DNA of 62,893 bases, filler included, from Myxococcota bacterium (GTDB lineage Bacteria > Myxococcota > Myxococcia > Myxococcales > Myxococcaceae): NCBI GenBank assembly GCA_049322255.1. It is 6 parts of 6 records of this genome, joined end to end, with 100 filler letters (N's around TTAATTAATTAA, not from the genome) between each part and the next. Parts side by side here need not be neighbours in the genome. Positions count along the whole stretch, not along the records: positions 1 to 27,604 come from JBMORE010000047.1; 5 more parts are not named here. One strand, given 5' to 3'. Numbering within the stretch: position 1 is the first letter of the stretch; each line of letters begins with the position of its first letter. The notes under the pieces were generated by a model. That model saw only the letters and a program-made list of their open reading frames with translations, was not told the origin of the DNA and made no database searches. The position numbers and the translations under genes are program-made. Of this stretch, positions 1-62,893 are shown one piece after another.

Positions 1-70
1 TCGGTCATGACGTTGAAGGCTGGGCGCGAGTCTGTAGGATCGGCGACCCGAAAATGCAAGAGTCTGGCAT

Positions 71-901
71 GTGCTGTCTCTCCTAGGGCGTTATCGAGAC
101 CTGCTCGTGGTCGGGCTGCTCTTGGTGTACCCGTTCGGCACCTTCCTCGCCACCGGACACAAGGGCAGGGAGCCGAGCTTCATCGACCGCGCGGTGCTGG
201 CGGTCGCCTCTCCGGTGCAGCGGCTGGTCACCTGGCTCGTCGACGGGGTGGGGGCGGGGTGGAGCGGGTATGTGGCGCTGCGCGGGGTGCGACAGGAAAA
301 CGAGCGGCTGGTGCTGGAGAACGGCCAGCTGCGCTCACGGCTCAACGCGCTGACCGAGGCGGCGGCGGAAAACGAAAGGCTGCGGCGGGTGGTGGGGTAC
401 GTCGACCAGACCCCCGAGGCAGAGGTCATCGCCCGCGTGGTGGGGGTGAACCCCGTGGCCGATTTCCTCTCCTTGCGCATCACCCGGGGGGAGAACGAGG
501 GGGTGGGCGCAGGCATGCCGGTGGTGACCCCCGACGGGGTGATTGGGCAGGTGGCGCGCGCGGTGGGAGGCTTTTCCGACGTGGTGCTGATGACCGACCC
601 CACGAGCAAGGTGGCGGTGCTGGTGCAGCGCTCGCGGGTGCGGGCCACCGTGGTGGGAGCGGGAGGCACCCAGGCGCTCAAGCTGGCCAACGTCTTGCGC
701 ACGGAGGACGTGGAGGAGGGCGACCTGGTCGTCACCTCGGGCACCGACGGGGTGTACCCCAAAGGCCTGGTGGTGGGCCGAGTGACCGCGGTGGAGCGCA
801 GGACCTCGGGCATGTTCCTCCAGGCGGCGGTCTTACCGGCGGTGGAGACCAAGCGGCTGGAGGAGGTGGCGGTGCTGCCCAGCAGGGGTGCTCCGCGATG
901 A
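71..901 (+). CDS. mreC: Rod shape-determining protein MreC
   Basis: N-terminal TM, coiled coil (ENERLVLENGQL..ENERLRR), GMPVVTPDGVIGQV, GDLVVTSGTDGVYPKGLVVG; first gene of mreC-mreD-mrdA-rodA. Confidence 0.95.
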   Translation: MLSLLGRYRDLLVVGLLLVYPFGTFLATGHKGREPSFIDRAVLAVASPVQRLVTWLVDGVGAGWSGYVALRGVRQENERLVLENGQLRSRLNALTEAAAENERLRRVVGYVDQTPEAEVIARVVGVNPVADFLSLRITRGENEGVGAGMPVVTPDGVIGQVARAVGGFSDVVLMTDPTSKVAVLVQRSRVRATVVGAGGTQALKLANVLRTEDVEEGDLVVTSGTDGVYPKGLVVGRVTAVERRTSGMFLQAAVLPAVETKRLEEVAVLPSRGAPR

Positions 902-1404
902 GGTTTCTCATCACCGTGGGCATCGCGCTCGTCTTGCTCGCCGTCGAATCGGTGGTGGTGCGCTACCTGGGTCTTTCGGTGAGCCGCATCGATGTCACCG
1001 TGGCGCTGGTGGTGTTTCTTTCCATTCGCGCCAGCGTGGCCGAGGGCGCCTTCTCCTCCTTCGCCATCGGCTATCTGCTGGACGTGATGAGCGGACGCCC
1101 CACGGGGTTGTACCCCTTTCTCGCCGTCCTCACCTTCGTGCTCGCCCGGTTGCCATCAGCGCTGGTGGAGGTGCGCGGTCCCACCTTGTTCGTGCTCTTC
1201 GCCGCAGGGGCCGATCTCTTCCATGGGCTGTTGGGAGCGTTTTTTTCCTGGCTCACCTCGCCCGCGGGCACGGTGCCCACCGCGGCGCTCTCGGGGTTAC
1301 CGCTGCAAGTCTTGCTCACCGCCGTCGCCGCGCGGTTGATGTGGCCGCTCCTTCGCCGCATCGACCCGGGGAGCGAGCGGCACGACGCGGGGGCGCTGCG
1401 CTAG
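898..1404 (+). CDS. mreD: Rod shape-determining protein MreD-like membrane protein
   Basis: ATG at 898 overlaps the mreC stop (ATGA); multi-TM protein with FAIGYLLDVMSG..G motif; lies between mreC and PBP2. Confidence 0.85.
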   Translation: MRFLITVGIALVLLAVESVVVRYLGLSVSRIDVTVALVVFLSIRASVAEGAFSSFAIGYLLDVMSGRPTGLYPFLAVLTFVLARLPSALVEVRGPTLFVLFAAGADLFHGLLGAFFSWLTSPAGTVPTAALSGLPLQVLLTAVAARLMWPLLRRIDPGSERHDAGALR

Positions 1405-1407
1405 GTC

Positions 1408-3387
1408 ATGGCTCTGGGTCATCAAACCGCCGGCCGCGACTACAAGACCCGGTACCTGGTGCTGGGCGCGGCGATGCTCGCTGGTCTTTTGGTGCTGGCG
1501 ATCAACCTCTATCGCCTGCAGATCGTTCGCGGAGAAGAGTTCCTCGCCAAGTCGAAGGAGAACCACGTCAAGGTCAGCCGTATCCGCGCCGACCGGGGGA
1601 TGATCAAAGACCGCCGGGGAGAAATCCTGGTGGACGTGCGCCCCTCCTTCGACGTGCTCATCACCCCCGCCTTCTGCCAGCGCTGCGCCACCGAGGTGTT
1701 GCCCAAGCTCGCCACCTGGCTCGGCTGGGACGAGAGCCAACGGGCGAGGGTGGAACAGCAGGTTCGGGCGGTCAACGCGGCCAAGGGGCCCTCGCGCTTT
1801 CAGCCCATCACCGTGCGTGCCGATTTGACCCGCGACGAGCTCGACGTGGTGGCGGCGCACGAGTCGGAGCTCGACGGTGTCGACGTGGTGGCGGTGCCGC
1901 ACCGGAACTACCGGGCCGGTTCCGTGCTGGCGCACGCGGTCGGCTACATGAACGAAGTCACCCAAGAGGAGCTCGACCGCCTCAACGCCAACGGCGGCGA
2001 TTACGCCTTGGGTGACTACATCGGGCGGCGAGGCATCGAGCGGGCGCTCGAGTCGCGGCTGCGCGGAGTCGACGGCCGGCGCAAGGAAGTGGTCGACGCG
2101 CGCGGCCGCCCCTGGTGCAAGAAGGAAGACGACGAGCTCATGCGTTGCACGATGGGCCTGCTCGGCGACGAGGACACCGTGCCCCCCAAGCCCGGCAACA
2201 ACGTCGTTCTCTCGATCGACGCCCGGCTACAGGCCGAGGCCGAGCGCGCCTTCCCCGGCACCGCCGGCGCGGTGCTGATGGTCGAGGTGAAGACAGGGTT
2301 TCTCCTCACCTTCCTCTCCCGGCCGGCCTTCGACCCCAACATGCTCACCGGGCGCATCTCTCCCGCCCAGATGGCGGCGATCGCCAAAGACCCGCTTCAG
2401 CCGATGATCTCCCGCCCGGTGGGGCAGCACTACAGCCCGGGGTCGACCTTCAAGACCATCAGCATGCTCGCCGCGCTGCGATCGAAAGTGTTCACCCCGC
2501 GTACCCAAACCAACTGTCCCGGCGGTTACCGCTTGGGCTCGCGCGTGTGGCGGTGCCACAAGGACTCCGGTCACGGACCGATGGATGCGCGGCTGGCGTT
2601 GCAAAAGTCCTGCGACACCTATTTTTACCGGGTGGCCGACACCCTGGGCATCGACGCCATCGCTCGAGAGGCCAAGGAGCTGGGCTTGGGGGCGCCCACC
2701 GGCATCGGGGTGTTGGCCGAGGTGAGCGGCATCATGCCCGACACCGCCTACCACGATCGGGTCACTCCAGGGGGTTACACCAAGGGCATGGCGCTCAACA
2801 CGGTCATCGGGCAGGGAGACGTCAACGTCACGCCCTTGCAGCTGTTGATGGCGTATGCCGCGGTGGCCAACGGAGGCACCCTCTACCAGCCTCAGTTGGT
2901 GCGGCGCATCGAGGCACCCGACGGGCATCTGCTCGAGGAGCTCCAACCCAAGATGGTGCGCCAAGTGCCCATGGACGCCGAGGATCGCCGCGTGGTGATC
3001 GACGCGCTCACCGCGGTGGTGAACGAGCCGGGAGGCACCGCCTTCCGCACCCGCCTCAAGGAGGTGGTGGTGGCCGGCAAGACCGGCACCGCGCAGGTGG
3101 CCAGGTTGGGGACGGTGCGCCTCAAGACCGAAGAGATGTCCTACTTCCAGCGCGACCATGCGTGGTTCGTGGCTTTCGCCCCCGCCGACGACCCCGAGGT
3201 CGCCATCGTGGTGCTCAACGAGCACGGTGGTCACGGAGGGTCGGACGCCGCTCCCACTGCTGCTGCGGTGTTGCAGAAGTACTTTGATCTAAAAAAGGGC
3301 GATGCGGCGGCCTTCGGTACACCGCCGCCCAAGGGAGACGGCCGGCAGCTCGCCTCCACCCCCCCCTCGTCCGCGCCGGTGCCTTGA
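1408..3387 (+). CDS. mrdA: Penicillin-binding protein 2
   Basis: RGMIKDRRG dimerisation domain, SxxK (PGSTFK), SCD, KTGT motifs. Confidence 0.95.
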   Translation: MALGHQTAGRDYKTRYLVLGAAMLAGLLVLAINLYRLQIVRGEEFLAKSKENHVKVSRIRADRGMIKDRRGEILVDVRPSFDVLITPAFCQRCATEVLPKLATWLGWDESQRARVEQQVRAVNAAKGPSRFQPITVRADLTRDELDVVAAHESELDGVDVVAVPHRNYRAGSVLAHAVGYMNEVTQEELDRLNANGGDYALGDYIGRRGIERALESRLRGVDGRRKEVVDARGRPWCKKEDDELMRCTMGLLGDEDTVPPKPGNNVVLSIDARLQAEAERAFPGTAGAVLMVEVKTGFLLTFLSRPAFDPNMLTGRISPAQMAAIAKDPLQPMISRPVGQHYSPGSTFKTISMLAALRSKVFTPRTQTNCPGGYRLGSRVWRCHKDSGHGPMDARLALQKSCDTYFYRVADTLGIDAIAREAKELGLGAPTGIGVLAEVSGIMPDTAYHDRVTPGGYTKGMALNTVIGQGDVNVTPLQLLMAYAAVANGGTLYQPQLVRRIEAPDGHLLEELQPKMVRQVPMDAEDRRVVIDALTAVVNEPGGTAFRTRLKEVVVAGKTGTAQVARLGTVRLKTEEMSYFQRDHAWFVAFAPADDPEVAIVVLNEHGGHGGSDAAPTAAAVLQKYFDLKKGDAAAFGTPPPKGDGRQLASTPPSSAPVP

Positions 3388-3389
3388 CG

Positions 3390-4541
3390 ATGCAGCTGCG
3401 TATCGAGAAGCGAATGATGCCGCACGTCCCTTGGGGCCTTTTGGGGGCGACGCTGTGCGTGGCGCTCATCGGCATCTTCAACTTGGCGTCGGCGTCGCGC
3501 TCACCGCACACCCCGGTGTGGATCAGCCAGTCGGCCTACCTCGCGGTGGGGTTGGTCGCCCTGGTGGGCGTCGCCGCCGTCGATGATCGCTTCATCCAGC
3601 GCATGGCGGTGCCCATCTATGTCCTCAACATCGCGCTGCTCATCGCGCTCAAGTTCTTCGGTCACAAGGCCAAGGGCGCCGAGTCGTGGTTCGTGCTGGG
3701 GCCGATTCGCGTGCAACCGGCCGAGCTGATGAAGATCGGCATGGTGCTGATGCTGGCCAAGTTCTTCCACGACGACGAGCGGGGCGCCGCCGAAGGCTAC
3801 GGCTTCTTGCGGCTCATTCCCCCCACGCTCTTGTTCATGGTCCCTTTGGGGCTGGTGTTGGCGCAGCCCGACCTGGGCACGGCGCTGATGATGTTCTTCA
3901 CCGCGCTGACGATGATGCTCTTCGCCCGAGTGCGCTGGTGGGTGTGGGGAGTGCTGGGGCTGGGAGTGGCGGTGGCGGCGGGCGTTTTGTGGAACGACTA
4001 CATCCGCGAGCAGCCGGAGCCACGGGTGACGGTGGTGCGGCAGCTGCTCAAGAAGCACCAGGACCGCCGAATCGCCGGCTGGCTCGATCCCGAGTCCGAC
4101 CCCAAGGGTGCCAACTACCACGCGCTGCAGTCGAAGATCGCCGTGGGCTCGGGGGGCGTCTTCGGTAAGGGGTGGATGAAGGGAACCCAAACCGGGCTGT
4201 TCTTCCTCCCCGAGCAGCACACCGACTTCATCTTCTCAGTGTGGGCGGAGGAGCAGGGCTTTCTCTCCTGCTTGGGGTTGCTCGTGCTCTACGGGTTCAT
4301 TCTCATGTCCGCGCTGGGAGTCGCCTTCAACGCGCGGGACCGCTTCGGCGCCTTCGTGGCGGTGGGAGTCGCGGCGATGCTCTTTTGGCAAGTGTTCGAG
4401 AACATCGGGATGGTGAGCGGCATTCTCCCCGTCACCGGCATCACCTTGCCCCTGATGAGCTACGGCGGCAGCTCGATGGTGAGCGTGATGATCGGCATGG
4501 GCCTGTTGGTCAACATCGGCATGCGCCGGCACATCTTCTAG
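3390..4541 (+). CDS. rodA: Rod shape-determining protein RodA (SEDS family)
   Basis: QPAELMK, QPDLGT, LPEQHTDFIFS, LPLMSYGGSS; follows PBP2. Confidence 0.95.
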   Translation: MQLRIEKRMMPHVPWGLLGATLCVALIGIFNLASASRSPHTPVWISQSAYLAVGLVALVGVAAVDDRFIQRMAVPIYVLNIALLIALKFFGHKAKGAESWFVLGPIRVQPAELMKIGMVLMLAKFFHDDERGAAEGYGFLRLIPPTLLFMVPLGLVLAQPDLGTALMMFFTALTMMLFARVRWWVWGVLGLGVAVAAGVLWNDYIREQPEPRVTVVRQLLKKHQDRRIAGWLDPESDPKGANYHALQSKIAVGSGGVFGKGWMKGTQTGLFFLPEQHTDFIFSVWAEEQGFLSCLGLLVLYGFILMSALGVAFNARDRFGAFVAVGVAAMLFWQVFENIGMVSGILPVTGITLPLMSYGGSSMVSVMIGMGLLVNIGMRRHIF

Positions 4542-4549
4542 CGGCGCTC

Positions 4550-5734
4550 CTAGGGCAGGTTTGCCAACAGACGGGTCGCGCCGATCACGCGAACCTCGGT
4601 ACGGCCGATGTCTGGAAGGCGCCGCTCGTGCGCGCCCTCGAGAACCACCTGAAACGCGAAGGCAGGCTGCGCGCGTTGGGAAAAATAGCGGAGCCCCGGC
4701 GCAAGTGAGTCGTCGGTCAGCTTGGCCTCTATGGCCAGCCAAGGCTTGCCAGCACGCAGGAGCACGAAGTCCACCTCGTGGCCCTCGCGGTGCCGAAAGA
4801 AGCGCAAGGAGAGCTTCTCGCCCTCGACGTCTGCCGCCCAGTCAACGGCTCGGAGGAGGTGGGTGGCGACGAGGTTTTCGAATCTCGCGCCCGCGGACGT
4901 GCACCGGCTCCAGTCCCAGAAATAGACCTTCTGCTCCTTCTTCACGCTCCTGACGCGGGGCGGCCCATAGGGGGGAACACGAAAGAGGGCGTCGAGCCGC
5001 TCGAGAATGCCGATCCACGAGCGAACGGTTTCGAACGAGACCTCCAGATCTTCGCGCAGGCTGTTGATGGAGAGAATGCCTCCGGCGACATCGGAAAGGC
5101 GGTCGTAAAGCAGCTCGATTCGCTCGATCTCACGCACCTGCTCCAGCGAAGCCACCTCCTCTCGGACCAGGCGCTCTCCATAGGCGAGACGCCAACGGGC
5201 AGCCTCATGCTCGGAGCCGGAGAGGAGCGGCTCCGGAAATCCACCGAGCATGAGCAGATCGTCGAGCGGCAGGCGGCGCGGATCGGTTCCCAGCGCTGGA
5301 ACGGACCTCACCGTCTGGAAGGGTAGGCCATGGAGCTCGGAGAAGGTGACGGGGTGCAGATGGTGGCCGTAGTAGCGTCCCTGCAGCGATTCTCCCCCGC
5401 GCCCATAGAGCTCCAGCCGGGCGCTGCCCGTGACGAGAATCCGTTTGCGCCGCCCGTAGGAGTCCGAGAGGTCCTTGAGGAAGCTCCGCCAGCGCCTGAA
5501 CTTGTGGAGCTCATCGAACACCCATAGTCCGCGATCGAAATCGAGCGCTCGTTTCTGGATCGCCAGGCGATCCGGCGCGGCATCCCAGTTGTAGTACGCC
5601 CCCCCACCCGCGGCCGCGAGCGCCTGCACCAGCGTTGTCTTGCCGCACTGCCTCGGCCCCGAGAGCAAGACCATCTTTTTGGCCAGGTCCGCCGCGAGCT
5701 GGCCTCGGATGCGGCGCTCAATCATATTCGGCAA
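4550..5734 (-). CDS. AAA_14 ATPase with C-terminal DUF4143 (PD-(D/E)xK-like) domain
   Basis: Walker A GPRQCGKTT, DELHK Walker B, VTGSARL, GGFPE, EVDFV..IEAK; start may be ATG at 5725. Confidence 0.9.
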   Translation of the reverse strand: MPNMIERRIRGQLAADLAKKMVLLSGPRQCGKTTLVQALAAAGGGAYYNWDAAPDRLAIQKRALDFDRGLWVFDELHKFRRWRSFLKDLSDSYGRRKRILVTGSARLELYGRGGESLQGRYYGHHLHPVTFSELHGLPFQTVRSVPALGTDPRRLPLDDLLMLGGFPEPLLSGSEHEAARWRLAYGERLVREEVASLEQVREIERIELLYDRLSDVAGGILSINSLREDLEVSFETVRSWIGILERLDALFRVPPYGPPRVRSVKKEQKVYFWDWSRCTSAGARFENLVATHLLRAVDWAADVEGEKLSLRFFRHREGHEVDFVLLRAGKPWLAIEAKLTDDSLAPGLRYFSQRAQPAFAFQVVLEGAHERRLPDIGRTEVRVIGATRLLANLP

Positions 5735-5806
5735 TATCAGACCAAACTCTAAATTTGTCGAGACATTCTCAGAGTGCCCTCGAAAAAGGTAGCCTTGCCT
5801 CGAAAA

Positions 5807-7186
5807 CTACAGCAGCGTTCCGCGCAGGATGAAGGTGGCGACGCCGAAGTAGATGACCAGCCCGGTGACGTCGACCAGGGTGGCGACGAAGGGCGCCGAC
5901 GCCGCTGCGGGGTCGAGCTTCAACCGGCGCAAGAGGAAGGGAAGCATCGCGCCGCACAGCGAACCGAAGAGCACCACCCCGATGAGGCTCGCGGCGACGG
6001 TGGCCGCCAGCATGAGGTAGTGCGGCCCGTAGGTCGCCTCGCGGCTGGGCCACAGCACGATGCGCAAAAGGCCGATGACGCCGAGAAAGCCCCCCAAGAG
6101 GGCTCCGGCGACCAGCTCGCGGCGCAAAACCTGCCACCAGTCGCGAAGCTCCACGTCGCGCACCGCCAGCGCGCGGATGATGAGGGAGGTGGCTTGGGAG
6201 CCGGAGTTTCCTCCGCTGGAGATGATGAGCGGAATGAACAGGGCGAGCACCACCGCTCTCTGAATTTCGCCCTCGAAAAAACCCATCGCCGTCGCGGTGA
6301 GCGTCTGGCCGAGGAACAGCACGGCCAGCCACCCGGCGCGCTTCTTCACCATCTCCAGCACCCCGACTTCGAGGTACGGGGCCTCGAGGGCCTCCATGCC
6401 GCCCAGCCGGTGAATGTCTTCGGTGGCCTCTTCCTCGGCGACGTCGAGCACGTCGTCGTGGGTGATGATGCCCACCAGCACTCCCTGCGAATCGGTCACC
6501 GGGAGCGCCACCCGGTCGTACTTCTCGAAGGCCGCCACCACCTCTTCCTTGTCCGTCGTGGCGGGAATGCTCACCAGCGGGCGATCTTCGAGCTCGCCCA
6601 CCCGCGCCTTGGGGTCGGCCATCACCAGGGTGGCCAGGCGTAAGTCGCTCAAGAGCCTGCCCCTCTCGTCGGTGACGTAGAGGATGTTGAGCGTCTCCCG
6701 GCCCTTTCCGTGCTGGCGAATGTGCGCGAGCGCCTCCTGTGCCGTCATCTGCGGGCGGAGCGCCAGGTACTCCGGCGTCATGAAGCGGCCCGCGGAGTCC
6801 TCCGGGTAGCCCAACAGCTGGCGCGCCACCTTGAGCTCGTTGGGGTGCAGCGAGGTGAGAACGCGCTTGGTCACCTCGGCGGGCAGCTCTTCGAACAGGC
6901 GCGTCCGGTCGTCGGGCGCCATCTCGTTGAGCACGTTGATCAGCTGCTCGGAGCCCAAGGTGGAGACCAGCTCCGCCTGCTGGTCGACCGGCAGGTACTC
7001 GAAGGCAACCCCTCCGACGTCCCTGGGCAAAAGACGGAAGATGACCCCGCTGTCCTCGGGCGGCAGGTCTTCCAGGACCTCGGCGATGTCCGCCGGGTCC
7101 ATGTCTTCGAACGCCACCCTCAGCGAGTCCCAATTCTTCTCTTGAATGAGGGCTTCGACGTTGGGCTTGAGCAGCTGGCCGAGCAC
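5807..7186 (-). CDS. mgtE: Magnesium transporter MgtE
   Basis: MgtE_N (DPADIAE), tandem CBS domains, SGGNSGSQ and PFVATLVDVTG; likely start is GTG at 7186, overlapping the upstream TAG. Confidence 0.93.
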   Translation of the reverse strand: MLGQLLKPNVEALIQEKNWDSLRVAFEDMDPADIAEVLEDLPPEDSGVIFRLLPRDVGGVAFEYLPVDQQAELVSTLGSEQLINVLNEMAPDDRTRLFEELPAEVTKRVLTSLHPNELKVARQLLGYPEDSAGRFMTPEYLALRPQMTAQEALAHIRQHGKGRETLNILYVTDERGRLLSDLRLATLVMADPKARVGELEDRPLVSIPATTDKEEVVAAFEKYDRVALPVTDSQGVLVGIITHDDVLDVAEEEATEDIHRLGGMEALEAPYLEVGVLEMVKKRAGWLAVLFLGQTLTATAMGFFEGEIQRAVVLALFIPLIISSGGNSGSQATSLIIRALAVRDVELRDWWQVLRRELVAGALLGGFLGVIGLLRIVLWPSREATYGPHYLMLAATVAASLIGVVLFGSLCGAMLPFLLRRLKLDPAAASAPFVATLVDVTGLVIYFGVATFILRGTLL

Positions 7187-7473
7187 TATTTCTTCGGGGC
7201 CTTGCGCCGGGCTGCTTGGTAATGCGCCGAGCACAAGCCTTTGGAGCGCATCGGCCTGACGCAGCCTTCGATTTTGCAACGCCGCTCGGGCGGAACCGCC
7301 CCGACGAGCAGCTTGGGGGGGCGTCCCCGCCCACGCTTGATGGGAAGACCCGAGGCGGCCAGGCCCGTCGAAACGCCGGCCGCCACCCCACGCCCCAGCG
7401 CCTCACCCAAGACCTGGGCCCAGGCGATGAGCTGCGAGGGTGGCGCAAGTGGGTTTTTGCGCGGGCGTGCCAT
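7186..7473 (-). CDS. Small basic AT-hook plus C-x4-C..C-x2-H zinc-finger protein (VegA-like, putative nucleoid-associated)
   Basis: KRGRGRPPK AT-hook; CKIEGC..SKGLCSAHYQ; ATG abuts the trxA stop. Confidence 0.75.
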   Translation of the reverse strand: MARPRKNPLAPPSQLIAWAQVLGEALGRGVAAGVSTGLAASGLPIKRGRGRPPKLLVGAVPPERRCKIEGCVRPMRSKGLCSAHYQAARRKAPKK

Positions 7474-7800
7474 TTAGACGACCTTCTTGAGGGCGTCTTC
7501 GAGCTTGGCCTTGGGCGCGGCGCCGACGATCTGCTCCACCACCTTGCCTCCCTTGAACAGGAGCAAGGTCGGAATCGAGCGAATGCCGTATTGCTGCGGC
7601 GTGTCCTGGTTGTCGTCGACGTTCACCTTGGCGATTTTCACCTTGCCTTTGTATTGGCCGGCCAGCTCCTCGAGCACCGGAGCGATCGCCCGGCAAGGCG
7701 CACACCAAGTCGCCCAGAAGTCCACCAGCACCGGTTGCGTCGAATTGAGCACCTCGCTCTGAAATTGGGCGTCGTCCACGTTCATGATGTCGCCAGCCAT
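7474..7800 (-). CDS. trxA: Thioredoxin
   Basis: [32 protein letters not shown] upstream. Confidence 0.97.
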
Positions 7801-7917
7801 GTTGTTTTCCTTTCTGCCGTCGAGGAAGCAGGCAAGCCTAAAGGCAGCTCAAATAATATGGAGGGTCCAAGCCCGCAAGCGCGTTCACCGCGGGCACAAG
7901 GTGGTAGATTCGCGCCG

Positions 7918-8280
7918 GTGAAGCTTTTTCTCCCCCAAACGACGCTCGAGGAGTGGGCGCTGAGCGAGAAGGCCGACTTGAAGGACGGCAAGCTGGTGAT
8001 TTCGCAGGACCAGTCCAGCTACCCGGTCACACCGGCGGTGCACTTTCGCACGGTGGTGAGCGGACCCGACGAGCACAAGCTGGCGGAGAAGGTGAAAACG
8101 CAGGCGCAGCTGGCGGCCTTGGGCGCCGAGCACATGGCCGACTCGGTCATTCTCGGGGAGAGCGCCTACGAGGTCGCCGAGGGGTACATCGCCGAGGTGG
8201 TCATCAAGACCGCGCCCGGCCAGAAGCCCAGCTCCGAGACCGATCTGCTCGCCAACTTCCTTTTGGGAAAGCTCTCGTAG
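7918..8280 (+). CDS. Conserved hypothetical protein, first gene of the hem operon
   Basis: GTG start (VKLFLPQTTLEEW), protein-like composition, stop 3 nt before ccsA. Confidence 0.7.
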   Translation: MKLFLPQTTLEEWALSEKADLKDGKLVISQDQSSYPVTPAVHFRTVVSGPDEHKLAEKVKTQAQLAALGAEHMADSVILGESAYEVAEGYIAEVVIKTAPGQKPSSETDLLANFLLGKLS

Positions 8281-8283
8281 TCG

Positions 8284-9090
8284 ATGACCCGCGCGCTGCT
8301 TTCCATCGCCGTCCACGAATATGGAACGGCGGCGATTGTCTACCTCGCCTACCTCGTCCGCCAGTGGAGGGGGCTGCCGGTGGTAGGGCGTTTCTTCGTG
8401 GGCAGCGGCCTGATTCTCCACGGCGCCTCCCTGGGAATGACCCTGGCCGCCCAGGGCATGGTCCCTTTGGGGTTGGCGCAGGGCTTCTCTTTGGTGGCGC
8501 TGCTCCTGTTGGCCATCTTCTTCGTGCTCGACCTTCGTTACCGCACCCCGGTCATCGGTGCGTTCTTGATGCCGGTGGCCCTCGCGGTGCTGGTGCCGGG
8601 GTTGCTCCTCGACGCCGCGCTGGCACCGCTTCCCGCTCAGGTGCGGCCGCTGTTGCCCTTGCACGTGACGATCGCCCTTTTGGGAGTGGCCGCTTTCGGG
8701 GCCGCCGCCGGCGTGGCGGTGATGTATCTGCTCATGGAGCGCCAGATGAAGGGCAAGAAGTTCGGGGTGCTCTTCTCGCGCCTGCCCTCCTTGCAGCTCC
8801 TCGACGAGCTCAACCGCCGCTTGGTGGTGTGGGGCTTCATCGCGCTGTCGGTGACGATGGTGACCGGCGCCTTCTTCGTCAGCGACGCGGCCTCCATCGC
8901 CTGGCGTTGGGAGCCCAAGACCATCGCCACCCTGGTGGCGTGGCTGGGCTCGGGAGCGCTCCTGCACGCTCGCTTCTTCGCCGGCTGGCAGGGCAAGCGG
9001 GCGGCGGTGCTCACCATGGCGGGCTTCTGCGTCTTGTTGGTCTCCTTCTTCACCGCCTTCCAGGGGGGCGGGCCACCGGGGGTGCATTAG
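8284..9090 (+). CDS. ccsA: Cytochrome c biogenesis CcsA/HemX-family membrane protein
   Basis: About 8 TM segments, LHVTIALLG, RLPSLQLLD, WEPK; directly upstream of hemA. Confidence 0.88.
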   Translation: MTRALLSIAVHEYGTAAIVYLAYLVRQWRGLPVVGRFFVGSGLILHGASLGMTLAAQGMVPLGLAQGFSLVALLLLAIFFVLDLRYRTPVIGAFLMPVALAVLVPGLLLDAALAPLPAQVRPLLPLHVTIALLGVAAFGAAAGVAVMYLLMERQMKGKKFGVLFSRLPSLQLLDELNRRLVVWGFIALSVTMVTGAFFVSDAASIAWRWEPKTIATLVAWLGSGALLHARFFAGWQGKRAAVLTMAGFCVLLVSFFTAFQGGGPPGVH

Positions 9091-9093
9091 GCG

Positions 9094-10371
9094 ATGGAGC
9101 TGTTCTGCCTCGGCCTGTCGCACAAAAGCGCCCCCCTGGCGGTGCGCGAGCGCCTCGCCTTGAGCGAAGAGGGGCAGGCGGGGCTTTTGCAGGTCATCGC
9201 CCAAAGGCTCCCCGAGGCGATGCTCGTCTCCACCTGCAACCGGGTGGAGCTCTACGCCGCCGCTCCCAACGAAGAGGAGGCCCTGGCCGTCTTACGCGAA
9301 CACCTCGCCGCCGCTGGCGGCCTCGAAGCCCTGGAGCACCTCTACCAGCGCGCGGGGGAAGAGGCGCTGCGCCACCTCTTCCGCGTCGCCGCCAGCCTCG
9401 ACTCGATGGTGGTGGGCGAGCCGCAAATCCTCGGCCAGGTGAAAGACGCCTTCGAGCTGGCTCGGCGCGTGGGCGCTGCGCGTGGGGAGCTGGCCCGTGC
9501 CTGCGCCGCGGCCTTCGTCAGCGCCAAGCGGGTGCGCACCGAGACCGGGGTCGGGCGGGCGCCCACCTCCATGGCTTCGGCCGCGGTGGAGATGGCCAAG
9601 AAGCTCTTCGGCCGTCTCGCCGAGAAGACCGTGCTGGTGGTGGGCGCCGGAGAGATGGCCGAGCTCGCCGCCCGGCACTTGAAGGCGGCCGGTGCCACCC
9701 AGCTTCTCGTCACCAACCGCACCCACGCGCGCGCCGAGGAGCTGGCCGCGCTGGTCGGTGGTACGCCCGAACCTTTTTCCGAGCTCACCGCGCTGCTCGT
9801 GCCTGCCGACGTGGTCATCTGCTCCACCGCTTCGCCGACGCCGATCTTCACCCCCGCCAACGTCGCGCCCCACCTCAAGGCACGCAGGCACCGGCCGCTC
9901 TTCATGGTCGACCTGGCGGTGCCCCGCGACATCGACCCGGCGGTGCATGAGCTCGAGGGCGTGTACGCCTACGACGTCGACGACATTCAGAGGAACGTGG
10001 CGGAGAACTCGGCGGCCCGTGCCGCGGAGGCGGCCAAGGCCGAGGCCATCGTCTCCGAGGAGCTTTCACGTTTCCAGCGCGCCCGCGCGGTGCGTGACGG
10101 GCTGCCGGTTTTGGGGCTTCTGCGCGCTCGGGCCGACGAGCTCGCCCGCGCCGAGCTGGAGCGGACCTTGGCGGTGCTCGCCGCCGAAGGTTCCAGCGAC
10201 AAGGCGATGAAAAGCGTCGAGGCGATGGCCTCGGCCATCGTCAACAAGCTGCTCCACCAACCCACCGCCACCTTGCGCGCCGTCGGCCCCGAGGACGAGG
10301 TTCTGGCCGACGCCGCTGCCCGGCTCTTCGGCATCGAGGCCGCCAGCGCCGCCAAGGGGGGGAAGCGGTGA
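9094..10371 (+). CDS. hemA: Glutamyl-tRNA reductase
   Basis: [39 protein letters not shown]. Confidence 0.97.
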
Positions 10372-11309
10372 GGCCGTTGCGCATCGCCACCCGCCAAAGC
10401 CCGCTGGCGTTGTGGCAGGCGCGCCACGTGGCTGGGCTGCTTGCGCGCGCTCAGCCGGGGCAGGAGGTGTCGCTGCTCGAGCTGACCACCGAGGGAGATC
10501 GCTTTCTTTCTGCGCCCCTGTCGGCGATCGGCGGCAAGGGGCTGTTCGTCAAGGAAATCGAGCAGGCGCTCCTCGACGAGCGGGCCGATCTCGCGGTGCA
10601 CAGCCTCAAGGACATGACCTCGGTGATGCCGCACGGGCTGGTGCTCGCCTGTGTCCTTTTGCGGGAGGACCCGCGCGATGCCTTCGTCAGCCCGCAAGGG
10701 TTTCGGCTCGCCCAGGTCCCCGCCGCCGCCACCGTGGGGACTTCGTCCTTGCGGAGAACCTGCCAGCTGCTCGAGCGGCGGCCGGACCTCCAGGTCGCGC
10801 CCTTACGCGGCAACGTGCAGACACGTCTGCGCCGCGCCGAGGAGCTCCACTACGCCGGGGCGGTGCTGGCGCTGGCGGGCTTGAGGCGCTTGGGGCTGGA
10901 GGAGAAAGTCACCCAGGTGCTTTCTGCCGAGGAGAGCCTCCCGGCGGTGGGGCAGGGGGTGCTGGCTTTGCAATGCCGCGCCAAGGACGAGGCCCTTCGC
11001 GAGCTGTTGGCGGACTTGGAGGACCCCCCCACGCGCGCGGCCATCGAGGCCGAGCGCGCCTTCCTCGCCCACTTGGAGGGGGGGTGCACCGTTCCCCTCG
11101 CCGGCTACGCGACGGTGGAGAAGGACCAGGTTCGTCTGCGCGGTCTCATCGGCCGGCCCGACGGCTCCAAGGTGGTGCGCGGTGAGCGTCGCGGCTCGGC
11201 CAAAAACGCCGCTCGCCTCGGGCACGAGCTGGCCCAAGAGCTCTTGGAGGCCGGCGGCGCTGAGATTCTCCACGCCTTTGGTCGTGGACCGCAGGTGCCC
11301 CAGTCGTGA
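10368..11309 (+). CDS. hemC: Hydroxymethylbilane synthase
   Basis: [38 protein letters not shown]. Confidence 0.97.
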
Positions 11310-12115
11310 CGCCTCCCCTCCCAACCCTCTCCCGGGGAGAGAGGGGGCCGCCGCGGTTGGAGGGAGCTCGGGTGCTGGTCACCCGCCCGCGCGAGCGCGC
11401 GCAGGAGCTGTGTTTCCTCCTCGAGGACGAGGGCGCCGAGGTGCTCGCGCTGTCGGTGCTCGAGCTCTCTCCACCCGATGATCCGCGCCCGTTGCGTTCC
11501 GCCGCCGAGCAGCTGCAGCGCTACGCGTGGGTCGTCTTCGCCAGTCCTTCCGCGGTGCAGGCGCTGGTGGAGGCCGCGCGCGAAGCGGGCACCCTCACGC
11601 GTCTTTCCCAGGTGAAGCTCGCCGCGGTGGGGCCAGCGACCGCGAAGGCGCTTCGCGACCACGGCCTGACCGTCGCCAAGGAGGCGGCGGTCTCCACCGG
11701 AGAGGGCCTCTTCGAGGCGCTGCAAGGGGAGCTCTCTGCAACCGAAGAGGTGCTCCTGCCCGCCGCCCAGGAGGGACGCAAGGAGCTGGAGCTGGCCCTC
11801 GCCGACGTCGGCGTGCCGGTGACCCGGGTGGCGGCCTACCGGAGCGCTCCGGCGCAGGTGTCGGAGGCCCTCCTTCAGGAGCTGTCGTCCAGCCCTCCCC
11901 AGGTGGCCCTCTTCGCCTCGCCCCGCACTCTCGAGGCGTTCCTCGAGCTCACCGGCGAAGCGGGCCGGGGCATGTTGACGGCGGCGAAGCTGGTGGCCAT
12001 CGGGCCTACCACCGAGGCGGCGATGCGCTCTATGGGCTTTTTGGCGGCGGCGGTGGCCGAACGCCCCACCCCCGAGGCCCTCGTCGAGGCGGCGGTCGTC
12101 GCCCTTCGTGGGTAA
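11306..12115 (+). CDS. hemD: Uroporphyrinogen-III synthase
   Basis: VLVTRP, FASPSAV, AVGPATA, IGPTT; alternative start TTG 11357 just after the palindromic repeat. Confidence 0.92.
11315..11347 (+). repeat. REP-like hairpin repeat, copy A (degenerate)
   Basis: CCCCTCCCAACCCTCTCCCGGGGAGAGAGGGGG at the hemC/hemD junction. Confidence 0.7.
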
Positions 12116-12181
12116 GAGGAGCACATCTGGGGCCAAGGTGCGTCTGAATTACCGTGCGGCCCAGGGCGTACGGTGTGTTCG

Positions 12182-12811
12182 ATGCGCTTGGTCGTTGCTC
12201 CACTGTTGTGGTTGCAGCTTGGCTGCGCCACACCCGCTGCCGCCGCCCGTGGCGGACGGCTGACACCCGCTGCGGAGCCGGTCTTTGTTGGCGAGCGTGT
12301 AGCGGCGGCCGCAGCCGAATGGGTGGGCCGCTCCTCGCTGCGCGCGGTCGATGCTGGCGTCCCCGACGACTGCACCGGGCTGGTACGTCTGGCGTACGCA
12401 GCCATCGGGGTCGAGCTTCGGGGCAGTGCGGCCACGATGTATGCGCAGGCTCGTCGGGTGGGCGCCATTCACCGCGGCCCGCCCCGGAGGGGCGACCTCG
12501 TTTTCTTCCGTGAGACCTATGACAGAAATGGAGACGGTCGACGAAACGATGGAATTACCCACGTGGGCGTCGTCGAGCTCGTCGATGCGTCGGGGACGGT
12601 CACCTTCGTGCACCGCGGAAGCCGTGGCGTCGCTCGGGCGAAGATGAACCTACGTCGGCCCTTCACCCGCGAATGGAAAGGCGAGGTGGTGAACGACTGG
12701 TTGCGGCCGGGCAGTCGAAAGCAGCGTCCCCGGCTGAACGGCGAGCTCTTCGTCGGCTACGCCTCAGCCGAAAAGCTGGTGGGTGGTACACGGCGCTCCG
12801 CGCGGCGGTAA
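12182..12811 (+). CDS. NlpC/P60 (CHAP-like) lipoprotein, putative cell-wall peptidase
   Basis: Lipobox LGC; DCTGLV catalytic Cys, GDLVFF, THVG His. Confidence 0.88.
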   Translation: MRLVVAPLLWLQLGCATPAAAARGGRLTPAAEPVFVGERVAAAAAEWVGRSSLRAVDAGVPDDCTGLVRLAYAAIGVELRGSAATMYAQARRVGAIHRGPPRRGDLVFFRETYDRNGDGRRNDGITHVGVVELVDASGTVTFVHRGSRGVARAKMNLRRPFTREWKGEVVNDWLRPGSRKQRPRLNGELFVGYASAEKLVGGTRRSARR

Positions 12812-12840
12812 GGCTGATGCCCTGAGCCGCTCTTGGGCAA

Positions 12841-13621
12841 TCAGCGCGGTGAAACGCCAGAAAACCCGGGAGCAAGGGCGCATTTGAGCGCCGCCGCCTG
12901 CAGGGGGACGTGATCCCGCCCGACGACCGCGAATACCCGCTCACCAGCAAGGACAGCCTGGGAGAGGCGTCGGTACAAAGGGGACCCCGAGCTCGACGGC
13001 GCGCGAGTCGAGCTTGGCAATGCCGGCGACAATCGCCGCCTGGTCCGCCCCCTTTCGCTCCCTCAGCCGGGCGGCCTCGCGCAACTTGAAGAAGAGCGCC
13101 ACCTGCTCAGGGGTAAATACTTCTTGCAGATGATCGAAATGCGCTCGTGGTTCTGGCTCGAGGCGCTCAAGGCGCACGCCGTCACGCGCCGCGAGAAAAC
13201 GGAGGAAGCCCGATTCACCTGTGTCGCGAATGACCTGCGCGCGTTGGCTAGGAATAGGCCGGTCGGGACCCTCATAGAACGCAACCGTTGGCCTCACTTC
13301 AGCCCACGCTGACTCAATGGTGGAGTACTGGGGGTGGGCCGGATCACTCGAGTGTTCGGCACCGATATAACGGAGCCGGCCGTGACCAACGCGAAGATCG
13401 AGCGCGTACCGCGGCTCTTTGAGCGACGCACGAGCATTCCAGCTGACCAGCTGTGCCTCGCAGTCGTTGCTCTTAGCAGGTGCCGCCACTGGTGGAGCGG
13501 CACCTGCCAACGTAGCCGTCAGTAGCAGCGAGACGATGGAGAGCCGAACGGGGTGGGTGCAGCCTAGGGCATTGAACACGGCGCTGGAGAATAGTCCGGC
13601 GGGCCTGCCAATCGAACGCAC
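12841..13621 (-). pseudogene. Secreted hypothetical protein, frameshifted or internally deleted
   Basis: Protein-like frame (YIGAEHS..FYEGP..LFFKLRE) degenerates after GVPFV near 12978; a protein-like C-terminus (LYRRLSQAVLAGERVFAVVGRDHVPLQ) continues in another frame to 12841. Confidence 0.6.
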
Positions 13622-13698
13622 ACGGTGGGATGGACCCCGGCCTCCCGCAAAGCACTGGAGGCGGCGGGCGCTGCTCTTCGCGGGTAAGCTACGGCGTT

Positions 13699-14247
13699 AT
13701 GACACCCGTTCGATTCCTCTTGGCTGGGCTCGCTCTCGTACCGGCGTGGGCGCTGGCCTCGTCGGTCATCGCGCGCACCGTCGGCGAGCGCGCCAAGGAG
13801 GCGGACCGCGTCGTCCTCGCACAGGTGCTCGACTCGCGCACCTTGGTGCCGCAGGACGACCCACGGCGGATGCTCACCGTCACCACCGTTTTGGTGCAGG
13901 AGAGTTACAAGGGCAGCGGCCCCCAGCGGCTGGAAGTCGTTCAGCTCGGGGGCACGCACGGGCTGTGGGAGGCCCACATCCCGGGTGATGCCACCTTTGC
14001 CGCGGGCGAAGTCGCCCTTTTGCTCTTGCGCTGCGGTGACCCTGCCCACCCCGCGCGTTGCAATCTGATGGCGCTGGGCGAGGGCAAGCTTCTTTTGGTC
14101 GGTGAGGACGTGCTTTTGCGCTCGATCGCCCAAAACACCTTCACCCGGAGAAAGCTCGCCGAGGTGCTCGCCGAGATTCGCGCGGCGGTCGGCCTTCCTC
14201 TCCCGGTGGGAGAGGGCAAAGGTGAGGGAACCGGGGTGACGCGGTGA
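13699..14247 (+). CDS. Secreted hypothetical protein, partner of the downstream protease
   Basis: Signal peptide (..AWALA); GTGA overlap with the protease start. Confidence 0.75.
   Translation: MTPVRFLLAGLALVPAWALASSVIARTVGERAKEADRVVLAQVLDSRTLVPQDDPRRMLTVTTVLVQESYKGSGPQRLEVVQLGGTHGLWEAHIPGDATFAAGEVALLLLRCGDPAHPARCNLMALGEGKLLLVGEDVLLRSIAQNTFTRRKLAEVLAEIRAAVGLPLPVGEGKGEGTGVTR
14197..14228 (-). repeat. REP-like hairpin repeat, copy B
   Basis: Reverse complement CCCTCACCTTTGCCCTCTCCCACCGGGAGAGG; read in frame as LPLPVGEGKGEG. Confidence 0.85.
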
Positions 14248-16025
14248 GGTGGAAGCTCGTCGCCGCGGGCTTATTCGCCGCCACCGGCGCGCTCGCGCAG
14301 GGAAGCTACAACTACCTGCCCTTCAAGATGCTGAACACCTCGGCGGACCCGTTCGAGTACTACCTCGACGCGCGCAGCCCAAACCCCGCCGGGCTCACCC
14401 TCTCCAACGTGCAGGCTGCCACCGACAACGCCTGGAAACGGTGGGACGACGTGTCCTGCGCGGCCACCGCCTTTCGGGCGAGGGGGCTGTCGACGTCCGC
14501 CAACATCCCCGAGGTGCGCGATACCTACGACGTCTACAACGTGTCGACGATCTGGATCGGCAGCACCTCCGACCCCTACTACGGCGTCGCCATCGGCAGC
14601 TCGGACGTCACCGCGATGACGCTGCCCCTCTCGTACGCGGGCCAATTGCAGCAGTGCGACATCTTCATGAACGGCGCCCAGCGCACCTGGAGCACCCTTG
14701 CGGCGACGCCGACGGGCGCGGTCGACGTGGAGAGCATCGTCCTCCACGAGGTGGGCCACTGCCAGGGGCTCGATCACAGCTACACCGGAGAGCTCGCCGA
14801 TACCGCTGACGTGATGTACGCCATCACTCCCATCGGCTCGGCCAAGCGCACGCTGACCCAGCGCGACATTCAAGCGTTGTGCACTCGCTACCCGGCCTCG
14901 GGCGTGGTGGGTGCGCCCTGCCTGGCTGACGGAGGCTGCGGGCAGGTCAGCCTCAAGTGCGTTCGTCCGCCGCTGGCGAGCGGAGGGTTTGCGCCGCCGA
15001 TGTGCAGCACGGGCTGTCCGCTCAACCAGAATTTCAACTGCGGCGTGCCGTACGTCTGCGGGGCCTCGAGCGAGTTCTCTCCCCAGTACAACGGCGCTTG
15101 CCTGCCCCCGGGCGAGTACGTCACTCAGGTTGGCAAGCCTTGCACCAGCGCTGGCGAGTGCGGCTCGGCGAACGGCCAGTGCTTCGTTCAAAATCAGCTC
15201 CCCTCCGGCGCGCCGGCGTGGACGGCGGGCTACTGCACGCAGGACTGCGGCACAGGTCAGCCCAGCTGCCCGGTGGGAGCGCGGTGCATCGATTTCGGCG
15301 GCGGCGCCTTTCGCTGCCTCAAGGAGTGCCGCGTGGGCACCGGCGATTGCCGCTCCGGGTACACCTGCGTCTTGCCCTCCAACGGCCCGCCCGGGGTGTG
15401 CGTGTCGTCGTGCCGGGGCGACGTTGATTGCGGCACCGGAGCGGTCTGCCGGGTGTGCGACGGCACCTGCCTTTCCACCAACAACCCCTCGGGCCAGATT
15501 GGCGACGCCTGCACCGACGCGAGCCAATGCGGCGCTGGCCAGGTGTGTGCGCAGTTCGTCAACGGCAACAACCAGGGCATCTGCTCACAGCCCTGCGGCC
15601 TGGCCTGCTCCAGTTGCCCGGCGGGGAGCACCTGTCACCCCATCGGCAGCCGGGGTGAGTTGTACTGCCTGCGCGACTGCACCACCGGCACCTGTCCGTC
15701 GGGCCTGCAGTGCGGCTATCTGCCCACCGGGCGCGGCTGTGTCCCCCGTTGCAGCCTCGACCCCGAGTGTCCCGTGGGCACTCAGTGCATCAACGGGGAA
15801 TGCCGGCCTCCCACCTCGTTTGACGGCGGCTGCGCCCTCTGCCCCGGTGGTTCTGATGCAGGCCGCCCCACCCAAGGCCTTCCTGCCGACGGCGGCGCCG
15901 GCTCGGGTCCCGGTTCGGGTGGATGCGGGTGCAGTGTTGCTTCTCCTTCCACCTCCACCGATGCTCTCTTGTGGGTGCTCTTTCTCTCATGCGCGAATCT
16001 CGCTCGACGCCGGCAGAAGCCGTAG
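14244..16025 (+). CDS. Matrixin (M10)-like zinc metalloprotease with Cys-rich repeats and MYXO-CTERM-type tail
   Basis: Signal peptide, HEVGHCQGLDH, Met-turn VMY, many Cys repeats, GGCGCS + TM + RRR. Confidence 0.88.
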   Translation: MRWKLVAAGLFAATGALAQGSYNYLPFKMLNTSADPFEYYLDARSPNPAGLTLSNVQAATDNAWKRWDDVSCAATAFRARGLSTSANIPEVRDTYDVYNVSTIWIGSTSDPYYGVAIGSSDVTAMTLPLSYAGQLQQCDIFMNGAQRTWSTLAATPTGAVDVESIVLHEVGHCQGLDHSYTGELADTADVMYAITPIGSAKRTLTQRDIQALCTRYPASGVVGAPCLADGGCGQVSLKCVRPPLASGGFAPPMCSTGCPLNQNFNCGVPYVCGASSEFSPQYNGACLPPGEYVTQVGKPCTSAGECGSANGQCFVQNQLPSGAPAWTAGYCTQDCGTGQPSCPVGARCIDFGGGAFRCLKECRVGTGDCRSGYTCVLPSNGPPGVCVSSCRGDVDCGTGAVCRVCDGTCLSTNNPSGQIGDACTDASQCGAGQVCAQFVNGNNQGICSQPCGLACSSCPAGSTCHPIGSRGELYCLRDCTTGTCPSGLQCGYLPTGRGCVPRCSLDPECPVGTQCINGECRPPTSFDGGCALCPGGSDAGRPTQGLPADGGAGSGPGSGGCGCSVASPSTSTDALLWVLFLSCANLARRRQKP

Positions 16026-17830
16026 CTCCCCCGCAGCGGACGCGGGCGGATTTCACCACCGCCTTCGTGCTCCAGGCCTTGGTCCGCCAGGGCTTGCTCG
16101 CTCCGCAGCAGGGCCAGGAGGTGATGGCCAAAGAAACCGCCGCGCGGGCTCGGGTGCTCAAGGGCGTGGGGGCGCAAGGGAAGGAGGCCGCGCGCTACGA
16201 CGTCTCTCCGGTGGAGGTGGTGGCGGCGTTTCAAATTCCGCTCCCCAACGGGCGAGGCGAGCACCTGGACCAAGACCGAGTCAGCGAAGCTGCGGCCCAA
16301 GCCGCTGGGGTGGCGTACCGGAAGATCGACCCGCTCAAGCTGGACATGGCGCTGGCCACCCGCACCGTCTCCCGCCCGTTTGCGCAAAAGCACGTGCTCT
16401 TGCCGCTGGAGAAGACCGAGGGGCGGCTGGTGGTGGCGGTGGCCAACCCCTTCGACCACGAGCTGTTCGAGAACTTGGCTCACCTCGCCGGAATGCCCAT
16501 CGAGCCGGTGCTCTCCGCCAAGGCCGACATCCTCAAGGCGATTGCCGAAATCTACGGCTTCAAGAAGACGCTGGCGAAAGCGGCCGACGACTTCGCCGTG
16601 GGCCCGCAGATTCAGAACTTCGAGCAGTTGGTGTCGCTCTCCGGCACCCAGGAGCTGGAGGCTTCCGATCGCCCCGTGGTGCAAGCGGTGGACTACCTGC
16701 TCCGGTATGCCTACGACAACCGCGCTTCCGACATCCACATCGAGTCGCGGCGCGAGAGCTCCCTGGTGCGCCTGCGCATCGACGGCGTCTTGCACCCGGT
16801 GTACACGCTCCCCTCAGGGGTGCACGCTCCCATCGTCTCGCGCGTGAAAATGATCGCGCGCATGGACATCTCAGAGAAGCGCAAGCCCCAAGACGGCCGT
16901 ATCAAGACCGAGCGCGAGGGGCGGGAGGTGGAGCTGCGGGTGTCCACCTTGCCCACCGCCTTCGGAGAGAAGGTGGTGATCCGCATCTTCGACCCTGAGA
17001 CGCTGGTGCAGGATATTTCCCAGCTGGGCTTCGAGGCCGACGAGAAGGGAGTCTTCGAGTCGTGGATCGACCACCCCCACGGGCTGATTCTGGTCACCGG
17101 CCCCACCGGGAGCGGGAAGACCACCACCCTCTATTCGGCGCTCAAGGCGCTCGCCGGTCCGGAGGTGAACGTCACCACCATCGAAGATCCGATCGAGATG
17201 GTGTGGGACGCCTTCAACCAGGTGCAGGTGCAACCGAAGATCGGCCTCGACTTCGCCGGAGCGCTCCGCCACATCCTCCGCCAGGACCCGGACATCATCA
17301 TGGTGGGCGAGATTCGTGACCCCGAGACGGCAGAGAACGCCATTCAGGCGGCGCTCACCGGGCACTTGGTGCTCTCCACCTTGCACACCAACGACGCGGT
17401 GGGCGCGGTGAGCCGTATGAAAGACCTGGGGGTGCCGCCGTTTCTCCTCTCCTCCAGCTTGCTGGGGGTGATGGCGCAGCGCCTCTTGCGGCGGGTGTGC
17501 GGCTCGTGCGCGGTGGAGGCGGCGCTCACCCCCGATGAGTTGATGGCGCTGCGTACGCCGTTGCCTCTGGTGGCAGGCGGGGTGCGGCCGATGCGCGGCG
17601 CAGGCTGCGTGCGGTGCCGCAACACCGGGTACTTCGGGCGAACCGGCGTGTTCGAGATCCTCGACGCCAACACCCAGGTACGCGAGCTCATCAACCAAGG
17701 TGCGTCGACCGACACCATCACCCAGCACGCGAAAAAGGCGGGCATGCGCACTTTGCGCGAAGCGGCGGTGCGCAAGCTCGCCCAGGGCCTCACCTCCTTC
17801 GACGAGGTGATGCGCATGACCTCGGCGTAG
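15989..17830 (+). CDS. GspE/PilB-family secretion ATPase
   Basis: ASDIHIE, PQDGRI, GPTGSGKTTT, LRQDPDIIMVGEIRD, TGHLVLSTLHTN, two CxxC; start approximate. Confidence 0.93.
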   Translation: MRESRSTPAEAVAPPQRTRADFTTAFVLQALVRQGLLAPQQGQEVMAKETAARARVLKGVGAQGKEAARYDVSPVEVVAAFQIPLPNGRGEHLDQDRVSEAAAQAAGVAYRKIDPLKLDMALATRTVSRPFAQKHVLLPLEKTEGRLVVAVANPFDHELFENLAHLAGMPIEPVLSAKADILKAIAEIYGFKKTLAKAADDFAVGPQIQNFEQLVSLSGTQELEASDRPVVQAVDYLLRYAYDNRASDIHIESRRESSLVRLRIDGVLHPVYTLPSGVHAPIVSRVKMIARMDISEKRKPQDGRIKTEREGREVELRVSTLPTAFGEKVVIRIFDPETLVQDISQLGFEADEKGVFESWIDHPHGLILVTGPTGSGKTTTLYSALKALAGPEVNVTTIEDPIEMVWDAFNQVQVQPKIGLDFAGALRHILRQDPDIIMVGEIRDPETAENAIQAALTGHLVLSTLHTNDAVGAVSRMKDLGVPPFLLSSSLLGVMAQRLLRRVCGSCAVEAALTPDELMALRTPLPLVAGGVRPMRGAGCVRCRNTGYFGRTGVFEILDANTQVRELINQGASTDTITQHAKKAGMRTLREAAVRKLAQGLTSFDEVMRMTSA

Positions 17831-17832
17831 AT

Positions 17833-17867
17833 CCCCTCTCGCTTTGGGAGAGGGTTAGGGTGAGGGG
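17833..17867 (-). repeat. REP-like hairpin repeat, copy C (left arm flanking DUF559)
   Basis: Reverse complement CCCCTCACCCTAACCCTCTCCCAAAGCGAGAGGGG. Confidence 0.9.
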
Positions 17868-17868
17868 T

Positions 17869-18222
17869 GTGACCTCCTACAACAAATTCACTCTTGTCGA
17901 GCTCGCCAGACGCTTGCGCCAGGACCAAACCGATGCCGAACGCTTGTTGTGGCAGCTACTGCGCAACCGGCAAGTCCGAGGGAAGAAATTCCGTCGCCAG
18001 TACCAAGTGGGACGCTATCTGCTCGACTTCTACTGCCACGAGGCGCAGTTGGTCGTCGAGCTGGATGGTGGCGGGCACGCGATGCCCGAGCAACAGGTCG
18101 AAGATGGAGAGCGCGACGCGTTTTTGCGCTCACAAGGCCTGCGAGTGCTGCGCCTCTGGAACCATCAGGTCCTTCAGGAAACAGAGGCGGTCTTGACCAA
18201 GATTTGGGACGAGTTGGGGTGA
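17869..18222 (+). CDS. DUF559 (Vsr-like) endonuclease domain protein, 117 aa
   Basis: ARRLRQDQTDAERLLWQLLR, KFRRQ, DFYC..LVVELDGGGH, D.ERD.FL...G..VLR.WN. Confidence 0.92.
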   Translation: MTSYNKFTLVELARRLRQDQTDAERLLWQLLRNRQVRGKKFRRQYQVGRYLLDFYCHEAQLVVELDGGGHAMPEQQVEDGERDAFLRSQGLRVLRLWNHQVLQETEAVLTKIWDELG

Positions 18223-18238
18223 GTTGGGCGTGTTGGCG

Positions 18239-18273
18239 CCCCTCACCCTTTCCCTTTCCCAGATGGAGAGGGG
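18239..18273 (+). repeat. REP-like hairpin repeat, copy D (right arm flanking DUF559)
   Basis: CCCCTCACCCTTTCCCTTTCCCAGATGGAGAGGGG; inverted relative to copy C, 29/35 identical; contains the stop codon of the convergent gene. Confidence 0.9.
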
Positions 18274-20498
18274 TGCACCGCGATATACGGCTTGGGCCAG
18301 GCGAGGGCGTCGTAGCCGCGTTCTTCGGCGTGGTGGAAGGTGAGGTAAGGGTCGCGCAGGTGCGGTCGGGCGAGGGCGCACAGGTCGGCGCGACCGGCGG
18401 CGAGCACGGTGTTGGCGTGGTCGGCCCCGAGAATCGCTCCCACCGCCAGCACCGGTACCTTCGCTTCGTGCCGAATCTGGTCGGCGAAAGGCACTTGGTA
18501 CATCCGCCCGTATTGGGGCCGCGACTCGGGCACGTTCCCGCCGCTGGAGACGTCGATGAGGTCGGCCCCGTGCTCGTGGAACAGCCGCGCCACGGTCACC
18601 GACTGCTCCGGCGTCAGCCCGTCGGGCCCCAGCCAGTCGCTCGCCGAGATACGCACCGCGATCGGCTTGTCTTTCGGCCAGGCGGCGCGCAGGACGTCGA
18701 AGACTCGAAGAGGGAAGCGCATGCGCCCTTCGATGCCGCCGCCGTATTCGTCGATTCGCCGGTTGGAGAGCGGGGAGATGAAGCTCGACAAGAGGTACCC
18801 GTGGGCGGCGTGGAGCTCGAGCATGTCGAAGCCGGCGCGCTCGGCGAGCTCCACCGCGCGTACGTACTCCTGAAGCACCCGGGCCATGTCCTCGCCGTTC
18901 ATCTCCTTGGGCGTGGGCCATGCGTTGCCGTAGGGGATGGCCGAGGGGGCGAGCGTCTCCCAGGCGCCCTCGGTGAGCGGGCCGTCTCCTTCCCAGGGCA
19001 GGCGGCAGGAGCCCTTCCTCCCCGCGTGCCCCAGCTGGAGGCAAATCTTCGCCCGCGAGTGGGTGTGCACGAAGTCGACGATGCGCTTCCAGGCGGCGGC
19101 GTGTTCCTCGCGGTACATCCCCGCGCAGCCGTAGGTGATGCGCCCGATCGCCGAGACGTCGGTCATCTCGGTGACCAGGAGCCCCGCGCCCCCCACCGCA
19201 CGGCTGCCCAAGTGCACCAGGTGCCAGTCGTTCACCGTGCCATCGGCCGCCGAGTACATGCACATCGGCGACACCGCCACCCGGTTCTCCAGGGAAAGCC
19301 CGCGCAGCCGAAAGGGCGCGAAGAGCGGAGAGGGCGCTCGGCCATCAGAGGACCTTCGACTTTGGTTCGCTTGGGCGAGCTGTTCGTCGACCTTCTCCAC
19401 CAGCGCGGGGTCGCGGGCGCGCAAGTTCTCGTAGGTGATGCGCTTGCTGCGCGTCATGAGATTGAAGGTGAACTGGAGCGGGGGCTGCCCCAGGTAGCGG
19501 GCGCTGTTCTCGAACCACTCCAGGCTCGTCTGGGCGGCGCGCTGCGTCTTCGAGACCTCGAGGCGGCGCTCGGCCTCGTAGGCGGCGAGGGCGGCGGAGA
19601 CATCGCCGGTGCCCAGCCGCTGGAACGCCGCCACCAGCGCGATGGCGTCCTCCATCGCCAACTTGGTGCCCGAGCCGATGGAGAAGTGCGCGGTGTGCGC
19701 GGCGTCTCCCACCAGCACCACGTTCTCGTGGTGCCAGCGCTCGTTGGTGATGGTGGGGAAGGTCCGCCAGATCGATTTGTTGGTGAGCAGCCGGTGCCCC
19801 TGCAGCTCTTCGGCGAAGAGCTTCTCGCAGAAGGCGACGGTGTCCGCCTCCGAGGCGTGCGTTAGGCCTGCCTTCCTCCACACCTCCTCACGGCACTCGA
19901 CGATCCACGTCGAGGTGCTCTGGTGGAAGGGGTAAGCGTGAACCTGAAAGAGGCCCCAGGGAGTCTCCTTGAACACGAAGGTGAACGCGCGCAAGGGCAA
20001 GGTGGTGCCCAGCCAGCAGAACTTGCAGCGCCGCCAATCGATCGACGGTCGAAAGTGCGCGGCCAGCTCCTCGCGCACCGCCGAGTGCACTCCGTCGGCG
20101 GCGAGAATCAGGTCGGCCTTGGGGAGGGCCGAGAGCTTCGCCTCTTGCTGGAACTGAAGCTTCACCCCCAGCTCCCGGCAGCGTGCCTGCAAGATGAGGA
20201 GCAGCTCTTGTCGCGACAGGCCGCAGAACCCGTGGCCGGTGGAGGTGGTGCAGGTGCCCCGAAAGTGCGTCTCGATGTCGTCCCAGTAGGCGAAGCGGGA
20301 GGCGATGGCGCGGTAGCTCTCGGGGTCGGCCTCCTCGAGGTTCCCCAGCGTTTCCTTGGAGAACACCACTCCCCACCCGAAGGTGTCGTCGGCGCGGTTG
20401 CGCTCGAGCACGGTGAGGTCGGCGTCGGGAAACACCTTCTTCATCAGGAGGCTGAAGTAGAGGCCGGCGGGACCTCCGCCGATGCTGATCGCCTTCAT
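18243..20498 (-). CDS. Bifunctional salicylyl-/anthraniloyl-CoA monooxygenase-reductase (FAD monooxygenase + OYE domain)
   Basis: [28 protein letters not shown]-terminal [24 protein letters not shown]. Confidence 0.92.
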
Positions 20499-20551
20499 CG
20501 AAAGGCTTTGCTAGCACGACCGCTCTCGCCGGGCGACCGGAGCAGCGGTAT

Positions 20552-21229
20552 ATGAGCGCCGCTTTGGCCGACTCTTCGGTGCGCCGCCCGTGGCTCGCGG
20601 TTCTCCTCTCCCTGCTCAGCCCAGGGCTCGGCCACCTCTATGCGGGCGAGCTTCTTCGCGCGCTCGGGTGGGCGGCGGCGGCCGTCTTTCTCGTCCCGGT
20701 CATCGCGTGGGTGTGGGCGCTGGCGCCTTTTTCCACGGTGGTCTTTCTCGCCCTCTGCCTGGCGGTGCTGCTGGGCGTCTACGTGGGCGCAGCGGTGTGG
20801 GCATACCGCGAAGCGAAGGCGCGCCCCGCCGGGGCTCCGCGGCGGCCCTACCAGACGCTCCTGGCCTACGTGCTCTTCTATCTGGTCGCCTTCTTTGGCG
20901 GGCAGCTCGTCACCGGGCTTTTGCGCGAGACGGTGCTCGACGCGGTGCGTGTTCCTTCCAACCGGCTGGCGCCAGTGCTCCTGGAGGGTGACTGGGTGCT
21001 CTTGCGCAAAGTGGGTGATGGGGCTCAGCCCGACCCCGGCGAATGGGCCGCCTTCTACTTGGAGACGCCCACGCTCGGGCCGCAGCCGCTGGTGGTGGGC
21101 AGGGTGGAAAAGACGCCCCAGGGAGGGCTGCTTCCCGAAGGTCAGTATCTAGGCAAGGTGGAGAGCGTCTACTTCTCCGTCGGACCGGAGGGAATTCGTT
21201 GGAGCCGCATCGGCCTGCGGCCTCCTTAG
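20552..21229 (+). CDS. Membrane protein with degenerate signal peptidase I (S26)-like domain
   Basis: AVLLSLLSPGLGHLYAG N-terminus, TMs, VPSNRLAPVLLEGDWV, C-terminal IRWSRIG. Confidence 0.7.
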   Translation: MSAALADSSVRRPWLAVLLSLLSPGLGHLYAGELLRALGWAAAAVFLVPVIAWVWALAPFSTVVFLALCLAVLLGVYVGAAVWAYREAKARPAGAPRRPYQTLLAYVLFYLVAFFGGQLVTGLLRETVLDAVRVPSNRLAPVLLEGDWVLLRKVGDGAQPDPGEWAAFYLETPTLGPQPLVVGRVEKTPQGGLLPEGQYLGKVESVYFSVGPEGIRWSRIGLRPP

Positions 21230-21254
21230 GAGGAGGAGCGCGGGGCAGAGGTTT

Positions 21255-22790
21255 TTAGAAGCGGGCCTGCAAGATGGTGTTGAAGCCCAGCTGATGCTCC
21301 TTCTCGAAGGTCGGCTCCACCACTCCCGAGACGCTGTCGCGGAAGGTCACCCGGTTGGCGTCGCGGGTGTAATAGACCTCGCCGACGGCGGCGACGCTCT
21401 CGGACAGGTCCCAGCGGAAGGTGGCCTTGGCCGAGAGGATGGGAATGGTGTCGAAGCCGATGGGCAGAATCGACACCAAGTTCACGTCGCGTACCACCAC
21501 CGTGCGCGCGCCGGAGAGGCTGGCGGGAGGCTCGGCGCCGCCAATGACCGTCTGGGGGCTCTTGAAGGAGGCCGGCTGCTGAATGCCCAAGGTGAGGCCG
21601 GGGGTGAAGTGCGCGCCCGCGAAGTGGTAGTCGAAGCCGGCGGCAGCGAACATCTCGGGCTTCACCACCGTGCCGTCGGGGAAGTCGAAGAAGGGGGGGA
21701 AGCCGGGCACCTCGAACTGGATGTACGAGAGCGTGCGGTAAAGCCCCACGGCGTGGAGGCGTAGGAAGTTGTACTTGAAGCGCGCCTGCAGGATGGCTGC
21801 GGTCGCTCCTTGCGGAACGGTGCGTGCGGGCACGTCGGGGTCGGCGAGTGTCTGCACCAACTGGCTGCCTTCGAGCGACACCGTGGCCTGGAAGCCGCCG
21901 GGGTACGGCTCGGGGGCGAAGAAGCGCTGGTAGACGTCGGGGTCGTTGCGGTAGAGCTTGAAGTCCACGCTCGTCCCCACCGGCACGCCGTGGTGGTAGA
22001 CGATTTGCGCAGAGCCGCCCGCCGAGTTGATGGGCGCCGCGATGCCTTGGCTGGCCAGCCCGGGGATGAGGCCCTTTTGGAAATAACCCCCGCCCGCCTC
22101 CAGACGAAAGGTGGGGGTCAAGTCGACGCCCGCGCCGCCCAAAAAGCCGTAGAGGCGCTCCTTCTCGAGGATGAGCTCGTTGAGCACCAGCGCGGTCTTC
22201 AACCCCGCGAAGGCGTACCAGCGGTCGCGCGTGATCTGGAGTTTCATGCCCGGCACGCCGGTGGAGAAGGCGTTGCTGGTGAAGATGCCGGTGCCGCCCC
22301 AGGAGATGCGGTACGCGTAGCCCAAGCGAAAGCGATCGGCGGAGACGGGAAAGCCGGTGAGGGAGAGGCTTTCGTTCGGGCCCCACCAGGCGGGTCGAAA
22401 AGCCAGGCGGATGTAGCTCGAGTTGTCGCGCAAGTCGATGCCGCCGCTGGGCCGCTCGAGGAAAAGGACGGTGAAGGCCGCCTCGGTGGTCAGGCCCTCG
22501 AAGAAGGCGGGCATCGACTTGTAGAGCACCAGGTTGGAGAGTGTCTCGAAGCCGGAGAACTTGGTGTTGAGGTTCTCGAAGAAGAGCGTGTTTTGCGGCC
22601 CTGCTCCGAAGCCGGCGTTGGGGCTGGAGGGGTTGGTCTCGCCGGCACCGGCGAGCACGTTGTCGTCGGCGAAGACGAACGACAGACGGCTGTCGACGAA
22701 GTCCCCCGCCAGGGCGGGTGCGGCGGCCAGACAGGCAGCGAGGGCCGCGGTGCGAAGCGTTCTCAAAGTCCCCTCCAACAGGCCCCCCAA
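21255..22790 (-). CDS. Putative outer-membrane beta-barrel protein
   Basis: Signal peptide ending ALA, amphipathic strands, C-terminal ILQARF; start approximate. Confidence 0.75.
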   Translation of the reverse strand: MGGLLEGTLRTLRTAALAACLAAAPALAGDFVDSRLSFVFADDNVLAGAGETNPSSPNAGFGAGPQNTLFFENLNTKFSGFETLSNLVLYKSMPAFFEGLTTEAAFTVLFLERPSGGIDLRDNSSYIRLAFRPAWWGPNESLSLTGFPVSADRFRLGYAYRISWGGTGIFTSNAFSTGVPGMKLQITRDRWYAFAGLKTALVLNELILEKERLYGFLGGAGVDLTPTFRLEAGGGYFQKGLIPGLASQGIAAPINSAGGSAQIVYHHGVPVGTSVDFKLYRNDPDVYQRFFAPEPYPGGFQATVSLEGSQLVQTLADPDVPARTVPQGATAAILQARFKYNFLRLHAVGLYRTLSYIQFEVPGFPPFFDFPDGTVVKPEMFAAAGFDYHFAGAHFTPGLTLGIQQPASFKSPQTVIGGAEPPASLSGARTVVVRDVNLVSILPIGFDTIPILSAKATFRWDLSESVAAVGEVYYTRDANRVTFRDSVSGVVEPTFEKEHQLGFNTILQARF

Positions 22791-22819
22791 AGGAGGCTTC
22801 GTCTACTACGAAACCCCCG

Positions 22820-25108
22820 CTACGGGCAGGGCTTGATCGGCTTGGGGCAAGAGAGCCCCGGCCCCGGGCGGCAGCACAGGTCCTCGGCGTCGCGGGGGAG
22901 AATCACCCAGCGCGGGCGGCCCGGTTGCAGGTGACGCAGGTGGCCGACGACGTCATAGGTGGCGCCGCGGAAGAACCGGCACTGCTCGGCCTTCTGTGCG
23001 TCGGGGTCGTCGGTGCGGCAGTCGGGCTGGAGCTCAGGGACGGCGTCCTTCACCACCAGATTGAGGCGGGTGTGCGAATTCATCGCCACCGTGCAGGAGG
23101 CCCCGGGAAGCGCGGCCCCGTCGGCGACGAAGGAGAGGTACGCAACGGCGTCGCTGGTCACCCGGTGCTCGAAAAGCGTGCGCGCGGCCAGCGCGGTGTC
23201 GGTGGAGGAGGCAGTCACCATGGTGTCTCCGGCCTTGAAGCGCACCGCGGTGTCGCACCACACCCGAACATCGGCGCCCACCGGGAAGCTACCCGTGCGT
23301 GCCGGCGTGGCGGTGATGGGTACCGGTTGCAGGCGTTGAGCGATGGTGGGGTCGAGGCCCGCCTCCGCTGGACCTGGGCCGGCCATCTCGATGATGAACT
23401 GCCCAAAGCCCACGAACGTGGCGCGCTCGGCGCACAAGGTGTCGGCAAACTGCCCCTGCCCGGTGGCGCAGTCGATGTGGCACTGGCGCTCGGCGGCGAG
23501 CTCGGGCGGCTCGACCTCGTCGGCTTCGAAGGAACAGTCGCTCCACCCCCACTGGCCACAGGTGCCGGTGTTGAAGTCACAGGTGCCGCTGGGGCACTGG
23601 GAACCGGACTGGCAGGGAATCTCCGGCTGCACGGGGACGATGGTTTCGCAGAAGAAGGGCACCTCGCCGTCGGCGTCGAGGTCACAGTGGGTGAACACCT
23701 GGGGCACGCGCACGTCGCGCACCTTGACCAGGGACGATTCGAGGCTCTCCAGCTTCATGTTGCGGCGGTTGTGGCCGCACAAGACATCGGTGACGAAGGG
23801 CGACTGGTCGAGCCCGCAGTGGCGTAAGGAGAGCTCCACCGGGGACACCCGGCGCAAATAGCGGTCCCACTCCGACGGGGGCAGCTGGCGCACTTTTTCG
23901 CGAATCGACCAGGCGGGGAAGGTGAGCTGGGTGGTGGAGGTGAACTCCTGCACCGCGCCGGAAAGGGTCCACAGCAAGTCACCCTGATCGAGCCCCTCGG
24001 GGAAGGAGTAGTTGTAGATGAACATCGAGCCGAAGGTACCCGGGAGGTACCCTGACGGCTCGGGCACCCGCACCGTGGTGGAGCCGGTATTGGGGTCGGC
24101 CAGCTCTTCTTTGAGGCGGCAGGAATTCACGTCGGTGACGAAGAAGCCCGAGGGGTCGGTGCCGGTGACCACCATCAGCGCCTCCTGCCCATCGCGCTCC
24201 GGGTCGTCGGTGCAGCTGTGCAAGAGCCTGGCGTTCGAGTCAGGGTTTTTCCCGATGGTGAGAAACTGCCCCACCAGCGGCGAGGTGCGGTTGTCGTGGC
24301 CGTCGGGAATCTGCACCTTGGCCAGCGTTGGCTCCTCGAAGTAGAGGATGGGCGACAGCCCGGTGGCGAAGGTGCGGCGCTCGGGCTCGCCGGGCAGGTC
24401 CTCGGTGGTGCCGGTCACCGTTCCGCCGTCGTAGATGAGCTGGGGCGGTGCGTCCTCGGCCCACACGCGCACCTCCCCGAAAAGATGCGCCACCTTCACG
24501 GTGGCCGCGACCACGCCCTCGTGCGCCAACGCCCAGCGGTTTGGGTAGTCGCCGGTGAGGTCGCCGGGCACCGACCGGAAGGAGACCGGCCCGAAGAAGT
24601 CGGAGAGCTGCTCTCCACGGTTGTCGATGGCGGTGGCGGTGACGTCGATCTCCACCGTGCCGCGGGGCATGAGGAACGGGCAGTCCTTGGTGCCGCGCTG
24701 GTCGGCGGGAACCATTGCCTGACCGCCGAAGCGGTTGGCGCAGGGGGTGACGACCGAGAGCGGAAGCCGCGTACCCGGCGCCCCGGGGAGATAGACGCCG
24801 CCGACCTGTACGGCGAACGAAGACAGACGCTCCGAGGCGGGAGGCTCGACCGGGTAGCAGGCGCAGCCGAGAAGGACGAATGGAAAGAACAGTCGAGCCA
24901 AGTCTCGTGCTGGCCGCTTGGCGTTCGGCCAACCCCTGAGGAGATCGGGAGCGGGAGCGGGAGCGGGAGCGTTTGCGGGCATCGGGGACGCGTACGGTTC
25001 TCGGTGGCGGGTCACGTGCCCGGCCGCGTGGGACGTGACCCCTTCCCGACCCCGTCCCCGAAGCCGCTCCCGCTCCCGATCCCGCTCCCGGTTGTTACGC
25101 GGCGTCAT
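22820..25108 (-). CDS. Cys-rich lipoprotein with putative nuclease-associated (YhcR-like) OB-fold
   Basis: LLGCAC lipobox; VVTG..GFFVTD, IYNY..GD..SGAVQEF..TQL; the true start may lie downstream of the palindrome at 24946-25090. Confidence 0.7.
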   Translation of the reverse strand: MTPRNNRERDRERERLRGRGREGVTSHAAGHVTRHREPYASPMPANAPAPAPAPDLLRGWPNAKRPARDLARLFFPFVLLGCACYPVEPPASERLSSFAVQVGGVYLPGAPGTRLPLSVVTPCANRFGGQAMVPADQRGTKDCPFLMPRGTVEIDVTATAIDNRGEQLSDFFGPVSFRSVPGDLTGDYPNRWALAHEGVVAATVKVAHLFGEVRVWAEDAPPQLIYDGGTVTGTTEDLPGEPERRTFATGLSPILYFEEPTLAKVQIPDGHDNRTSPLVGQFLTIGKNPDSNARLLHSCTDDPERDGQEALMVVTGTDPSGFFVTDVNSCRLKEELADPNTGSTTVRVPEPSGYLPGTFGSMFIYNYSFPEGLDQGDLLWTLSGAVQEFTSTTQLTFPAWSIREKVRQLPPSEWDRYLRRVSPVELSLRHCGLDQSPFVTDVLCGHNRRNMKLESLESSLVKVRDVRVPQVFTHCDLDADGEVPFFCETIVPVQPEIPCQSGSQCPSGTCDFNTGTCGQWGWSDCSFEADEVEPPELAAERQCHIDCATGQGQFADTLCAERATFVGFGQFIIEMAGPGPAEAGLDPTIAQRLQPVPITATPARTGSFPVGADVRVWCDTAVRFKAGDTMVTASSTDTALAARTLFEHRVTSDAVAYLSFVADGAALPGASCTVAMNSHTRLNLVVKDAVPELQPDCRTDDPDAQKAEQCRFFRGATYDVVGHLRHLQPGRPRWVILPRDAEDLCCRPGPGLSCPKPIKPCP
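24946..25090. repeat. ~145-bp imperfect palindrome with (CGGGAG)n / (CTCCCG)n arms
   Basis: Nested inverted pairs: (CGGGAG)4 with GCTCCCGCTCCCGATCCCGCTCCCG; CGGGGACG with CGTCCCCG; GGGTCACGT with ACGTGACCC. Confidence 0.85.
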
Positions 25109-27528
25109 TTCACCCTCCGGCCGATGCGCCCGTCCTCGACGCCCATCGCCACCGCCAGCCCGGTGGGGTTCTCACAGAAGGCTCGCGTCTGCTGGGTGAT
25201 GTTGCCGCACGCCCGGGTGTCGCCGGCGAGCGCGTCACGGCAAGTGCAGCTGCCCAGCGAGGGGCCGGGCGGCACGCTGTCGATGCAAACCTGCCGCATC
25301 TCCGGCGAAACCTCTGGCACCTGGCACACATCGGCACGACCGGCGAACACGTCGGCGCAGGAGCAGTTGCCCCGCACCGCCGAGAGCTCGTCCTTGAAGC
25401 GGGTGGCGACGCTGCAGAACTCTTTCACCTGCTCGTCGACCGCCCAAGCGCCGTCGCGCAAATTGCCGCAGAGCTGCCCGTTCTTGCCCACGAGGTTGCC
25501 GTGCGCATCGCGTCGCTCGGCGAGAATGTCTTCACACGTGCAAAAGCCCTGCATGTAGCCGATGAGCGAGTCGCGCAGCGAGATGCCGGTCTCGATGCGG
25601 GTGGTATTGCGCTTGAGCACCGAAAAGCCCGAGCCGCCCTTGGCGATGTAGTCGTTGACCGCGATTTTGTAGGTGCCGTGGGGGTCGAGCGGCTGGCCGT
25701 TGATCTCGATGTGGGTCCCCGGGTGCGCCCAGCAACGGCCGCCTCCGGTCAGCTCGGCGAGGCACTGCCACTTGGAGCGGCCCTCTCGGCCATCCTGTGG
25801 GCAGTCGCTCCCGTTGTCCGCCCCGGGGCGGGTGGGGTCGCACGGCAGGCGTAGGTCGTTGAGCTGCACCTGGGCGCAGTCCATGACGAAGCGGGCGCCG
25901 GAAATTTGGGCCTGGCTCTGGCAGCCGCGACCGGAGCTGCGCTCGGCGACGAAGTCGAACAGCTCCTGCATCTCCAGACCGGAGAGGTACATGATGTTGA
26001 TGGTGTTCTCGAAGGGGAACACGTTGAACATCGACTCTTGGGTGAGCGGGCCGGCGTAGAGGTTGTCGCGAATGCCCAAGGAGTTGGTGAGCGCCACCTC
26101 CGCCTCCACGCGGCGCCGCTTGCGCATCGAGTCGGCGGTGAGGTTGCCCAAGGGCGAGTCGCCGCCGGTGGAGTTGTTGCGCCGGGCGATGTCCCGCGGG
26201 GCGTAGGCGAAGATCGACGTCAGCCGCAGGCCGACGTCCATTCCCAGGATGTAGGGCTGGAGCAGCTCGGTCGTCTCCGGGTCTTCTTGCCGGCGGCAGA
26301 CCTCGACCTCTGCCTGCACCTTGGGGTCGGCCATGAACTGCCCCGGAGGCCAGAACTGGGAGCGGTAGTAGGCGTGCATCGCCTCGCTGCACCAGAGCGC
26401 GTCGATGGGGAAGACGCGGTAGTCGTGGCTTTGGACTTCGCCCATCTGCGGCGCGCCGCCCTCGGGAGGCATCTTCACCACCACCTCGAGGCGCCCGACG
26501 TACTTGGCGAAGGCGCCCGAGTGCGCGAGCACCACCTTGCGGCCCGCGGGGTCGGTGAGCAGCTGCGGTGGGTTGAGCACCACGTGCAGGTGCCCCCCGA
26601 GGATGACGTCGACACCCACCACCCCGGGGATGTGCACCTGCACCACGCTCGAGTCTTGTCGCTCCGGCCCAAACCATTGGAGGACCTTCCACTGGTCGAG
26701 CCGCCCGCCGCGACCGTCGACGAATTCCTTCACCTTTCCGTACTCGTAGAAGGCTTCGTAGCCTTGCACCAAGTCCTGGTCTTCGTGCAGCCCCAAGTGG
26801 CTGACCACCACGATGAGGTCGGTGACGCTCGTGAGCAGCTCGACGTAGGCCCGGGCCGCCTCGTTCTGCTCCAGGGGAGTCGCCTGCAGCGAGTTGCCGC
26901 CCTCGACGATCGAGTTGAGCGAGGAGATGTTGGCCATGCCGATGATGCCCACCCGCAGGCCTTTGACGACCTTGATGGTGTAGGGCGCGGTGTACAGGCC
27001 CGCCTGGTGGCTCTCCAGCTGGCGGTGATCATCCCAGACGTAGTTGGCCGCGAGCAGCGGGAAGTTGGCGTTGTCCCTGGCTTGGAGGGCGAAGTTCTTC
27101 GCTCCGGCGTCGAACTCGTGGTTGCCCACCACCGCAGCATCGAGGCGGACCTTGGAGAGAAAGCGGAACTCCACCTCACCGGAGTTCAGGTTGAAGATGG
27201 GCGCGCCTTGGAAGGAGTCTCCCGAGTCGAGGTGGAGCACCCGGTCGGAGCGGGCGCGCTCTCGACGAAGGAGCGCCCCCATTCGTGCCGCCCCGCCGAA
27301 CGGCCCCGCCTCGGGAATCAGCCCCAGGTCGACGTCGGTGCGCAGCGGCGTGAAGTCGAAGGGGATGAGTCGGCTGTGGATGTCCGAGGTGTGCAAGAGG
27401 GTGAGGCGAATCTCCTGGTTGGCCAGACTGGGCGGCTGGCCATCGAGCAGCGGTAGACAAGAGCCCAGCGCAAGGCTGAGCGTCGCGATCGCCAGCTGGC
27501 AGGAAGAACGTCCAAGGGAGCGGATCAA
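25105..27528 (-). CDS. Bifunctional metallophosphatase/5'-nucleotidase lipoprotein with Cys-rich inserts
   Basis: LHTSDIHS, DSGDSFQG, GNHEFD, SHLG, GGHLH, FPFEN, NDYIAKGGSGF. Confidence 0.92.
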   Translation of the reverse strand: MIRSLGRSSCQLAIATLSLALGSCLPLLDGQPPSLANQEIRLTLLHTSDIHSRLIPFDFTPLRTDVDLGLIPEAGPFGGAARMGALLRRERARSDRVLHLDSGDSFQGAPIFNLNSGEVEFRFLSKVRLDAAVVGNHEFDAGAKNFALQARDNANFPLLAANYVWDDHRQLESHQAGLYTAPYTIKVVKGLRVGIIGMANISSLNSIVEGGNSLQATPLEQNEAARAYVELLTSVTDLIVVVSHLGLHEDQDLVQGYEAFYEYGKVKEFVDGRGGRLDQWKVLQWFGPERQDSSVVQVHIPGVVGVDVILGGHLHVVLNPPQLLTDPAGRKVVLAHSGAFAKYVGRLEVVVKMPPEGGAPQMGEVQSHDYRVFPIDALWCSEAMHAYYRSQFWPPGQFMADPKVQAEVEVCRRQEDPETTELLQPYILGMDVGLRLTSIFAYAPRDIARRNNSTGGDSPLGNLTADSMRKRRRVEAEVALTNSLGIRDNLYAGPLTQESMFNVFPFENTINIMYLSGLEMQELFDFVAERSSGRGCQSQAQISGARFVMDCAQVQLNDLRLPCDPTRPGADNGSDCPQDGREGRSKWQCLAELTGGGRCWAHPGTHIEINGQPLDPHGTYKIAVNDYIAKGGSGFSVLKRNTTRIETGISLRDSLIGYMQGFCTCEDILAERRDAHGNLVGKNGQLCGNLRDGAWAVDEQVKEFCSVATRFKDELSAVRGNCSCADVFAGRADVCQVPEVSPEMRQVCIDSVPPGPSLGSCTCRDALAGDTRACGNITQQTRAFCENPTGLAVAMGVEDGRIGRRVK

Positions 27529-27604
27529 AGGGAGAACCTGGGGAGCGGCCGAGGCGGCAAGGTACGGGATCGGCGAGGGCTGTTCAAGACGGGGTGCCGG
27601 CCTC

Positions 27605-27704
27605 NNNNNNNNNNNNNNNNNNNNNNNNNNNNNNNNNNNNNNNNNNNNTTAATTAATTAANNNNNNNNNNNNNNNNNNNNNNNNNNNNNNNNNNNNNNNN
27701 NNNN
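27605..27704. other. Artificial contig linker
   Basis: N run containing TTAATTAATTAA (27649-27660), which gives stops in all six frames. Confidence 0.98.
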
Positions 27705-28110
27705 CTGCCAGGCGTGGGAAGTCGGGGCAGACGAGCGAGGGAAGCGTCGCGCGTGCGTTCACGTGCAGAATCCAAACAATGTACGAATACGGAGCCTTCT
27801 TGCGTGCGTCGGGCGCGGCGCGGCGAGTGCCCTCGAAAACCTGTCAAGCGAAAAGGACACGAGAAACGCAAGTCGACAGGCTCGCCACTGAGCTTCCGGG
27901 CCAACACGGTCAGGTTTTCTTCCGCTCTTCAAGGAGCGACTCGAATCCGTCGAGGTCTTCGTGCCCTTCTACCGCGACGATCTCCTCCCTTGGAAAGCCG
28001 TGGGCTGACGAAGGAAGTACGGTTGGAACTGACCGTTTCGGCACTGGAACAGCTCGTTCTCCGAGCTGCACCACACGGCCGGGTCCGTGGCGACCTGCTG
28101 AGCCACCCAA

Positions 28111-28890
28111 TCATCGAGGAGCGGGGACGGGTTGGGTGAGGGTCACCCACACCTGGGTGCGCTGGCGGCGAAGCTCGATGGTGGTTCCGCTGTGCGCACG
28201 CTGAACCTGGAGGGCGAATTCCTCGGGGGCAGTGCCGGCGTCGGCGAGCTCCTCCCAGCCGGGGGGAAGCGGCCCCGAGGTCCACTCTCCTTCGCGCAGC
28301 ATGGTGACGAGCTGCCGCACGAGGAAACCAGCGCGACGTTCGGGGGCGGTGTAGGCGATGGCGAAGGTGAACACCTCGCTCTTCACCGTGGCGTCCGCGG
28401 GCTTGGGAAAATAGGTCGCGAGCTGCTCAGTGGAGAGCGGCGCCGGGGTCTGCAACAGCTTGCCCACGTCCTCCGGGCCGATAGGTAAGACGAGCGAGAG
28501 GACGACCTCGTCTGCTTCGCGGCGGCCCTCGAGGAGGAAGGGAGGCCGCTGAGCCAAGGCTTCGCCGCCGTCAGCAGGCGAAAAGCCGGTGGCGGCCAAG
28601 AGCGGGCGCACGGCGTCGGAGAGCGAGGCTCCCTCCGGAAGGCTCCAGGAGAGCCGCCGCTCGAGGGTGGCGCGCCCCTCCACCAGGGTGGCACCGCGAA
28701 ACTCGGGGAAGATGGTGAAGAGCGCGGTCCGTAGGTCGATGGAGCTGTGTGCCGGGGGGGCGGCGGCGATGCCCGCGTCGAGCGTTGGCGAGCGGGCGCA
28801 GCGTTGGCAACCGGTTGCCAGCAAAAGAAGGGATACCCAGAGGCCGACGCCCCTCACCCTGCCCCTCTCCCAAGGGGAGAGGGAGCTCAT
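28111..28890 (-). CDS. Hypothetical lipoprotein
   Basis: LLLLATGC lipobox; ATG overlaps the glpK stop; alternative GTG at 28857 lies inside the repeat. Confidence 0.7.
   Translation of the reverse strand: MSSLSPWERGRVRGVGLWVSLLLLATGCQRCARSPTLDAGIAAAPPAHSSIDLRTALFTIFPEFRGATLVEGRATLERRLSWSLPEGASLSDAVRPLLAATGFSPADGGEALAQRPPFLLEGRREADEVVLSLVLPIGPEDVGKLLQTPAPLSTEQLATYFPKPADATVKSEVFTFAIAYTAPERRAGFLVRQLVTMLREGEWTSGPLPPGWEELADAGTAPEEFALQVQRAHSGTTIELRRQRTQVWVTLTQPVPAPR
28850..28883 (+). repeat. REP-like hairpin repeat, copy E
   Basis: CCCCTCACCCTGCCCCTCTCCCAAGGGGAGAGGG, 3 nt past the glpK stop. Confidence 0.9.
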
Positions 28891-30371
28891 GCCCGCTCCA
28901 CTGCGCGTTTCCATTTGGTGAGGTGACGCTCGCGCACCTCGGGGCTCATCTTTGGTTTGAAAATTTTGTCCGGCCGCCAGGCGCGGCGGATTTCCTCCGG
29001 GCTCTGCCACACCCCGGCGCCCAAGCCGCCCAAGAAGGCCGCTCCCAGGCTGGTGGTTTCCAGGTTCTTCGGCCGCACCACCGGAATGCCGAGCACGTCG
29101 GCCTGGAACTGCATCAACAGGTCGTTGGCCGACGCCCCTCCGTCGACGCGGAAGGAGGTGATGTCCCTCCCCGAGTCCTTTTTCATCGCCTCGGCGAGGT
29201 CGTGAATCTGCAGCGCCATGCCCTCGAGCACCGCCAGCGCCAGGTGCGAGGCGGTGGTGGAACGGTCGATGCCGGCGAACAACCCCCGCGCCTCGGGCCG
29301 CCAGTGCGGCGCCCCCAACCCCGCCAGCGCGGGCACGAAGACCACTTCGCCCGTCTCCTTCACCTTCGCGGCGAGCTTTTCGATGTCCGAAGCCTGGCGA
29401 ATGATTTTCAGCCCGTCGCGCAGCCACTGCACCGCGGCGCCGGCGATGAAGGCCGAGCCCTCCAGCGCGTAGCTCACCTTCCCGCTCAGCTTCCACGCCA
29501 CAGTGGTGAGGCAGCCGGCCTGCGAGGGCAAGGGACGCTCGCCGATGTTCATCAAAAGAAAGGCGCCGGTGCCGTAGGTGCACTTCGACTCGCCGGGGGA
29601 AAAGCAGGCCTGCCCGAAGAGCGCCGCCTGCTGGTCGCCCGCCATCCCCGCCACCGGAATGCCGTCGGGCAAAACCTTCATCCCCCGGGTGGTGCCGTAC
29701 ACCTCAGAGGAAGCGCCGATGCGCGGCAGCACCGCCGCGGGCACGCCGAAGAGGGCACGCATCGAGTCGCTCCAGGAGAGCGTCTCCAAATCCATCAACA
29801 GAGTGCGGCTGGCGTTGGAGACGTCGGTGACGTGCGCCTGCTTGCCAGTGAGGCGATAGACGAGCCAGGTGTCGATGGTGCCAAAGCACAGCTCGCCGCT
29901 CTCCGCGCGCGCCAAGGCGCCCTTCACCTGCTCGAGCAGCCAGGAGAGCTTGGTGCCCGAGAAGTAGGGGTCGAGCACCAGCCCGGTGGTGGCGCGCACC
30001 TTGGGCTCCTCGCCCCGCGCTTTCAGCTCGGCACAGCGGGTGGAGGTGCGCCGGTCTTGCCACACGACGGCCTTGTGCAACGGTTTGCCACTGTCGCGCG
30101 CCCACAGCCCGGTGGTCTCCCTCTGGTTGGTGATGCCGATGGCTTCGACTTGCTTTCCTTTCAGCTCCGCCGCCGCCAGCGCGCGGGCGATGCAGCTTTG
30201 AGTGGACGACCAGATTTCCTCCAAGTCGTGCTCCACCCAGCCCGGCCGGGGAAAGTACTGGCGGAGCTCGCGGTAGGCGCTGCCCAGAACGCGCAGGCGG
30301 GAATCGAGGATGACCGCGCGCGTCCCCGTGGTGCCCTGGTCGATGGCCAGCACGTACTTGGTCTTCGGCAT
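28887..30371 (-). CDS. glpK: Glycerol kinase
   Basis: IDQGTTG, GITNQRETT, DPYFSGTK, GDQQAALFGQ, TYGTG, YALEGS. Confidence 0.97.
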   Translation of the reverse strand: MPKTKYVLAIDQGTTGTRAVILDSRLRVLGSAYRELRQYFPRPGWVEHDLEEIWSSTQSCIARALAAAELKGKQVEAIGITNQRETTGLWARDSGKPLHKAVVWQDRRTSTRCAELKARGEEPKVRATTGLVLDPYFSGTKLSWLLEQVKGALARAESGELCFGTIDTWLVYRLTGKQAHVTDVSNASRTLLMDLETLSWSDSMRALFGVPAAVLPRIGASSEVYGTTRGMKVLPDGIPVAGMAGDQQAALFGQACFSPGESKCTYGTGAFLLMNIGERPLPSQAGCLTTVAWKLSGKVSYALEGSAFIAGAAVQWLRDGLKIIRQASDIEKLAAKVKETGEVVFVPALAGLGAPHWRPEARGLFAGIDRSTTASHLALAVLEGMALQIHDLAEAMKKDSGRDITSFRVDGGASANDLLMQFQADVLGIPVVRPKNLETTSLGAAFLGGLGAGVWQSPEEIRRAWRPDKIFKPKMSPEVRERHLTKWKRAVERA

Positions 30372-30454
30372 CGCTTCCACCTCCAAGAAGGCGCGCGAGC
30401 CTAGCCGTAGTCCGAGAGGGCCCCATGAAAAAAGGGGCCTTGATTGACCGCGTT

Positions 30455-33400
30455 CTACCGAGCTCTACCGAGCATCAGGCCCGCGCGAGCTGCAAGGGCA
30501 AGCAGCAGCACACCAAAGACGAAGGGCACGTCGCCGGGGCCGGAGCAGCCGCAGCTGCCGACGACCTCCTCGGGTGGCCCGGATGGGGGCACCACCTCTT
30601 CGGAAGCAGTGAAGCGCACCGCCTCGCTGCGGGTGAAGTGGCCGGCAGCGTCGAACGCGATGGCCACCACGGAGTGCTCGCCCGCGCCCACCTCCAGCGG
30701 GTGCGTCCAGGGGGCAGCTGACAGCTCGGCCACCACCGCACCGTCGACCTCGAGCTGCACCTGAGTGACGTCGACGTCGTCTGATGCCTCGGCGGTGAGC
30801 CACAGCATCAGTCCCGTCGTCTCTCCCTCGGTGGGGCTGGTGAGCCGCACCGTCGGAGGGCTGGTGTCGATGGGGGCGCTCTCGATGAGAATGGGTACCC
30901 CGTCGCTGATGGCCGTGTTCCCCGCGGCGTCCGAGGCTCTCGCCGTCAAGGTGTGGGGGCCGACAGTCAAGGTCGCGGCGTCGACCATCAGCTCGAAGGG
31001 CGCGGTGGACATCTCTCCCAGCTTCTGCGCGTCCGCGAAGAGCTCTACGAGGACGACCCCGACGTTGTCCGTGGCGGTGGCGGCAATGCGAAAGACGCCC
31101 TGCGGACGCGCATTCGCCACCGGCGAGGTCAGCTGAACAGCCGGGGACTCGGTGTCGGGCGCGTTGCCGATGGTGATTTGCGCCGTGGCCGTCAGGCCCG
31201 CTCCGGACACGGTGAGGTTGAAGGGGCCTCCCGCGGTCGCGCCCGCGGTGAACAGACCTGTGGCATCCACCACGCCTCCGCCGGCAACCGACCAGATCAA
31301 CGTCGGCTGGGCAGCGAGCGGCGCATTGAATTGGTCTTGCACGGTGGCGGTGAAGCGCTGCGTGTTGCCGACCTGCAAGGAGACCACGGTGGGTTGGAGC
31401 TCGATTCTCGTGGGCGTCGCCTGCACCTCCACCGCCACCATGCTCGTCACCGTATTGCCCGCTCCGTCCGCCACGGTGACGAGGAATTGGTAGTCACCCG
31501 CCGTGGTGAAAGTGGCCGTGGTGTCCTTCGCCGCGTTGGCGTCGTTGACCGAGAACGTCACCGGCGCCGGGCCCAGGGGGCTCGTCCAGCGGTACACCAA
31601 ACCCGCCTCTCCGGCGTCGTCGGTGGCACGCACCGAGAGCGCGGTGGTGATGCCGACGACGGGGCTTGGGTTCGCGGAAGCTGCGGAGGTGATGGTGGGT
31701 GCGCCGAGGCCGCTGACTTGAACGAGCGCGGAGGCGTTGCGCCCCGCGACGCTGGCGTTCACGGTGTGGGGGCCTCCGGGCGTTGGGCCGGCGGTGAACA
31801 AGCCCGTGGTGCTGATGGTGCCGCCGCCGCTCACCAGCCACGTCGGGCTGCCGGCGAACATGGCTCGGCCGAACTGGTCGCGCAGCTGTGCGGTGAACTG
31901 TTGCGTCAACCCGGTGATGACGTTCGCCATGGCGGGGGTGACGGTGAGGGCGGAGGCGGCCTGCTGCACCAGCACCGTGGTCGAGGTGCGCACCGAGAGA
32001 CCCCCGGGGTCTTGAATGACGCACTCGAAGGTGTAGCTGCCCGCGCCGCTGAAGGTGGCGGTGATGTTCTTGGCGCCGTTGGTGCCGTTGCCGCTGAACA
32101 GCACCGGGTAGAGGCTGGCCGCTCCGGCCGCGCTCCAGCTGTAGGTGAGGCTCGCTTCGCCGCCGTCGTCCGCACCCAGAGCAGACAGCTGGGTGGTGGT
32201 GCCGCTGGCGACCGGGCTCGGGCTGGCGGCGGCCGCAGTCACCACCGTCGGCGGCAGGTTCACCACGGTGGTGGAAAAGTCGTTGTTGGTGAGGTCGGCG
32301 TTCGTCACCGTCACCGACAGCGTTGCCGGCACGAAGGTGTAGCCGGCAAGCACCGGCGTCAGCGTGTACGTTCCCGGGGGAACGCCCACCAGGGTGTAGC
32401 GCCCCAAGCTGTCCGTCGTTGCCCCGCGGGCGCCGTCGCTCACCGTGACGCCCGGCAAAGGAGTGCCGCCGGTTCGCACCGTGCCCTGCACCAAATATGT
32501 CGTCGTCATCGCCACGTCGAAGTTGAGGTTGTTCTTGCTTTGGCTGGAGACAGTGATGGGGTTGGTGAAGTTCTGGGGCGTGAGCGTCACCCCCGGCGAG
32601 GTAGCGACGAGGTTCCACGAGCCGTTGGGAACGAGGCTCAAGAAGTAGGTCCAGTTCGCCCCTTGGCGCATCGCGGTGACGGTGCGCACCCCGTCGGTGA
32701 CCACGGGCGCGGTGGTGACTGAGCCAGGGAGGGCGCCGGACAACACCTGCCCGGCGGCGTAAAAGTTCATCCCGGTGACGTTGCCGCCGATGACGTCCAG
32801 CGGGTTCACGAAGCTCGCGATGAATTGCCAGCCCGGCGCGGTGGCGCTGAGCGTGTGGCGCCCTGTCGGTACACCAGTGAGGGTGTAATCGCCCGAGGCG
32901 TTGGTGGTGGCGGTGCGCACCCCGTCGCTCACCGTGACACCCGAGCGGCCCACCACCCCGACGGTGACACGGCCCTGCACGCTGTATCCGGCGACGCGCG
33001 TGGCGGTGAAGTCGAGCATCGTTTGGTTGCCCGAAACAGCGAGCGGCGCGGCGAAGCTGCGGGTGAAGGTGTAGTCGAGCTTGGCCGCGTTCACTGTGAA
33101 GTTGCCCGCGGGCACGTTGGTGAGCAGGTAACGGCCGTCGGAGGTGGTGAAGGTTTCGCGGGTGCCGTCAGTGACGCGCACTCCCTCCAGCGGCGCGGAG
33201 CCCTCGAGAACGGTGCCGGCGAGGGTGAAGTTGGCGGGGGTACCGACGGTGAGGGCGACCGAGGCACTCGTTCTTTGCCCCTTCATGTCGCTGACGGTGC
33301 AGCGCACGTTGTACACGCGCTGGGCCGACCAGCTCTTGGTCACCGTCGCCGCGTTGGGGCCGAAGGTGTTGTCGTCGTACTCCCAGAAGTACGCCAGCGA

Positions 33401-35278
33401 ATCTCCGTCGGGGTCGCTGGCGGTCGCGGTCAGCGTGACGGAGGCGCCCGACGAGGGCGTGGAGTCGCTCGCGCTCAGCGTGAGCACCGGCGCGCCGTTG
33501 GCGGGGAAAGTGCCGCGGTTGACCACCACGTCGAGAGACTCGGGCGTGGTGCCGCCCTTGCCCACGGGGGTGATGTGGATGCCGGCGAGCGCGTCGGAGA
33601 AGGTGCGCCCGATTCTCAAAGGGGAGTCGTTGCGGTCGTTGTCGCCCGGGGTCATGTCGAGCAGGTGACTGGCGGCGTTGGTCGGATAACCCCAGTTGAT
33701 GGAGGCGCCATTTTGCAGCGCGTCGTTGCTGAAGGCGGGGCGGAACTCGACCCAGTAGTCCTTCGAAGAATCGCGCGGCACCTTGAGGCCGTGGAGCCCC
33801 GAGGAAATCGCCGACTCGAGCGCGAAGACACGAAAGGTGCCGCTGGCGGTCGCCACGCCGGTTTCGGCGCTCGCTATCCAATCGAAGCGGCGCTTGAACC
33901 ACGCGTTGAAGTGGCGGGTGCTGCCGCCGCTCGCGCCCATGACGTCGAAGGGGTTGCCGTACTCCTGATTCGTTCCCGGGCCGATGACGCTGAGGTTCGA
34001 CGTGTTCCAGGCGTTGGCGTGGAAGACACCGTAGTTGTGACCGAGCTCGTGCGCCGTCACGCTCTGGTTGAACGTGCCGTTGAGCCACGCGCCCTTCGAG
34101 CCGACGTAGCCACGGCCAGCCCAACCGGAAAACGTGGAAGCAAAAGCGATGATGTCCAGGTTGTAGTTGCCCAATACGTAGCCGGCGGTGGTCGCGGCGG
34201 CGAGCGCGTCGCTCCGCAGCAACAGGTATTGCTCCCCCGCCTGGTACTCGGCCCGGGTCTTGGGCAGCCGCAAGGTCGGTGTCACCGTCGCCGACAGCGA
34301 GGTCTTGCCGTAGGAATTGGCGACGAAGAAGTCGTTGACGGTGGTGTCGATGAGCGTCTGCGCGGCCGATGAAGAAAGCGGGTCGCCGGCGCGGTCGGAG
34401 AAGTCGACGCGGATGAAGAGCACCGTCTTGGGGCCTTCGGTCCAGCTCGAAGCCGGGGGCAAGCCTTCGTCGACGGCGGCGGCTTCTTCTCCGGCGGCGA
34501 GGGTGCCGTCCCACGCGTCCGCATGAAGCGGGTTGCAGAAGGCGTACAAGACATCGCCGCCATGAAAGAGGTTTTCCGGCTCGGCCGCCCGACGCGACAC
34601 CGGGCAGGGCCGCGGAAAGTCGATGGGCAGCGTCCGGGGCTCGCCCGGGAAGAGTCGGCGCAGGCGGCTGTCGGTGACCGCGATGACTCCATCGAGCGCG
34701 ACGCCGTGAAGACGAATGTTCGAGCGGGTGAGCTCGCCCAGCCGTTTCCCAAACACCCCGGTGCGTAAGACGCTCCGCTCGTCGTCGAAGGTGACGAAAC
34801 GCTCGATGGTGCTCGTGGCGTCATCGGTCCGCTCGTCACCCAACGCACCGATGACGTGCAACGTCCCACGACCGTCACGCCATGCCTCGAGGTGCGTGGC
34901 GATGGACTCGGGAAGTTGGGCACGCTCGAGTGGATTGAATGCCATCGACAGCGCGAGCTCTGGCTCCTGTAGAAGCAGCGCGCGCATCAGCGGGCGGCGC
35001 GCAGCAGCCAGCCGCTCGCCCTCGGCGGCCATCTCGTGGCGTTCCTTGTCGCTCCCGGAAAGAAAGCGTTCGAGCCAACGGCGGAGCTCGCGGTGGGCAC
35101 GAAGCGCTGCGTCACTTTCCGGGCGCTCCGGCTGAACGGCGACGGCGAGCTCCTGCCTCGAATACCCGGCGGTGGGCTCGTCGGGCGTGGAGCAGGCGGC
35201 GACCCCAAAAAGGCTCGCCACAAAGACGGCGCGACGACAGGACGGGCCCATGGGACGAAGGTGATGAGCAATCGCCAT
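30455..35278 (-). CDS. Large M11/M6-like zinc metalloprotease with PKD, carboxypeptidase-regulatory-like and Ig-like repeats and MYXO-CTERM-type tail
   Basis: Lipobox VAAC, HELGHNYGVFH, EYGNPFDVM, repeated GVTVSDG..TT...G.Y.L..VP.G, Ig-like repeats, GSCGCS + TM; start approximate. Confidence 0.88.
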   Translation of the reverse strand: MAIAHHLRPMGPSCRRAVFVASLFGVAACSTPDEPTAGYSRQELAVAVQPERPESDAALRAHRELRRWLERFLSGSDKERHEMAAEGERLAAARRPLMRALLLQEPELALSMAFNPLERAQLPESIATHLEAWRDGRGTLHVIGALGDERTDDATSTIERFVTFDDERSVLRTGVFGKRLGELTRSNIRLHGVALDGVIAVTDSRLRRLFPGEPRTLPIDFPRPCPVSRRAAEPENLFHGGDVLYAFCNPLHADAWDGTLAAGEEAAAVDEGLPPASSWTEGPKTVLFIRVDFSDRAGDPLSSSAAQTLIDTTVNDFFVANSYGKTSLSATVTPTLRLPKTRAEYQAGEQYLLLRSDALAAATTAGYVLGNYNLDIIAFASTFSGWAGRGYVGSKGAWLNGTFNQSVTAHELGHNYGVFHANAWNTSNLSVIGPGTNQEYGNPFDVMGASGGSTRHFNAWFKRRFDWIASAETGVATASGTFRVFALESAISSGLHGLKVPRDSSKDYWVEFRPAFSNDALQNGASINWGYPTNAASHLLDMTPGDNDRNDSPLRIGRTFSDALAGIHITPVGKGGTTPESLDVVVNRGTFPANGAPVLTLSASDSTPSSGASVTLTATASDPDGDSLAYFWEYDDNTFGPNAATVTKSWSAQRVYNVRCTVSDMKGQRTSASVALTVGTPANFTLAGTVLEGSAPLEGVRVTDGTRETFTTSDGRYLLTNVPAGNFTVNAAKLDYTFTRSFAAPLAVSGNQTMLDFTATRVAGYSVQGRVTVGVVGRSGVTVSDGVRTATTNASGDYTLTGVPTGRHTLSATAPGWQFIASFVNPLDVIGGNVTGMNFYAAGQVLSGALPGSVTTAPVVTDGVRTVTAMRQGANWTYFLSLVPNGSWNLVATSPGVTLTPQNFTNPITVSSQSKNNLNFDVAMTTTYLVQGTVRTGGTPLPGVTVSDGARGATTDSLGRYTLVGVPPGTYTLTPVLAGYTFVPATLSVTVTNADLTNNDFSTTVVNLPPTVVTAAAASPSPVASGTTTQLSALGADDGGEASLTYSWSAAGAASLYPVLFSGNGTNGAKNITATFSGAGSYTFECVIQDPGGLSVRTSTTVLVQQAASALTVTPAMANVITGLTQQFTAQLRDQFGRAMFAGSPTWLVSGGGTISTTGLFTAGPTPGGPHTVNASVAGRNASALVQVSGLGAPTITSAASANPSPVVGITTALSVRATDDAGEAGLVYRWTSPLGPAPVTFSVNDANAAKDTTATFTTAGDYQFLVTVADGAGNTVTSMVAVEVQATPTRIELQPTVVSLQVGNTQRFTATVQDQFNAPLAAQPTLIWSVAGGGVVDATGLFTAGATAGGPFNLTVSGAGLTATAQITIGNAPDTESPAVQLTSPVANARPQGVFRIAATATDNVGVVLVELFADAQKLGEMSTAPFELMVDAATLTVGPHTLTARASDAAGNTAISDGVPILIESAPIDTSPPTVRLTSPTEGETTGLMLWLTAEASDDVDVTQVQLEVDGAVVAELSAAPWTHPLEVGAGEHSVVAIAFDAAGHFTRSEAVRFTASEEVVPPSGPPEEVVGSCGCSGPGDVPFVFGVLLLALAARAGLMLGRAR

Positions 35279-35405
35279 GCCGCCTTCGCCTTTTGGCGCA
35301 ACGGCGGTGAACGCCCGAACTGCTTGGAGATTCAGCGCTGCCCACCCTGGCATGGACACGAGTTGGTGTGGGGTTGTCGCATTTCGCTCCGCACCGATTG
35401 AAGGG

Positions 35406-35421
35406 TCGCAACTATTTGCGA
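35406..35421. promoter_or_regulatory. Palindromic putative regulator-binding site
   Basis: TCGCAA-CTAT-TTGCGA upstream of the protease gene. Confidence 0.45.
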
Positions 35422-35452
35422 GGTGTGTGAAGACAGGACGGCGGCGTTCCGC

Positions 35453-36235
35453 TCACGTCCGCAGGCGGTCGAAAAACTCTCCCACCTCGGCGACGAGCAC
35501 GTTTTTCCCCTTGTCGCGGGGCATGACGTGCGCCCCTTCGGAAAGTTGGATGAAGCGCACCACCGGGGCCGCGGTGAGCCCTCGCGCCAGCTCCCGTCCA
35601 CCGTCGGCGGCCACCACTTTGTCCCGCTGCGCCACCGCGATGAGGGTAGGGGCGCGTACCTGCCCCATCGCCTCACGCGCCTTCTGCTGCACCCGCCACA
35701 GGTCGAACAGCCGCGAAGAGGGAAACGCCTCCAGCACCGGGGCCTGCGCGCGCGCCTCGGGGTCGTCGATGTCGGTGCCGTCTTTTGGAATCCACGGGCG
35801 CCATAGCTCCACCAGGGGCAATACTCCCAGCGCTTGCAGCACCCGCGCTGAAGGGGAGAGCAGCCGCATCGCCGGCGCCATCAAGCACAACCCATGCACC
35901 CGCTCGGGAAAGCGGGCGGCGAGCAGCACCGCGAGCAAGGCGCCCATCGACAGGCCGCCCACGAATACCTGGCGGAAATTTTTCAAAGAGAGCAGCGCGT
36001 CCTCGGCCGCTTGCTCCCAGTCGTGGTGGCCCACCTGGGTGAGGGCCTCGGGGGTGGAGCCGTGGCCGGGCAGGCGAATCGCCTTCACGTAGTAGCCGCG
36101 CAGGGCGAGCGCCTCACCCAAAGGGCGCACGTCCCAGGGGCTGCCGGTGAAGCCGTGCAAGAGCAGGCACGCGTCGTCGCCAGCGCCCAGCTCGAACGGG
36201 GCGGTCTTTTCGGTCATCACGAAGGGTCTTGTCAC
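35453..36235 (-). CDS. Carboxylesterase (alpha/beta hydrolase)
   Basis: LLHGFTG, PGHG, GLSMG nucleophile, D and H of the triad; start may be 36217. Confidence 0.9.
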   Translation of the reverse strand: MTRPFVMTEKTAPFELGAGDDACLLLHGFTGSPWDVRPLGEALALRGYYVKAIRLPGHGSTPEALTQVGHHDWEQAAEDALLSLKNFRQVFVGGLSMGALLAVLLAARFPERVHGLCLMAPAMRLLSPSARVLQALGVLPLVELWRPWIPKDGTDIDDPEARAQAPVLEAFPSSRLFDLWRVQQKAREAMGQVRAPTLIAVAQRDKVVAADGGRELARGLTAAPVVRFIQLSEGAHVMPRDKGKNVLVAEVGEFFDRLRT

Positions 36236-36276
36236 GAAGCTAGCAACCCGTGCCCCAAAAGCGATATGGACTTCGC

Positions 36277-36567
36277 ATGCCGGAACAGCCCAAGCCCCAG
36301 GAAATTCAGCTTCAGATTCAGCTCGACGAGGACATCGCCAACGGCAGTTACGTCAACATGGCGCTGGTGAACCACACCGAGACCGAGTTCACCCTCGACT
36401 TCATCTACGTGCAGCCGCAGCAGCCCAAGGCCAAGGTGCGCTCGCGCATCATCACCAACCCCAAGCACATGAAGCGGCTCTTGTTGGCCATTCAGGACAA
36501 CGTCGCCAAGTACGAGGCCAAGTTCGGGACCATCGAGCTGTCCGACCTCTCCAACCCGGTGCATTGA
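36277..36567 (+). CDS. DUF3467 family protein
   Basis: G.YVN...VNHT.TEFTLDF, RII..PKHMKRLL.A. Confidence 0.85.
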   Translation: MPEQPKPQEIQLQIQLDEDIANGSYVNMALVNHTETEFTLDFIYVQPQQPKAKVRSRIITNPKHMKRLLLAIQDNVAKYEAKFGTIELSDLSNPVH

Positions 36568-36570
36568 AAA

Positions 36571-37452
36571 GTGGAGCCGCTGCGCGAAAGAATGCAGCGT
36601 TTCGTCGAGTCGCTGCAGGAGGAGATTTGCGCCGGCCTGGAGCACGTCGACGGCGGCGGGCGTTTTCGCGAGGACCGCTGGACCCGCGAAGGTGGCGGCG
36701 GAGGACGCACCCGGGTGCTCGAGGAGGGTCAGGTCTTCGAGAAGGCCGGGGTGAACGTCTCGGCGGTGCATGGGGAGCTGGAAGAAGCCTTCGCCAAAAG
36801 GCTGCAAGGGACGGGGCGGCAGTTCTTCGCCACTGGCGTCTCCCTGGTGATTCACCCCAGAAACCCGCATGTCCCCACCACGCACGCCAACTTCCGCTAC
36901 ATCGCCCAGGGCAACAAGGGCTGGTTCGGCGGCGGTGCCGACCTCACCCCCTACTACTTGGTGGAGGAAGACGCGCGGCACTTTCACGCCACCTTGAAAG
37001 CCGCCTGCGACCGCCACGACCCTTCCCTCTACCCACGCTTCAAGAAGGAATGCGACGCGTACTTCTTCTTGCGCCACCGTGGGGAGGCGCGCGGGGTGGG
37101 CGGGGTGTTCTTCGAAGACATGGGCGGGGACTTGGAGAAGGAATTCGCCTTCGTGCGGGACGTAGGAAGCGCCTTCTTGCCCGCCTACCTCCCCATCGTC
37201 GAACGGCGAAAGAGCCTGCCCTACACCCCCGAGCAGCGCGCCTGGCAGGAGATTCGCCGCGGGCGCTACGTGGAGTTCAACCTGCTCTACGACCGGGGGA
37301 CGGTGTTCGGCCTGGAGACCAAGGGCCGCACCGAGTCCATTCTCATGTCCCTGCCGCCGCGCGTGCGCTGGGTGTACGACCACCACCCTCCCGCCGACAG
37401 CGAAGAGGCCAAGCTGGTCGAGGTCTTACGCTCGCCGCGCGAGTGGGCGTAG
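36571..37452 (+). CDS. hemF: Oxygen-dependent coproporphyrinogen III oxidase
   Basis: FEKAGVN, HPRNPHVPTTHANFR, WFGGGADLTP, RGRYVEFNL. Confidence 0.97.
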   Translation: MEPLRERMQRFVESLQEEICAGLEHVDGGGRFREDRWTREGGGGGRTRVLEEGQVFEKAGVNVSAVHGELEEAFAKRLQGTGRQFFATGVSLVIHPRNPHVPTTHANFRYIAQGNKGWFGGGADLTPYYLVEEDARHFHATLKAACDRHDPSLYPRFKKECDAYFFLRHRGEARGVGGVFFEDMGGDLEKEFAFVRDVGSAFLPAYLPIVERRKSLPYTPEQRAWQEIRRGRYVEFNLLYDRGTVFGLETKGRTESILMSLPPRVRWVYDHHPPADSEEAKLVEVLRSPREWA

Positions 37453-37473
37453 GGCGAGGCGGAACTGGCTAGG

Positions 37474-38733
37474 CTAGAAGCTCATCTTCTTGAGCTCGGA
37501 GCTCGGGCGCTCGACGTTCGTTTCCAGAAAATCGAAGTCCTCGGGCTTGGGCGCCGCGGGAGCAGGCGCACGCTTCTTGGCCACCACGGGCTTGGCGCGC
37601 TTGGGCGGGGCACGAACCGGGCGTGGCGGAGGAGGCAGCGGCTCGAGCAGCTCGACGGCGAGCGCGTGGGTCTCCTCGTCGGGGGCCGGCTCCTCAGCCT
37701 CGTTCGACGAAGGAGTCGTGACTGCCGGGTGCTCCACCATCGGAGCCGTTGAAGGAGCCGGGGAGGAAAGCCCCCACAGCAGCGCCCCCACCGAGATGAG
37801 CGCGAGGAGCGTCCCAGCGCCGGCGGCCAGCGCCACCGTGGGCAACTTGCGGAAGGCCACCCGCGCGCGCTGGAAGAGGTCGATCTGCTCCCCCGGCGGC
37901 TCGGGCTCGGGCTCGGCCTGTGCCGGAGGCAATGGGCGGGCGAACAGCTCGGCGGCGGCCCGTGCCGAGGGACGAGAATTCGGGTCTGGCCGCACCATGG
38001 CCGAGAGCAGCTCTCGCGCAGACGGAGGCAACGCCTCCGGCACCGCGGGCACCCAACCACCGTTGGCGATGTGATTGACCACCCCCAGAGTGGAGCTCGC
38101 CGAAGGGGGCCGACCGCCACCCGCCAGGCACAGCACCGCCCCCAGGGCATAGACGTCTGACGCCGGCGAAGCGGGCTCACCGCGGGCACGCTCGGGAGAG
38201 AGAAAGGGTGCCGTACGCACCAGCTGGGACATCGACCGTTCCTCGCCCCGCCGGTCGGTGAGCCGGTTGGCGATGACCAGCGGCATGTCCCACAAGATGG
38301 CCTTCTCCTGAGTGAGCAACACCGAGTCCGCCGAGAGCTCGCCGTGCACCACTCCCTGCGCGTGGATGGTGGCCAGCGCGTCGCAGATGTGGGCCCCCAC
38401 CGCGAGAAGCGGCTGCACTCCCAAAGGCTCGCCCAGCTGGGTGGAGAGCAGCCGCCCGTCGGGGAAATCCATCGCCACGTAGGCAGCCGAACCCACCCGG
38501 CCGGTTCGCCGAATGGCAGGCAAGGTGGGGTGGGCGGGCAGCTGGGTGACCGCCTTGGCCGCGGCGTCGCCGTTGGCTTCGAGCGGCAACCAGCGCACGG
38601 CCATGCGCATGCCCGAGTCGGCGTCTTCGGCGCAGTCCAACCGGCCGATGCCATTGCAGCGCAAGGGCGCACGGATACGGATTCGCGGATCGAGCTCGTC
38701 GCTCATCGTCTCTTTCCCGTTCGAAGTCGACAT
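37474..38733 (-). CDS. Membrane Ser/Thr kinase-like protein, probable pseudokinase
   Basis: Kinase C-lobe (SPE, SDVYALG, RP) present, but HGELSADS, WDMP and AVRW replace the catalytic motifs; TM and Pro-rich tail. Confidence 0.8.
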   Translation of the reverse strand: MSTSNGKETMSDELDPRIRIRAPLRCNGIGRLDCAEDADSGMRMAVRWLPLEANGDAAAKAVTQLPAHPTLPAIRRTGRVGSAAYVAMDFPDGRLLSTQLGEPLGVQPLLAVGAHICDALATIHAQGVVHGELSADSVLLTQEKAILWDMPLVIANRLTDRRGEERSMSQLVRTAPFLSPERARGEPASPASDVYALGAVLCLAGGGRPPSASSTLGVVNHIANGGWVPAVPEALPPSARELLSAMVRPDPNSRPSARAAAELFARPLPPAQAEPEPEPPGEQIDLFQRARVAFRKLPTVALAAGAGTLLALISVGALLWGLSSPAPSTAPMVEHPAVTTPSSNEAEEPAPDEETHALAVELLEPLPPPPRPVRAPPKRAKPVVAKKRAPAPAAPKPEDFDFLETNVERPSSELKKMSF

Positions 38734-41025
38734 CTACCGTCCCTCCACGACGACCCCATCGTCGCCGACGAAGAGCACCCCCGCCGAAGTGCGCGCGCTC
38801 GCCCGGAGCGGGCGCGTGGCGGTGAAGCGGTTGACCCAGCTCGCGCCGTCGAAGCGCACCACACTGCTCCCCGACGCCTGGGCGTAAATTTCATTGGGCG
38901 CGCGGACTTGCAAGCTGCTCAAGCTCGGCTGCGCCGGCAGCGTCGTCCATGCACCACTCTCCAGCTTGGCGAAGACGTTGTTTCCGGCCACCCAGAGCAC
39001 CCCGCCAGCCTGCCGGCAGCTGGTGAGCGTGGCGCCGGGGTTGGGGAAGGCGGGGGTCACCGCGGTCCAGCTGTTGCCGGTGCGGCGCAGAATCGTTCCA
39101 TTGGCCCCGCAGGCCACCACCTCTTGCCCGCTGCAATGCAGGTCGTTCAAGTCGGCGACCGTCCCCGAAACCATGGGCGTCAGGCCCGTCCCTCCTGTGT
39201 AGCTCGAGAGGGTGCCCGCGCTCCCCGCTACATACAGCTCGGTGTCCGAGACGGCGCAGGCGGCGCGTAGGCTGGTGGTCACCCCGGTGGAAAGAGCGGT
39301 ATATCCGCCGGTGAACGAGACGCGATAGGCGCGGCCACCGTCGCCCACCATCAGAAGAAAGCTGCTCGTCGGCGCCAGTGCGTTCATACGTGCGGTCGGG
39401 CTGCGGAAGAAGGCGCGCAGGCCCATGCCGGTGCCCAGAAACGCCAAGTCGCCGTCGCTATTCATCAGCACCGGTGCGCCACCGAAGGCAGAGGCAACCT
39501 GCACCGCCTTCCACATCTCTCCCAAATCGAGAACCTCCAGCGGGGTGGCGAGGCCTCGCCGGAAGATGCTGGCGGCGACGTTGCTGCTGTCGGCGACGAT
39601 GACGCCTCCCGAGTCGGTGAGGGACATCGACTGTCCGCCGCCTTTGCTCGAGCCGCCCAACCAAAACTCGAACAGCGCGTTCGCGGGAGACAGGCCGTTG
39701 TTGGTGTGCCGATAGAGACGCCCTGCGCCGCTGCCGCCTCGGCCGGTGAGGAGGTACACCGCCTGCCCCACGGAAGAGGCCGCGCGGGAAATGCCGGCGA
39801 CGTGGCTGCCGCTCACCGTGGGCACGGTGGTGGCGTCGAAGTTGCCGCTGCTGCTCACGTGCCGGCGCAAGGAGGCGGTGCCCGAGTGGCCCACGTAGGC
39901 GCTGGTGCCCGCGGTGTCCACCGAGGGGCCCACCGCGCGAAACACCTCGGGAGAAAGCGAAGCGGCCACGTCGGTGTCCACGAACCATGTCGTGCCCGTG
40001 CCGTACACCACGCACGCGCGGCGCCCGCTGGTGGTGGCGCACTGGCCGGAGAGGCGCTCGTCGCCGACGCCGTCGATGTACACCGCGCGGATGTCGTAGG
40101 GCGCGTTGGCGGGGTTGCTCACCGCCAAGGAGCCGTACGTCCAGGCGGTGCCGTTGAAGCGCCAGTACTCGCCGGTGGCGCTGGCCGCCAGCGCATGCGT
40201 CGCGCTCCGCCCGTGGAGGGCGACCAGGTGACTGGTGTTGCCGCCTCCCAAAAGCGCCACCGGTGTCAGCGCGGTGCCGTCGTAGCGAAGCAGGGTGCGG
40301 TTGGCTCCAGCGATGAACGCCAGGTTGGAGGAGACGAACCACACCGCGCGCAGGTCACTGGTGGTGTTGCTGGAAAGGCGCGTCCAACTCGTGCCGTTCC
40401 ACTTGGACACCGCTCCGGCAGGGCCCACCGCCAACACGTGGGTGCCCGAGGAGCTGGGCGCCTGGTCGATGGCGGTCACCTCATGCGAAACCCTGGGGCC
40501 GATCTGAACGAAGGACAGGCCCGCTCCCACGCAGACATCGTTCACGCAGGTGCCGTTGCAGGGCACCTCGGTGAAGGGGTAGCTGCACGTCCCGGTGGGC
40601 TCCTCACAGGTGCCGGTGGCGGCGTAGGTGCGCAGCTGCCCGCCGGTGCAGGTGGTGGGCGGAGGCGTGTTGCAGGTGACGCCCGCGCACAGGCTCCCGG
40701 CGCACACCCCGTTCTGGCAGCCCTGAGGGCAGGAAAGGTCGTTGTAGAGATAGATGCAGCTACCGTTTTGGCAGTTGCCCTGGGCCTCGAACACCCGCGC
40801 GGTGGCGGCGTCCAGGCACTGCGGCGGCGGCGGGGTGTTGCAGGAGAGCATCGCGCACACATCGCCGCCGTCGGCGTGCCCCGAGGCCCGACACACGCCT
40901 TCCACGCACAGAAAACCCGCCGGGCAGAGGTTTCCCGGGTCGCACCGGTAACCCTCCGGGTCCACCTGCAGGCCGGTGGCGCAGGAGACGGAAGCGAGGG
41001 CGAAAAGCAGCGTCACACGCCTCAT
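38734..41025 (-). CDS. Lipoprotein with Cys-rich region and beta-propeller (YVTN/BNR-like) repeats
   Basis: Lipobox ASVSC; repeated L.AV....AVG..G....DG..W motifs. Confidence 0.75.
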   Translation of the reverse strand: MRRVTLLFALASVSCATGLQVDPEGYRCDPGNLCPAGFLCVEGVCRASGHADGGDVCAMLSCNTPPPPQCLDAATARVFEAQGNCQNGSCIYLYNDLSCPQGCQNGVCAGSLCAGVTCNTPPPTTCTGGQLRTYAATGTCEEPTGTCSYPFTEVPCNGTCVNDVCVGAGLSFVQIGPRVSHEVTAIDQAPSSSGTHVLAVGPAGAVSKWNGTSWTRLSSNTTSDLRAVWFVSSNLAFIAGANRTLLRYDGTALTPVALLGGGNTSHLVALHGRSATHALAASATGEYWRFNGTAWTYGSLAVSNPANAPYDIRAVYIDGVGDERLSGQCATTSGRRACVVYGTGTTWFVDTDVAASLSPEVFRAVGPSVDTAGTSAYVGHSGTASLRRHVSSSGNFDATTVPTVSGSHVAGISRAASSVGQAVYLLTGRGGSGAGRLYRHTNNGLSPANALFEFWLGGSSKGGGQSMSLTDSGGVIVADSSNVAASIFRRGLATPLEVLDLGEMWKAVQVASAFGGAPVLMNSDGDLAFLGTGMGLRAFFRSPTARMNALAPTSSFLLMVGDGGRAYRVSFTGGYTALSTGVTTSLRAACAVSDTELYVAGSAGTLSSYTGGTGLTPMVSGTVADLNDLHCSGQEVVACGANGTILRRTGNSWTAVTPAFPNPGATLTSCRQAGGVLWVAGNNVFAKLESGAWTTLPAQPSLSSLQVRAPNEIYAQASGSSVVRFDGASWVNRFTATRPLRASARTSAGVLFVGDDGVVVEGR

Positions 41026-41900
41026 CGGCCCTCCTTCATCCCTGGCTCGGGGAGACTGAAGACGAAGAGCACCCCGCCGGCGGCCGCTCCGACTCCACTG
41101 GCAATCCACAAAAGGTTGGCGGTGCCACCTTTGCCGTTGGCCGAGGCGGCGACGGCGCGCGCTTGGCTGACGGTGAGCTGGCCTCTTCCACTGCTCAGTT
41201 GGCCGGCGTCGGAGGAGGCCATCGCCCCCACCACCGTGCCGGCGATGAGCGCCGCCGCCGAGGCACCAAAGGTCGCATACGAGGCCACCCGCAGGGCCTT
41301 CCGGGTGGCGCCCGCCTCGGCCAGCTCGGCGGAAAGCACGCTCTCGGGGGTGAGCAGCGGCGGGGGGAGCGGCTCGAAAGAAACGGTGGTCACCTTGCCG
41401 GTGCGCAGCTGCACCAAAAGCTTCTTCACCCCGCTGGGAAACTCGGCGCTCAGCTCGTAGTCGCCCGGAGGGAGGAACGTCGCCACCGGCGTCTCGGGGT
41501 AGCTTTGCCCCTGAATGGCGGCGTTCACCGCCCCTTCTGCCTCCACCTCGAGAAACCCCCGCCCGCTCGCTTCGGCGGCGACCAGTGCCCCTCCCACCCG
41601 GCCGGCCACCTCCAGCGCGTCTCTGGCCGACGGGGCGCGGCGCAAATACAGCCGGTAGTAATAGGCGGCAAACGCCTCGTCACCGATTTTCTCGTGACAT
41701 TTCGCCAGGTTGAAGGCGACTTCGGGCGTCTTCTGCACCCCGTCGGCGAGCCGGAATTGGTAGATGGCCGCTCCGTACTCCCCTTGCTCGAAGAGCGCCT
41801 CTCCCTGGAGGACCAGCGCCTTGAAGTGCTCGGCGTGCGGCGGAGCCAATGCCTCCGTCGGAGCAGCAGCCAAGAGCATATAGAGAACGGCGACGACCAT
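41022..41900 (-). CDS. TPR + PEGA-like domain membrane protein
   Basis: Signal peptide; G..LF.QG.Y..A...F and FNLAKCHEK TPRs; LPPGDY; C-terminal hydrophobic hairpin. Confidence 0.8.
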   Translation of the reverse strand: MVVAVLYMLLAAAPTEALAPPHAEHFKALVLQGEALFEQGEYGAAIYQFRLADGVQKTPEVAFNLAKCHEKIGDEAFAAYYYRLYLRRAPSARDALEVAGRVGGALVAAEASGRGFLEVEAEGAVNAAIQGQSYPETPVATFLPPGDYELSAEFPSGVKKLLVQLRTGKVTTVSFEPLPPPLLTPESVLSAELAEAGATRKALRVASYATFGASAAALIAGTVVGAMASSDAGQLSSGRGQLTVSQARAVAASANGKGGTANLLWIASGVGAAAGGVLFVFSLPEPGMKEGR

Positions 41901-42006
41901 GCCCGGTTCCCCAAGAGGAAAAAGGGGCGCCTTATACACCAAATGGTGCCCACCTCCAACCACCTGGAGGTACATCGCCACACGTTGCCGCTTGAAGGTG
42001 GATTCG

Positions 42007-42035
42007 TTGCGATTTTCTACCCAGAGGCATAGTTT
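42007..42035 (+). promoter_or_regulatory. Putative sigma70 promoter for a leaderless vapB transcript
   Basis: TTGCGA-N17-TAGTTT, 6 nt before the ATG; no SD. Confidence 0.5.
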
Positions 42036-42041
42036 TTGGGC

Positions 42042-42302
42042 ATGGCGCTGAACATCAAAAACCCCGAGGTGGTTCGGCTTGCGCAACAGGTCGCGAAGTT
42101 GGCCGGCGAAACGAAGACCGAGGCGATTCGCCGATCGCTGGAAGAGCGAAAGGAACGGCTCAAGTTGAAGAGCGGCCGTGGAGATCTGCACCGGTGGCTA
42201 GAGACTGAAATCTGGCCGACGATGCCCAAGCACGACTTCGGGAAGGAGATCTCCAAGGAGGAGGAAGAGTCGATCCTCGGATACGGTGAGCACGGCGTGT
42301 GA
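42042..42302 (+). CDS. vapB: VapB-family antitoxin
   Basis: MALNIKNPEV..LA...GETKTEAI..; EE..ILGYG tail; GTGA overlap with the toxin gene. Confidence 0.9.
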   Translation: MALNIKNPEVVRLAQQVAKLAGETKTEAIRRSLEERKERLKLKSGRGDLHRWLETEIWPTMPKHDFGKEISKEEEESILGYGEHGV

Positions 42303-42685
42303 TTCTCGACACGTCGGTGATCATCGCGATTCTTCGTGGCGAACCGGGATTCGAGGAGCTGGAGCAGAAGGTCGGTCAGGCATTGGAGGTTGGAGTCGGA
42401 GCTCCAACGCTCGTGGAAACCGCGATTGTTCTCGCAGGCCGGACGGGCAGCGATCAACTCTCAAAACTGGAAGCTTTCCTGCGCCGAGTGGGCGCGGTGG
42501 AAATTCCGTTCGGCGTAGACCATTGGCGCCATGCATATGGTGCCTTCTGGCGATTCGGGAAAGGCCGCCACCCGGCCGCGCTCAACTTCGGCGATTGTTG
42601 CTCGTACGCGACGGCCAAGGTGGCCCAGCGCCCGCTGCTCTGCAAAGGCAGCGACTTCTCGAAAACCGACCTCGAGCTGGCGTAG
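42299..42685 (+). CDS. vapC: VapC PIN-domain toxin
   Basis: ILDTS, FGKGRHPAALNFGDCCSYA, KGSDF..TD. Confidence 0.95.
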   Translation: MILDTSVIIAILRGEPGFEELEQKVGQALEVGVGAPTLVETAIVLAGRTGSDQLSKLEAFLRRVGAVEIPFGVDHWRHAYGAFWRFGKGRHPAALNFGDCCSYATAKVAQRPLLCKGSDFSKTDLELA

Positions 42686-42697
42686 CCGCCCAACTCG

Positions 42698-44104
42698 CTA
42701 CGGGCAGGCCGCCGCCGAGAAGAGGTCGAGCATCGAATTCGTCGACTGGCCGTTGAACCCGGTCAGGCAGGTACCGGCGGAGAAGGAGCGTGAGGGCAGG
42801 CCCGGGTTGTTGGACGACAACGTCAGCTGGCCCGAGACGAGGCGCACCCCGCCTTGCCAGGTACCGTCGTTGGAGGGCTTGAGGACCTCGAGAGAGGGCA
42901 CCTGACCCGACTGCTCGAGGAAGCTGTAGGCGTAGGTCGCGTTCAAAAGGTCGTCGCTGACCGAGTCCCCGGCGTCCTTCACCGGCTGCAGCTTGAAGAA
43001 CAGCTGGGCATGGAGGCCGGGCTTGATCTTGAGGAGCGGAGCACCCGCGGCGCTCTTGGTCCACTCCATCTCCAGCCGCCGACCGAGGCTCTCGTTCAGG
43101 TCGAGGGCAAAGACTTTCTGTCCAGCAAAGGTCAAGCTGCTCTGACCCGACCCCAGCCCGACATTCACCGTGTGGGAATTCTGCCCGTCTTGCAGCACCG
43201 CCGACCAGTGGAAGCCCGAGAGCGATGCCACCATGGGGGTACGCAACGAGACGGAGGCGGAGCTGTACCAGTCAGACCACAGGCCCTGGTACTCCGTCGG
43301 GCCTGCGTTGAGCTCGGTGCTGATTCGCCGGGCGGCTCCGTCGACCCTGAGGCTGGCCAGTGGCTGGGTGGCCTTGGAGGTGAAGACGCGGGCAATTCCG
43401 TCGGGGTCGGTGACCCGCACGGTCACGTCCTCCAGAATGGACAGACGGAGGCTGTAGTCGGTATCCGCATGGCGCTCGAGCTTCAGCTCCACCTTGCCTG
43501 AGCCCGAGGTGGTCGTCACCGGGCCCGAGCCTTGGTTGAATATGGTCTGCAGGTAGTCGCTGGCCAGCGTCGCCTGCGCCAAGTCGATCTCGACGGCAAG
43601 GCTCTGCTTGCTGCGCACGCGAAGCACCACGGGCTCGTACCGGTTGGGGCCCACCAGCAAGGTCAAATCGACGTCGCCCGAACCACGGAGGGCGAGCTGG
43701 GCACGGTCGATGTCCTGGACGCAGCGGGGGTCGGCAGGCTCGGCGCTGCGAAGCGGCGTACAGAGGTCGACACCCTTCAGAGCGAAGACGACGGCGCCCG
43801 CGGGTCGATCGATGATGTTCTCCTCGCGGAAGATGCGGCCGGTGAGAATCTTCCAGTCGGCGAACGACTGGTCGGTCGACGAGGCCTCTGGCATCTGGTA
43901 CCGCGTGTCGCTGCTGCTGATGCCGATGGAGGTAAGCGCCTCGTCGCGTGTCTGCATCGAATTCGTGTAGCGCGCCGTGGTGATGCTCCCCTTGACGAGC
44001 TCCTCGATGTCATTTCCCGTCTTGGCGGCGATGTCCTCAGGGCTGGGGGCGCCGCAGGCCATCAGCGCGCTGGCGACAAGCAGAAGAACGAATTGCTTTT
44101 TCAT
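42698..44104 (-). CDS. Hypothetical lipoprotein
   Basis: MKK..LMAC lipobox, GGAG SD, beta-rich sequence. Confidence 0.75.
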   Translation of the reverse strand: MKKQFVLLLVASALMACGAPSPEDIAAKTGNDIEELVKGSITTARYTNSMQTRDEALTSIGISSSDTRYQMPEASSTDQSFADWKILTGRIFREENIIDRPAGAVVFALKGVDLCTPLRSAEPADPRCVQDIDRAQLALRGSGDVDLTLLVGPNRYEPVVLRVRSKQSLAVEIDLAQATLASDYLQTIFNQGSGPVTTTSGSGKVELKLERHADTDYSLRLSILEDVTVRVTDPDGIARVFTSKATQPLASLRVDGAARRISTELNAGPTEYQGLWSDWYSSASVSLRTPMVASLSGFHWSAVLQDGQNSHTVNVGLGSGQSSLTFAGQKVFALDLNESLGRRLEMEWTKSAAGAPLLKIKPGLHAQLFFKLQPVKDAGDSVSDDLLNATYAYSFLEQSGQVPSLEVLKPSNDGTWQGGVRLVSGQLTLSSNNPGLPSRSFSAGTCLTGFNGQSTNSMLDLFSAAACP

Positions 44105-44392
44105 GGACTTGATCTCCGATAGCTCGGCTGAGCTCTCCCCGTTATTGGGGCAAGCATCCCCGGCCCGTCACGACGAGCGGCGCCGCGTAGCACAAGGCAA
44201 AACCGGCGGGCAAGCCGCGGGCTTTCGTCAGCCGTGGCGGTGCGCGGGCGAAACTGTCGGCGAGTGAGCGGCGAGAGCACCCGGAGGTTCGGGTGCCAAA
44301 CAGCCCCCGGCGCCAAAGATGGGACGCTTTCTTCCGCTCGCTAGATTCGCCGACCTTCGCGGGCACTTCTCAACCGCCCGCCGTGGGAGAAC

Positions 44393-45799
44393 GTGATGAA
44401 GACGAGATTCGTCCGGTTGGTGCTGATGACCGTCGCCGTGGGCAGCGCCATCGCCTTGCCTGCCTCGGCGCAAAAGGTGCCCGTGCCGGCGCGCGCACCG
44501 ACGAGCTACGCCCCGGTGGACACCGATGCAAGCTTCGAGGACATCTTCAAGAAGGGCAGCGCCGCGAAAAGCAAACAGCAACAAGAACAGCGCACGCTCT
44601 TGCAGGAGCGCTACGACCTGGCCAACCGCGCATCCGGGGCGAAGATGACGCGCGGCAAACCGGTGCAGGGCGGGGTACGGGTGAAGCTGCCCGCCGGCGC
44701 CACCTGGGAGCAGCTTTCCACGATGAGCCCCGAGGAAATCCGCCGCCGCGGGCTGTGGCCCAAGGGCTTTTTGCCGCTGCCCCACCCTTTCCACGAAGAG
44801 GGCGGCATGTTGTTCCCCGACTTCCACATCAAGGAGATTCGCAAGCAGGAGGGCCGCGACCTCGAACGCTTCGACATCGCCTTCGACCTGCCCGACCATT
44901 TCCTCCCCGAGTTTCCCGCGCCCGTCTTCCTCACCACCCGGCCCGACCTGGGCGACGTGTCTCGAGGGGAGCTGATCACCAACCAGAACTACTACCGGCT
45001 CTTCAACGGCGTGCTCAACCCCAAGCAGCTCGAAGGGCTGAGGCTTTTGCTCACCCCGTTTCCCCAGCAGCAGTTCAACCTCACCCACGACCGCCGCAGC
45101 GCCAAGCCAAGCCTAGGGGTCGCTTGTCTCGACTGCCACGCCAACGGCCACACCAACGCCGCCACCCACCTGGTGGGGGACATTCGCCCCCAGGCGTTTC
45201 GCCACCGCATCGACACGCCCACCTTGCGCGGGGTGAATCAGCAGCGACTCTTCGGCTCCCAGCGCGCGCTGCGCTCGGTGGAGGACTTCACCGAGTTCGA
45301 GCAGCGTGGCGCCTACTTCGACGGGGACATCGTCATCGCGGTGAAGAAGGGAGTGAACGTGCTCGAACGGGGCAGCCAAGTGCACGCGATGGCCGAGCTG
45401 CAGGAGCTCTTCGACTTTCCCCCCGCTCCCAAGCTCGACGTGTTCGGCCGGCTCTCTTCCCGGCTGGCCACGGAGCAGGAGCGGCGCGGCGAGCAGGTGT
45501 TCTTCGGCAAGGGCCGCTGCGCCGAGTGCCATCCGCCTCCCATCTTCAGCGACAACTTCATGCACGACTTGAAGACCGAGCGCTTCTTCGAGCCGGTGCT
45601 GGTCAACGGCCGCATGGCTGCGAGCGACGGGCCGATCAAGACCTTCCCCTTACGGGGCATCAAAGACAGCCCGCCCTATTTGCACGACGGCCGGCTGCTC
45701 ACCCTCGACGATACGGTGGAGCTCTTCAATCTGGTGCTCTCCCTCGGGCTGACCACGGAGGAGAAACGCGACTTGGTCGCCTATCTCTACGCGCTCTGA
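44393..45799 (+). CDS. Secreted di-heme cytochrome c (bCcP/MauG superfamily)
   Basis: Signal peptide, CLDCH and CAECH, DTPTLRG, LRGIKDSPPYLHDG. Confidence 0.88.
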   Translation: MMKTRFVRLVLMTVAVGSAIALPASAQKVPVPARAPTSYAPVDTDASFEDIFKKGSAAKSKQQQEQRTLLQERYDLANRASGAKMTRGKPVQGGVRVKLPAGATWEQLSTMSPEEIRRRGLWPKGFLPLPHPFHEEGGMLFPDFHIKEIRKQEGRDLERFDIAFDLPDHFLPEFPAPVFLTTRPDLGDVSRGELITNQNYYRLFNGVLNPKQLEGLRLLLTPFPQQQFNLTHDRRSAKPSLGVACLDCHANGHTNAATHLVGDIRPQAFRHRIDTPTLRGVNQQRLFGSQRALRSVEDFTEFEQRGAYFDGDIVIAVKKGVNVLERGSQVHAMAELQELFDFPPAPKLDVFGRLSSRLATEQERRGEQVFFGKGRCAECHPPPIFSDNFMHDLKTERFFEPVLVNGRMAASDGPIKTFPLRGIKDSPPYLHDGRLLTLDDTVELFNLVLSLGLTTEEKRDLVAYLYAL

Positions 45800-45812
45800 G
45801 GGGCTTGCTCGG

Positions 45813-46142
45813 TCAATGTGGCCCGCGCGGCTGGATGACGTGGAGCAGCGCCTCGACGATTTGCTGCATGCGCGCCTCAGAGAGACCGGGGCCCAGCGGC
45901 TCGGGGAGAATCATCGATTTCGGAACGGTCATGACCTGCTCGCAGCGCGAGACGGAATCGGAGCGTAGTCCCCCTTCTCCCTTGTTCAACGGTACGTGGG
46001 TTCGAAGCGGCCGGCCTTTCGAGAACACCGGAACCACGACAACGTGGTGAGCGAAGGCGTTGAGCTCGTCGACCGAGAGGACGACCGCGGGACGTCGCTT
46101 ATCGAGGTCGACCCAATGGATGAAGCCCCTGTTCGGGCTCAC
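45813..46142 (-). CDS. PemK/MazF-family toxin
   Basis: RG.I.WVDL, KRRPAVVLS, GGL..DS...CEQ. Confidence 0.88.
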   Translation of the reverse strand: MSPNRGFIHWVDLDKRRPAVVLSVDELNAFAHHVVVVPVFSKGRPLRTHVPLNKGEGGLRSDSVSRCEQVMTVPKSMILPEPLGPGLSEARMQQIVEALLHVIQPRGPH

Positions 46143-46420
46143 TTCTCATCCCGGTACATGGCGCGCAATGACCGAACCCCCAGCCGGGCCCAGCCGGCTT
46201 CATCCGCGCGCTCTTTCGCGGTTTGTCCGCGATAATACGCCTCGATTTCCGAGGCGAACTCGGACTGGAGCCTCCGCTGCTCCTCGTTTTGCAACAGCTC
46301 CTCGACCATGCCGCTTCGAGTGGTACGGCGAGCCTTGGCCTGCGAATCGAGGTTCCTCACCAAGTATCCGGGGAGGGATAAGGTCACCCGAATTCGACCT
46401 GGTTTCACACGCGCTGTCAT
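46139..46420 (-). CDS. Ribbon-helix-helix antitoxin
   Basis: RVTLSLP..LV..LD..A.....RS..VEE; GTGA overlap with the toxin gene. Confidence 0.8.
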   Translation of the reverse strand: MTARVKPGRIRVTLSLPGYLVRNLDSQAKARRTTRSGMVEELLQNEEQRRLQSEFASEIEAYYRGQTAKERADEAGWARLGVRSLRAMYRDEK

Positions 46421-46432
46421 ACGTATATCTTA
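46419..46432 (-). promoter_or_regulatory. Putative -10 box and operator palindrome for a leaderless antitoxin transcript
   Basis: Minus strand TAAGAT-ATACGT-ATG; ATACGTAT palindrome overlaps the start codon. Confidence 0.5.
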
Positions 46433-46484
46433 CGCACTTCATATCGCCGCTGCCACTGTTTGGCGCCCTGGGGACGCACTCCCT

Positions 46485-47039
46485 TCATTCGGGGTCGTCA
46501 CCCAAGAGCTCGGCGACGTGGAGCTCGAGCGCATCGAAGGGCTCGGCTCGCACCCGCTCGTCTGCACCGGCGCGCAGTGCAATGAGGTACCCGTCCGGAG
46601 CGTGGCGGTGGACGGTGAGCGTTCGCTCCAGCTGATCGAGAATCCAGTAGTGAGGGACGCCGGCCTGGTAATAGCGGTGCAGCTTCTTCACCATATCGGT
46701 CGACCGGTTCGACTCACTCACGACTTCGCAGATCCAGTCCGGGCGAACGGTGACAGGGCGCTTCTTCGGCAACTCGGGCAAGTTTTCTCGGCGCCAACCC
46801 GAAATGTCTGGACGGTATCCCCGACCGTCCAACAGCACATCCACCTCGGTCGCAATCCACCAGCCACCTGGCCTACCAGGCCCTCCGGGGCGGCGATCGT
46901 ACGCCTGCTCGATGGCGCCCGAAGTGCGGCTCTGCGCACGGCCGTGCTCCAAGGTAGGCGCCGCTTTTTCGATGAGCTCCCCGTCGATGAGCTCCAGCCT
47001 GGATTCCTCTGGCTGGTTGAGCCAGTCCTCAATGGTTTT
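46485..47039 (-). CDS. Uma2-family (DUF820) endonuclease, 5' partial
   Basis: RLELIDGEL, RPDISGW, PDWICEVVS, K...Y..AGV.HYWILD; the frame runs into the gap. Confidence 0.9.
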   Translation of the reverse strand, partial: KTIEDWLNQPEESRLELIDGELIEKAAPTLEHGRAQSRTSGAIEQAYDRRPGGPGRPGGWWIATEVDVLLDGRGYRPDISGWRRENLPELPKKRPVTVRPDWICEVVSESNRSTDMVKKLHRYYQAGVPHYWILDQLERTLTVHRHAPDGYLIALRAGADERVRAEPFDALELHVAELLGDDPE

Positions 47040-47139
47040 NNNNNNNNNNNNNNNNNNNNNNNNNNNNNNNNNNNNNNNNNNNNNNNNNNNNNNNNNNNNN
47101 NNNNNNNNNNNNNNNNNNNNNNNNNNNNNNNNNNNNNNN
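47040..47139. other. Scaffold gap (100 N)
   Basis: Plain N run without the linker. Confidence 0.95.
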
Positions 47140-47144
47140 GGCTC

Positions 47145-47387
47145 TCACACCCGGGAGGCGAGGTAGTCGAGCCAGGCCCCCAGGGTGGTCAGCTTGGGGT
47201 AGTCGGCCTCCGGAATCTCCACGCCGACTTCCTTGCCCAGCGCGACCACGAAGCGCAAGAAGTCCATCGAGTCGAGGTCGAGCTGCTCGCGGAAAGGGAC
47301 GTGGTCCTTCACCTGCGCGGGATCGATTTCGGGTGCAATCTCTCCCAGCACGCGGAGCACCGTCTGTCGTCGCTCGTCGCGGGTCAT
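47145..47387 (-). CDS. Acyl carrier protein
   Basis: LDLDSMD phosphopantetheine Ser motif, GVEIPE.D. Confidence 0.9.
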   Translation of the reverse strand: MTRDERRQTVLRVLGEIAPEIDPAQVKDHVPFREQLDLDSMDFLRFVVALGKEVGVEIPEADYPKLTTLGAWLDYLASRV

Positions 47388-48481
47388 AGGGACGCAGGCT
47401 CCTGTAGCAGCCGCTCGAAGGCGGTGAGGAACAGGCCGCCGCGGTGCCCGTCGCTCACCCGGTGGTCAGCGGCGAGGGTGGCGGTGAGAACGGGACGGGA
47501 AACGACTTGGCCGCCGACCGTCCATGGCTGCTCCACCACCCTCCCCAAGCCGACGATCGCCACCTGGGGCGGGTAGATGACCGGGTACACCGTCTCCACA
47601 CCCAGGTCTCCGAGGTTGGTCACGGTGAGGGTGGGGTCGGAGAGCTCCGAGCTTTTCAGCTTGCCCGCACGCGCTCTGCTGACGAGATCCATCAGATTTT
47701 TCATCAGCTCCGGAAGCGACAGGCGGTCGGCGTGGTGAAGGGCCGGAGCTACCAATCCTCCCGCGCGCAGGCTGATGGCGACCCCCAGGTGCACCGCTTC
47801 GCTTGGGCGAAAGGCACCCTCGACCCATGTGCCGTTGAGCTCGGGAGCCGTCTTCACCGCGCGCGCCACCGCCTTGAGAAAGAGCGCCGCTGGAAGCAGC
47901 CGCTCCTCCATCGATTTTTGGGCGTTGCGCTCTTTGAGCCAAGCCAGCGCGGCGCCGACGTCCACCCGCGTGCCCAGGTAATAGTGGGGAATCTCCCGCT
48001 TCGAGCGGCTCATCGCCGCCGCGATGGCTTCTCGCATCGACGCTGCCGGCCTGGCGCGTGGTTCGACTCCGCTCACCCCGAGCGGAAGTCGAGGGGCCGC
48101 CTTCTCGACATCGGCCCGGGTGATGGCGCCATCGGGTCCGCTCCCGGAAACCTGGGCGAGGTCCACTCCCAGCTCTTCGGCGAGCTTGCGCGCCACCGGC
48201 GAAATCCGCCGCCGCTCCTCTGGCCGCGGAGCAACCGACGGCCCCTCCGCGGTCTTCACCATGGCCAGCAGACCACCGACTGGAACGACGGACCCAGGCG
48301 CAACGAGGAGCAACTCCACCACCCCGTCCTCGAAAATCTCCACCTCGATGGCGCCCTTGACCGTCTCCACCACCGCGACGATGTCTCCCCGCTTCACCGC
48401 GTCGCCTGGCTTCACCTTCCACTCCACCAGCGTGCCCGACTCCATGTCGGCGCCCAGCATGGGCATGCGAAACTCACCCAC
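47384..48481 (-). CDS. pdhC: 2-oxoacid dehydrogenase E2 acyltransferase
   Basis: Lipoyl domain VETVKG, E3-binding domain [15 protein letters not shown]. Confidence 0.9.
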
Positions 48482-49454
48482 GGTCCACCACCTTTTGCGC
48501 GGCGGCGACAATCTTCGGCACCTGGGGCAGCGCCGCCTCCTCCAAGTGCTTGGGGTAGGGAATGGGCACCTCCTCGCTGCACACCCTCGCCACCGGCGCG
48601 TCCAGCTCGTAGAAGGCGCCCTCCATGATGCGCGCGCACACCTCGGCGGAGAGGCCGCCGCTCTTCCAGCCCTCGTCAATCACCACCGCCCGATGCGTCT
48701 TGGTGACGCTGGCGAGGATGGAGCGCTCATCGAGCGGACGCAGCGAGCGTAAGTCGAGCACCTCCGCCTCGACGCCCTGGGCGGCCAGCACCTGCGCGGC
48801 CTCGAGCGTCTTGAAGAGCGAGCCGCCATAAGTGATGAGGCTCACGTCGCGCCCTTCGCGGCGCACCTGGGCATGGTCGATGTCCACCGGACCGGCGTCC
48901 TCGGCCAGCTCGCCTTCCATGTTGTAGAGCAGCGCGTGCTCGAAGATGAGCACCGGATCGGGGTCTTCCAGCGCGGTCCACAGCATGCCGCGGGCGTCCT
49001 CCAGCGTGGCGGGAGCGACGATGCGCAGCCCCGGCAGGTGCGCGTACCAGCCCTCGAAGCTGTGGGCGTGCTGCGCGGCGAGCTGACGCCCGGCGCCGGT
49101 GGCCATGCGCACCACCAGCGGGACGTTGACTTGCCCTCCGGACATATGGAGGAAGGTCGCCGCGGTGTTCACCAGTTGATCCAGCGCCAGAAGGCTGAAG
49201 TTCACCGTCATCACCTCGACGATGGGCCGCATCCCGTTGAGCGCCGCGCCGATGCCGGCGCCGACGAAGCCGGTCTCGGAGAGCGGCGCGTCGCGAACGC
49301 GCTCGGGGCCAAACTCCTCCAACAGGCCCTGGCTCACCGCGTAGCCGCCCCCGTAGGCGCCGACATCTTCCCCCATGAGGAAAACACGGCCGTCCCGTCG
49401 CAGCGCATCACGAATCGCCTGGCGCAGCGCCTCGCGGTAGGTGGCCTTGCTCAT
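48474..49454 (-). CDS. pdhB: Pyruvate dehydrogenase E1 beta-like subunit
   Basis: [28 protein letters not shown]. Confidence 0.92.
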
Positions 49455-50421
49455 CGAGGCACCTTTCGGGAGTAGACAAAGCGGGTCAGCTCCTCCACGG
49501 GCTCGAGCACGCCGGCGTCGGCGAAGGCCACCGCGTCGTCGATCTCCGCGCGGATCTTCTTCTCCCAGTCCTCCACGTCGGCAGGTCGCAACCACCCACC
49601 CGGCTCGGCGCGCCGCTTCAACACCAGGAGCGGATCGCGCTTCATCTGCTCCTCGATTTCCTCTTTCGAGCGGTACAGCTGGGCGTCGAACATCGAGTGA
49701 CCACGGAAGCGGTAGGTCAAAAGCTCGAGGAAACGCGGCGTTCCGCTACGGCGAACGGCGTCCGCGGCTTTGCGCGCTGACTCCGCCACCGCCAGGACGT
49801 CCATCCCGTCCACCGACTCCGCGGGCATGCCGTAGGAGGCCGCGCGCGCCGCCAAGTCGGTGTTGCCGTGGGTCTTCTCCAGCGCCGTGCCCATGGCGTA
49901 GCGGTTGTTCTCGCACAAGAAGAGCACCGGCAGCTTCCACAGCACCGCCAGGTTGGCCGACTCGTGAAAAGCGCCCTCGGCGAAGGCGCCGTCACCGAAG
50001 AAGCAGGCGGTGATGCGCCGCTTGCCTTGCATCGCATCGGCGAGCGCCAGCCCCACCGCCAGGGGCAACCCTCCTCCGACGATGGCGTTGCCGCCAAAAA
50101 ACCGCCGGGAGACGTCGAAGAGGTGCATCGAGCCGCCCCGGCCGCGGCTGCACCCCTCTACTTTGCCGAACATCTCGGCCATCACCGCGCGCGCCGACAC
50201 CCCGCGCATCAACGCGTGCCCGTGCTCCCGGTAGGTGGACACCACCGCGTCCTCCGCAGTGAGCGCGGGCATCGCTCCCACCGCCACCGCCTCCTCACCG
50301 ATGTAGAGGTGGAGAAAGCCGCGAATCTTCCCCACGGTGTACAGCTCGGCGCATTTCTCTTCGAAGCGGCGCAAGCGCAACAGCTCACCGTAGAAGCGCA
50401 AGGCCGTCTCCCGGTCGAGGG

Positions 50422-50425
<4 letters not shown>
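49451..50425 (-). CDS. pdhA: Pyruvate dehydrogenase E1 alpha subunit
   Basis: [28 protein letters not shown] motif, YRFRGHS. Confidence 0.93.
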
Positions 50426-52184
<1,759 letters not shown>

Positions 52185-52188
<4 letters not shown>

Positions 52189-52604
52189 GGGCCCTGGTTC
52201 TCCCGCACTGCGGCCGCCAGCTGGTGCAGCTCGGCGGCGAAGAGCACGGTGAGGTCGTCGAGGGAGACCAGGCCCGCGACTTTCCCGTCCGCATCGACGA
52301 TGGGAATGCGGCGCACGCCCCGGCGGCGCATCGCCACCACCACCTCATCGAGCAGGCTGTCACGCTGGGCCACCACCACGTCCCGGCTCATCACCTCGCC
52401 CACGGGAAGCGCCTTCGCTTCCCGTCCCTCGGCCACCACCCGACAAGTCACGTCGCGGTCGGTGAGAATTCCCACCGGTTTGCCGCCTTCTTCCACCACC
52501 ACCAGACCGACGTGCTCCTCGCGCATCTTCCGCGCGGCCTCGGAGACCGACTGGGTGGGCGACACCGTCACCACCCGCTTTCTGCAGAATCGTTCGAGTG
52601 ACAT
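52185..52604 (-). CDS. CBS-domain protein
   Basis: [27 protein letters not shown] overlap with acsA. Confidence 0.9.
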
Positions 52605-52616
52605 GAGCGCTCGCCA

Positions 52617-52632
52617 AGCAAGCCCCGCGCCG
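52617..52632 (-). promoter_or_regulatory. Putative sigma54 -24/-12 promoter
   Basis: Minus strand CGGCGCGGGGCTTGCT (GG-N10-GC with TTGC), 12 nt before the CBS ATG. Confidence 0.5.
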
Positions 52633-52813
52633 AAAGGCTCCATGCCCGCCGGGGGGACCGCCTTCCCTTCGGGCTTGAAGGTGCGTGCGGCCTTGTCACT
52701 GTGCAAAGGCTGCAGAGGTATTGAGCTCCTCCTTGTGCGGAACGCAACTTCTGCAGATGGTAGGGAATGCGAATCACCCTCGAGGCGTCTACTTCCTTCG
52801 GAAGGGGCGTTCC

Positions 52814-54433
52814 ATGAAGGTCATCGGCGGTTTTGCAGGCAAGCTGGCCGGCGGGTTCGTCGTCCTCCTCTTGCTCCTCGGTGGCGCGGAGGTTCTCTCC
52901 ATTCGAGAGCTTGCTCGCTCTGCCGCTGAGCGAGAGACCATCGGCCGGCAGCTGTTGGAGGACGTCATCTACGCCGAGCGCCTTCGCGCCGCCGGCGACG
53001 CCTCCGCTGCCGCCGAACGCGGGTTTTTGATTACCCGAAGCTCCGAGTTTCTCCACCGGCTGGAGGAAGCAAAAATCTCCTTCGACCGGGCGCTTGGTGA
53101 ATTGCGCGCTCGCGTCTCCACGCCGACGGGCAAGGAGCTCGTGGAGCGGGTGACCAAAGAAGCCACCGACTACAGCCAGGCTGAACACCGCATCATCCTC
53201 GAAGCAGGGAAGAACGCCGACCCCGAGGCGATCCGACGGTTGTTCGAACGAGAGGTCGTGCCCCGGCGGCTCGAGCTCAACGAGGCGATCGACGAGCTCA
53301 TCGCCCACAAAGACATCCGGCTGGCGGCGAGCTACGAAGAGACGCGCAAGGTGACCTCGCGCGCCATCACGGCCTCGGCCCTCCGCCTCTCGCTGGCCGT
53401 CCTCGCCAGCGCACTTTTCGCCTGGGCGATGGTCCGGCACCTGACCAAGGTGTACCGCCGAGAACAGGAGGCGGTGCGCTCGGCGGAACGGGCCATCGCT
53501 GCTCGTGACGAGCTTTTGGGCATCGTGGCCCACGACCTTCGCAACCCATTGAACGCCATCACCATGAAGGCCGCCCTCCTGCGCAAGTCCACCGCCGAGG
53601 AAAAGACGGCCAAGCAAGCGGAGTCGATCGAAGGGGTGGCGATGCGAATGGAGCACCTCATCAAGAGCCTCCTCGACGTCGCCAGCATCGAGGTGGGGCA
53701 GCTCTCGGTGCGACCCTCGCCTTGCGAAGTAGCGAAGACGCTGCAGGAGGCCTTCGACCTCTTGGGTCCCCTCGCCTTGCCGAAATCCATTCGGCTGGAG
53801 GCTCGCCTGGAGCCACCCGACCTCTGGGTGAAGGCGGACCGAGAGCGGGTGATTCAGGTGCTCATCAACCTGGTCGCCAACGCCCTCAAGTTCAGCTTCG
53901 ACGGCAGCAGGGTCGACGTCACCGTGGAGCAAGAGGGAGATTTCGTTCGGTTCTCCGTCGCAGACACCGGCCCGGGAATCGCTCCCTCCCACCTGCCCCA
54001 CGTCTTCGAGCGCTTCTGGAAGAACGAAACCGACGGCAAACGAGGTACCGGGCTCGGGCTGTACATCGCCAAGGGCATCGTGGAGGCCCATGGTGGGCAC
54101 ATCTGGGTCGAAAGCCAGCTCGGCCACGGCGCCACTTTTCACTTCACCCTTCCCTCATCCTTCCACCCAGCGGCGAATCCACGCAGCGGTGGCGAACGAA
54201 AGGGCGGCGGCGGCTCCACCGGTGAAGAGCGTGCCCAGCCCGGAGCGCAGAACGGGTCGCTCGAGCAGATACCCGCGGAGCGCCCCGGTGGCGAAGAACG
54301 CGAGCGCGGTGGCCACCCCGCTGACGACGAACGGCGCTCGCACCCACGAAGGCAGCATGAAGGGAAACAAGGGCACGGCGCCCACTCCCAAGAAAGCGGC
54401 CAGGGTCACCAGCCCCGCACGAACGGGGGATGA
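52814..54433 (+). CDS. Sensor histidine kinase (CHASE3-like periplasmic domain)
   Basis: Two TMs, AERGFLIT, AHDLRNPL H-box, NALKF, DTGPGI, GTGLGL; the tail runs antisense into VIT1. Confidence 0.9.
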   Translation: MKVIGGFAGKLAGGFVVLLLLLGGAEVLSIRELARSAAERETIGRQLLEDVIYAERLRAAGDASAAAERGFLITRSSEFLHRLEEAKISFDRALGELRARVSTPTGKELVERVTKEATDYSQAEHRIILEAGKNADPEAIRRLFEREVVPRRLELNEAIDELIAHKDIRLAASYEETRKVTSRAITASALRLSLAVLASALFAWAMVRHLTKVYRREQEAVRSAERAIAARDELLGIVAHDLRNPLNAITMKAALLRKSTAEEKTAKQAESIEGVAMRMEHLIKSLLDVASIEVGQLSVRPSPCEVAKTLQEAFDLLGPLALPKSIRLEARLEPPDLWVKADRERVIQVLINLVANALKFSFDGSRVDVTVEQEGDFVRFSVADTGPGIAPSHLPHVFERFWKNETDGKRGTGLGLYIAKGIVEAHGGHIWVESQLGHGATFHFTLPSSFHPAANPRSGGERKGGGGSTGEERAQPGAQNGSLEQIPAERPGGEERERGGHPADDERRSHPRRQHEGKQGHGAHSQESGQGHQPRTNGG

Positions 54434-54916
54434 CGCCTCGGGGTAGAGGCGAAACTCCTCCGCCAGCACGGTGCGGGCGAAGAGCTCCTCGTCCCGCGCC
54501 AACACCCGCACCACCTCGTCCAACAGGGGCGGCTCGAAGCCCTTGGCGCGGAAAATCTCTCTGAGCTCGGCCAACTGCGCCTTTGGCACCAGCTGCATGT
54601 GGCGCCGTTCTGCATGCAGCGCCTTCGCCGCCCGCTCGCGCTCGCTCTTGGCGCGCTCGTAGTTGCTGACCGCCATGCTCACTCCGTCGGCGACCAGGTT
54701 GGCGAAGCCCAAGAGGATGGCCACCTTCGGCGACAACCCCGCGCCCAGCACTCCCGCCACCACCGCGAAGGTGGTGACGCAGCCGTCGATCGCTCCCAAC
54801 ACCGCGTCGCTCAGGTCGGTCCTCAACGCGCCTCGTGCCAACCGCCGCTGCACCGCTTCGGGGCGGTGCTCTCTTTCCAGCCGCGCGCGCTCTTCCTCCT
54901 CCAAGTCCCCAGCCAT
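54155..54916 (-). CDS. VIT1/CCC1-family Fe/Mn transporter
   Basis: DAVLGAIDG, ANLVADGVSMAVSNY, G.VPL.P. Confidence 0.92.
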   Translation of the reverse strand: MAGDLEEEERARLEREHRPEAVQRRLARGALRTDLSDAVLGAIDGCVTTFAVVAGVLGAGLSPKVAILLGFANLVADGVSMAVSNYERAKSERERAAKALHAERRHMQLVPKAQLAELREIFRAKGFEPPLLDEVVRVLARDEELFARTVLAEEFRLYPEASSPVRAGLVTLAAFLGVGAVPLFPFMLPSWVRAPFVVSGVATALAFFATGALRGYLLERPVLRSGLGTLFTGGAAAALSFATAAWIRRWVEG

Positions 54917-54919
54917 GGC

Positions 54920-55170
54920 TCATGTCGACGGCGGCGAAGCTTCTTCCAACCGAAGGCCCCACAGCTCGCGCTTGTAGGAGCGCTGCAAGAGCAAGCCGAG
55001 CGCCTCCTGAACGGACCGCCCGCGGTGAAGAACGTGAAACACCTGCTCGGCAAGGGGCGTCTCGACGTGCCGCCGTTGGGACAGCTCGTAGACGGCCGCG
55101 GCGGTGGTGAAGCCCTCGGCCACTGAGCGGCGCTCGGCGAGGTAGCGGCGTGCATCGACGCCTCTGGCCA
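54920..55170 (-). CDS. gpsA: NAD(P)H-dependent glycerol-3-phosphate dehydrogenase, 3' fragment
   Basis: VAEGFTT..VETPLAEQV..LLQR; 55044-55170 is identical to 59542-59668. Confidence 0.9.
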
Positions 55171-55270
55171 NNNNNNNNNNNNNNNNNNNNNNNNNNNNNN
55201 NNNNNNNNNNNNNNTTAATTAATTAANNNNNNNNNNNNNNNNNNNNNNNNNNNNNNNNNNNNNNNNNNNN
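55171..55270. other. Artificial contig linker
   Basis: N run with TTAATTAATTAA at 55215-55226. Confidence 0.98.
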
Positions 55271-55346
55271 GGGCAAAACAACCTGAGGTCAATGATGCCA
55301 GCGGTGCTGAAGCGCGGGGTTGAAGTTGAGAGGGCCATCGAAGCGG

Positions 55347-55817
55347 TCATGGGCGCTTGCCCTTGCGCTCCACCGGTGGCTTACGCAACCGCTCCTCGAG
55401 CTCGCTCACCCGCCGCGACAGCTCGTCTCGCCACAGCGCCTGGTCGCGTGCGCCCTGTTGCTGCGACTCGTACAGCTGCAGCGCTGCCGCGACCATCGCC
55501 TCGTTGAACTCCACCTGCTTGCGTAAGACTTCGTTGATGAAGGGCTGGAAGACGGCGCGGAAGGCACGCTTGGCCGCGACCAGCGGCAGGCCGATGAGCC
55601 CGCGGTGGGTGGTTGCCGGAGAAACGCTGCGCGAATCGGCCCGCTCCTTGGCGTGGCGAAGAATGGGCGGCCAGGGAATTTCGGCGTCAGGCATCACCGT
55701 GGCCTCGAGCAACCGTCGCACCTCGGCGAGGGTCTGCTTGTCCACGGGCAGGCGCGCGGCCTTCTTGGCCACCTCTTCTGCGGACGGGTCGAACGAGAGA
55801 ATCTGCTCTGACTTCAT
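55347..55817 (-). CDS. Hypothetical coiled-coil protein associated with a glycosyltransferase
   Basis: THRG..G......KR.FR...QP.....L.KQVEFN motif; GGAG SD; 9 nt downstream of the GT4 gene. Confidence 0.7.
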   Translation of the reverse strand: MKSEQILSFDPSAEEVAKKAARLPVDKQTLAEVRRLLEATVMPDAEIPWPPILRHAKERADSRSVSPATTHRGLIGLPLVAAKRAFRAVFQPFINEVLRKQVEFNEAMVAAALQLYESQQQGARDQALWRDELSRRVSELEERLRKPPVERKGKRP

Positions 55818-55826
55818 CGTTGCTCC

Positions 55827-57332
55827 TTACCCGGGCGCCGCAGCGAGCGCGCGCTGAACCACGGCGTCGAGGCTGCCCCTCTCGGGGACCTCGACGGTGA
55901 GAAGTCTCTTCCCCAGGCGCTCGGCAAGCTCCGCCTCGACGCCCAACGCCACCACCTTCGCCCGGCTGGTCAACAGGGCCGCACCCAGGGACGAGGAACG
56001 TTCCGCCTCCGGCGTGTCGGCGGAGAGCTCGAGCACGTCCAGCTCCCCCAACCGGCTTTGGCGCGGGAAAAGCGAGCCGATTCGCTCCTTGGCGAGCGTC
56101 AAAAGTTGCACCTTCCTCGTCTGGGCCAGCTCACGGGCAAGCTGCACCGCCGCCGCGGCCAATCGTCCCCGTGGTTGCCGGCGCAGTGAAGGGCACACCA
56201 CCAACAGCTCGCCTTCCACCGGAGGTTTGGCCAGCGCGCGGGGCCTTCGCTCGATGAGGTGAGAAAGCTCCTCGCGCACCTGCCCCTCGGCCGACGCGCC
56301 AGTCAGCTCCTCCAACCGCCTGTTCTGTCCCTCGAGGACACGCGCGCGCAAGGAGGCGTCCCTTTTCACCAGGGCGAGGAGCCGGGCGACCTCGATCGGG
56401 TCCGCCGTGAGCGAGACCAGCCCTGCCCGGCCCAAGGTGTCGGGGACCGCCGCCGAACCGAGCGCCACCACAGGCACCTCGCGATGCATCGCCTCGACCA
56501 GCGGAACACAGAAGCCCTCGTGGGCGCTCATCGACAGATACACGCTGGCGGTGGCGAAGCACGCCGAGAGCTGACTCGCCGACAGCCTGCCCAAAAACCG
56601 CGCCCGGTCGGCCCTCAGCGCCCGCCGCAACGCGTGCAGATGGTTCACGTAGGGGCTGAAGGCGTGGAAGTCGCCAGCGATGAGCAGCCGCGCGGTGGGA
56701 TCGAACAGGCGCTGATATGCGCAGAACACTCGCAGGACATCATCGATTCGTTTGCTCGGCACTCCGCGGCCGACGAACAGCACGTTGGTGCAGCCATCGG
56801 AGAGCTCGCCTTGAAGCGCGGGGGCGGGCTCGGCGTCGAAGGCGCTCCAGTCGACGAGAAAGGGCAGCACCGCCACCGAGCGAAAACCCGCCGCGGCGAG
56901 CTCCTCGGCGGAAAAGCGCGAATAGGCAAAGGCGTGCTCGGCGAGGCGAGCGAGCTCGTACAGCTCGTCACGGGCGGCGTCGCAGGCCTGGGCGAGCGCA
57001 CGGTCGAAGGGCCGCATCAAATGGCCGGGGGTGATGTTGTGGTACAGCACCACCCGGCGGCAACGCAGCCGCTTCACCAGCGGAAGGAGCTTCGATTCGA
57101 AGCTGTGGTGCACCAGCACCAAGTCTTCCCGGCCTGCGCGCAACAGCTCCTCGGGAGGGCGGGCCTCGCCGCGGCTCTCGGCGTCGGTCTGCGCCGCAAA
57201 GATGTGCGACTCGGCCCCCAGCTCGACGAGGAGCCGGCGAAGCAAGCGCACCTGGTTTCCCACCGCGTCGCCCCAGGAGAGCATCGGCAAGAGTTGGTGC
57301 ACCCGGGGGGCGTGTCGCCTCGCGTCCGTCAT
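55827..57332 (-). CDS. Glycosyltransferase family 4 protein
   Basis: GDAVGN, YHNITP, LFVGR..P.K, S.HEGFCVPLVEAM. Confidence 0.9.
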   Translation of the reverse strand: MTDARRHAPRVHQLLPMLSWGDAVGNQVRLLRRLLVELGAESHIFAAQTDAESRGEARPPEELLRAGREDLVLVHHSFESKLLPLVKRLRCRRVVLYHNITPGHLMRPFDRALAQACDAARDELYELARLAEHAFAYSRFSAEELAAAGFRSVAVLPFLVDWSAFDAEPAPALQGELSDGCTNVLFVGRGVPSKRIDDVLRVFCAYQRLFDPTARLLIAGDFHAFSPYVNHLHALRRALRADRARFLGRLSASQLSACFATASVYLSMSAHEGFCVPLVEAMHREVPVVALGSAAVPDTLGRAGLVSLTADPIEVARLLALVKRDASLRARVLEGQNRRLEELTGASAEGQVREELSHLIERRPRALAKPPVEGELLVVCPSLRRQPRGRLAAAAVQLARELAQTRKVQLLTLAKERIGSLFPRQSRLGELDVLELSADTPEAERSSSLGAALLTSRAKVVALGVEAELAERLGKRLLTVEVPERGSLDAVVQRALAAAPG

Positions 57333-57385
57333 CGAGGCGCGGCACCCTAGGCGACCGGCTCGAAAGCGGTCAACGGCGGGCCTCT

Positions 57386-57485
57386 NNNNNNNNNNNNNNN
57401 NNNNNNNNNNNNNNNNNNNNNNNNNNNNNTTAATTAATTAANNNNNNNNNNNNNNNNNNNNNNNNNNNNNNNNNNNNNNNNNNNN
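57386..57485. other. Artificial contig linker
   Basis: N run with TTAATTAATTAA at 57430-57441. Confidence 0.98.
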
Positions 57486-58133
57486 CTAGGAAGGCTCCCT
57501 GTCGGTTCGTCGCAGGTGCTCGACCGCCGCCGCGAGCAGTGCAGCCACCCCTCGCTTGGCCACGTGCACCACCTTCTTGCGCATGGGCGGCGGCACCTGG
57601 GTGTAGAGCCAGGACACCTTGTGGTGCAGCTCCGAGGCGCCCCACACCAAGACGAGGTCGGCCCACTCGACGTCGCTCTTCGCCCGGTCCGAGGTACGGC
57701 GCTCGGTGCCGTCCACCATGCGCAGCTCCAGCGCCGTGCCCAGCGCGCGCACCAACTCCTCCCGCACCGAGGGTGAGCCACCCACCACCACCAGGCGGCG
57801 CACGCCCCTCTTCTGGCAGGCCTCGAGGAGCTCGACTTCCGCGCGGCGGTTGTCCGAGCCACCGCAACGTTCGCACGCCCTCTTGGGGTCGCAGCGAATC
57901 GGCTCGCGGCCGCTCTGGCGGGCGTACGCTTCGCACTCGGCGGTCGAGCAGTGGAGGGCGAAACGCTCAGAGAGCACCTGCGCGGCGCGCGAAAGCTTCT
58001 GCTCGCTCATGCGCTGTTTGCCCGGCCGGGTGAGGCCAGCCTCCTCGAGGACAGCACGGGCCTTCGCACGCACCGCAGGAAGGGCAAAGCCCAGCCCGGC
58101 GAGCCACCCATCGATGGAGCGATCGCCGCTCAC
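57486..58133 (-). CDS. Hypothetical protein with a Cys cluster and a DUF2325-like C-terminal domain
   Basis: C-x4-C..C-x2-C; LVVVGG..ADLVLVW....HH; starts 3 nt after the rnhB stop. Confidence 0.7.
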   Translation of the reverse strand: MSGDRSIDGWLAGLGFALPAVRAKARAVLEEAGLTRPGKQRMSEQKLSRAAQVLSERFALHCSTAECEAYARQSGREPIRCDPKRACERCGGSDNRRAEVELLEACQKRGVRRLVVVGGSPSVREELVRALGTALELRMVDGTERRTSDRAKSDVEWADLVLVWGASELHHKVSWLYTQVPPPMRKKVVHVAKRGVAALLAAAVEHLRRTDREPS

Positions 58134-58136
58134 CGG

Positions 58137-59000
58137 CTAAGGGGCCCGTCGGCCTGGGCGCACGGCGGAGGAGGCGGCGAAAAGCTCGGTCTGCACCGGA
58201 GCCAGCCCCATCGCTTGTCGCACCAGCGCGAAGGTGCGGCGGTGGACGGCGGAGGCCCCCAGCTTCTCCAGCGCTCGGCGGTGCTTTGGCGTGGGGTAGC
58301 CCTTGTGCGCGGCGAAGCCGTAGCCGGGGAACTGCTCGTCCAGCTGGGTCATGTACGCGTCACGGGTGGTCTTGGCGATGATCGAGGCGGCGGCGATGCT
58401 CATTGACAACGCGTCCCCGTGGATGATGCCGCGCTGCGGGATGGCGCACTGGGGAATCTTGCGCGCATCGACCAGGCAGAAATCCGGCCGTCGCGACAGG
58501 CTCTCCACCGCGCGGCGCATCGCGAGCAGCCCCGCGTGGTAGATGTTGAGCGCGTCGACCTCTTCGACCGTGGCCCACCCGGCGGCCCAGGCGATGGCGT
58601 CGGCCTTGATGGCTTGGGCGAGCTCTTCACGCTTGGCTGGGTCGAGAATTTTCTTCGAGTCGTCGAGCCCTTTCAGCCGATGGTGCTTGGGGAGGATGAC
58701 CGCCCCCGCGACGACCGGACCAGCGAGCGGCGCCATCCCGGCCTCGTCGACGCCAGCGATGAGCTGCACCCCGGCGTCCCACAGCTCGGCCTCGTAGCGC
58801 AGGAGGTGACGGAGCCGTTGCCCCTCGGCGCGGTTCTTCTCGCGCTTTTGCCGAATGCGCTTCGCCAGCCCGCGGGCGCCGTGGCGCTCGTCCCGCGCCA
58901 GCGCCTCCAAGAGCCCCTCGGGCACCGGTCGCGCGCGGTCGAGAAAACGCTCCTTGAGCTTTGGCACCGACAGGCTCAGGAGCTCGTCGAGCAGGGGCAT
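58137..59000 (-). CDS. rnhB: Ribonuclease HII with N-terminal helical extension
   Basis: GVDEAG..PLAGPVVA, DDSKK, IAAASIIAK, HKGYPT, HRRTF. Confidence 0.95.
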   Translation of the reverse strand: MPLLDELLSLSVPKLKERFLDRARPVPEGLLEALARDERHGARGLAKRIRQKREKNRAEGQRLRHLLRYEAELWDAGVQLIAGVDEAGMAPLAGPVVAGAVILPKHHRLKGLDDSKKILDPAKREELAQAIKADAIAWAAGWATVEEVDALNIYHAGLLAMRRAVESLSRRPDFCLVDARKIPQCAIPQRGIIHGDALSMSIAAASIIAKTTRDAYMTQLDEQFPGYGFAAHKGYPTPKHRRALEKLGASAVHRRTFALVRQAMGLAPVQTELFAASSAVRPGRRAP

Positions 59001-59003
59001 CGC

Positions 59004-59390
59004 TTAGGGGCTCAACGTCAAGGTCACCGCGTTGGGCTCGCCGATGCAGTGGCACTCGCCGCAGGTGAAGACCACGTCCTTCACGTCGGAAACCTTGGTG
59101 CCCATGGTCGCCTGCACGTGCACCGTACCCTGGCCCAAGTCCTCTCCGATGGCGGTGGTGACCCCGCTGCCGTTGGTGGTCCCGGTGCTGGTCTTTTGCG
59201 AGCTGGGGTTGGTGCCCGTGACGGTGGCTCCCTCCACGGGGTTCCCCAGGGCGTCGAGCACCTTGACCGTGATGAAGACGAGCTCGGTGGTGCAGACCAG
59301 CCGATCGCGGCCGCCATCGGCCTGATGGTTGGAGGAAGGGCCACAGGCGGCGAGGGCGAGAAGGAGGATCGAGAACGAAGCGGTTTTCAT
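59004..59390 (-). CDS. Small lipoprotein with carboxypeptidase-regulatory-like domain
   Basis: LAAC lipobox; V.D..G.PV.GATV..G.T...G. Confidence 0.75.
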   Translation of the reverse strand: MKTASFSILLLALAACGPSSNHQADGGRDRLVCTTELVFITVKVLDALGNPVEGATVTGTNPSSQKTSTGTTNGSGVTTAIGEDLGQGTVHVQATMGTKVSDVKDVVFTCGECHCIGEPNAVTLTLSP

Positions 59391-59441
59391 GGGCGCGCAC
59401 ACTTACCTCTCGGCGGCCCAGGCTGGCAACCGGAAGACCTC

Positions 59442-59541
59442 NNNNNNNNNNNNNNNNNNNNNNNNNNNNNNNNNNNNNNNNNNNNTTAATTAATTAANNN
59501 NNNNNNNNNNNNNNNNNNNNNNNNNNNNNNNNNNNNNNNNN
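59442..59541. other. Artificial contig linker
   Basis: N run with TTAATTAATTAA at 59486-59497. Confidence 0.98.
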
Positions 59542-60458
59542 TGCTCGGCAAGGGGCGTCTCGACGTGCCGCCGTTGGGACAGCTCGTAGACGGCCGCGGC
59601 GGTGGTGAAGCCCTCGGCCACTGAGCGGCGCTCGGCGAGGTAGCGGCGTGCATCGACGCCTCTGGCCAGCTCCAACCCCAAGGTGCGGTTGCGGGAGAGC
59701 TCGCCGGTCGCGGTGAGCACCAAGTCTCCCACGCCCGACAACCCCAGGAAGGTGAGCGGCTGCGCCCCCAGCGCCCTTCCCAGGCGGGCAATCTCCGCCA
59801 GCCCCCGGGTGATGAGCGCCGCCCGCGCGCTGGTGCCCAGACCCAGCCCGTCGCAGATGCCGGCGGCGATGGCGATGACGTTCTTCACCGCCCCTCCCAC
59901 CTGCACCCCCACCGGGTCGTCGCTGGCATATAGGCGAAACATCGGCGAGTGCAGGGCGGCCTGAACGCGCTCCGCTGCCACCATGTGCCACGAGCCCAGC
60001 ACCGCTTCGGCATGAAGCCCCTGCACCACTTCGCGCGCGAAGGTCGGCCCGGAGAGCACCGCCAGCCGCGAAGGCTCGAGCGCAGGCATGGTCTGTGCGA
60101 GCACCTCGGACATCAGGGAGAGACTCCCCTCCTCGATTCCCTTGGTGGCCACCACCACCACCGCGCGCGCGGACACGAAAGGCGCGGCCTTTTCCGACAC
60201 GGCGCGAAAGAACTTGGACGGGGGCACGAGAATGACCAGCGTGGCCCCTTCAAGCACCTCGGGCATCACCGCCGACGCGCAAAGCTTTTCCGGCAGCGTC
60301 GCCCCTTGGAGGTACACGCTGTTGGTGTGGCGGGAGTTGATTTCTTCAGCCACCTCCGGCTCGTGCGTCCACAGGGCCACCTCGTGCCCTCTGCCCACGG
60401 CATGAGCGGCGAGCGCCGTTCCCCAAGCTCCTCCTCCGACCACCGCCACGCGTTCCAT
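59542..60458 (-). CDS. gpsA: NAD(P)H-dependent glycerol-3-phosphate dehydrogenase, 5' part
   Basis: VGGGAWGTALA, TKGIE, LSGPTFA.E, KNVIAIAAG, GDLVLT...SRN; GGAGG SD. Confidence 0.95.
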
Positions 60459-60618
60459 GACACCTCCGTTGGCCAAGGTGCCGAATAGGTACGGCAACCC
60501 ACCCGTGCAACTGCTCAGCAGACACACGCGCAGGCACAAGCCCTCCCGCTCGCCTTGGAGCGCCGCCCTTCCCCCATCGCCGTTGCCTCCTCAACTTTCG
60601 TAAAGGGAGGACATATGC

Positions 60619-61189
60619 ATGGAGTCGACGACCACCTGGGAAGTTCCACGCGAGCACTGGGCGACCTACCTCTCGCAAGTCGCGGCGCTGCAAAAGGACC
60701 GGCCGGTGAAGGTCGAGCTCGTCGGGCCTGAGCTGGGGGAGCAAACCCTCACCCGCCTCGCCCGTCTGCGCAGCCTGCTCGCTGAACGCAAAGGAGCGGC
60801 GGCGGGCTCCATCGAGCTCGACCTGGGGTTGAACGGCGAGCTCGACCATCGAATCATCCACCCGGTCCGTCTGTACGCCATCGAAGCTCCGACCGGACAG
60901 CTCGAGTGCCTGGACATCGAGGACGAGAGCAGGACGAAGACGCTCATTCGCTTCCTGCAGCCGCTGTCCCTGGGGGCGGGCACCCGGGGGCGCCCCTCCC
61001 GCGCGCGTGAGGTGCTGGCACGCGACTACATGACCTCACCGCCGCTCGTGATTCGCGCCGGACAGTCTGCTTCCCAAGCGCTCGAGCTGATGCAGCGCCA
61101 CGGCATTCGGCACCTTCCCGTGGTCGACCCGACGGAGCACCTTTTGGGCGTCGTCTCCGACCGCGACCTCTACGCTTCCAAATACGGCG
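60619..61189 (+). CDS. DUF5335-like + CBS domain protein, 3' partial
   Basis: EVPREHW..YL..V..EL..DH.I.HP; then MT.PP..IRHLPVVD..GVVSDRD; GGAGG SD. Confidence 0.8.
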
Positions 61190-61289
61190 NNNNNNNNNNN
61201 NNNNNNNNNNNNNNNNNNNNNNNNNNNNNNNNNTTAATTAATTAANNNNNNNNNNNNNNNNNNNNNNNNNNNNNNNNNNNNNNNNNNNN
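61190..61289. other. Artificial contig linker
   Basis: N run with TTAATTAATTAA at 61234-61245. Confidence 0.98.
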
Positions 61290-61419
61290 TCCTCGGATTT
61301 CGAGGCTTGATTCGCGGCGACCAGCGGAGAGACATGGGCGTTACCTCCGCCCATGACAGATCATTTTTCCACGCCGACGTCGATCCCCTTGGCGCCTAAC
61401 GGGATCAGCTCTCTAGGGG

Positions 61420-62166
61420 CTATTTGCCCAGGAGGCGCTTCACCTTGTCCTTGTCTTCGGAGAAGGAGAAGCGCTTGTAGAGCTGGAACGCGTTCTGCCG
61501 GTCCACCAGCTTGTCCTTGGTGATGGCTACCACTTCGACTTTCTGCTCGGAGAAGGCCATCAAGTCCACGAGCTTCCCCACCTGGGCGGTGGTGAAGTAG
61601 GCGCTGTCGGCGGCCGTGCGCAACACGCCCACTTTCTGCTCAGCAAAACCCTCGTCTTCGATGGCCTCGCACAGGGAGGCAAAGTCGCCATCGCCCATCG
61701 GGTAGACCGCGGGCGCGGCGGGAGGAGGGGGCGGAGGCGGTGGCGCCTCTTCGTGCACGTGGAGGTTGATCGCAGCCGATCCGCTCGCCCCATGGACGGA
61801 GAGCACCCCTACTTGACCGGCCTTGGCCTCAATCTTTTTCTCGAAGACGCTTCCGTCGGGCAGATAGACCACCACTTTGTAGAAGCGGTCGGGCTTGGGC
61901 TCGAAGCTGAAGGGAACCTCGAAGGCGCGCCGAAACCCGTTGTCCCCCAACACCTCACAGCGGGCGCCCTCGGGCTCGACGACCTTGAGCAGCGTCCGTC
62001 GCTGCCGGTCCGTCTCGTAGCGAAGCTCGTATGCGTCACCGGCGACGGTGGTGGAGACGCTCGAACGCTGCCCGGTGGTGCCGTCGTCGATGTTGACATT
62101 GAGGTTGAAGCCTTGCGCCAGCGCAGAAGCTCCGGCCAGCGCGGCGAGAAGCGCCAAGTACCGCAT
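61420..62166 (-). CDS. Secreted DUF4476-domain protein
   Basis: Signal peptide, poly-Pro linker, M...DF..L...I...F...K..FT.AQV..F...K..VD.QN. Confidence 0.85.
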   Translation of the reverse strand: MRYLALLAALAGASALAQGFNLNVNIDDGTTGQRSSVSTTVAGDAYELRYETDRQRRTLLKVVEPEGARCEVLGDNGFRRAFEVPFSFEPKPDRFYKVVVYLPDGSVFEKKIEAKAGQVGVLSVHGASGSAAINLHVHEEAPPPPPPPPAAPAVYPMGDGDFASLCEAIEDEGFAEQKVGVLRTAADSAYFTTAQVGKLVDLMAFSEQKVEVVAITKDKLVDRQNAFQLYKRFSFSEDKDKVKRLLGK

Positions 62167-62270
62167 CGTGTTTTCCTCCGAGAGGGGTGTCGACAGTGAC
62201 AGCCGGCTGACGTCCTAGCAGGCGAGGCTATTCAGCGTCGAACCCACTTTCCTGTTATGAGGCCGCCCCC

Positions 62271-62831
62271 ATGAACGCCTCCGACGCCTCTCTGCGCCAG
62301 CCAGACCGGAGCTTCTTCGTCTTCAACGCCGTGGTATCGACGGCGGCGCTCGCCTTCTTGGCCTGGCTCTTGGTCGTCCGCCGAGGCTCAGGAGGCAGCG
62401 GGTGGGACTTGCGCTTCTTGCCGGCGGTGAATGCTGCTCTCAACTCCACTGCGTCCGTGCTTCTCCTGGCCGGATGGGTGGCGATTCGCCGCGGAGCGCA
62501 CCGTGCGCACAAATACTTCATGGTCTCGGCGCTGGTGGCCTCGGCGCTCTTCCTCGTTTGCTACGTCGCCTACCACTACGTGCACGGTGACACCAAGTTC
62601 ACCGGCGTGGGCACCGTGCGCGCGGTGTACTTCTTCGTGCTCGTCACCCACGTGGTGCTCTCCATCGGTGTGGTGCCCTTGGCGCTCACCGCGCTGTGGT
62701 TCGCCGCTCGCGGGCAGTTCGCCCGCCACAAGAAAGTCACCCGCTGGGCGCTGCCCATCTGGCTCTACGTTTCGGTGACCGGGGTAGTCATCTACTTCAT
62801 GCTGCGCGGCAGTACTCCAGCGGTGGGCTGA
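62271..62831 (+). CDS. DUF420 membrane protein
   Basis: LPAVNAALN, HK.FM, FLV.YV.YH, HKK..RW..PIWLYVSVTGV. Confidence 0.92.
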   Translation: MNASDASLRQPDRSFFVFNAVVSTAALAFLAWLLVVRRGSGGSGWDLRFLPAVNAALNSTASVLLLAGWVAIRRGAHRAHKYFMVSALVASALFLVCYVAYHYVHGDTKFTGVGTVRAVYFFVLVTHVVLSIGVVPLALTALWFAARGQFARHKKVTRWALPIWLYVSVTGVVIYFMLRGSTPAVG

Positions 62832-62893
62832 TGCGCGCCTGGCCTCTCTTCTTCGCGCCCCACCCGCTCGCAAGCCGAGGAATGAAGTTCTAG

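Follow-up and report, generated by a model that had tools for sequence, protein, structure and literature searches.

The stretch of DNA analysed here (the window; 62,893 nucleotides) joins six contigs of the 4.8-Mb genome of a Myxococcota bacterium (GCA_049322255.1; G000 in the following). At positions 17833-18273 it carries a 441-bp cassette that consists of one DUF559 gene between two inward-facing BoxC/triplex motifs (TMs). The gene (17869-18222, plus strand) has a GTG start and encodes a protein of 117 amino acids that matches PF04480 (E=1.6e-37) and is predicted to be a stand-alone, YcjD-like nuclease with a Vsr fold; no further Pfam domain was found in this free-standing ORF. The left arm (17833-17867, plus strand) is built from a pyrimidine stem, a 3-nt loop, a purine stem, a TTA loop, and a third strand that points toward the DUF559 start, and its end lies 1 nt 5' of the start codon. 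The right arm (18239-18273, minus strand) is inverted and eroded, with its third strand toward the DUF559 stop. Both arms are 35 nt long and are 83% complementary (29/35). Coordinates, ORF, and PF04480 match agree with the preliminary description, which had reported a 117-residue DUF559 protein between such inverted repeats. It had also assigned each repeat an outward-facing hairpin and a gene-facing tail; both are present, but as portions of a triplex motif that has three parts, including a mirror third strand.

The cassette fills the gap between two convergent genes that lie outside the element, as had been noted before. The gene on the left (15923-17830, plus strand) encodes a GspE/PilB-family ATPase, whose stop codon, with its last base at 17830, precedes the left arm by 2 nt. 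The one on the right (18243-20498, minus strand) encodes a bifunctional salicylyl-CoA 5-hydroxylase/oxidoreductase (PRK08255, over the cut-off), and its 3' end overlaps the right arm, from which it takes its last nine codons and the stop codon (18243-18245); seven homologues of this oxidoreductase have unrelated tails at that place. The DUF559 gene has a GC3 of 0.74 versus 0.87-0.90 in the neighbouring genes. Three solo copies of the repeat had been claimed elsewhere in the window, two of which are clear: one at 14196-14228 (plus strand), inside the 3' end of ORF 13630-14247 and translated as its C-terminal tail, and one at 28851-28883 (minus strand), which belongs to the next contig (C48). 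At 28122-28142, the third is a purine half only, degenerate and lacking an evident hairpin, and both 28-kb copies sit on a different contig from the cassette. Where a TM is translated as a protein C-terminus (ORFs 13630-14247 and 18243-20498), a Pro/Gly-rich tail results, and the same was observed in many DUF559 homologues. Unrelated to the TM, two tracts of tandem GGGAGC units face each other in the window (24947 and 25089).

By its sequence, the repeat is a member of the long-known BoxC/PIT/TM-ECO family of intrastrand-triplex motifs. It follows the family consensus CCCTCNCCC N3-6 GGGNGAGGG N3 GGGNGAGGG, and its third strand mirrors the purine stem, as is characteristic of the family. The left arm shows the TM-ECO layout with one stem mismatch (one position differs from the consensus), and the right arm differs at two positions. 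When folding was compared with shuffles, the left arm gave a z of -2.68, and the right arm (z -0.08) folded no better than shuffles. Purine stem and third strand show mirror covariation at two variable stem positions, with 75/79 and 73/79 distinct arms concordant (distinct arms are taken as they come, uncorrected for relatedness), and the second loop varies from 2 to 30 nt over the 79 arms. Such mirror covariation is not Watson-Crick pairing, and it points to selection acting on the three-stranded fold. Rfam contains no family for the motif; the search gave a single chance-level match and no intron match.

These motifs were studied in Holder 2015 (PMC4666352), according to which the TM forms a triplex in vitro (with E. 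coli oligonucleotides) and not stably in vivo, is linked to genomic instability, and has no mobility gene around its sites; its main text mentions neither ycjD nor a nuclease. It also cites work of Maher's group in which PIT/TM had no promoter or terminator activity. The repeat described here shares with the family in that study the consensus layout, the many copies per genome, the patchy copy number among relatives, and the pairing of two loop types in doublets (5/5 in K-12, 39/40 in G000). What departs from that picture is that the motif is here tied to DUF559.

Depending on the definition, G000 contains 168-171 exact TM copies, 274 near-exact ones (at most two mismatches), or 285 under a second definition. 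Since one block-shuffled version of the genome gave 0 copies at up to five mismatches, against 168 exact and 274 near-exact copies in the real one, this abundance is not due to chance. Many copies adjoin gene ends. Adjacent TMs at most 40 nt apart face inward like the cassette arms in 40 pairs, outward in one, and lie on the same strand in none, and spacers of 14-16 and 23-24 nt are the most frequent. Four other inward pairs are 100-1500 nt apart. Two types of second loop are combined in 39 of the 40 doublets. The second loops of the cassette arms, which do not end in G, differ from those of these 39 doublets, so the doublets did not simply arise from the cassette by deletion. A weak A[GA][CT]T site begins at +6 past the third strand in 34/80 doublet arms versus 24/205 singles; both this site and the two second-loop classes were defined after inspection of the data. 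Several 14-nt doublets share one central copy of A[GA][CT]T, and several doublets of 23-24 nt have two. E. coli TMs carry a GCGCAC-like flank instead, and flank motifs may therefore be lineage-specific. Unlike the inward doublets of G000, those of four other genomes (G169, G170, G195, and G288) are often back-to-back, with third strands outward, or form one hairpin with a third strand on each side.

One full-length DUF559 gene was found in G000, together with two weak half-length PF04480 matches. Six residues of the protein (E24, D53, E64, D66, H70, and D79) are invariant among 20 homologous sequences. Mapped by motif order rather than by superposition, they follow the order of the Vsr/EDxHD catalytic residues as laid out in PMC3239194, and by sequence pattern the Vsr-type active site appears intact. 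The AlphaFold model (pLDDT 91) matches three structures: 3hrl (41% identity in the structural match); the catalytic domain of the homing endonuclease I-Bth0305I, which is the closest characterised fold (Foldseek E 1.4e-4; HMM E 3.6e-5 by sequence search); and Vsr (1vsr; Foldseek E 0.039, probability 0.99). The match to the YcjD family PRK09767 (E 2.6e-25) lies below the equivalog cut-off.

The association of gene and repeat extends over many bacterial groups. The preliminary description had suggested a test of motif enrichment and orientation beside solo DUF559 genes, and the enrichment is borne out by two sets of loci. The first set comprises full-length DUF559 genes, the best 80 of at least 574 loci confirmed in GTDB, with Chloroflexota, Verrucomicrobiota, Geobacter relatives, Nitrospirota, and Deinococcota among the groups represented. 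At those of its loci with enough flank, a generic triplex detector placed an inward TM upstream in 67/76 and downstream in 57/74; it is present on both sides in 49/70 and on either side in 66/70, compared with 10/1018 displaced windows. Outward-strand hits also occur in this set (29/76 upstream, 26/74 downstream), in part owing to the symmetry of the hairpin. In a second bacterial class, a looser detector found both arms at 17/30 and either arm at 25/30 loci, versus 2/228 controls (about 1% of control windows overall). Among the five loci of that class without arms, variant arms can be made out by eye at three, and the gene has a stop at the other two. Where the DUF559 gene is broken (G131, G189, and G220), the arms are eroded or not visible. 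The half-length PF04480 matches had no TM nearby (0/19, many of them in host genomes with few TMs).

Repeat number also tracks the gene. Within the family of G000 (151 genomes, table counted by hand), the gene is present in 22/27 genomes with at least 20 TM matches versus 3/124 below that number, a contrast whose statistics are overstated as the genomes are kin and only 7/51 genera are positive. The contrast between gene presence and TM number recurs within genera g16, g14, and g6 (with G088 as the exception in g6); in g16, nine gene-bearing genomes hold 272-639 TMs and the single gene-less genome holds 9. In the second class (121 genomes), the gene was found in 11/14 genomes with at least ten TMs versus 17/107 below; 17 of the 28 gene-bearing genomes have fewer than ten matches to the fixed pattern, many of which are explained by variant arms. 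The expected coupling of repeat copies to DUF559 presence thus holds in both comparisons, although some repeat-rich genomes are gene-less: 5/27 in the family (G007, G017, G020, G069, and G077) and 3/14 in the second class (G208, G222, and G288). G017 is 99% complete and has 169 TM matches, and G107 reaches 639 TMs although its DUF559 gene has a stop. Two unpublished genomes, G064 and G198, fall into the repeat-poor, gene-less cells, and no conclusion depends on either. Usually the gene is single: among 25 gene-bearing genomes of the family, 18 have one copy and the others 2-6 matches. In two of three genomes examined, the amplified variant is the one that flanks the DUF559 gene: odd gene-flanking variants of G009 and G029 have 73 and 65 copies in their own genomes and 0 in four other genomes each, and the variant of G025 has a single copy there, counted with a pattern that is possibly too strict. 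The G009 variant (L174, L187) bears a 12-24-nt hairpin in its second loop, and this genome has six DUF559 matches, at least one of which is split.

Several comparisons bear on mobility. At a clpX-dnaK-like junction, 158-167 nt separate the anchors in four empty genomes (of other genera), versus 585-649 nt in seven filled ones. Two genomes retain just a lone hairpin at a uvrB-uvrC site, which is the product that doublet collapse yields in E. coli. Cassettes often keep one site throughout a genus; different DUF559 clades also occur at one site, with copies from other sites nested among them, in a tree of 108 columns in which many forks are weak. At one shared site, similarity is higher between the two arms of a cassette (0.855) than between orthologous arms (0.73-0.74; n=8), and a second comparison gave 0.853 versus 0.79-0.80 (n=7); genome-wide homogenisation could also yield this likeness. 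Furthermore, TM-like translated sequence was found beside the DUF559 domain in 45/71 longer homologues versus 9/345 controls, a count in which the amino-acid pattern overlooks visible cases and some homologues are near-duplicates or mere extensions. Proteins with such an in-frame cassette include HsdR/M/S, Mod, aminotransferase III, CoA-transferase III, and GHMP kinase. Restriction-modification subunits are over-represented among the in-frame cassette proteins (P0123-P0183).

Among 5426 E. coli genomes, eight K-12 TM loci yielded four clean presence/absence pairs, all of solo TMs and one doublet and unpolarised by an outgroup; the other loci show partial deletion or decay, and several alleles considered as empty sites were ruled out as partial decay. 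One of the four pairs has an 8-bp direct repeat, and three are imprecise replacements that are equally possible as deletions. The fixed-length target-site duplication and precise ends left by IS elements or MITEs with a DDE transposase were not seen in these four pairs. The K-12 gene ycjD has a truncated 3' TM (intact in another strain) and no TM upstream, where a long near-perfect hairpin unrelated to the TM is located (L116:3908-4330). According to PMC12817139, ycjD is located at the site that the eefRABCD operon occupies in other lineages.

An empty site had also been anticipated at the GspE/monooxygenase junction itself. Relatives with ATPase and oxidoreductase adjacent were not found among the matches listed (161 further matches exist), and the support comes instead from the empty alleles at the clpX-dnaK-like junction and from a shorter ATPase gap in 5/19 relative loci (one of the 19 is from G064), where the ATPase lies 52-182 nt from the homologue of gene 21255-22790, with a lone hairpin in one gap. 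Because these two genes are adjacent in 5/19 relatives, G000 has gained 3.4 kb between them. This gained stretch (17831-21254) comprises the cassette, the oxidoreductase, and an ORF without Pfam match (20552-21229), and has no TM at its right end; as it spans more than the cassette, the cassette's own junction is masked. Contig joints that skip the gene were considered as cassette excision and rejected, for their sides are just 25-27 nt with other letters between, which fits TM doublets from elsewhere. Matches were found in two records of a phage collection and 47 of a plasmid collection; with many of the latter being of chromid or chromosome size, there is no sign of phage or plasmid carriage.

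REP hairpins are tetranucleotide-tagged, and Vsr repair endonucleases are paired with a cytosine methyltransferase and nick T:G mismatches. The cassette resembles REPIN-RAYT systems, which according to bioRxiv 10.1101/2022.05.22.493013 comprise a usually single-copy gene flanked by a linked repeat that occurs as singles and inverted doublets, with largely vertical inheritance. Here too the gene is flanked by an amplified repeat with inverted doublets, except in G025, and DUF559 is mostly present once per genome and often at one site per genus. A difference from RAYT is that the gene reaches new sites at times, and several copies and in-frame insertions of the cassette occur. Moreover, RAYT is an HUH/Y1 enzyme (PF01797) and the present protein has a PF04480 Vsr/restriction-endonuclease fold, and the ends are triplex motifs instead of tagged hairpins. 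With the EDxHD homing endonuclease I-Bth0305I (PMC3239194), DUF559 shares the fold of the catalytic domain and matching acidic and histidine residues, and the selfish spread by cutting and host repair that we propose. It differs from this group in the lack of the N-terminal NUMOD DNA-binding region and of an evident intron or intein, and in its terminal repeats and its occurrence at many unrelated sites rather than a single allelic one. Vsr itself has the fold and the E/D/H/D pattern in common with DUF559; the cassette, however, is bracketed by repeats and has no cytosine methyltransferase among its immediate neighbours. E. coli YcjD (3hrl) belongs to the same family and its gene has the 3' TM, but the hairpin upstream of ycjD is a different one. 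On the basis of these comparisons, the cassette would work like a REPIN-RAYT system and share its chemistry with EDxHD homing endonucleases, while it fails a defining feature of each.

In our assessment, the cassette is probably part of a selfish system similar to REPIN/RAYT and driven by a Vsr-fold nuclease together with host repair. The DUF559 enzyme likely spreads the repeat, because the two are paired in many bacterial phyla and gene presence goes with repeat abundance; the cassette is likely the autonomous member and the about 280 solo and doublet TMs of G000 the non-autonomous ones. The partnership suggested by the preliminary description thereby gains support from flank, co-occurrence, variant (2/3 genomes), and empty-site comparisons, and is weakened by the repeat-rich genomes without the gene (5/27; 3/14). 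For the mechanism, we infer binding, cutting, cut site, dimer bridging, and repair route as follows. In transiently single-stranded DNA, the motif would fold into an intrastrand triplex of the purine type. Recognition of this fold would fall to the nuclease, which probably acts as a dimer and could span two facing motifs; it would nick a few bases past the third strand, with the weak A[GA][CT]T at +6 to +9 as the candidate site in G000. Host repair would be required because hydrolysis, the chemistry of Vsr-type enzymes, cannot reseal DNA; by template switching or microhomology joining it may copy the motif, the doublet, or rarely the whole cassette elsewhere, and such repair-based copying would leave imprecise junctions.

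Vsr is a repair enzyme, and DUF559 might serve the host as a structure-specific repair nuclease for the resolution of triplexes, which would make TMs tolerable without spreading them; TMs would then multiply by recombination or replication slippage. The vertical persistence of the gene at one site within genera and the genomic instability that accompanies TMs fit this idea, and co-occurrence is explained equally well; the tight bracketing of the gene by inward arms, the in-frame landing of the whole unit in unrelated genes, and the persistence of repeat-rich genomes without the gene are not, and we regard it as unlikely. Such gene-less genomes would be expected if another trans-acting enzyme moved the TMs and DUF559 were a passenger that was captured once between two of them as a composite unit. 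Inward TMs do occasionally bracket other genes (the four pairs in G000 and examples in G017), and to our knowledge Vsr chemistry has no strand-transfer step. Y1/RAYT transposases (PF01797), the only transposase family searched for, were however not found in G000, G005, and G017; weak matches in G009 and G015 had a TM at 1/8 such loci, and RAYT was rejected as mobiliser. An alternative partner gene in G017 was likewise rejected, since four TM-bracketed stretches held, by eye, unrelated ORFs. With no recurrence among the other bracketed stretches examined, and with invariant catalytic residues and a within-genus tracking of repeat number not expected of a passenger, this explanation appears quite unlikely.

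Regulation of the nuclease gene by the motifs (as operator, terminator, or RNA structure, with the genome-wide copies as host binding sites) would agree with the left arm ending 1 nt from the start codon and with the many copies beside gene ends. It is highly improbable in view of the presence/absence alleles within E. coli, the in-frame insertions, the lack of an Rfam family, and the missing promoter and terminator activity of PIT/TM cited in the main text of PMC4666352. Finally, flanking of DUF559 by chance might be suspected of a repeat with about 280 copies in 4.8 Mb and four further inward pairs at 100-1500 nt; it is refuted, with a negligible probability left, by both-sided flanking at 49/70 and 17/30 loci of unrelated taxa versus about 1% of control windows.

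More than 260 genomes contain BoxC/TM repeats, which have been on record since the 1990s. The nuclease family DUF559/YcjD, of which even E. coli K-12 has a member, is uncharacterised. A literature search returned no paper that ties the two together, with thin coverage of subscription papers and with Holder 2015 taken from its main text. The link between DUF559 and BoxC/TM joins this nuclease family to a repeat without a known partner gene. We give even chances to the further proposal that the cassette represents a novel class of mobile element. Such an element would encode no protein other than a minimal nuclease of the Vsr fold, which would read a DNA triple helix at the element's ends, and it would spread BoxC through the genomes of many phyla and insert in frame into proteins without transposase or recombinase. 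If the enzyme does read the triplex fold, intrastrand triplex DNA would acquire a bacterial role along with a protein partner, many DUF559 "fusions" with Pro/Gly-rich linkers would be insertions, and a mobility route without a transposase would be added to those known.
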